Source: Paramicrosporidium saccamoebae KSL3
Lineage: Eukaryota; Fungi; Cryptomycota
Assembly: GCA_002794465.1 (NCBI GenBank)
Contig: MTSL01000205.1
Location: forward strand, 123,753-155,752
Reading direction: 5' to 3'
Length of the DNA stretch: 32,000 bases
In this document: piece by piece, positions 1 through 32,000 of the stretch
Position numbering within the stretch: position 1 is the first letter of the stretch
Layout of the letters: every line of letters starts with the position of its first letter
The notes under the pieces: generated by a model
The model's input: only the letters and a program-made list of their open reading frames with translations
Database searches by the model: none
What the model was told of the DNA's origin: nothing
Made by a program: the position numbers and the translations under genes

Positions 1-1
1 A

Positions 2-397
2 AAGCAAAGCTACTTTCTCCATGGAAACCGTCTTCGCCACATTAGGCTCATGTCGGATGGAGTTTTCCAGTTTGGAACAAAGCCCAATCACTGGAAGCAT
101 GCTAAAGGAATTAAACTGACTGGAAGCATGACGGTAGACTCAAAGGATAACAAATCGAGCTTCCCAGCAGTCGTCAAAGTATGCATGCCGGGAGTTCATC
201 CAATCGTTCTCAGCTTCAGGACCGCCAGACAACGCGATGAGTGGGCGACAGTGCTTAATGATTTTAAAAGACGTCTAAGCGCAACTGCCCCCAATGCGGA
301 CGGAGTTGTCCAGGTGCTAAAATCTAGTGTCTTTGAAGATAATGATGATGAAGCTGCTGGAACGGGACAGGTTAAGGGCGTCGCCTCGGAGAAATAA
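2..397 (+). CDS. 3' end of a PH-domain-like protein (5' partial, frame open to window edge)
   Basis: The frame is open from base 2 (KQSYFLHGNRLRHIRLMSDG...). It has beta-strand-like segments followed by a C-terminal helix motif LSFRTARQRDEWATVL, typical of PH domains. The parent protein cannot be identified. Confidence 0.5.
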   Translation, partial: KQSYFLHGNRLRHIRLMSDGVFQFGTKPNHWKHAKGIKLTGSMTVDSKDNKSSFPAVVKVCMPGVHPIVLSFRTARQRDEWATVLNDFKRRLSATAPNADGVVQVLKSSVFEDNDDEAAGTGQVKGVASEK

Positions 398-621
398 AAC
401 TGTATAGCCCAAATATATCAAGCGGCTCCTGTAAATAAACATCTTGATATTTGCAAGATTTGTGGTAAAGACGCCGCGCGGGTGCTTTTGATACATTAAA
501 TATTAGCTCTCTCACAGATTCATGCAGTGTTTATCTTTGATTGGCTCAAATCATGAAACTCGGAAACAGAGACCAAGGAAGCCCTTTATAGGCGTCCAGC
601 TTACGCTGTCCAGCACAAATC

Positions 622-1549
622 ATGTTGCGCACAAATATTATGGCTGCTTTGGCAGGTTCGGCTATCGCTTTAGGGCGAAATGATCATCTAAACTATGACT
701 GGGGACACTCTTTGTATGCGCCCTATATTTGTACACCGTCCGAGTCTGTACACTAATTCCATAGCGATTGAGGGACGCAACAACAATTGGGACTTTGATG
801 CACTCGTCAGCATGCATGACTTTGTGCAGCTTACACCAGAGATGTCAAACAAGGTCGGATGGGCGTTTTCCAAAAAGGTATGACTCTTCTAGTGTCTCAA
901 CTTGTAGCCATTCGAAGCAGAGAATTGGACTGTTGATTTCTTTTTTCGAATTACTGGAGCGCATCCTGCTGATGGCATGGCCTTTTGGTTTACTGAGGAG
1001 CAGTTTGTTCCTGGAAAAGCCTTTGGATATAAGGAAAATTTCAAAGGGCTTGGCGTCTTTTTCGATGTTTTCAAAAATCAGGCATCTCACTTTCCCCATC
1101 CGTACATTTCCGCCATGGTCGGCGATGGAATCAAAAAATTTGATCATCACACTGACGGGCAGGAATTTAGCATTGGCGGAAGCCACAAACAGATTCTGAA
1201 TACCCAACAGCCAGTGCAAGCACGAATCACCTATGACCGAAATACGCTGGAAGTGATGGTCAAAATTGAAGAGAACAATTGGGAAACTTGCTTCAAGGTT
1301 CCGGACGTGCATCTGCCAAAGACTGGCTATATTGGGTTTACTGCAGCGACAGGCGGTCTGGCTGCGCGACACGAGCTGCTGGCAGTCACCACTGCCGTGA
1401 TCGAAAGAGATCCTGGCCCATATTACACACCAGAGACTGAACACTCTGCATCGATCTCACTTTCAACTCTAACATTGCTTTTTGCAGCATCTGGCCTTGC
1501 CGGAATAGGTTACTACAAATATCAGAATAGGAAGAGACACCATTTCTAA
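622..1549 (+). CDS. L-type (legume-like) lectin cargo receptor, VIP36/ERGIC-53/Emp47 family
   Basis: Spliced model with ATG 622 and introns 731-764 and 878-907. It gives a signal peptide (MLRTNIMAALAGSAIALG), W-D-F..VQLTP..KVGWAFSK, ADGMAFWF, FKGLGVFFD and GYIGFTAATGG motifs, a C-terminal TM helix and a short basic tail. Confidence 0.88.
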
Positions 1550-1838
1550 ATAAAAACCGTCACTACCAGAATCGAAAAATTATCGTTTGCAAGTTTTTAG
1601 TAAAGCGTCGGGAGTCTTGGTTTTGCCTTGTGTACTTTTGCCATTCCTGATCCATAAATATACGCTTCTATAAACTACCCCCACTATAAGCTTTCGTTGC
1701 GTACCCCCCCCCTACCATACGCCTCCATGACATATCCCCCCCGCTGTACTCTCTCACAAATTTAAATAAAATTATCTCCCTTCGAGGATCGTATTTTTAA
1801 GAATAATAGTTTGCAATCTCGTTTCCGTCCCGCCTTTC

Positions 1839-4800
1839 ATGCTTTCCGTGTCGGAAGATGACGACATTTTCTCAGTTGTTCTGGGATTCCACTTTGCAAG
1901 TATTGAGCCGCTACAGGATGGTAGGTTCTACCCCCTAGACTCCTAATATAAAGTCCATGAATGTGTTTTGGGAGCACTGAATAGCCAAGCCTCTTATTTT
2001 ACGTTTTCAACAGTTTCCGACTCGAATTTTCTGTCAGCTGATCATCCACAAATTGATCTAGACTCACTTATCAGCGCTGCGTCTTTTCCACATGAAATGT
2101 AAACCCGTCTGTCTGGCCTGACATTTAGTAATTGGCTATCAGATACCTGTGAATCGCATGAACCCGTCGCTATTTTACCTCGCATGAATACGGCAGAGCC
2201 AATTGTTGGGGGAATGGTAAGTGGTACGCCTTTGACTCCAGAGAGCGAGGATTGGGATAAGAGCTCCGTTCTTAGGGATATGTCTGCGTTGAGGCCAAAG
2301 ATTGTGCTACGAATTGGAAATCGGCCAGATAATTCTGTTGAGGAGAGCGAGACCCAAAGACAGGCTGTCCCCAAAGTGCGCATTAAGGTTAGCAAGAAGC
2401 AACCTGTTGCAGTTAAAGAGATTGCTCCACCTGTTGACAATACGCTCGACATTATCAATGTCCCCCTTGGTGAGGTTGGAGAGCAAGTCATATCCAAATA
2501 TCTGTTGTCTCAACAGCGTCCTGAAATACCATCAAAGCTGTCTGAGAGAATCATGGACTATCTAGAGACTTTCCAGTCAATAGAAACTGTCGGGTTGGCC
2601 GCACTTTGCTTGCTGGGTGGTCGTCTTCAGGACAAAATCAAGGCCAAGCTTGCACCGAGAATTGAATCTGTTTGGGAAGTCTTGAGGTCTAGCATTCCTG
2701 TCAAAGATCAAGTGTGTCTGCTGCGCGTGGGACTGTCTGAACTTGTTGCATTCATTCAAACTGTCAAGGTTGACGAAGCGTGGCTGCTTTCTCTTTCAAC
2801 TTCCTGTGTAAAATCTTTGAACAGCATGAATTTGGATCAAGATATAATAGGCTTGCTTGTTGAGCTGTTAGTTGTATCGTCATCAAAGTCTAACGTTATC
2901 CGTGGACATGTTATTGACGAATCAATGGCTCTGGAAGATGCCAGTCTCGTGCAGTGTCTCGATATTGAAAGATTAAGCCTTCCTTGGTACGTTGCATTCC
3001 TGATTATGGATTTTACTCATCGACTTCAATGCATTCCAAGCGAGGAAGCAAAGCAAAAGCCAAAACTGTCAGCGTTTCTTGCAGCCCTTGACCAGTTCTT
3101 CTCTTCAATTGATAGTCTGACCATCAAAATGCTTGACTGGTTAGAGAAGGTTGCCAAGGGTGCCGTGCAGCTGTCATTACTCCCCTCCTGGCTTCCTACA
3201 GTTATAATTGTCAAGCATATTTACTCGCTTGTGCTAAAGGCACTAATGTCGAAAGATTTAAAGTCTGACATACGACTCCGGCTTCTTGATATTGGAGGTA
3301 CAATCGTGGCGGCATTTAGGAAAGTCGAGACTCTTGGAATTACGGCCAGTGTTCCGCCTTACCAGGCGCTCGCCGCCTTCAGTGACTCTGTGCGCGCAGA
3401 CTTTGTGAATCGCAGAATAGTGTCGGAGAGACTCTGCATGATTTTTGGGATTGGTGATTTCAAGGATCTATTGGACAACATTGAGTACGATGCCCAGCTG
3501 GGGTGCTTCCTAAAGTCTTTCGATGTGGGCCCATCGTCAGATAAATTCCTGGGACTTTTGCTGCAAAGTCTGAATGATCCAGGTCCGCTGATTCGCGCCC
3601 GATCTATTAAAGAGTTTCAGAGAATCATCAAACTCGATGATCCTATTGTCAAGAATGAGCACTTTATTGCTACTATTCAGCGAAGAATTGACGATGCATC
3701 CCCCTCGGTCAGAGAGTCTGCTATCGACTTTATAGTGGCGATCCGACATTCTGATGCCAAAGATGTGATTATATTGGTGCTGGATAAATTTTCAGATTCG
3801 TCTCTTTCAGTCCGGAAGAAAGCTATCAAACTTGCTTCGGATTATCTGATCCAACATCCGGATGATGCAAATTCTGCCGACATTAAGGCAGCCTTGCTTT
3901 GCGAGTGTGTTTCTGATATCAAAGTGTCCGCTGATCTCGCATTTTCAAACACTCTAAGCAACTGGATCTCGCCAATCATCAAGTCTCTAGAGACTGTTAA
4001 AGTCGATGGAAATACTGTAGTTTGGCGCCAGACTCTTGCTCTCTTTACAGCCGACATTGTCAAGACAATACGCAGTCCGCGGTCTGACTTGAATCTTTTC
4101 AAGGCTTTCTTTGCCAAGCTGTCATTCGATCCGATGCATGGTCCATTGTTCGTTGAAGTTTGCGAAGGAATCGTCGATCTGTTATTTGAGACCTTGGTGA
4201 GCTCTATAGAAGAAGGAAGTACTAGTGCTACCAAGTTTATCCTGGCATCCCTAGTTACAATCATTGGAGACCGCGATGTCGGCGTGTCAAAGCACTTTCG
4301 TCTCATTTGCTCTCTAATTCTCTCTGATGATCCTGAGACAGTTGAACATTCCTTGCTTCTAGTGCAAAGATGTCTCCAGGGCGACGACCATCTGATTTAC
4401 AGGCAGGACCCAGAACTGTGTGGAAATTTATTCAAACTTGCATTTCGTGGCTCTGAAGCCATAATTCGAGGGTCGCTGATGTGTCTCTTTGACATTGCCA
4501 AGACCAGTACACAAGTAAAGAGTCAACTGGGAGCCATGTTCAACAAAATGACAAAGTTTATCGCCGCCAAGTCAAAAGTTCAGGATCCCGAAACGGTTCA
4601 TTTGCTATGTCGAGGGGTCTTGGGTGCGTGCCTGATTGCCCGGATGGGCAAAGACCTGGGGTTTTCTTGGCCAATAACAACAAATGCGGCTGTCCATCTC
4701 GTATCCCTTGTGAAGGAGAACCCCAATAGACTGGTAGACGTATTTTGCAACGTCTCCATTGCCGAACTGATTGTTGCAGACCCGCTCTCGTCTTTACAAG

Positions 4801-5993
4801 AGCCCATGCATCAAATGATTATGGATGGATTGGACAATGGGTGCGAATCATCAATATTAGCTCTTCTCAAGGGATTCCATGAAATGTTGAAAAAGGACAA
4901 ACAAGCATCCCATGAATCTAGCTTTGTGGTGGACGCTGAGGCAAAACTGGACTATTCTTCGTCACTGTCAACTGTATATCAAAACTTTTTGGTAAGCATC
5001 AGGAATACTGCCCGCATACCCAATCCCGAGGTTATTGAATCCTGTGGCCTGCTTCTAGCTTCCATGCTCCGCAGAGGCATGTCTCACCCTCATGCTCTAG
5101 TTCCGCATGTTTTGCGATTATGGCAATGTCCTTGGCCCAAGGCTGCTGCTCGCCTGCACGAAGTCTGTATAGAGGTTGTTGACCGATTTGAAGCGTATGT
5201 AAGCTCCTCTCTCTCCCAGGTGGTGAAGCTTTCGTACGAATGGGGCTCCCAAATACAGCCGGACATGAAAGGTTACGTTTTAGACGAAGATAATCTTGCT
5301 CAGTCATATTATTCGCCACTTTATGAAGCTCTAAAGACGAAAACCAAACGATTGGACTTGATATCTGCACTGCTTCGGGAAATGGAGCACCCTGATCCCG
5401 ATTTGAATTACATACAGTTTGTCTCTGAGGCGCTTGCCGAACTCTCATACAAGACAATGGATGAAGTTTCAGTTGTCATCAAAAGGCTCTCGGACATTGT
5501 AGCGTTTGATGATGATCTTCATGACGAAACTCCCAAAATTGTGAGACAACTGATCCTACTTCAGCTGAGACTTCACATGGGACACTGCTACCGCATCACA
5601 GAATTGTATCATCCCTAAAACCTTACTTAATTATGTAGTCAAGCGGAAGCGTTATTGTCGCAAGCAAAACGCGACAGTCCTTGCAGGCGTCTTTCTGTGA
5701 CTCCGATCGTCCTTCAGGAGGTAAAGACTCTGATACACCTGCCAGTAGAGGCATTGAACAAGATGGTAATCCATTGGAAGCATCTCATTTTCTAGATTGA
5801 GCAACTTGTCACCGACTCGAAGGGCGGCGGTATGCAGCAGTCATCAGGCGCCACCACTCTACCAAAAAAGAAGCGAACATTCGAGACAAGGTTGCTTAAT
5901 AGAAGACCCAAATCTTCTATCAAGAAAAGACGCAAGACCACTAACGATAGTATGTGTGTCTCAGATCCTGAAGAATCAGAATTGGAGGATTAA
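1839..5993 (+). CDS. SCC2: Cohesin loader Scc2/NIPBL/Mis4 (HEAT-repeat protein)
   Basis: Main ORF 2184-5618 has HEAT repeats (LNDPGPLIRARSIK, IDDASPSVRESAID, FSDSSLSVRKKAIK) and the C-terminal GMSHPHALVP region. Introns 5606-5638 and 5766-5795 extend it to a basic/acidic tail ending at TAA 5991-5993. An N-terminal extension from ATG 1839 via introns 1921-1953 and 2099-2128 is in frame but less certain. Confidence 0.82.
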
Positions 5994-6137
5994 TGGCTCC
6001 GCTGTAATATAAACCCAAACCCATAAAGTTAGATTAGGCTGTTGTCTATAACTTGGCCAACCAGGGTTGGAAGTTTCAGAATGTCTGTCATTCATTGTGA
6101 ACGCTGTCCATCTATTGAGAAATAGGTATGTTTCGCA

Positions 6138-6206
6138 GTGAGAATGATGAGATTACTGCCGCCCCAGTCTGAACAACACTGTAGATTGGTAGTATCACTG
6201 ACTCGC
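6138..6206 (+). ncRNA. Box C/D snoRNA, snR67/U31(SNORD31)-type guide for the LSU P-loop Gm (E. coli G2251, yeast G2619)
   Basis: Box C ATGATGA 6144-6150, D' CTGA 6169-6172, D CTGA 6198-6201, terminal stem GTGAG/CTCGC. The D' guide TGCCGCCCCAGT is complementary to conserved LSU ACUGGGGCGGCA, and the D+5 rule lands on the second G of CUGGGGC. Confidence 0.85.
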
Positions 6207-6296
6207 TCTCTGGTTCAGTTCCCTTCTCATCTCTCAGACTTGCTCATGTCAGTGTCTGTCGGTGCCATATGCTTATGAGGTATTAAAGGTGCATTG

Positions 6297-6396
6297 CAAG
6301 ACGGGAATGATGACGCTAGCCATAATTCGCAGTTTCCACCATAGAGCTTGCGCTCGATGATGGCCGAATACTTCCTTGGAAGTCTGATCCGTCTTG
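6297..6396 (+). ncRNA. U14: U14 snoRNA (snR128/SNORD14)
   Basis: Box C ATGATGA 6307-6313 and box D CTGA 6384-6387. Terminal stem CAAGACGG/CCGTCTTG, extendable by TGCATT/AATGCA. Domain A ATTCGCAGTTTCCACC and domain B CTTCCTTGGAAGT-CTGA match vertebrate U14 CAUUCGCAGUUUCCACC and CUUCCUUGGAUGUCUGA. Confidence 0.93.
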
Positions 6397-6595
6397 AAAT
6401 GCATTGTGACTTTTTCTCATCTCTAGATTCCTTATTAGGACAAGCCCAAAGCAGACTAGTGTAAATAAATTTGTTAATTGTATATTTGCCCAGTTTTGTC
6501 GATAATTTTCCCATATTTGGGTGGCCGGTTGTTTGGTTAGGGAATAAAGCCTGTAAGGAGATGAATGCAGTCACATCGGATTGCAATCAAGAGCA

Positions 6596-7687
6596 ATGAC
6601 TCCTGAAGATAGCACAACAGCCAGCTACACATTCCAAACAGACAGAAAAGTCGCACTACTCACCGGAATCACTGGACAAGATGGATCCTATCTTACAGAG
6701 TTTCTCTTGGCAAAGGGCTATGAAGTGCATGGCATCATTCGTCGCTCCTCCTCTTTCAACACGGGCCGACTTGAGCATCTGTACGCTGATCCTCACACCA
6801 AGCCCAAAATGTACCTTCACTATGGTGACTTGACCGACTCTTCCTGTCTCGTAAGCATTATCAGCCGAGTGAAGCCTACTGAGGTTTACAACTTGGCTGC
6901 CCAAAGCCACGTAAAAGTCTCCTTTGACATGGCTGAATACACTGGAGATGTCGACGCTTTGGGTACCCTCCGTCTTCTTGATGCCATTCGTACTTGCGGA
7001 ATGTCTGACAAAGTGCGCTTCTACCAAGCGTCAACCAGTGAGCTGTACGGCAAGGTGGTTGAGACTCCTCAGAAAGAGTCCACCCCATTCTATCCCCGCT
7101 CCCCATATGGTGTGGCCAAACTCTATTCTTACTGGATCGTTGTTAACTATCGAGAGGCATACAACATGTACGCCTGCAATGGAATCCTATTCAACCACGA
7201 GTCACCTCGTCGTGGCCGCACCTTTGTTACTCGTAAGATCAGTCGGGCTGTAGCCGAGATCTCCCTCGGCCAGATCCCATGCGTTTACCTTGGAAACTTG
7301 GATTCCCGCCGTGATTGGGGCCATGCTCGTGACTACATTGAGGGAATGTGGCTTATGCTGCAACAAGATAACCCCGACGACTATGTACTCGCCACAAATG
7401 AGTGCCACTCTGTTCGCGAATTTGTCGAAATGGCCTTTGATGTTGTGAATGTAAAGATTACCTGGGAAGGAAAGGACGAGAAGGAAATTGGCAGAGATCA
7501 GGATGGAAATGTGCGAGTTCGTGTTGATCCTGCCTACTATCGTCCAACCGAGGTCGATCTATTGTTGGGAGACTCTACCAAGGCCCGTAAGAAGCTGGGA
7601 TGGATACCAAAGTGCTCGTTCCCTGAACTCGTTCGGGAAATGGTTCTCAGTGATATTGACTCGGCTAAGCGTCGTGACCAGCAATAA
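6596..7687 (+). CDS. GMD: GDP-mannose 4,6-dehydratase
   Basis: [16 protein letters not shown](P)-binding motif, [19 protein letters not shown], catalytic [17 protein letters not shown] and RDWGHA. Intronless; first ATG at 6596. Confidence 0.97.
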
Positions 7688-7822
7688 CCTTGTAATTTTG
7701 TACTTTGATTGTGTTACGTGGTAGTCATAAAAGGAATGATTAAATCTTATACTGTTGTTTAACATTGGCGGGAAATTGTCACTCGGCGGTTGGTCAGGAC
7801 AGGACAGTGGTAGTCATCCTGC

Positions 7823-7857
7823 CTTTCAACTTTCAACTTTCAACTCTCGACTTTCCC
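7823..7857 (+). repeat. Short tandem repeat (CTTTCAA)x3 plus two degenerate copies upstream of NUF2
   Basis: ctttcaa ctttcaa ctttcaa ctctcga ctttccc read directly. Confidence 0.8.
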
Positions 7858-7889
7858 CGGCTTTTTCGGACTAGTCGATTTCAAGCAAA

Positions 7890-9242
7890 ATGTTGGGGGG
7901 ACGGAATAACGGCACCTCAAATATGAGGACAGTGTACTCATTTCCCGAGTTGCGAAATGTTGAAATATTACAGTGCATGGAAGACTTGCGGATCCCGCTG
8001 AGTGAAGCTGAGCTTACAAAGCCTAGCACGGCAATCGTTCAGCGAATTTTTGAATCCTTTGCGGACATTTTCATGGGAATTAGCAAGGAACAGCTCGGAC
8101 AACAGCCGACATTTCAAGTGGTCGAAACTTTAGAACATCCGGACTTGCACCTTGACTCTATAAATCTAGTGGCCTTTTATCGTTTATTGCTGCGGCTGAT
8201 GATTGAAGTTGGAATTGAAGACTTTTCCTTGCGAGACTTGATCAAGCCCGAAACTCCTCGTCTTAGGATAATACTCTCGGCAGTAATCAATTTTGCAAAG
8301 TTCCGAGAGGAGCAATTATCAGTGTTTGAAGAATTTTCACGACGTGGAGAGGAAGCTGTTGAGCAACGGGTGAAGCTATCCAAGCGGCACGAAGAGCTAG
8401 CTGTCAGAATTGCACATGTGAAGGCAAAACATCGAGATGAAGAGCCGGCAACTCTCCAGCTAAAAGACGAAATGGCAAACATGATTCAAATTCTCCGAGA
8501 TTTAAAGAAAGAACAGACCGCCCTTTCTGCCGAATTGGATGCTTACAAGTCTCGTAAAAGCGAGGTTTCAGAAAAAATGGCGCAGACGCAATTCCTGCTG
8601 GGGAATGTGAAGCAGGAATGTAACAAGCTGAAATCGAGAATTGTCCACAGTCCCGAAAAGCTCTTGCAAATTATAGCCGAGATGAATGCCAGCATTAATA
8701 ATGAAAAGACCAACCTTTCACAGCTTGAGAAGCGTTCTCGCGAGCTCCAAATGAAGCTGGAAGCGTTGGCGCATCTTGAGCAAGAGTTGCTGCGTACTCT
8801 ACAAGGAATGGAGTCCTTGAATGGAGACTTGAGAAAGAGGGATGAGTTGCTTTCTAAGGTTCGGGAAGAACGAGATGCAATTGAGCGGCAACAGATTCTG
8901 GCCAAGGACCTCTCCATCAAGGAGACCCAAATAATCCGACAGATGAATGCTGCACAGGATAAGGTTTCTCGCCTGCAGCGATCTCAACAAGAGCGGCGTG
9001 ACAATATGGGCTTGCGATTAAAGACGCTCCAAGAAGAATACCAAGTTGTTGCCGAAGACCGCAGTAGAGCAGCCAGCAAAATTGAACAGAGCGATAAGCT
9101 TGTAAAGGACTTTGAAACTCGAATGGGTGAGCTGCGCCGTAGTCATGAAACAGAAGTGGCATCGATGCGCACCGAATGTGTTGCTCTCAAAGCCCGTGTT
9201 GTTTCATATACTAATGAGATGAAGAAGCATTTAAAGTCTTAA
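7890..9242 (+). CDS. NUF2: Kinetochore NDC80-complex subunit Nuf2
   Basis: N-terminal CH-like domain (YSFPELRNVEILQCM, DFSLRDLIKPE..RLRIILSAVINFAKFRE) followed by a long coiled coil, including SRIVHSPEKL. Confidence 0.93.
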   Translation: MLGGRNNGTSNMRTVYSFPELRNVEILQCMEDLRIPLSEAELTKPSTAIVQRIFESFADIFMGISKEQLGQQPTFQVVETLEHPDLHLDSINLVAFYRLLLRLMIEVGIEDFSLRDLIKPETPRLRIILSAVINFAKFREEQLSVFEEFSRRGEEAVEQRVKLSKRHEELAVRIAHVKAKHRDEEPATLQLKDEMANMIQILRDLKKEQTALSAELDAYKSRKSEVSEKMAQTQFLLGNVKQECNKLKSRIVHSPEKLLQIIAEMNASINNEKTNLSQLEKRSRELQMKLEALAHLEQELLRTLQGMESLNGDLRKRDELLSKVREERDAIERQQILAKDLSIKETQIIRQMNAAQDKVSRLQRSQQERRDNMGLRLKTLQEEYQVVAEDRSRAASKIEQSDKLVKDFETRMGELRRSHETEVASMRTECVALKARVVSYTNEMKKHLKS

Positions 9243-9652
9243 AAGTAGTGAAGTTTGATAAATATTTTACTTGTGTGTGCGTGTAGGGGAGGAGGAGGGA
9301 GGGGGGTTTGAAATAGGGTAGCGGCCTATAAGGCGCCTTGAGAATATATATCGTCGACTTGCGGAGTTAAAGTAAAAGACCCTCTATTCGTATCCTGGTC
9401 TGTAGTTGTACTATCTCATATTGATGAGCGAATTGATTTTATTAAAGTGTATGGCTTCTTTATAAGCAGTCATCCTTAGTACGGCTGGAATGACTCGTGA
9501 GATTGCTATCCGCGTTGGATCTACCAATGATACACGGATGCTGTTTAACGGCCCTTTTGATGAAACCACTCGCTCTCACTCTCTCGCACTAAAGGCCCCT
9601 TTATTCTTGATCAGTATATATGCTATACTCACTCATGACTTGTAATTGTGCT

Positions 9653-11821
9653 CTACAGATTATACTGTCGTATTGCATTCAATAAATTTTGGGTTCCTCG
9701 AAGCTGTTGATCCAAATAAGAGACTGTAGTCTCAATTTGGCATCGGAGTAGATCCTTCTCGGCTCTAAGTTGCCTCTGCTGGTGTAACGCCGACTCAAAG
9801 CGCGCCGCTAGGCTCAGTTGATGCTCGGTCAACCTAGCACGTGCCTGAGACTCTAAAAGTCTAGCGGGATTGGTCACCCATAGATCGGAGCTTATGACAT
9901 GACTATAGTGATTAACAAGACGACTTCGAACTATAGACTCCAGGTCCCCAAGAAGAACCAGAAGGGCAGCTCCTCCGGTAGCGACAACAAGAGAAATGGT
10001 TACAATCTTGCCAGCACTTCGTGACAGGTCAAAGACGCGAAGAGCAAGTGAAAATAAGTGCTGATATCCAAATGTAGCTCCAGCTATGGTGGCCGCGCTG
10101 AGCCAAGTTGATCCACGCAAAAGAAGTGAAACATCAAGTAGATCCAAGACGGCAATCTCGGGGATTGGGTCAATAAGGGACTCGTAGCTTGGAAATGCCA
10201 ATTCGCACGATACGTCCTCATTAGAAACCAAATTAAAGACCTGTCTGGCATGTGCGGTTGCAACGCCATTCAAAAGATGGACTCCTTCGTAAGTGTTGGC
10301 AATTGCAAGCTGGCGAGCATCTCTCATCCATAACATTGCTTCCTGATGCAGTTTGGTGCGTACTAAATCGTTAAATTTCCAAATGTAGATGATCCCATTC
10401 CACTTTGACTCATAGACGATAGAATGTATCTTTTCAAACTTTGTCAAGTGTGTCTTGATGTGATCATACAAACTTTGGCAAATCTCATCTAGAGTACGTC
10501 GGAGGTCTGCCTGAATTATGCCGTGATGGGCCATTAATTCTTCAAAGCAAGGGGCGATTATATCCAATTCATGCTGGAGCCTGTTCAAGTCTTCAAAGCG
10601 GCGCTTGCGGTTATTGTCTAGGACAATGAACATTTCATTCAACAAAAGCTGGAGATATGTTTGGGCAGGGAGAAGTTTAGATTTGGTCCGCTTCTCCAAT
10701 ATAAAGTTTCTCAGACACCTTTCCACCGATTTAAAGTCTTCGTGGATTCTAAACGAATCCCCAATGTCTCTAGTCTCCACTGAAGAAGCTGACATTGGCG
10801 AGGCAGGATCGAAATTGCTGCTGCTTACTTGCTTAAAATACTGCCCGGCACTGATGAAATGTATCAACTCGGATCGTTCTTCATATGTCTTGGGCAGCAC
10901 TTCCTGGATTTGGGCCAATACAATTCGCTTACATTTATCCTGGTTCTTGATATCGTCAAATTTGTTCACAACAACAAATATATAGGCTTTCTCATGGCTG
11001 GCAGTCTCCAAAAACTCGCGTGCACTCAAAGTCAAATGATTTGCGGCATTAATGAGGAACACTATGACATCAATGTCTTCTTGCTTTGAAAAAAGGGCCA
11101 TAGTCTTAAAAAGGTCACTATTGAGACCAGGAGAATCAATCAGACTAACTTCAATCTGAGAACACTGAGCAAAGGCATTCACGTCGTCCTCTAAAAGGAC
11201 TCGGAATAACTGGTAGCTCGATTCTTCGTCTTGAATGCACTCTTGCATCTTCGAAATGGTCATCTTATCATACGTTTGAGGATTCTCCGAGTTGTAGATA
11301 CTATAGTCTGCCATTGCATGGACACAAAACTCATCACGGGAAAAGGCATTCCGGACGGGGACTACCTCACAGAAACATTGAGTGCAAGGCTGCTGATCTG
11401 TGGGAAGTAAATCTTTTTGGAGCAAGGCATTAACAAACGTGGATTTTCCAGAATTCACATCGCCAGTGACCAGCACTTTGCTACATTTGTCTCCAACTCG
11501 GCCATGGAGTCTCTCCAGGTATGAGATACATTCGCCTAGTCGATTTCCCATCATTCTTGCCAAAGTAACCTCATCCATTTCGCCCTCACGAATGGACAAC
11601 TCGTCAGGTAGGGCTAGAAGCTTCAAATCTCCAGTCTTTATTGTTCTCATTGCAGACTGGCCACGGCCGTGTTTTCCGTCACTCGAAATGGCCCCACCAC
11701 GAGGATACAGCAAAGAAAACTTTTCTGATATGTGAGCATTGTAAATCGACTCTAAAAGCGTTCTGCTTTGCTGAATGTAAGATAAAATGCGAGCCTGCTT
11801 GTCAGAAAAGTTCTCAGACAT
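9653..11821 (-). CDS. FZO1: Mitofusin Fzo1 (dynamin-like GTPase for mitochondrial outer membrane fusion)
   Basis: G1 GDVNSGKST, LLPTDQQPCT, G3 DSPGLN and G4 VNKFD, two C-terminal hydrophobic segments and a terminal heptad repeat. Confidence 0.9.
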   Translation of the reverse strand: MSENFSDKQARILSYIQQSRTLLESIYNAHISEKFSLLYPRGGAISSDGKHGRGQSAMRTIKTGDLKLLALPDELSIREGEMDEVTLARMMGNRLGECISYLERLHGRVGDKCSKVLVTGDVNSGKSTFVNALLQKDLLPTDQQPCTQCFCEVVPVRNAFSRDEFCVHAMADYSIYNSENPQTYDKMTISKMQECIQDEESSYQLFRVLLEDDVNAFAQCSQIEVSLIDSPGLNSDLFKTMALFSKQEDIDVIVFLINAANHLTLSAREFLETASHEKAYIFVVVNKFDDIKNQDKCKRIVLAQIQEVLPKTYEERSELIHFISAGQYFKQVSSSNFDPASPMSASSVETRDIGDSFRIHEDFKSVERCLRNFILEKRTKSKLLPAQTYLQLLLNEMFIVLDNNRKRRFEDLNRLQHELDIIAPCFEELMAHHGIIQADLRRTLDEICQSLYDHIKTHLTKFEKIHSIVYESKWNGIIYIWKFNDLVRTKLHQEAMLWMRDARQLAIANTYEGVHLLNGVATAHARQVFNLVSNEDVSCELAFPSYESLIDPIPEIAVLDLLDVSLLLRGSTWLSAATIAGATFGYQHLFSLALRVFDLSRSAGKIVTISLVVATGGAALLVLLGDLESIVRSRLVNHYSHVISSDLWVTNPARLLESQARARLTEHQLSLAARFESALHQQRQLRAEKDLLRCQIETTVSYLDQQLRGTQNLLNAIRQYNL

Positions 11822-12028
11822 TAACTAGCCAATGGTGACGGAGCAGTTGTATAGATAAAAATCCAACATCACGCCTGTGGAACATGTACACCTTGGCTTG
11901 ATGCTCGCATTATTTCTTGTTAATTCCACTTGTGACAATCTGAGTAAATGAATGATCTGTAGCATAAAAGGCTCATGGCACGCAACCCACCGCCCTACAA
12001 TAAGCAAAATTACCATCGTTGTTTTAAA

Positions 12029-13380
12029 ATGCGTATTCTTCCCGCGGCGATTGTAGCTTTTGCCGTCCACACTGTTGACGCATTTGACTTGCAACCCTTT
12101 CCGAAGCTCAAGATAAATCCAGAGGTCATCCCTTCCGAGTCAGGGACAAGAACCTTTGCCGACGTTCGTACTGATTCTTTCCTAGTAGACTGGGAACCGT
12201 ATGAACTTGACATACAGGAGCATCTCCTATTAGATGTAAGGCCCTCCCATTACATACTCATCACTAGACTGCAAGAGAGGGCTTAGTCACTGACAAGCAA
12301 ACACTTTTGGTAAAGGGAAATGACGGCATTGACCACGAATGTTTCCTCCCCGTCGATAATGACCATGGCATTTCTTCCGAAGCCGGAGCACTCGATGCTC
12401 TTAATCATCCGGAGGCCTACGTGATTAATACTGAAAAAGTAAGGAAAACCTGCATGCATTTGGTAAATTCTCAAGAGAGTGTTCATATTATATAGCAAGG
12501 AGGATATTGGACGTATGAAGTTTGTCCTATGAAGCATGTCCGCCAGTATCACCGTGACAAAAAAAAGGCTTCGCTGGGAATGAAGGTCTTTGATCTTCCA
12601 GACGCCTCCCAAGGTCTACTCGGAGGGGCCTTTGGAGATGTCGTGCAAGCCATGATTGGACGTGGAGAACAAGAAATTATCACAGACGAATATCTTCTTG
12701 GCCGCTATATACCCGAGTCAGAGGACGATCGGATGGTCAATGGCCAACTGGTTCAACACTATATTGATGGTGACAGATGCGCTGATATGGATTCTCATCC
12801 TCCGCGGCAAGTAGAGGTGCGATATGAATGCAGCTTTGCCAAAGCAATGGATCACATTATTGATGTTACAGAAATATCTTCGTGCAGATATTTCGTCCGT
12901 ATTGGTAGCCCGGGCGTTTGCGATCCGGCTTTGAAGTCTCAGCCGTCAAAACGCACGATCCACTGCTACCCGCTTTCAGTATCCGCGGCTTCAGGACACC
13001 CCGTTGAAAGCGATACAGGTTTGGAGTCCTCGATCCAAGTCGAAACGCCAAGGTCTAGTGACAGCCCGCCCGTAAAAGTAGAGAACAAGAATAGACGATT
13101 TTGGAAGCAACGTTTACGTGAATTTTTGACACACGACGGGCACGATTTCCCCCTCATTCACAAATTCCTCAACGAGTTCATGGAGGCCGAGCATATGAAC
13201 ATGCCGAATGCCAATGATGATCTTCCTGACCGTCTGGTTCAAAAATGGTTCGCTCTATTGGATATTGATCCTGACAGGTCTAAAGCAAGCAGCGCCGCGA
13301 AAAACGAACAAGAAGAAAGTGACGAGGACAGGAAAAAGTCGGCATCTAAAACAAAGGTTGTCTTTAATTTGCGACTGTGA
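12029..13380 (+). CDS. YOS9: ER lectin Yos9/OS-9 (MRH/PRKCSH domain)
   Basis: Signal peptide MRILPAAIVAFAVHTVDA. Introns 12236-12267 and 12463-12495 join three ORFs to give GYWTYEVCPMKHVRQYH, QHYIDGDRC, RQVEVRYEC and DVTEISSCRYFVRI, the MRH domain signature. Confidence 0.85.
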
Positions 13381-13692
13381 GTAAACATTGTGTGGTTATA
13401 CTAAAGACCCTGTTGATGGACCGAGAAGATGTCTTGATGGAAGCATGTGGCGTCTTTATAGGCCGCCACCCAGCACACCGGATCGTAAGATAACTGTCAG
13501 GACCGCCAGTCATAAGTAGACACTATTTGTCTAACAAACCCTGTTGGTGAACAGAAAAACTGCATTGATTAGTGGCGACGTCTTTATAACTCTGCCCTCA
13601 ATAAAGCAGATCCCTGATTCGTAGTAGATATACTTTCGCAAATATCATATTATGAGTTTATTATTGCACTACTAACTTACTACTGGACTGTT

Positions 13693-15396
13693 TCAAGCGG
13701 AAATAATTGTGCACCAATTCTCTTGGGGAATCCATTTTAATGCCCCCTGGCTCAATATCTCTCGAATGGCCTGGATCACACTGTAAGATTGGCGACCTGC
13801 ATTAGCGCCTGTACGACCATTTCGTCCACGTTGCAGCTTGAAAGAGGATCGTGAATTCTCAGAAGCTACATCAGCACAAAAATCAGGTCCAAGTAGAACC
13901 GAGGGCTGCCCATAAATTCGGAGAGAATAGTCAATCACCAAAGCAATGACAAAGTTATCAGAACTACGGTTCAGCCGGTATTGAGGCAGGTCGCCGAAGA
14001 ACGATTTTTTAAGATCGATCAAAGTGTAGCAGTCTTTATACGCAGAGAGGACATTCTGCAGATCAGCAACAGAAACCGTCAAGCTCATGTTTTGATAGCG
14101 CGAGATGACTCTATCGTCCTTCTGTTTGTACATTGCAATAAATCTCGACACAATGTAGTTAGTCCGGGTAGGTTGGTAATTATTGGCATCCATATCCTGT
14201 TTCCTGGTGTCAAGAAACAACGACTGTGTGCGAGCACATCGAAGCTTATACAAATTCTCAATAGTAAAGTTTGGGAGCTTTGTTCTATCCGCCTTGAGGA
14301 TCCGACAGAGAGCCATCTCATCAGATGCAAAAATTACCCTTGCGACTTTTCCAGTGATTTCAGCATTTCCAATTCCTTCGAAGAGTACAAACAGATGCTC
14401 TGGATACAATACGGGAATCTGGCCTATCGAAGCAGGGCTTAGTGGATTGGCTTTAAATTTACGAGTCCAAGCAATGACCATGTCGACAAATGTTCTGGCC
14501 ATGCGTTGCCATGGAGGGTCCTCATTCCAAAGTGCTTGAACTGAGTTGCTGAACACAGTTTCATCGGCTCCACTGCCATGAATAATATGAGATACAAAGA
14601 ACAGGAGCTTTGATTGTGCTTGTGACCTGTTTTTCTGAACCATTCGGCTCATAGTCGTGCCAACGTTAGCTAATTGGGATAGCTTGGTCTGGCAAATAAT
14701 GCTGAGATAATGGATAAGACCATAGATTGATATGTCGCTGGTTTCAATACTTTTAGCCACGGCTTGCGAAAGCGGTGAACCATGACTCAAGTTCATTCTT
14801 ACATCAAGCCCTGATGCAAAGTCAAAGTCTGCCGATGCTAGTGTGTCGGGAACAATGGCTGCTGGTATTTTTCTAAGCCAAGCTGTCACTTCGGGATGCG
14901 TCGGGTTGCAGCGTGCCAGTTTTGCAATATGCTCAGACTGATTGGTGGTGTTTAATCGCCGCTTGCGGGGATCCCTCTGATCAGTAGATGGTAGGGAAAT
15001 TTGGGTATACCCAAATTCAATAAAGTAGCCTTCCACAGAAGCTCTTTCGGCAAGTTTTGCTACGCAGGATACACGACCAAAGAAATCATGTAGCAGCCAA
15101 GGAGTCTTTGATAGCATCGACATAATCTTCAAGATAGTGTCTCTATCAAACTTCTTACACAAAGCCTTTCCGGGGAACAAATTTATCGGTAAAGCTGACA
15201 GAGTGTGAATGAATTTGGGAAATCCTGCGTTGTAGTCTGTAGATTTGCTAATGGTAGTCCAGAATTGTATCAAGGACTCTTCTTGCAAGCATTTTGCGAT
15301 ACGATGCACGTCTGTCTTTATAGTAATCGATAAAGAGTGGGCTATTAACAGAGATAGAAGCACTCGATATACTTTTGCATTCAGGAGACAAAGCAT
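13693..15396 (-). CDS. Hypothetical 567-aa protein with possible signal peptide; no recognisable family
   Basis: Long intronless ORF with a hydrophobic N-terminus (RVLLSLLIAHSLS) and a PRKRR basic motif at aa 143-147. Confidence 0.7.
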   Translation of the reverse strand: MLCLLNAKVYRVLLSLLIAHSLSITIKTDVHRIAKCLQEESLIQFWTTISKSTDYNAGFPKFIHTLSALPINLFPGKALCKKFDRDTILKIMSMLSKTPWLLHDFFGRVSCVAKLAERASVEGYFIEFGYTQISLPSTDQRDPRKRRLNTTNQSEHIAKLARCNPTHPEVTAWLRKIPAAIVPDTLASADFDFASGLDVRMNLSHGSPLSQAVAKSIETSDISIYGLIHYLSIICQTKLSQLANVGTTMSRMVQKNRSQAQSKLLFFVSHIIHGSGADETVFSNSVQALWNEDPPWQRMARTFVDMVIAWTRKFKANPLSPASIGQIPVLYPEHLFVLFEGIGNAEITGKVARVIFASDEMALCRILKADRTKLPNFTIENLYKLRCARTQSLFLDTRKQDMDANNYQPTRTNYIVSRFIAMYKQKDDRVISRYQNMSLTVSVADLQNVLSAYKDCYTLIDLKKSFFGDLPQYRLNRSSDNFVIALVIDYSLRIYGQPSVLLGPDFCADVASENSRSSFKLQRGRNGRTGANAGRQSYSVIQAIREILSQGALKWIPQENWCTIISA

Positions 15397-15607
15397 GTCG
15401 TTGAATGGAAGGTGATTTGGCCGATTTGGTGCGGTTTAGTGCGATTTAAGGGCACAATTTACTAAATCAGGAAATCAGATTACATCAGATCGGAAATATA
15501 CGGGATTATAAGTAATGGCCTTTTATTGAGATTCCCGGACCGTGCGCATTTTCTCATAATATACAACTTTATTTAATTCTGATGTGACTTTTGCAATGTT
15601 CGCAACT

Positions 15608-17936
15608 TTAGTCGAGCAAAGAAGGCTCATTAGTACCCTTCCGAGATGAGACGTCGTTTGAATTTCCCGGAGCTACGGATGAATACTCGACTTGACTCGC
15701 AGAGGGTTTGGAAGGGGTGATTTTTTCAGAATCGAATCTATCATTCGATCGTCGATTTTGGCGAAAGCTGAGCTTCTCAATTAGGTATAGTTGCCCTTCT
15801 TGGCAATCAGCCGAATATGCTTCCCTTTTAAACTTGTCTCGTTCATCTAGGCGCTCGTTCGTAAAAGTTGTGACCCGGTTGCAAACCTCTTGGGCTTCTT
15901 GACGCAAGTCGGCCATACCTTCTCCAATAATCCTAGAATTAGGGAATTCTAGACAAAATTTACCTCAACTGCTGTCTTGTTTCTTCGTAAGAGGCTCTGA
16001 TATGTGATAGATGTCTACATGCTTCCTTTTCTTCATACTCTGTCTCTGCCAACCCGCAGTCCTTGACCAAGTCTCCCCATTCCGAAACAAAATCGCTCAA
16101 AGTTTGCTTATGTAGCCCGGCGTTATCCTCAATATCTTGGCAGCAGTTATCAAATTTTGACATTTCCTGATGAAAGAAAGTAGACATGTCTTCCGGCTTG
16201 ATTTTGTAGATTGAGTCACTTATGTCATCCGCCAAGATTGCTCTTTTCAGTTCCTCTAACGCAAGACCCCTTTTTTTACTAAGACCCTCCAAGTCTGAAA
16301 GTTTCTCGCAGAGCCGGTGTAGCACAGAATGCAATTCAGGGCGAGGTGCTCTGCTTTTCGTCTTGGGAACGTCGCTACTATCGGTTCTGGCTTGCAATGA
16401 AGAGTCTACTTCAAACAACTGATTCTTGAGTTTAGCATGCAAACTTTCAAGCTTCGATAATGCTAGGAAGAAGGTCGAGTTTCCTACATGAGATGGAACC
16501 TGCTGCCATGCTTCTCCATGAGTCACACGCATCTTTTGGTACTCGCGAATCTCCGTGTCCAATAACTCGCCAGTCTTTTCTATCATCGACACTGCCATGC
16601 TCAGATCTGTATGTAGTCTATCAATCTCGTTTTTCATTACTTGCTTGGACTCTGCTCCTCTGGGACTCGCGATATCAGTGATGCTCTCACCCTTAATCAG
16701 CTTTGTTACTTTTTCGAGGACTGTGGGGAATCCGAGGGATGAAAGGGCGGTCTGCAGATCATTGTCTGCATTGGTGACCTTTAAACTTTCGTATCTCAAG
16801 AGTTTTGATTTTTCTTCGCTGTATTTTGAAATTTCTTCGTGTATCCGAATGGGCATGAGTCGCTTGAAAAGGTCGGGCTTCTCGGGAACCCGCGTGAAGC
16901 ATTCTGAAATTTCCACCAACTTGACTAGGGGAGCGCACTCTGGTTGCGCCAGGTTCTCAACAGAAGGGACGTTTTGATTGTAAATTAAATTGTTCTCCTT
17001 GTCTAGATCGATAGAGTATGATTCGGAAAGATCACGCAGTTTAAGGGCATACTGCCCCACATCCGTTTCACCCAGGGAGCCGTGGGTAACCAGCATTTGA
17101 TTGACAATACGAAATCTGCATATTGCTTCTCCAATTCGAGAATCATTATATGCTGAAAGACCTAGGCAAAAATCTTTGATTGCTGTCCATGCTGCCTCTT
17201 TAAGAGAGAGCTGTGAAGCAGGATCGGTATCCTCATCCTTGGAATCACAAAAGTAGTCCCTAAATTCTCGCAACTCTCCGCTAGAAAAGTTTGTATATGC
17301 ATCGTGAAAAAAATTAGAGGCTGCTGCCGCGAGACGGGCCAGAATTGCAGGTGACTTGCCATCCTGGATCGCCTTTAAAGTGGCCACTTCTTGCGCCTGG
17401 GCCAGCATCAACGAAGACAGAAAAATCAGGGAAGATCGGCCAATGTCCACTAGAGGAGGATGTAGAAAATTGTCAGCAATAAAAGAAAACACAGAGGCAG
17501 AAAGCTGTAGATGGCGGACAGTATCATTCAAAGACTCGATTTGACTGAAGAGAGCCCCGAGATTGAACAAGACATTTGCCTTTTCAAAGGCAACACTGCT
17601 CTGCTTAACACAGTTTCCACGATCAAATGCATCAAACCACAGAAAACTGATGGTTAGAGGATGTTCCGCTATATCAATCCTCTTCACGAGAGCCTCTAAC
17701 TGTCGATAATAGCTTACAATAATGTCAAGTCCTCCGGAGGTTGACGGTGCTCCACGCAAGTCTTGGCGCATTTTATGGAACTGGTTGCTTTCGCCCTGGA
17801 ATGTCGCAGGATCCTCGCCGAGTTGTGAAAGAGACAATTGAAGTTGATGTACCCAGTCCGCCTCATTGGTGATCTTACAGGGTACAGCAATTCGTTCGAA
17901 ACTGGCCGGAATCGGAAGAGTGGGTGTCAGCACCAT
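15608..17936 (-). CDS. BRO1-domain ESCRT accessory protein (Bro1/ALIX/Rim20 family)
   Basis: FLWFDAF..SSVAFEKANVLFNLGALFS, LMLAQAQE and KENNLIY BRO1 motifs plus a V-domain-like helical region. Intron 15933-15963 joins ORF 15960-17936 to ORF 15608-15916. Confidence 0.88.
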
Positions 17937-18015
17937 TGCAACTCCGCGGGGAAAGCACTTTATTGAATATTCATATTATCTATTATCTTTTCGTATTTCG
18001 ATAATCCAGTGAAGC

Positions 18016-18718
18016 ATGTCCAAGTTTTTGTCGCTACTGCCCTCGGCAGTGTCGGATACAGTGGAGAGTCTCAGGCGCATGAACTTGAGACAGGTGCTTT
18101 GAGGATTAGGGCTTATTACGTAGTTAATACTTCAGTGTCTTAATTTCGCGACTGTCGTTCTCACGGCCTACATGATTTGGAAAGGTCTGGGCGTGGTACT
18201 GAACAATGAGAGCCCTGTAGTTGTTGTGCTTAGGTATCTTGATTGCAGCTTGCAATTTATTTTTAGTGAGAGCATGTCTCCTGCTTTTGAGCGAGGCGAT
18301 ATCCTTTTTCTGACAATGTTCCGCAGCAGCCCAATAGTTGCAGGTGAGATTGTAGTATTCAGTATCAAAGGCCGCGATATTCCTATTGTTCATCGTGTGC
18401 TAAAAATCCACGAAAGGTATCCTCGTTGAGATGCTGTAATGAGATAGCCGTGATGGTGAGATCAAGATTCTTACCAAAGGCGACAACAACGAGGTCCATG
18501 ACCGAGGACTATACAATCGAGGTCAAAAATGGCTGACAGAAGAGGATATTGTGGGTCGTGTTCGTGGGTAAGACATCTATGGCTATGACTTTATATCACC
18601 TTTTAGGTATGCGCCGTATCTGGGAATGGTTACCATCATCATGAACGATTATCCCCAGGTCAAGATGGCAGTGTTGGGGATTATGGCCGTTCTCGTCTTA
18701 ACTAACCGTGAGAACTAA
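18016..18718 (+). CDS. SEC11: Signal peptidase complex catalytic subunit Sec11
   Basis: Introns 18094-18123, 18234-18266, 18417-18447 and 18568-18606 give [19 protein letters not shown] (catalytic Ser), IPIVHRV (His), LTKGDNN and [11 protein letters not shown]. Confidence 0.95.
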
Positions 18719-19053
18719 AAAATTATAATATTTGTTGGAACGTCTAATCTTCTATATTACATCCTTGGCTAGCTATGATCGAGATGCTGTTTCCTGGTGC
18801 AGCGCTCGGCTTTTATACTATTGATCAATAAATCACAAGAAATGTCATATATGATATCGTAAATTAATATTACGACCTGAAGGGGCAATTATCTGTAAAA
18901 TTGAATCAGCAACTTGTGCAAGCAGCTGTACTCCAGTTGAACGCAAGCTTTGATTATTGCACGGAACATTCCTGGATTTTTCCGTTGATTAAATCAACGT
19001 TTAGGAAATGTTAAGATATTTTTTTCCTTGGAGTTCAACGTGTCCCCCCCTAC

Positions 19054-20473
19054 ATGGGTGTCATCCAAACCTGTGAGATGAACGTTGAATTACCATTCAC
19101 ACCCTTGGATGTCCAGTGCAACGAAGCACGTCATATTACTATTCCATGGAACGTACATTGCGCCTTAATACTACTAAGCTTTTAGGAATACTTCGAGAAG
19201 GGTACTATTTCGGCTGATGACATGACCGTCATGCGGGAGCTTGCAGACCGTGCAAACTGGAGTGAGCTGATGCTGAAAGTAAACTTGTTTGGCCACTAGA
19301 TGTTTAGGAGGGCTTGGTCTATTTTCGGACGCCAATTTCCATCTTGGATAAAATCGAACATCCCGAAGTGACACTTGTATGTCTGACACTCCTCTACGAC
19401 TTGCTCGTCAAGTTTCCACTGAAGGCTATAAGTCTGTCCACCGAGCCGCTTGGTTTGGAGTGCACCGCGTTGAAAGGGCTACTGCTTTCTGGAGACGAAA
19501 TGATTGCTGGACATGTCGCTCGTATTTTTGCTGTTCTTGCTCTGTACTTTAATGTTTATGATGCCATAACCGAGTTAGGATTATCAAATCTATTCCTCAA
19601 GAGGAACTCAATACTCTACTTGAATGGATTTCCGCATCTTTACAAATGCATCCCGAGCGCGAGCAGAGAGTCTTGTTGTCGTCTCTACTTTTAGAGCACC
19701 TTCTGAGAGTGTCCTCGATCCGAGATGCGTTTTCCCGCAGATGTGACGATTTGAAAATGTTGGCCACAGTTTTGATTCGGTCGCGAAACGTGCAGATCCA
19801 ATATCAGGCAATTTTCGCAATTTGGCTACTCACTTTTGATACATGCACAGCCGTGAAAATAGTGACACGTTACGGAGTCATCCAAAGTCTCCTGGATGTT
19901 GCTAAAGGCGCTATCAAGGAAAAAATTATTCGGATGTGCATCAGCACCTGGCGCAACCTTCTTTCAAAGTGTCCAACACAGGCCGTCCCTGTCATGGTTG
20001 GTGCCAAAGTGTTGGAATATTTGGAATCCATAGCAGAGGGAAAGATTGCAGATGAAGAGGTTTCCTTAGACGTTTCAGTCCTAAAAGATGAACTAATGCG
20101 AGCTTATCAATCACTCAATTCCTTTGACGAATACGCGTCCGAATTGAAATCAGGAAAGCTAGAGTGGTCTCCTCCCCACAAATCCGAGTTATTCTGGCGT
20201 GATAATGCACCAAGGTTAGCTGAGAACAACTTGGAACTGTTAAAGATACTCGGAAGACTGCTAGAGCCTTCAAATAATCCCCAAGTGCTCGCAATCGCCG
20301 CCGGAGACATTGGCATGTACGTGTCATTCCACGCTGTAGGCCGACAAAACCTCGACAAACTTGGCATTAAGCAGAAAATCATGTCCTTGATATCGCACCC
20401 CGATTCTGAAGTCCGGTTTCAGGCGCTCTCTTCTATGCAAAAGTACATGGTGAAAGTTTGGAATCCTGCATAA
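19054..20473 (+). CDS. VMA13: V-type ATPase V1 subunit H
   Basis: Introns 19153-19185, 19279-19307 and 19544-19578. ITIPWNEY N-terminus, QIQYQAIFAIWLLTF, KEKIIRM and SFDEYASELKSGKLEWSPPHKSELFWRDNA. The start could be 19054 or 19078. Confidence 0.92.
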
Positions 20474-20531
20474 CGATGAATGAATAAATAGATATGCATG
20501 TATTCTATGAAATGCACTACACTAAGTTTCT

Positions 20532-22162
20532 TCATTTGTGGCCAGCGCGTTTATAGTGTTGTTTTGAACCAAGGGGCTTGATAAACCGAGACGTGCCACT
20601 CATACCGGACAACACCACACTCGCCTTATGATCAGCAAGTAGACTTGGATCTTTCTTGGCCGCATAAGAAAATTCTGTTGCTTTGGTAAACTTTCTGGAC
20701 GGTCTTTCGCAGATAGCATTGCGGTAAGGATGATTGAACGCATCCTCATCTTGCACAGATGGTGGTGGATGACAGAAAAGCAGCTTTCCTCCAACATAGT
20801 CTTTCAAGACCACTCTTGCAGCCCGCGATTCATCGGGATTGCCGTGGAAAGATGTCCGGAACCCACGAGCTATGGCAAACGCTCCTAATACTTCGTGAGA
20901 AGATGGTCGCCGGTTCAGATCTTCTTCCATGCTGGGCTTGGGGAGCTCAATACCATAAACAAGTTCGATCACTTGTTTTGGGATCCTCTCAATAAGGAGC
21001 TCAACAGGCGTTACCCATTCACGCAGCTGATCGACTGGAAGAATACCATTTAGTACTAAATCGGCGCGCGACACTGCAAAATTGGGGAAAACCAAGCCAG
21101 GACAGTCGTAAAGGATGACACCGTTTTCAAGGATCACCGTTTGGAAATGCTTGGTCTTACCCGGTGTGGCTGCGACTGAAACCTTCTTGGTCCCTGCCAA
21201 CGAGTTTATGGTTGAGCTTTTACCGACATTAGGGTATCCAACCATACCAAGCTTTTCACCTCCACATTCGCTTTTAAGCCAATCCAAAAGTTGCAGCCGA
21301 TCCAGAATGTCGTGGCTTGATATCAAATCTTTACAATTTTCGCTACGGGAAACTGGTGGTTCTTCTTCTTCACTTTCGGTTGCGAGTGTGGCAGAATAAA
21401 ATACAAAGCTTAAGCCAAGTTCTTTAAAGTACTCGGCCCAAGACTGGCGCTGGTCCGCGCTCAAGTAATCGGCCTTGTTGATCAGAAGAAGCATCTTTTT
21501 CGATGGCCCTACTTCAGATATATATGTCTTGAGATCTTCGCAGTAAAAAAGTAAGGGATTCCTAGCGTCCAGGATTTGAACTATTGTCTCACAGGCTTCA
21601 ATCACCCGCCACAGCTGTCGCCAGATCTCTAGATTTCTTTCAAATGGGGTTAAAATAAAATATGCTGCATCTTCGATCCGAGCCAGTCCTCTGCGCCACT
21701 CCAAAAAAGATTCCTCCTCGGCGTGTTGTAGCTCCTTGGGTTGAATACTTGTGCTCCACTTTGGACGTCTGGGGATCCGAATCCATTCCTTGTTCTCTGC
21801 CTGTTCATCTGAAGTGGCAAAGGATCGGGGGGCCTGGGACAACACTGGAACAGAGGTGGAGACTATTACAGGTGACGCTCTTTCTATATAACTGTAAGCC
21901 GTAGTGTTATAAATATACCGGCTGTGAAATCAAGTCTTGATAGCTGTGCAACTTGCATGAGCTCGTCAAGGTCGCTTTGCTCAGTAATAGAGCGAACGTT
22001 GGCCCAAGATGCACCGTCTTCAAGACCAGATGTATGCTAAAGTCAGTACAGCAAGACTAAAAGTACCAATCCAGAATTATTACGTGACCCACGCCGGCCA
22101 CTAAACCTGGCTTTAATGACTGTACGGCCAAGATTTTCCCCTTGCTTATCTTTTTTGGTCAT
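20532..22162 (-). CDS. LSG1: 60S export GTPase Lsg1 (circularly permuted YlqF-type)
   Basis: True start MTKKDKQGENLGR at 22162 with introns 22037-22066 and 21884-21918. Motifs SITEQSDLDEL, IPRRPKW, TPFERNLEIWRQLWRV, DARNPL, GYPNVGKSS, TPGKTKH and DCPGL. Confidence 0.95.
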
Positions 22163-22561
22163 CGACTACCCCGGACATGTCTACAGCGAGTATTTAAGTT
22201 TCGCCCATTTACGGCATCTAAAGTGCAGATACAAGATCCTTGTTAAAAATATGGGGGGCATCATATGATGGTATGCTATAAATAATATAAAGTATTTAGC
22301 CGATACTATTTCATTGGCATTACTGCGTCGGTCTCGGAAGCCACAAAGGGTTCACTGCACTGAGACAATTAGGTTTGGGATAGCTAAAGTCAGAATGGCT
22401 TCTCAGTAGGAAATTGGAGTTATCAATGTGTCAACTGTGTGTCCTCGCACCATAATTCATGATCTATAACAGAATATCGAATAGTGTGTGAAATTGATAG
22501 ATTCCGTTAGCCAGCACACCAGCTTTGTTTATCGGCACTAAAATTCCCGGGGAAGCGAAGA

Positions 22562-23963
22562 ATGACCTTGTCTTCTTCGACCAAGGCCACTATCTATGAT
22601 GCTCTAATTCGCTTTGGGGTAAATTTTACATGTCTGCTGTTCGTCTTGCTCGTGCTCGCCTTAGCTTTCATCTTGCGATATCACATAATGCCTGCAATTC
22701 TTGCTGCATGCTGTTCGATTCCCCTCAGCGAGTTTTTTGAAGCCTATCAACGGTTGATGTCGTATCCGATTCGAAGACGCTTATCCAGATTTTTGACCCT
22801 GCCTACTATCATAATTGTTGGAGCAGCTTATTTGTGGGTCGCATCGCTTCTTGGACACCAAGGGAGCAGTATTATTACCTTTATCACCTTGATTACACTT
22901 TTGACCGTGGATATTAGAAACTCTTGGTGCTTTACTCTGGTCATCACGGGCGCAGTTCTACTGACATTGATCATACTTGTTCTGTCGGTTGTTGCCGAGG
23001 TATCGGCATTGTGGAAAACATTTTTTGCAAGAATCTTTAGTCCTGAAGGCAAAGAGCTGGCAGACCGGCTTCTCGACATCCTTGATCGAAAGGTTCGTCA
23101 GCTTACTGGAACCGATATTATTGATCAAATACAGCGAGCGGCTAAGATCATCGGAATTGATATATCGACACCAGAACTGGTGATAGACGAAGAGCGAGTG
23201 GCGTACATTTTTTCTTTGCCAAAATTGCTACTTAAAACTGGATACACGAGTGATCTGCTTGCGTATGTGCAAAAACACATGACAACAGATCATGTGGTCC
23301 GAAGTTTTCAGGCTTTTTTGACCACCGCTTTTTATGCACTAAAGCTTGCCACGCGAAGCGCCGATTTTTTAATGCAATGTGCGACATTTGTCGCATCTAC
23401 AACATACTTTGTTAATCAAAGAAAGTACATTGGAAGTAAAATCAGAGAATCCTCACGCTTGGCCCCGATGACAATGTTTCTTGAAGACACCAAGCGCTCC
23501 ATGGTATCGCTTGCAACTACAATGGTCTCTAGGCTGCTGCTTGAAACATCCTGTAGTTACATAATTTTTCGCCTTTGCGGATCTAGATCTTGCACCAGTT
23601 TGGCTATTTTTTGCGGTATTTTATCAATATTCCCTGTGATCCCGCCATCAACGCTTGCGATCTTGCCTGGTATAGAACTGTTATCACGAGACAAATCTAT
23701 TACTGCAGTTGTCCTACTTACCACACACTTTGTGATTAACCTTATATTTATTCCCAAAGCGTCCGTACCAACATTTTCAAAACGAGGTAATAACATTTCC
23801 TGTATCTTAGCTCATAGGACGTGCCGTGGATATTTGTGCACTTGTTGGATTTTGGACCATTGGCTGGACAGGTCTGTTCTTTGGACCTATTATTGCCTCT
23901 ATCCCAATCCTAGCTATTAAAAGCGCTTCGAGCTTTATTACTTTACTGCAATCGTCGAAATAA
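22562..23963 (+). CDS. Multi-pass membrane protein, TMEM245 / AI-2E-like family
   Basis: Many TM segments. Intron 23787-23817 gives the C-terminus GFWTIGWTGLFFGPIIASIPILAI, matching the AI-2E/TMEM245 G..G...GP motif. N-terminus HIMPAILAACCSIPL. Confidence 0.6.
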
Positions 23964-24080
23964 ACTCTGATTACAGCATTAAAGGTGCACAAATATTGTA
24001 CATATGTGCTGTCCAATGATTATTGATCGCCAGACCAGGGATTTGCGCTTGAGCAGTTGGGCAGGTCGGTAGGTGCACCG

Positions 24081-24287
24081 ATGCAGCTCGGTAACGTTCG
24101 TCAGGAAATTTTCATAGAAAGAAAAGAGCCACTCAAGGCTTCTGAAGTCACACGGAAGATTAAGAAATACCTAAAGAACCAGGAAGCTTCAACCTTGTCT
24201 CCTTCGGTTGCTGTCCACCTTTTGCAAATTCGCGAGAGCTCGTATTTCCTCACCCACAACGCCGTAGCCCCTAATATACACATCTGA
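24081..24287 (+). CDS. Small 68-aa protein, weakly reminiscent of RNA polymerase I subunit Rpa14
   Basis: It fills the gap between two + strand genes. The pattern IFIERKEPLKASEVTRKIKKYL...VAVHLLQI resembles the A14 strand-helix-helix layout, but the similarity was judged by eye only. Confidence 0.4.
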   Translation: MQLGNVRQEIFIERKEPLKASEVTRKIKKYLKNQEASTLSPSVAVHLLQIRESSYFLTHNAVAPNIHI

Positions 24288-24377
24288 TTATCTGTTTGAG
24301 TTTTTTGTATACGAAATTAGTAAATTTTACCAACACTTTTGCCGGGGCTAGCTCATAGCGCTCGATCCAAAGGACTG

Positions 24378-25655
24378 ATGTCATCGAATCTCCTCTGGGT
24401 AGATAAGTACAGACCTTGCGACTTCAATGGCCTAGACTTCCATGGCGACGTAAATAGAGCTCTTGAGAATCTGGTTAATTCCCATACTGAAAAATTCATC
24501 ATGTAGGCTACCTCAGGCGATGTGCCGCATATTTTAGTGACTGGGCCGAATGGATCTGGAAAGATGACCAGAATTAGAGCCTTTCTCGAACGACTCTTTA
24601 GCTCTGGCGTTTTTAAAGTATGAGGATACTGTCACCTAATTAATACTGTAGCTGAAAATTGATGAACGAAGTTTCCAGACTCCATCGGGACGCAAATTTG
24701 ACGTGACCGTCATATCCAGCAATTTTCACGTGGAAATTAATCCGAGCGATGTGGGGATTTACGACCGTGTGGTTGTACAGGATATTGTTAAGGAGCTCGC
24801 ACAGACACAGCAATTAGACAAATCCAAGCGAAATTTTAAAGGTATAGACGGTGCAAACTCTGACGCTCTAGTGGTCGTCATACTTGACGCAGACAAGCTC
24901 AGTCGGGACGGCCAGCATGGCCTGCGGCGCACCATGGAGAAATATAGCTCAAATTTGCGAATAATTCTTTGCTGCACTACCTCAAGTCGAATAATTGATC
25001 CCATCAAAAGTCGTTGCTTTGTAGTTCGTATTCCTGCACCAACAGATATTCAAGTAATCCTAAATGTGCAAATCTCATACTTGCAGGTTGAATCGAATTT
25101 ACGGAAAATTTGCACTTTACAATCACTTCTTGTAGATGATTCTGTGCTACAAAAAATTTCGCACTCATCAGCTGGGAATTATCGAAGGGCTGTTTTAAGT
25201 TTGGAAGAATTTTCTCAAAGGTTGCAGTGATTTTTTCAAGTGGTTCTAAGATGCTAGAAATCAGTTAGAGTCCATTGAATTCGAGTGGGAGCGGTGCATA
25301 AAAAATATTTCAAAGCAGATGTTTCTTGAACAAACACCGGCGAGTCTCCTGGTAATTCGTGGATATTTGTATGAGCTGTTATCGCACTCTATTCCGCCGA
25401 CAACAATTATCAAGGAATGACCATATACATGTTTGTGTTGATCGTGTGTAGACTTTAATGAAGGAGGTGACTAGCCACTCCAAATCGCAATCATTCCTGC
25501 AAAATGTACTCGCAGCATTTGCTTGCTACGTAGCGCATCAATACTTGTTGCTTATATTGTCGTAGGAACATCGTTTGGTACGAGGTAGTAAGGCAATTCT
25601 TCATTTGGAAGCGCTCGCAGCAAACATTATGGCCACGATCGCGGCGATTAAATGA
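24378..25655 (+). CDS. RFC5: Replication factor C small subunit (yeast Rfc5 / human RFC3)
   Basis: LWVDKYRP, PHILVTGPNGSGKMTR, SNFHVEINPSDVG, LRRTMEKY, IIDPIKSRC and EHRL..GSKAILHLEA. Introns 24474-24506, 24618-24651, 24842-24871, 25054-25086, 25221-25257, 25415-25451 (GA-AG) and 25530-25565. Confidence 0.94.
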
Positions 25656-25674
25656 TCATGACTAGTATTATTTA

Positions 25675-26589
25675 CTAAAATTATTCTTCATATCCCTCAA
25701 AGCTTGCATGACTAAAATTGGTCGCTCCTGCATTGTCGCTTTTTTTATGGCGGCAGAGTCCAGCCTCATGAAAGGATTAGTGTCCCATTCGTCCTGAATT
25801 GTGCTCGGCACTGATACAACTGATCCTTCAGCGCGCTCGAGGCCACGAAGTTTCTCAAGCTTGTTGATGACAGCACAATTTCCAGGATCAACGCTAGCAG
25901 CAAACTATGGAATTGATACACCCAAGGTGACGCTTTACCTCGAGATTACTAATGGTGTACTCATGGCCTGGAAATACACTTGTTGAGAGTGGGAGTTTAC
26001 CAAGTTTTTCTAGCAGAGATTCGACCATTTGTTCGGCAGTGCCTTCGAAAAACCTTCCGCAGCCGGCGATAAACAAAGTATCTCCAGTGAATACGGCACG
26101 GGCAGATGGTTCCGCGCCATCATCATGTATGATGTAGGATAAGCTGCCCGAAGTATGGCATGGATTATGGATCGCTTGAACTCGGAGATTTCCAACAGAA
26201 AATTCGTCTTTATGTGCTAATTTGTGCGTCACACCAGGAATGCGATCGTCAAAGCCATAAATCTTAATGTGCGGAAACATTTTTTGAAGTTCGAGGTTCC
26301 CGCCTGCATGGTCACTACCAGAAAGTCCAATTGCCTCGCATGCCTACCTGTGATGGTGTGTTGTTGAAACACAGGAGAGCTTATGAGTCGAGTCATTAAT
26401 AAAAGGAAGAAGTTTGCGGGGTTCCACGGGGTCAATCGCCATCACTAAAGATATGGGCAGGTAGGTGAATATACTTGTTCCAGTGGTTTCATCAGTCACC
26501 AAATATGAGTAGTTGTCACTGAGCACAGAGATTGCTTGGACCGTAAATGGGGTCCTTCCACTGTATTTAACTAACTTGGCGACTGACAT
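25675..26589 (-). CDS. GLO2: Hydroxyacylglutathione hydrolase (glyoxalase II)
   Basis: Introns 26445-26474, 26315-26347 and 25905-25938. Motifs DNYSYL, THHHSDHAGGN, PCHTSG, FTGDTLFIAGCGRFFEG, FPGHEYT, and PSTI..E..TNPFMR. Confidence 0.95.
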
Positions 26590-26634
26590 TTTCAGAAAGC
26601 CCCTGTAGGACGGATTATTAAATAGATGCGTGGA

Positions 26635-27187
26635 TTAATTCCTATCGTGGCTAGTGTTTTCAGGATGTTTCAGGCTGGGCGAATACGACCTAAAAGTAGC
26701 GCAATTTACCATCGATGGTGTCAAATCATGCAGGCGAGGGATGTCTGTGTCTGATTCATTACGATCCGTAACGAGTATGGGGCGACAATAAGAGTCGGTG
26801 TGAATCATGGGCGAGGAAAACGATGGTGTCATGAATGCCATAACCAAGATATGACCGATATACACAAACACGAGCGTCATGAATAAGTACACTGGCATGG
26901 TCACTGCCCAATGCCTAGTGGATTAATAATGGAAGCAGGCATTACCGTTGGGGATAGTACAAGATTCCGATATCGCGTAGTCCATCTTCTGGGAACATTC
27001 CCCAAATAAGAAACAGCAGGAGTAGCAAACATGAAGCGATGTGGAGAATAAATCCATAAAAAGCTGTCCTTGTATTCTGGCGAGAGATTCTGGTTGGTAA
27101 ATCGACTACCTCAGAGTCACTGCGGGCAATAAACCCACGACCAAGGGCATGCGAGGATACGCTACGATCCAATACTTCGACGGACAT
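26635..27187 (-). CDS. GPI19: GPI-GlcNAc transferase subunit PIG-P/Gpi19
   Basis: AFYGFILHIAS, LIWGMFP..L..IGILYYPQRHWAVTMP (spliced across intron 26915-26945), two TM segments and an IP.LHDL...VN tail. Confidence 0.85.
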
Positions 27188-27341
27188 GAATGGACCTGTG
27201 AGACCTGAGCTTGTAGCAAGGTCCCTTTACTGGGATCCCTAGTCCGTAAATATACTTACTCACACACGCTGGTCACTTAGGCTGTAAATTTTCATTTCAA
27301 GAGTTTATCAATAGTCTACTTTTGAACAACTAACGGGTTAT

Positions 27342-27983
27342 TTAGTAGTCCTCCTCCTCTCGGCGGAAGCGTCTAAATTCACCAGCATTGCTGCCACCTT
27401 GGAAGCGGTCGGCTGGGGATCGGAAGCCCGCATTACTGCTTCTCTGAGCATTATATTCACCAGGCTGACGGCCACTAGGTCTGCTGCTATCTCTCTCAAG
27501 AGCAAAATCAGCAAAAACCTAAAGATGAATTCTCAATACAAGTGCGAGATTAAAACCTGGCGGCCTTCAATCTCAAGATTGCCCTCCTGAGTAACTTTTT
27601 GCGCATCTGATGCATTTTGAAACGTTACAAACCCAAATCCACGACTTCTCCCAGTCATCTTATCCTGCTATATTACAAATCGAAATTTTCTGATACAGTT
27701 GCGAGGTGGGCATCGGCTACGGGCCCAAATGATTGAAAAAACTTTTGAAAGTTTTCTAGTAAGAATGTTAACAAACGTTCAGAGGAGGACAACAGTGACA
27801 AGAGTACAAATGAGGCTTCAAAGCGACATTGTAATAATGGTATTTTGGAAGAGTCATACCTTGTGAGAGCTTGAACGGAAGGCTGCGGATGAAAAGACGA
27901 GTGGAAGACATTTGAGACTGAATACCTCCGCTGCCAGGGCTAGAGCGGTAGGAGTACCATTGTGGTGGCCCAAAAAATGACAT
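27342..27983 (-). CDS. Single-RRM RNA-binding protein with low-complexity G/S/R tail (CIRBP/RBM3/GRP-like)
   Basis: Introns 27756-27859 (104 nt), 27665-27696 and 27519-27556 give RNP2 LFIRSL, DKMTGRSRGFGFVTF (RNP1) and IEGRQVFADFA. The start may be the second Met. Confidence 0.85.
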
Positions 27984-28124
27984 TGTTTAGTGAAGTTTTC
28001 GTAAGGATATGTTATAAATTCATCAGTGCACTTAATATAATACGCAAAAGGTGCAGGCCTAGAGGGCGTGCTTTACTGCAAATATACAATAAATCAGATC
28101 CATGATATGCGACATACGCCCCCT

Positions 28125-28482
28125 AATGGGTCGGCAACCTTGGTAAGGATTATAAAAGGCAATCCCGATACTGATGAGACCCACTAGGTTTCCGAATAGG
28201 GACAGTACTATGGATACTGCTGCAAATACTGTAGTAGTGCGAGGTTGCAGAACTATTGGGGGCAATGCTGACAAAGTCTGGCCAACCAGCAAGGACGGCT
28301 AATTGATCAGAGAAATAAATCCTCGCCGGCCCGTACCCGTACTAGTTTCGATACGTTTTACTCAACGTGCTACATCCTACGTCGGGCGGCTGGCCATCAG
28401 GCGCCTCGTACTCGTGGTAATGTTCTTACTACGCGACACTCTGGGTGCTCCTTAAATTGGGCTATAGCAGACATTTATTTTT
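28125..28482 (+). ncRNA. Candidate structured RNA, RNase P RNA-like (tentative)
   Basis: Ordered CR-I-like GACAAAGTCTGG (28270), CR-II-like CAGAGAA (28308) and CR-V-like AAATTGGGCTA (28454). Several long-range helices with G-U pairs favour the + strand, and a T5 run lies at 28478-28482. Confidence 0.5.
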
Positions 28483-28546
28483 GTTCATTTGCAACCCTTT
28501 ATTCTCTTTCAACAAATGCTAGCAGAAAGACGCCTAGAGCCGTCAC

Positions 28547-29674
28547 TTAGAAGCACTTGCGATGGACAATCGAAGGTCCAGATTCGTCGTACTCTTGCTT
28601 GGAAATCCACATTTGCTGGAAGGTAGATAGAGAAGCAAGGATAGAACCACCAATCCATACAGAGTATTTGCGTTCCGGGGGAGCGACAACCTTGACTTTC
28701 ATGGTAGATGGCGCAAGGGAAGTAATCTCTTTTTGCATGCGCTCGGGAAGACCAGAGTACATGGTAGTTCCACCAGAAAGAACAATGTTGCTGTATAGAT
28801 CCTTTCGAATGTCTACGTCACAGATCTTGATGGAATTGTATGTGGTCTCATGGATACCGGAAGCTTCAAGGCCGAGGAAAGAGGGCTGGAAGAGAGCCTC
28901 TGGAGCGCGGAAACGTTCACCTCCAATGGTAATAACTTGCCCGTCTGGAAGCTCGTAGGACTTTTCCACGGCAGACGATTTGAGGGAATCTTCATATTCC
29001 TGGTTGTAGTCTTGAGCAACATAGCAAAGCTTCTCTTTGATATCGCGCACAATTTCGCGTTCAGCAGAGGTGGTGAATGAGTACCCCCTCTCAGTAAGAA
29101 TCTTCATCAAATAGTCAGTAAGATCTCGGCCAGCCAGATCAAGACGAAGGATGGCGTGCGGCACAGCATATCCTTCGTAGATTGGCACAGTGTGTGTGAC
29201 ACCATCGCCAGAGTCCATGACAATACCAGTTGTACGGCCCGAGGCATAGAGAGACAGAACTGCTTGAATCGCGACGTAGAACGCAGGAACGTTGAACGTC
29301 TCAAACATAATCTGAGTCATTTTCTCACGGTTGCGCTTAGGATTGAGCGGAGCTTCAGTGGAGAGAACAGGGTGTTCTTCGGGAGCTACTCGGAGTTCAT
29401 TGTAGAAAGTGTGATGCCAAATCTTCTCCATGTCGTCCCAGTTGGTGACAATGCCGTGCTCAATAGGATACTTGAGACTGAGGATACCACGCTTTGACTG
29501 CGCTTCGTCGCCGACGTACGAGTCCTTTTGACCCATTCCGACCATGACACCTTGGTGGCGAGGTCTTCCGACAATCGACGGGAATACAGCCCGAGGAGCG
29601 TCGTCCCCAGCAAATCCGGCCTTGCACATGCCGGAGCCGTTGTCAATGACCAAAGCCATAACGTCGTCTTCCAT
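28547..29674 (-). CDS. ACT1: Actin
   Basis: [40 protein letters not shown]...IVHRKCF; 375 aa from ATG 29674, CDS intronless. Confidence 0.99.
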
Positions 29675-29987
29675 ATTGCTATAATTCAAGTTCTTTTGGA
29701 GGGTGGATGGAGAAAGGTTGTCCTGTAGACTCTCTACACCAGTGGCGATAAAGTGGCTGGGGTCCCCGAGCTATTTATTTGGACCGCGTTGCCAGCATGA
29801 ATAAACCGAAAAAGGAAACCAATTCACAATAAAAGCAGCGTATTCTATTGGTGGAAAGGCAGTGGCTGACGGTTTAGAGCCAGCTCCCGTTTAGAAGTGA
29901 TATTAAAGTTTATCTACATATTGCTGTATATAGCAACATATTAATGTGTATGTATGCATAGTATGGGACAGAAGTAACTGCCGGGTT

Positions 29988-30426
29988 CTATGTCATAAAG
30001 CTAAGGCCACATCCGCATGTCTCCCGTACATTTGGATTCTTAAAGGTAAACCGGGCAGTCAATTCGTCTTCAGCAAAGTCCATTTCGGACCCTAGAACAG
30101 TCAGGAGAGCCTTTGCGTCAACCAGGACGCGCACATCTTAAATGTTAGCTTCCCACTAGAGTAGTACCATCCTGAACAACCTCTTCGTCAAATTGCCCCT
30201 TCTGCGTCACATAATCGAGGCTATACACGAGCCCAGAACATCCCCGCGATTTTACTCCGACCTTGACCATTCGAGGCTCTGGACCCTCATTTAACTGCCT
30301 CAGTCGTTTTATCGCCGCAGGCGTCTAGTAATTATAGCCGAACCTCTTGCCGGATACCAGCTGTAATATCCTCTTCGGGCTTCCTGGTTTTGACGAAAGA
30401 AGCCTAAGAAGGGGGCTTCCGTACAT
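29988..30426 (-). CDS. ISA1: Mitochondrial A-type Fe-S carrier Isa1/ISCA1 (missed by the ORF track)
   Basis: Introns 30325-30357 and 30137-30167 give MYGSPLLRLLSSK (presequence-like), LTPAAIKRL, GVKSRGCSGLVY, GSEMDF and F.NPN...CGCGLSF, with all three Fe-S cysteines. Confidence 0.95.
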
Positions 30427-30485
30427 GTCACTCAAGCACAACTTGCTAGTTACCGGAAAACGATATTGTCAATCTTAATAGTTTT

Positions 30486-31256
30486 CTATTTACTTTGAGA
30501 TTTTTTTGCCCTTTCTGAAAGGTAAGCGCTGTATCGGCTCTGGGCATAGTCTTTGGCCTGGATGGCTTTTCTAAAGCTATAGCGGCCAAACTTCTTAGCT
30601 CGCTCTGCACCAAGTTTTCCGTACTTTTTCAAAGATTCCGTCGCCAGGTTTCCATAGATCCGCAAGTTAACAAGTCCAATTTGCCCATAGTGACCCGCAA
30701 GCGTCCATAGTACAGTTCCGTATTGATGCGCGTGTACCAAGAACAAATTGCCGTACTTTATACCAATCTCCTTCCAGACTTCCATATAGCGACTACTGTC
30801 TTTGGTGGCAGATTCCGAAAACGAGCGCTCGCCTTGGCTTTCTTTCGTCAAATCTGCATCAATCTTGCGTCTTTCCGAATCTGGCTGGCTGGGTGAAGGT
30901 TCCACAACCTGGTCAGCCGAGTCTACTTCATTTGTTTCTTCATCAGAGTTGAATTTGGGAGAGGCACTATTCTTCACTGGGGCGTTATTCTGGTCGCTCT
31001 TATCACTCTTGCCGTTTGGGAGCTCTTGTCCGATTACATACTGGAAATTCGGAATATCCTGTTTAATTGATTGAGCATCCGGATGTTGATGGTCCTGGCG
31101 TTCCTGACAGGCCTTGCATTCACTGTTACCCTTTCTAAGCAGGTCGTGCACATTAGCACTAGGAGAATTGTCCATTCCTTCCTCACCCTCTGAATGAGCA
31201 TTAGCAGCCACTAGCAGACAAAGTAAGGCAGAGAGAAATGCGTTGGCGAGCAGCAT
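30486..31256 (-). CDS. Hypothetical secreted protein with acidic disordered middle and 11-mer YG repeats
   Basis: Strong signal peptide (MLLANAFLSALLCLLVAANA), a CxxC motif and periodic C-terminal repeats. Confidence 0.75.
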   Translation of the reverse strand: MLLANAFLSALLCLLVAANAHSEGEEGMDNSPSANVHDLLRKGNSECKACQERQDHQHPDAQSIKQDIPNFQYVIGQELPNGKSDKSDQNNAPVKNSASPKFNSDEETNEVDSADQVVEPSPSQPDSERRKIDADLTKESQGERSFSESATKDSSRYMEVWKEIGIKYGNLFLVHAHQYGTVLWTLAGHYGQIGLVNLRIYGNLATESLKKYGKLGAERAKKFGRYSFRKAIQAKDYAQSRYSAYLSERAKKSQSK

Positions 31257-31372
31257 GAATCAACTTATTTGTTTAGCCAATGAAACAGATAAGGAGGTTT
31301 CAATTTATATTATAAAAATCTGCAGACTGGATTTTGTACAGCCGTGACAGATCCAATATGTAAAACCGACAA

Positions 31373-32000
31373 TTAATTCAGTTTATTAACTAGACTACAG
31401 CCGACGGGTAGTTCTCTAATCGCCCGGTCGTATAGCAGGGCAGCTTCTGAGAAACGTTTCTGAGAGCGTTCGAAACGAATAAAGTCTGCCCATAGACTCT
31501 CGTCTTTCTTATCCAGCATGAGAGCGGCATTAAAGAGCTTGCGGACCTGTAGTTCATCAACAGTGCCGCAAAGCTCCATTAGTATCCAGTCCCGATAAAA
31601 CTTTGCATTAACAGTACGTTTAGCGGAGAGCGCAATACAAAGGGATCGAGCATCTGACAAACCATATAGTTTGCGAAACTGACAGAGTATTTCCTGGAAA
31701 CTTTCTGCAATGACATGCCTCGAACCACCAAGCGCCTTAAGAAGGAATTTCAGAGATTGCTTCGCCGTGATTCCCTTTGATACAAGGATCCATTTAGAAC
31801 ACAGATGTGACAGCAATTCATCGCGACGAGACTCTTCTGAAACCTTTGAAATGTTTAGTAGGATATTCTTCAAGTGTTCATAGTTAGAGCAGTGATCAAT
31901 GCTAGAACGGATGGTGGCTACAGTGACATCAGCAGATGCGGGATCCATCGTTCTCATCCGGTGTAAGACGCCCTCTCTTGATTCTGAAGTATAGCCCAGT
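31373..32000 (-). CDS. HAT-repeat protein C-terminus, Utp6-like (5' partial)
   Basis: The frame stays open to the window edge. RKLFNAALML..DESLWADFIRFE....EAALLYDRAIREL is a terminal HAT repeat like that of Utp6; family assignment is tentative. Confidence 0.55.
   Translation of the reverse strand, partial: LGYTSESREGVLHRMRTMDPASADVTVATIRSSIDHCSNYEHLKNILLNISKVSEESRRDELLSHLCSKWILVSKGITAKQSLKFLLKALGGSRHVIAESFQEILCQFRKLYGLSDARSLCIALSAKRTVNAKFYRDWILMELCGTVDELQVRKLFNAALMLDKKDESLWADFIRFERSQKRFSEAALLYDRAIRELPVGCSLVNKLN

Follow-up and report, generated by a model that had tools for sequence, protein, structure and literature searches.

The mammalian UHG gene (SNHG1) hosts U22 and U25-U31, and GAS5 is likewise a snoRNA host. 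Vertebrate U14 lies in the protein-coding hosts RPS13 and HSPA8, and S. cerevisiae has the dicistronic units snR190-U14 and snR67-snR53. Polycistronic snoRNA clusters were noted in a study of Neurospora crassa, which described UHG-like non-coding hosts in that fungus and named UHG/GAS5 as the analogy (PMC2780460). Cluster V of N. crassa carries CD16, a snR190 homologue, together with CD37, which is U14 (PMC2780460). Non-coding hosts with one snoRNA per intron are thus not confined to vertebrates, from which the original prediction for the present locus took its examples. In Ascomycota, juxtaposed snoRNA introns with no exon between them form 'complex introns' that are removed stepwise (PMC3596301). 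Long introns with C/D-like motifs have been reported from the Poly-A ORF and S23 of Microsporidia, and also from S23 of Paramicrosporidium saccamoebae, and the authors suggested that these introns may encode snoRNA-like RNAs (PMC6349667).

The locus described here is a snoRNA mini-gene between SCC2 and GMD in P. saccamoebae (Rozellomycota), a parasite of amoebae. It is unannotated, real and conserved, and genes of its kind have been described before in fungi as well as in animals. The window, that is, the whole stretch of 32,000 nucleotides that was analysed, comes from contig MTSL01000205.1. Precomputed Pfam matches on the public annotation identify SCC2/Nipped-B upstream (annotated end 5993) and GDP-mannose 4,6-dehydratase (GMD) downstream (ATG 6596), the two flanks that had been proposed. 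The public annotation places no feature in the spacer between them. The host unit shares its strand with both SCC2 and GMD; ~130 nt separate the stop codon of SCC2 from intron 1, and exon 3 begins 169 nt before the GMD ATG. The features of the spacer are as follows.

6020..6027, plus strand: CCCATAAA motif, possible promoter element, upstream of the host gene
6047..6051, plus strand: putative TATA-like box TATAA, at the same relative position in all lineages
6060..6067, plus strand: ACCAGGGT motif, region of likely transcription start, just 3' of the TATA-like box
6068..6125, plus strand: exon 1, with predicted 5' end, containing a 14-codon ORF
6081 (ATG) to 6123-6125 (TAG), plus strand: the 14-codon ORF, its stop abutting the GT at 6126
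6126..6237, plus strand: intron 1, 112 nt, GTATGT donor, CTCAT branch-like motif, CTCAG acceptor
6138..6206, plus strand: U31/snR67-type box C/D snoRNA, from SNORD31 match, guide register and compensatory changes
6144-6150, 6169-6172, 6180-6186 and 6198-6201, plus strand: its boxes C, D', C'-like and D
6156-6168, plus strand: its D' guide
6138-6142 with 6202-6206, plus strand: its terminal stem
6156-6160 with 6188-6192, plus strand: its internal stem
6238..6279, plus strand: exon 2, 42 nt, non-coding
6280..6426, plus strand: intron 2, 147 nt, GTATTA donor, CTCAT branch-like motif, TCTAG acceptor
6302..6391, plus strand: U14 snoRNA, from SNORD14 match and domains A and B
6307-6313 and 6384-6387, plus strand: U14 box C (AUGAUGA) and box D (CUGA)
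6326-6339, plus strand: U14 domain A, with an AGCCA extension upstream
about 6343-6356, plus strand: U14 internal hairpin
6356-6363, plus strand: U14 C'-like GATGATGG
6371-6383, plus strand: U14 domain B guide
6302-6305 with 6388-6391, plus strand: U14 terminal stem
6427..6490, plus strand: exon 3, with predicted 3' end and an AATAAA poly(A)-like signal at 6464-6469
6511..6549, plus strand: possible GMD promoter, CCATATTTGG ... TTGTTTGG ... GAATAAAG, ~50 nt 5' of the GMD ATG at 6596

The first snoRNA is a U31/snR67-type guide, predicted to target the P-loop G of the large subunit, and its guide element is identical to the family consensus. An Rfam E-value scan of the whole window matched SNORD31 over its full model length at 6137-6207 with 34.2 bits (E 3.7e-4), which is below the SNORD31 gathering cut-off of 40, and the orthologues of lineages L003 (42.5 bits) and L004 (41.0 bits) exceed it. 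The terminal stem carries compensatory changes in 6/6 pairs, with 93.5% of cells paired, a result that 0/500 shuffles matched. On E. coli rrlH, the guide GCCGCCCCAGU-CUGA forms 10 contiguous pairs with A2247-G2256, followed by an 11th, a G-U wobble with U2257 of 23S. The guide nucleotide 5 upstream of D' falls on 23S G2251, the P-loop G; the target pairing was checked on 23S of E. coli, on the consensus in Rfam and on published tables. The snR67/U31 family (clan CL00053) is assigned to the P-loop G, yeast Gm2619 and human Gm4166 (PMC3511168, PMC5824354). A second (box D) guide like that of yeast snR67 (Um2724) is absent, the region upstream of box D being unconserved among the lineages except for GGCAG, which is kept and pairs internally with CUGCC. 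The D target of snR67 occurs in Saccharomycotina only (PMC5824354), and therefore does not define the wider U31/snR67 family.

The second snoRNA is, by its domain A and domain B elements, a canonical U14. U14 domain A is an element of 13-14 nt complementary to the 5' region of 18S rRNA (UUCGCAGUUUCCAC). Here, domain A reads TTCGCAGTTTCCAC at 6326-6339, which is exactly the Rfam consensus, and it is invariant in 9/9 lineages. Domain B, CUUCCUUGGAAGU-CUGA, differs at one position from the consensus CCUUCCUUGGAUGUCUGA and is invariant in the clade. Its target is presumably the 18S position known for the family; the loci compared contained no eukaryotic rRNA, and a scan of viral contigs for an 18S segment gave no match. 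Literature tables list 18S Cm414 (yeast) or Cm462 (human) as the domain B target (PMC3511168, PMC2780460). The terminal stem CGGG/UCCG is 100% paired in 7 lineages. The internal hairpin shows compensatory changes in 5/5 pairs, with 95.2% of cells paired and 0/500 shuffles matching.

In the same Rfam scan SNORD14 (RF00016) was matched over its full model length at 6302-6391 with 51.3 bits (E 3.3e-8), and U14 was found in 8/8 related loci with 52.7-59.6 bits (E 2e-8 to 2e-10). All these scores are below the SNORD14 gathering cut-off of 64 bits, mainly because the internal hairpin and the spacers are shorter; the cut-off is a curation threshold and no functional feature. Rfam had been suggested as the check on both elements. 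At gathering threshold there is no match in the whole window, and by E-value the two named families are recovered where expected, both with high significance. The proposed identities, U14 and a snR67/U31-type guide, are borne out by domains A and B and by the P-loop guide register, and the proposed sizes of ~70 and ~95 nt agree with the spans that the terminal stems enclose, 69 and 90 nt.

The two elements stand alone in the window. Both strands of the 32 kb were scanned for RTGATGA...CTGA closed by a terminal stem of 5 bp or more, and the two snoRNAs were the only elements returned. A composite pattern joining the U31 guide to U14 domain A was matched in 0 of 100 shuffles. A 119-aa ORF on the minus strand at 6227-6586 was rejected as spurious; it runs antisense to U14, and the spacer is unconserved outside the snoRNAs.

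A synteny search had been proposed as well. It recovered the same pair in the same order, SCC2-[U31-type, U14]-GMD, in six further environmental lineages, whose GMD is 86-93% identical. In blastn of the spacer, DNA similarity was confined to the snoRNA bodies. The deepest linked lineages are L123 and L038, with GMD 81% and 79% identical, respectively. L016 and L038 come from the samples ERZ937806 and ERZ1066138, L123 from a JGI record.

The original prediction placed one complete C/D snoRNA in each of two GT-AG intervals of 112 and 147 nt. Both intervals are present in the sequence, each with its snoRNA (6138-6206 and 6302-6391), and both end almost identically with TTCTCATCTCT(C)AG. Outside its snoRNA, intron 1 has about 11 nt of 5' flank and 29 nt of 3' flank, together approximately one ordinary mini-intron. 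A strict ORF-bridging scan, which replaced two permissive intron scans that were too noisy, found 11 other clear introns in the window. These are 29-34 nt long, far shorter than the two snoRNA introns as had been claimed with a range of 29-39 nt, and their donors read GTA(A/T), while 5-12 nt separate a yTnAy branch-like motif from the YAG. A rebuilding of the deposited exon structures from gene spans and product lengths by a fewest-introns search was dropped because it fused neighbouring mini-introns into false long ones.

Comparison supports the intron reading. In seven lineages intron 1 measures 110-119 nt and intron 2 137-148 nt, with GTA...YAG kept, and intron 2 of L006 has a TACTAAC-type branch site. 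GTA occurs 9-27 nt 5' of the snoRNA in 14/14 copies from seven lineages, and a branch-like motif with YAG occurs 18-42 nt 3' of it in 12/14. The joint splice-signal pattern is present in 12/14 copies, against a background rate of 0.017. The host transcript would be spliced at these sites, with each snoRNA in a spliceosomal intron of its own.

The exons appear to carry no message. No ORF in them is conserved across the relatives; the 14-codon ORF, whose stop at 6123-6125 abuts the first donor as described, is the longest exonic one and is strain-specific. The lineages cannot be aligned over exon 1. In the relatives exon 2 is 36-84 nt long, except for 0 nt in L016, and its sequence is unconserved.

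Upstream of exon 1 lies a series of promoter-like elements. In the window as in L003, L004, L008, L015, L016 and L038, CC(C)ATAA(A/G) precedes the TATA-like box, in a spacer that is otherwise unalignable; the window as a whole shows no enrichment of this motif (2 matches vs 1.5 expected). Examples of the TATA-like box are cttataaaa in L008, cttatatat in L015 and ggtataaaa in L038. (G/A)CCAGGG(T) is found in the window, where it has a single match, and in L003, L008, L015, L016 and L123. Transcription would start in this region, independently of GMD. AATAAA-like motifs stand 0-60 nt after most stop codons in the window, and exon 3 of the relatives has A/T-rich AATAAA-like motifs 25-45 nt in, so placed that the poly(A) site of the host would fall in exon 3.

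This arrangement, a separate upstream series and, in most lineages, the AATAAA-like signal at 25-45 nt of exon 3, speaks against a design in which both snoRNA introns lie in the 5' UTR of the GMD mRNA and the three exons are GMD leader exons. We regard such a design as unlikely, although intronic snoRNAs in protein-coding genes are common, the strand is shared, exon 3 starts only those 169 nt before the GMD ATG, and the pair lies directly 5' of GMD in 9/9 lineages where the region is available, L123 and L038 included. The spliced leader would be ~270 nt long and contain 4 or more upstream ATGs, in a genome that is compact, and in L015, which has ~600 nt between exon 3 and GMD, it would exceed 600 nt. 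GMD also seems to possess elements of its own. CATAT, GT(G/T)TTTGG and TATA-like elements were recognised by eye 5' of GMD in L003, L004, L006, L010, L015 and L016. In most lineages a TATA-like element precedes the GMD ATG by ~40-75 nt (40-55 nt except in L015), also on the contigs of L010 and L017, which lack the host. The GMD-proximal region has 37% column identity in the MAFFT alignment, a weak conservation that favours the leader-exon design, and the series at 6511-6549 is therefore only suggestive of a promoter of GMD itself. The 90% cluster of GMD contained no transcript-derived copy from P. saccamoebae.

The snoRNAs might also be processed from read-through or 3' UTR transcripts of SCC2, which is on the same strand and stops ~130 nt before intron 1. 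This origin is very improbable. Between the SCC2 stop and the conserved CCCATAA and TATA-like elements there is an AATATAAA signal at 6007-6014; introns in the 3' UTR would mark the SCC2 mRNA for nonsense-mediated decay; and only weak expression is expected of SCC2, whereas U14 would be needed in quantity.

We consider it probable that the locus is a small, independent, non-coding host gene like UHG and GAS5, each of its introns delivering one snoRNA. Transcription by RNA polymerase II would begin shortly after the TATA-like box (about 6047-6067), and the primary transcript, roughly 420 nt long, would consist of three very small exons and two introns. The core proteins of box C/D snoRNPs would load onto the C/D motifs of the still-intronic RNA. 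Splicing would then release two lariats, and debranching and exonucleolytic trimming, halted at the terminal stems, would yield a U31/snR67-type product of ~69 nt and a U14 of ~90 nt. The former would direct 2'-O-methylation of the P-loop G (E. coli G2251, yeast Gm2619, human Gm4166). Domain A of U14 would serve early 18S processing, and domain B the methylation equivalent to yeast Cm414. The spliced exons, ~160 nt with no conserved ORF, would be a by-product.

The deeper relatives bear on whether splicing is involved at all. The two-intron host form is present in the window, L003, L004, L006, L008 and L015. In L016 and L123 exon 2 is absent and the AG directly abuts the GT, an exon-less intron-intron structure. 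In L038, a mere 25 nt separate the two snoRNAs, this interval contains no AG, splice signals are absent, and a TATA box lies ~38 nt upstream of the first snoRNA; the pair therefore does not strictly require splicing. These lineages, together with the de-intronization of snoRNA hosts in yeasts that a passage of PMC3596301 cites, favour a splicing-independent dicistron like yeast snR190-U14 or snR67-snR53, in which GT and AG are relics and an endonuclease and exonucleases release the RNAs. For the window such a dicistron is distinctly unlikely. Splice signals and intron sizes are kept in six lineages whose surroundings have diverged beyond blastn detection, and the donors and branch motifs resemble those of the 11 bona fide mini-introns. 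The spacer between the snoRNAs contains no processing hairpin of the RNase III type and folds worse than its shuffles (z = +1.5). Yeast-type dicistrons are defined by the lack of introns and by a spacer stem-loop for RNase III, a definition that the locus in the window does not fit; in L038 the intron-less part of the definition may apply.

Tentatively, one narrow clade (GMD at least 79% identical) might thus express the same orthologous pair at the same site by three architectures, namely a two-intron host, an exon-less form and an intron-less TATA-driven dicistron, though we hold this as doubtful. If real at the RNA level, the three would provide a natural, closely spaced series for the gain or loss of snoRNA introns. 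The exon-less and the intron-less variants both have fungal precedents.

The pairing of U14 with a U31-type guide had not been recognised from model organisms. It is not confined to this clade: two unrelated eukaryotes also have the pair, one of them AT-rich (L028/L065), the other with the pair in its uL14 gene (L134). The D' box differs in the other organisms with the pair (CTTA, CATA, CGGA, CCTA). A metagenome scan with a composite pattern of the U31 guide, a 100-160 nt gap and U14 domain A gave 0 matches, and it was replaced by a U14-only scan. An ancient U14-U31 linkage was considered and dropped, because the ~4 independent occurrences among at least 120 U14 loci are roughly what chance co-hosting would be expected to give.

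P. saccamoebae gains two unannotated, deeply conserved ribosome-biogenesis RNAs by this analysis. Its lineage is reported as sister to Microsporidia (PMC5701793), in which surveys found neither U14 nor small-subunit guides (PMC5499648, PMC5824354). A canonical U14 with both domains in the sister lineage helps to date the loss of U14. In a genome with introns of ~30 nt, an intron of 110-150 nt flags an embedded snoRNA, the excess length here being the snoRNA. The current understanding of snoRNA production is unchanged.

Among the known systems, the locus resembles N. crassa cluster V in being a non-coding host of a fungal lineage with short ORFs only, in its predicted arrangement of one box C/D snoRNA per intron, and in having U14 as one of two cargoes, which would be co-transcribed. 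It differs in the partner of U14, which is a U31/snR67-type P-loop guide here and snR190 there, and in its far smaller host, whose exons measure ~40-60 nt and whose introns are 112 and 147 nt long. RT-PCR demonstrated splicing in N. crassa (PMC2780460), whereas in P. saccamoebae it is inferred from sequence. With mammalian UHG/GAS5 the locus shares unconserved, non-coding exons and functional products that are intronic, and mammalian U31 also resides in such a host; the mammalian genes differ in carrying 8-10 snoRNAs, in being 5'-TOP genes and in their long introns.

The S. cerevisiae units likewise contain the U14 and snR67 families in two-snoRNA units, and L038 resembles their intron-less type, but the yeast units lack introns, rely on RNase III (Rnt1) together with exonucleases, and combine other partners. 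The AG abutting GT in L016 and L123 corresponds to the 'complex introns', an intron-intron structure from internal exon loss; unlike those of Ascomycota, it is seen in Rozellomycota-like environmental lineages, and the window keeps its 42-nt exon 2. The relatives thereby carry the intron/exon plasticity of snoRNA hosts, known in Ascomycota, over to Rozellomycota-like lineages. Like the long introns of Microsporidia, those of the present host are few, long and conserved amid miniature introns. The microsporidian introns differ in lying within protein-coding genes and in being no more than candidate carriers of snoRNAs.

The window comes from Paramicrosporidium saccamoebae KSL3 (Rozellomycota), whose genome has the accession MTSL00000000 (PMC5701793). 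Window position n corresponds to position n + 123752 of the record MTSL01000205.1 (GCA_002794465.1). In the public annotation the stretch 5994–6595, between SCC2/Nipped-B and the GDP-mannose 4,6-dehydratase gene (GMD), is free of features. The GMD protein occurs on a single public contig, the one of this record. The original prediction placed a two-intron, non-coding snoRNA host here, and its landmarks, a 14-codon ORF whose stop abuts the donor, GT...AG intervals of 112 and 147 nt, and a common acceptor, TTCTCATCTCT(C)AG, are all present in the sequence:

2184–5993, SCC2/Nipped-B (public annotation)
6081–6125, 14-codon ORF, its TAG directly against a GT
6126–6237, first GT...AG interval, 112 nt
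6138–6206, U31-type RNA; C box AUGAUGA, D' box CUGA, D box CUGA
6156–6160 with 6188–6192, internal stem of the U31-type RNA; CUGCC/GGUAG in the window, CUGCC/GGCAG in relatives
6280–6426, second GT...AG interval, 147 nt
6302–6391, U14; C and D boxes, domain A, internal hairpin, domain B guide
6464–6469, AATAAA in exon 3
6596–7687, GMD (public annotation)
7890–9242, Nuf2 (public annotation)

Before the SCC2 start annotated at 2184, a clean 30-nt ORF-bridging intron candidate (2099–2128, GTAAAC...TTTAG) links the long SCC2 ORF with an open frame further upstream; a 5' exon may be missing from the deposited model. Near the 3' end of SCC2, small introns were read at 5606–5638 and 5766–5795, and these could not be squared with the 255 nt of intron sequence that the annotation implies.

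Over both strands of the 32 kb, a search for the combination of box C, box D and terminal stem returned the U31-type RNA and U14 as its sole matches. At the gathering threshold, Rfam gave zero matches in the whole window. By E-value over the whole window, both expected families match full-length below their gathering cut-offs: SNORD14 at 6302–6391 (51.3 bits, cut-off 64, E 3.3e-8) and SNORD31 at 6137–6207 (34.2 bits, cut-off 40, E 3.7e-4). A mir-3533 match at 28790–28872 (minus strand, 42.4 bits against a cut-off of 104) is a coding-sequence artefact and not a microRNA; it falls within an actin ORF at 28547–29689 on the same strand (Pfam Actin, E 1e-147).

The first RNA had been called a P-loop guide of the snR67/U31 type, and its guide agrees. 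The D' guide GCCGCCCCAGU is shared unchanged with the consensus sequences of SNORD31, GlsR4 and DdR13, and in the E. coli 23S sequence the partner of the fifth nucleotide before D' is G2251, the second of the four P-loop Gs (GGGG). The equivalent site is the target of human U31 (Gm4166), yeast snR67 and Arabidopsis U31 (PMC3511168, PMC5824354), and conservation of the snR67 D' target, 25S-2619, extends over Dikarya and Chytridiomycota (PMC5824354). The stretch upstream of box D is unconserved among relatives, with the exception of GGCAG, the pairing partner of CUGCC at the D' guide's 5' edge; the RNA is thus read as a putative single-guide snoRNA with an internal closing stem. This stem encloses the D' guide, D' box and C' box and sequesters the 5' edge of the guide. 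Because the Rfam SNORD31 consensus has an analogous UACC/GGUA, the internal stem may be a family-wide feature.

The second RNA carries every U14 hallmark, including the invariant domain A, UUCGCAGUUUCCAC, and the domain B guide, CUUCCUUGGAAGU, just before box D, in agreement with the identity first proposed for it. The 18S target sites of U14 are Cm414 in yeast and Cm462 in human (PMC3511168, PMC2780460), and the targets assigned to the window U14 rest on this literature and on identity to the family consensus. At 6318–6339 of the window, and in all lineages of the clade, AGCCA occurs upstream of domain A, set apart from AUUCGCAG by a variable 2-nt insert (4 nt in L015, a related locus). The insert-free version, AGCCAUUCGCAG, would be a perfect complement of the 18S sequence ...CUGCGAAUGGCU..., which suggests that the domain A duplex is extended and contains a small bulge.

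Clustering of GMD at 90% identity yielded nine further proteins, all from environmental assemblies; the GMDs of these lineages are 86–93% identical to that of the window. Six additional lineages cover the region upstream of GMD (L003, which equals L014, L004, L006, L008, L015 and L016), and all six have the predicted synteny, SCC2, U31-type RNA, U14, GMD. Of the 600-nt spacer, blastn detected only the two snoRNA bodies in relatives. SNORD14 scores 52.7–59.6 bits in all related loci scored, and the SNORD31 gathering score is exceeded in L003 (42.5) and L004 (41.0). The terminal stem of the U31-type RNA (5 bp, GUGAG/CUCGC in the window) shows compensatory changes at 6/6 pairs, with 93.5% of cells paired over the window and relatives, a level reached by 0/500 shuffles and compared with 31–44% in slid controls. 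The U14 hairpin shows compensatory changes at 5/5 pairs (95.2% of cells paired). Given this strong covariation, selection acts on both RNAs as structured molecules. In one relative, the P0006 lineage, four independent assemblies (L010–L013) all break off about 306 nt before GMD, close to the expected start of the host gene; a repeat in the snoRNA locus of that lineage, or strain heterogeneity there, may be the cause.

The 11 clean introns found by an ORF-bridging scan of the window are 29–34 nt long, with GTA(A/T) donors and a yTnAy motif 5–12 nt before YAG, so the snoRNA intervals are three to five times the usual length. Less their snoRNAs (69 or 90 nt), they measure about 43 and 57 nt, near ordinary mini-intron size. 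Over seven lineages including the window, the first interval is 110–119 nt and the second 137–148 nt, each starting with GTA and ending with YAG, most with a branch-like motif (CTCAT, GCTAAT, GCTAAC or TACTAAC). The segment between them (36–84 nt) is unalignable and keeps no reading frame. GTA lies 9–27 nt upstream of 14/14 snoRNA copies, and a branch-like motif plus YAG 18–42 nt downstream of 12/14; of the two misses, both first intervals, that of L008 is an artefact of the script's search window (GCTAAT is visible there) and that of L016 lacks a clear branch motif. At random positions of the same loci the joint background is 0.017. Splice signals kept in flanks too diverged for blastn imply selection for splicing, and by this comparison the snoRNAs would indeed lie inside GT-AG introns.

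In L016 (2081–2335) exon 2 is 0 nt, tataaaAG being followed directly by GTATCA, and likewise in L123 (reverse strand, about 670–1000 of the reverse complement; tttctAG then GTGATC). Alternatively, these loci may have one intron of about 255 nt with both snoRNAs. The junctions resemble the "complex introns" without intercalating exons of Ascomycota, where exon-less juxtaposed snoRNA introns are spliced stepwise and intronic clusters have turned intron-less (PMC3596301).

A dicistronic unit releasing both snoRNAs without splicing is quite improbable for the window, as the splice signals are conserved and the inter-snoRNA spacer has no stable hairpin (z = +1.5). Nor is it likely, if a shade less improbable, that the introns belong to the GMD 5' UTR. 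With the host exons included, such a leader would reach about 270 nt and contain at least four upstream ATGs, which favours an independent host. Upstream of exon 1 (6020–6067) the ordered series CCCATAA(A/G), a TATA-like box and (G/A)CCAGGG(T) is common to most lineages, and its motifs are uncommon within the window. Equivalents occur in L003, L004, L008, L015, L016, L123 and L038 in a spacer otherwise unalignable; in this clade the series may serve as a promoter element for snoRNAs or ribosome biogenesis. AATAAA-like signals follow most stop codons of the window and lie 25–45 nt into exon 3 in relatives. Elements of the form CATAT...GTTTGG...TATA-like were seen by eye about 40–75 nt before the GMD ATG (40–55 nt in all but L015), also in L010 and L017, whose contigs lack the host; given 37% column identity in a MAFFT alignment of this region, we treat them as suggestive of separate GMD promoter-like elements. 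The gap between exon 3 and GMD is about 600 nt in L015. The locus is thus probably an independent non-coding snoRNA host gene, its splicing inferred by comparison, and the original interpretation as a whole is essentially borne out.

A metagenome scan for the composite pattern gave no matches; a U14-only pattern found at least 120 loci with 170 U14 copies, several with a U31-type guide close by. GMD lies directly downstream in L123 (81% identical; Nuf2 also present) and L038 (79%), which are deeper members of the window's clade; L038, with the same synteny, is the deepest relative found. Its U31-type RNA (L038:395–720) has variant boxes, GUGACGA and D' CGGA. Only 25 nt, lacking AG and splice signals, separate the L038 snoRNAs; TATAAAA lies about 38 nt before the first and a CCCATAAA motif further upstream, so that the locus looks like an intron-less dicistron of the same pair.

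Outside the clade, an AT-rich (27% G+C) eukaryotic contig (L028, reverse complement, 2900–3400, equal to L065:280–800) carries a U31-type RNA (D' box CAUA) and, on the same strand at a distance of 412 nt, U14; both have GT/AG-like signals on either side. The segment that separates them (185 nt) has no sense frame open; the opposite strand has 62 open codons, with no Pfam match. On a 37% G+C eukaryotic contig (L134, reverse complement, 420–1260), U14 and a U31-type RNA (D' box CCUA) flank one exon encoding uL14/RPL23 (Pfam Ribosomal_L14, E 1e-13), the same pairing in opposite order and in a protein-coding host. The pairing is thus not unique; with at least 120 loci, four independent cases are roughly the number expected from co-hosting by chance. 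The pairing had been presented as unrecognised from model organisms: the particular partner of U14 is new here, but it recurs in L028/L065 and L134.

Non-coding hosts with one snoRNA per intron, such as UHG and GAS5, are known in mammals. What is new is the organism, with its previously unannotated snoRNA genes, the U31-type partner of U14, the extremely miniaturised host gene, and the presence of a canonical U14 in a reported sister lineage of Microsporidia (PMC5701793). In Microsporidia no U14 or small-subunit guide was found (PMC5499648), and it has been suspected that their long introns conceal snoRNAs (PMC6349667). Introns house 45 of the 55 box C/D snoRNAs of N. crassa, and UHG-like hosts with only short ORFs contain five clusters (PMC2780460). 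Those hosts are like the one proposed here in being non-coding with one snoRNA per intron, whereas U14 is there co-transcribed with a snR190 homologue, in cluster V (PMC2780460). The finding is real and belongs to a gene class already known from mammals and fungi.
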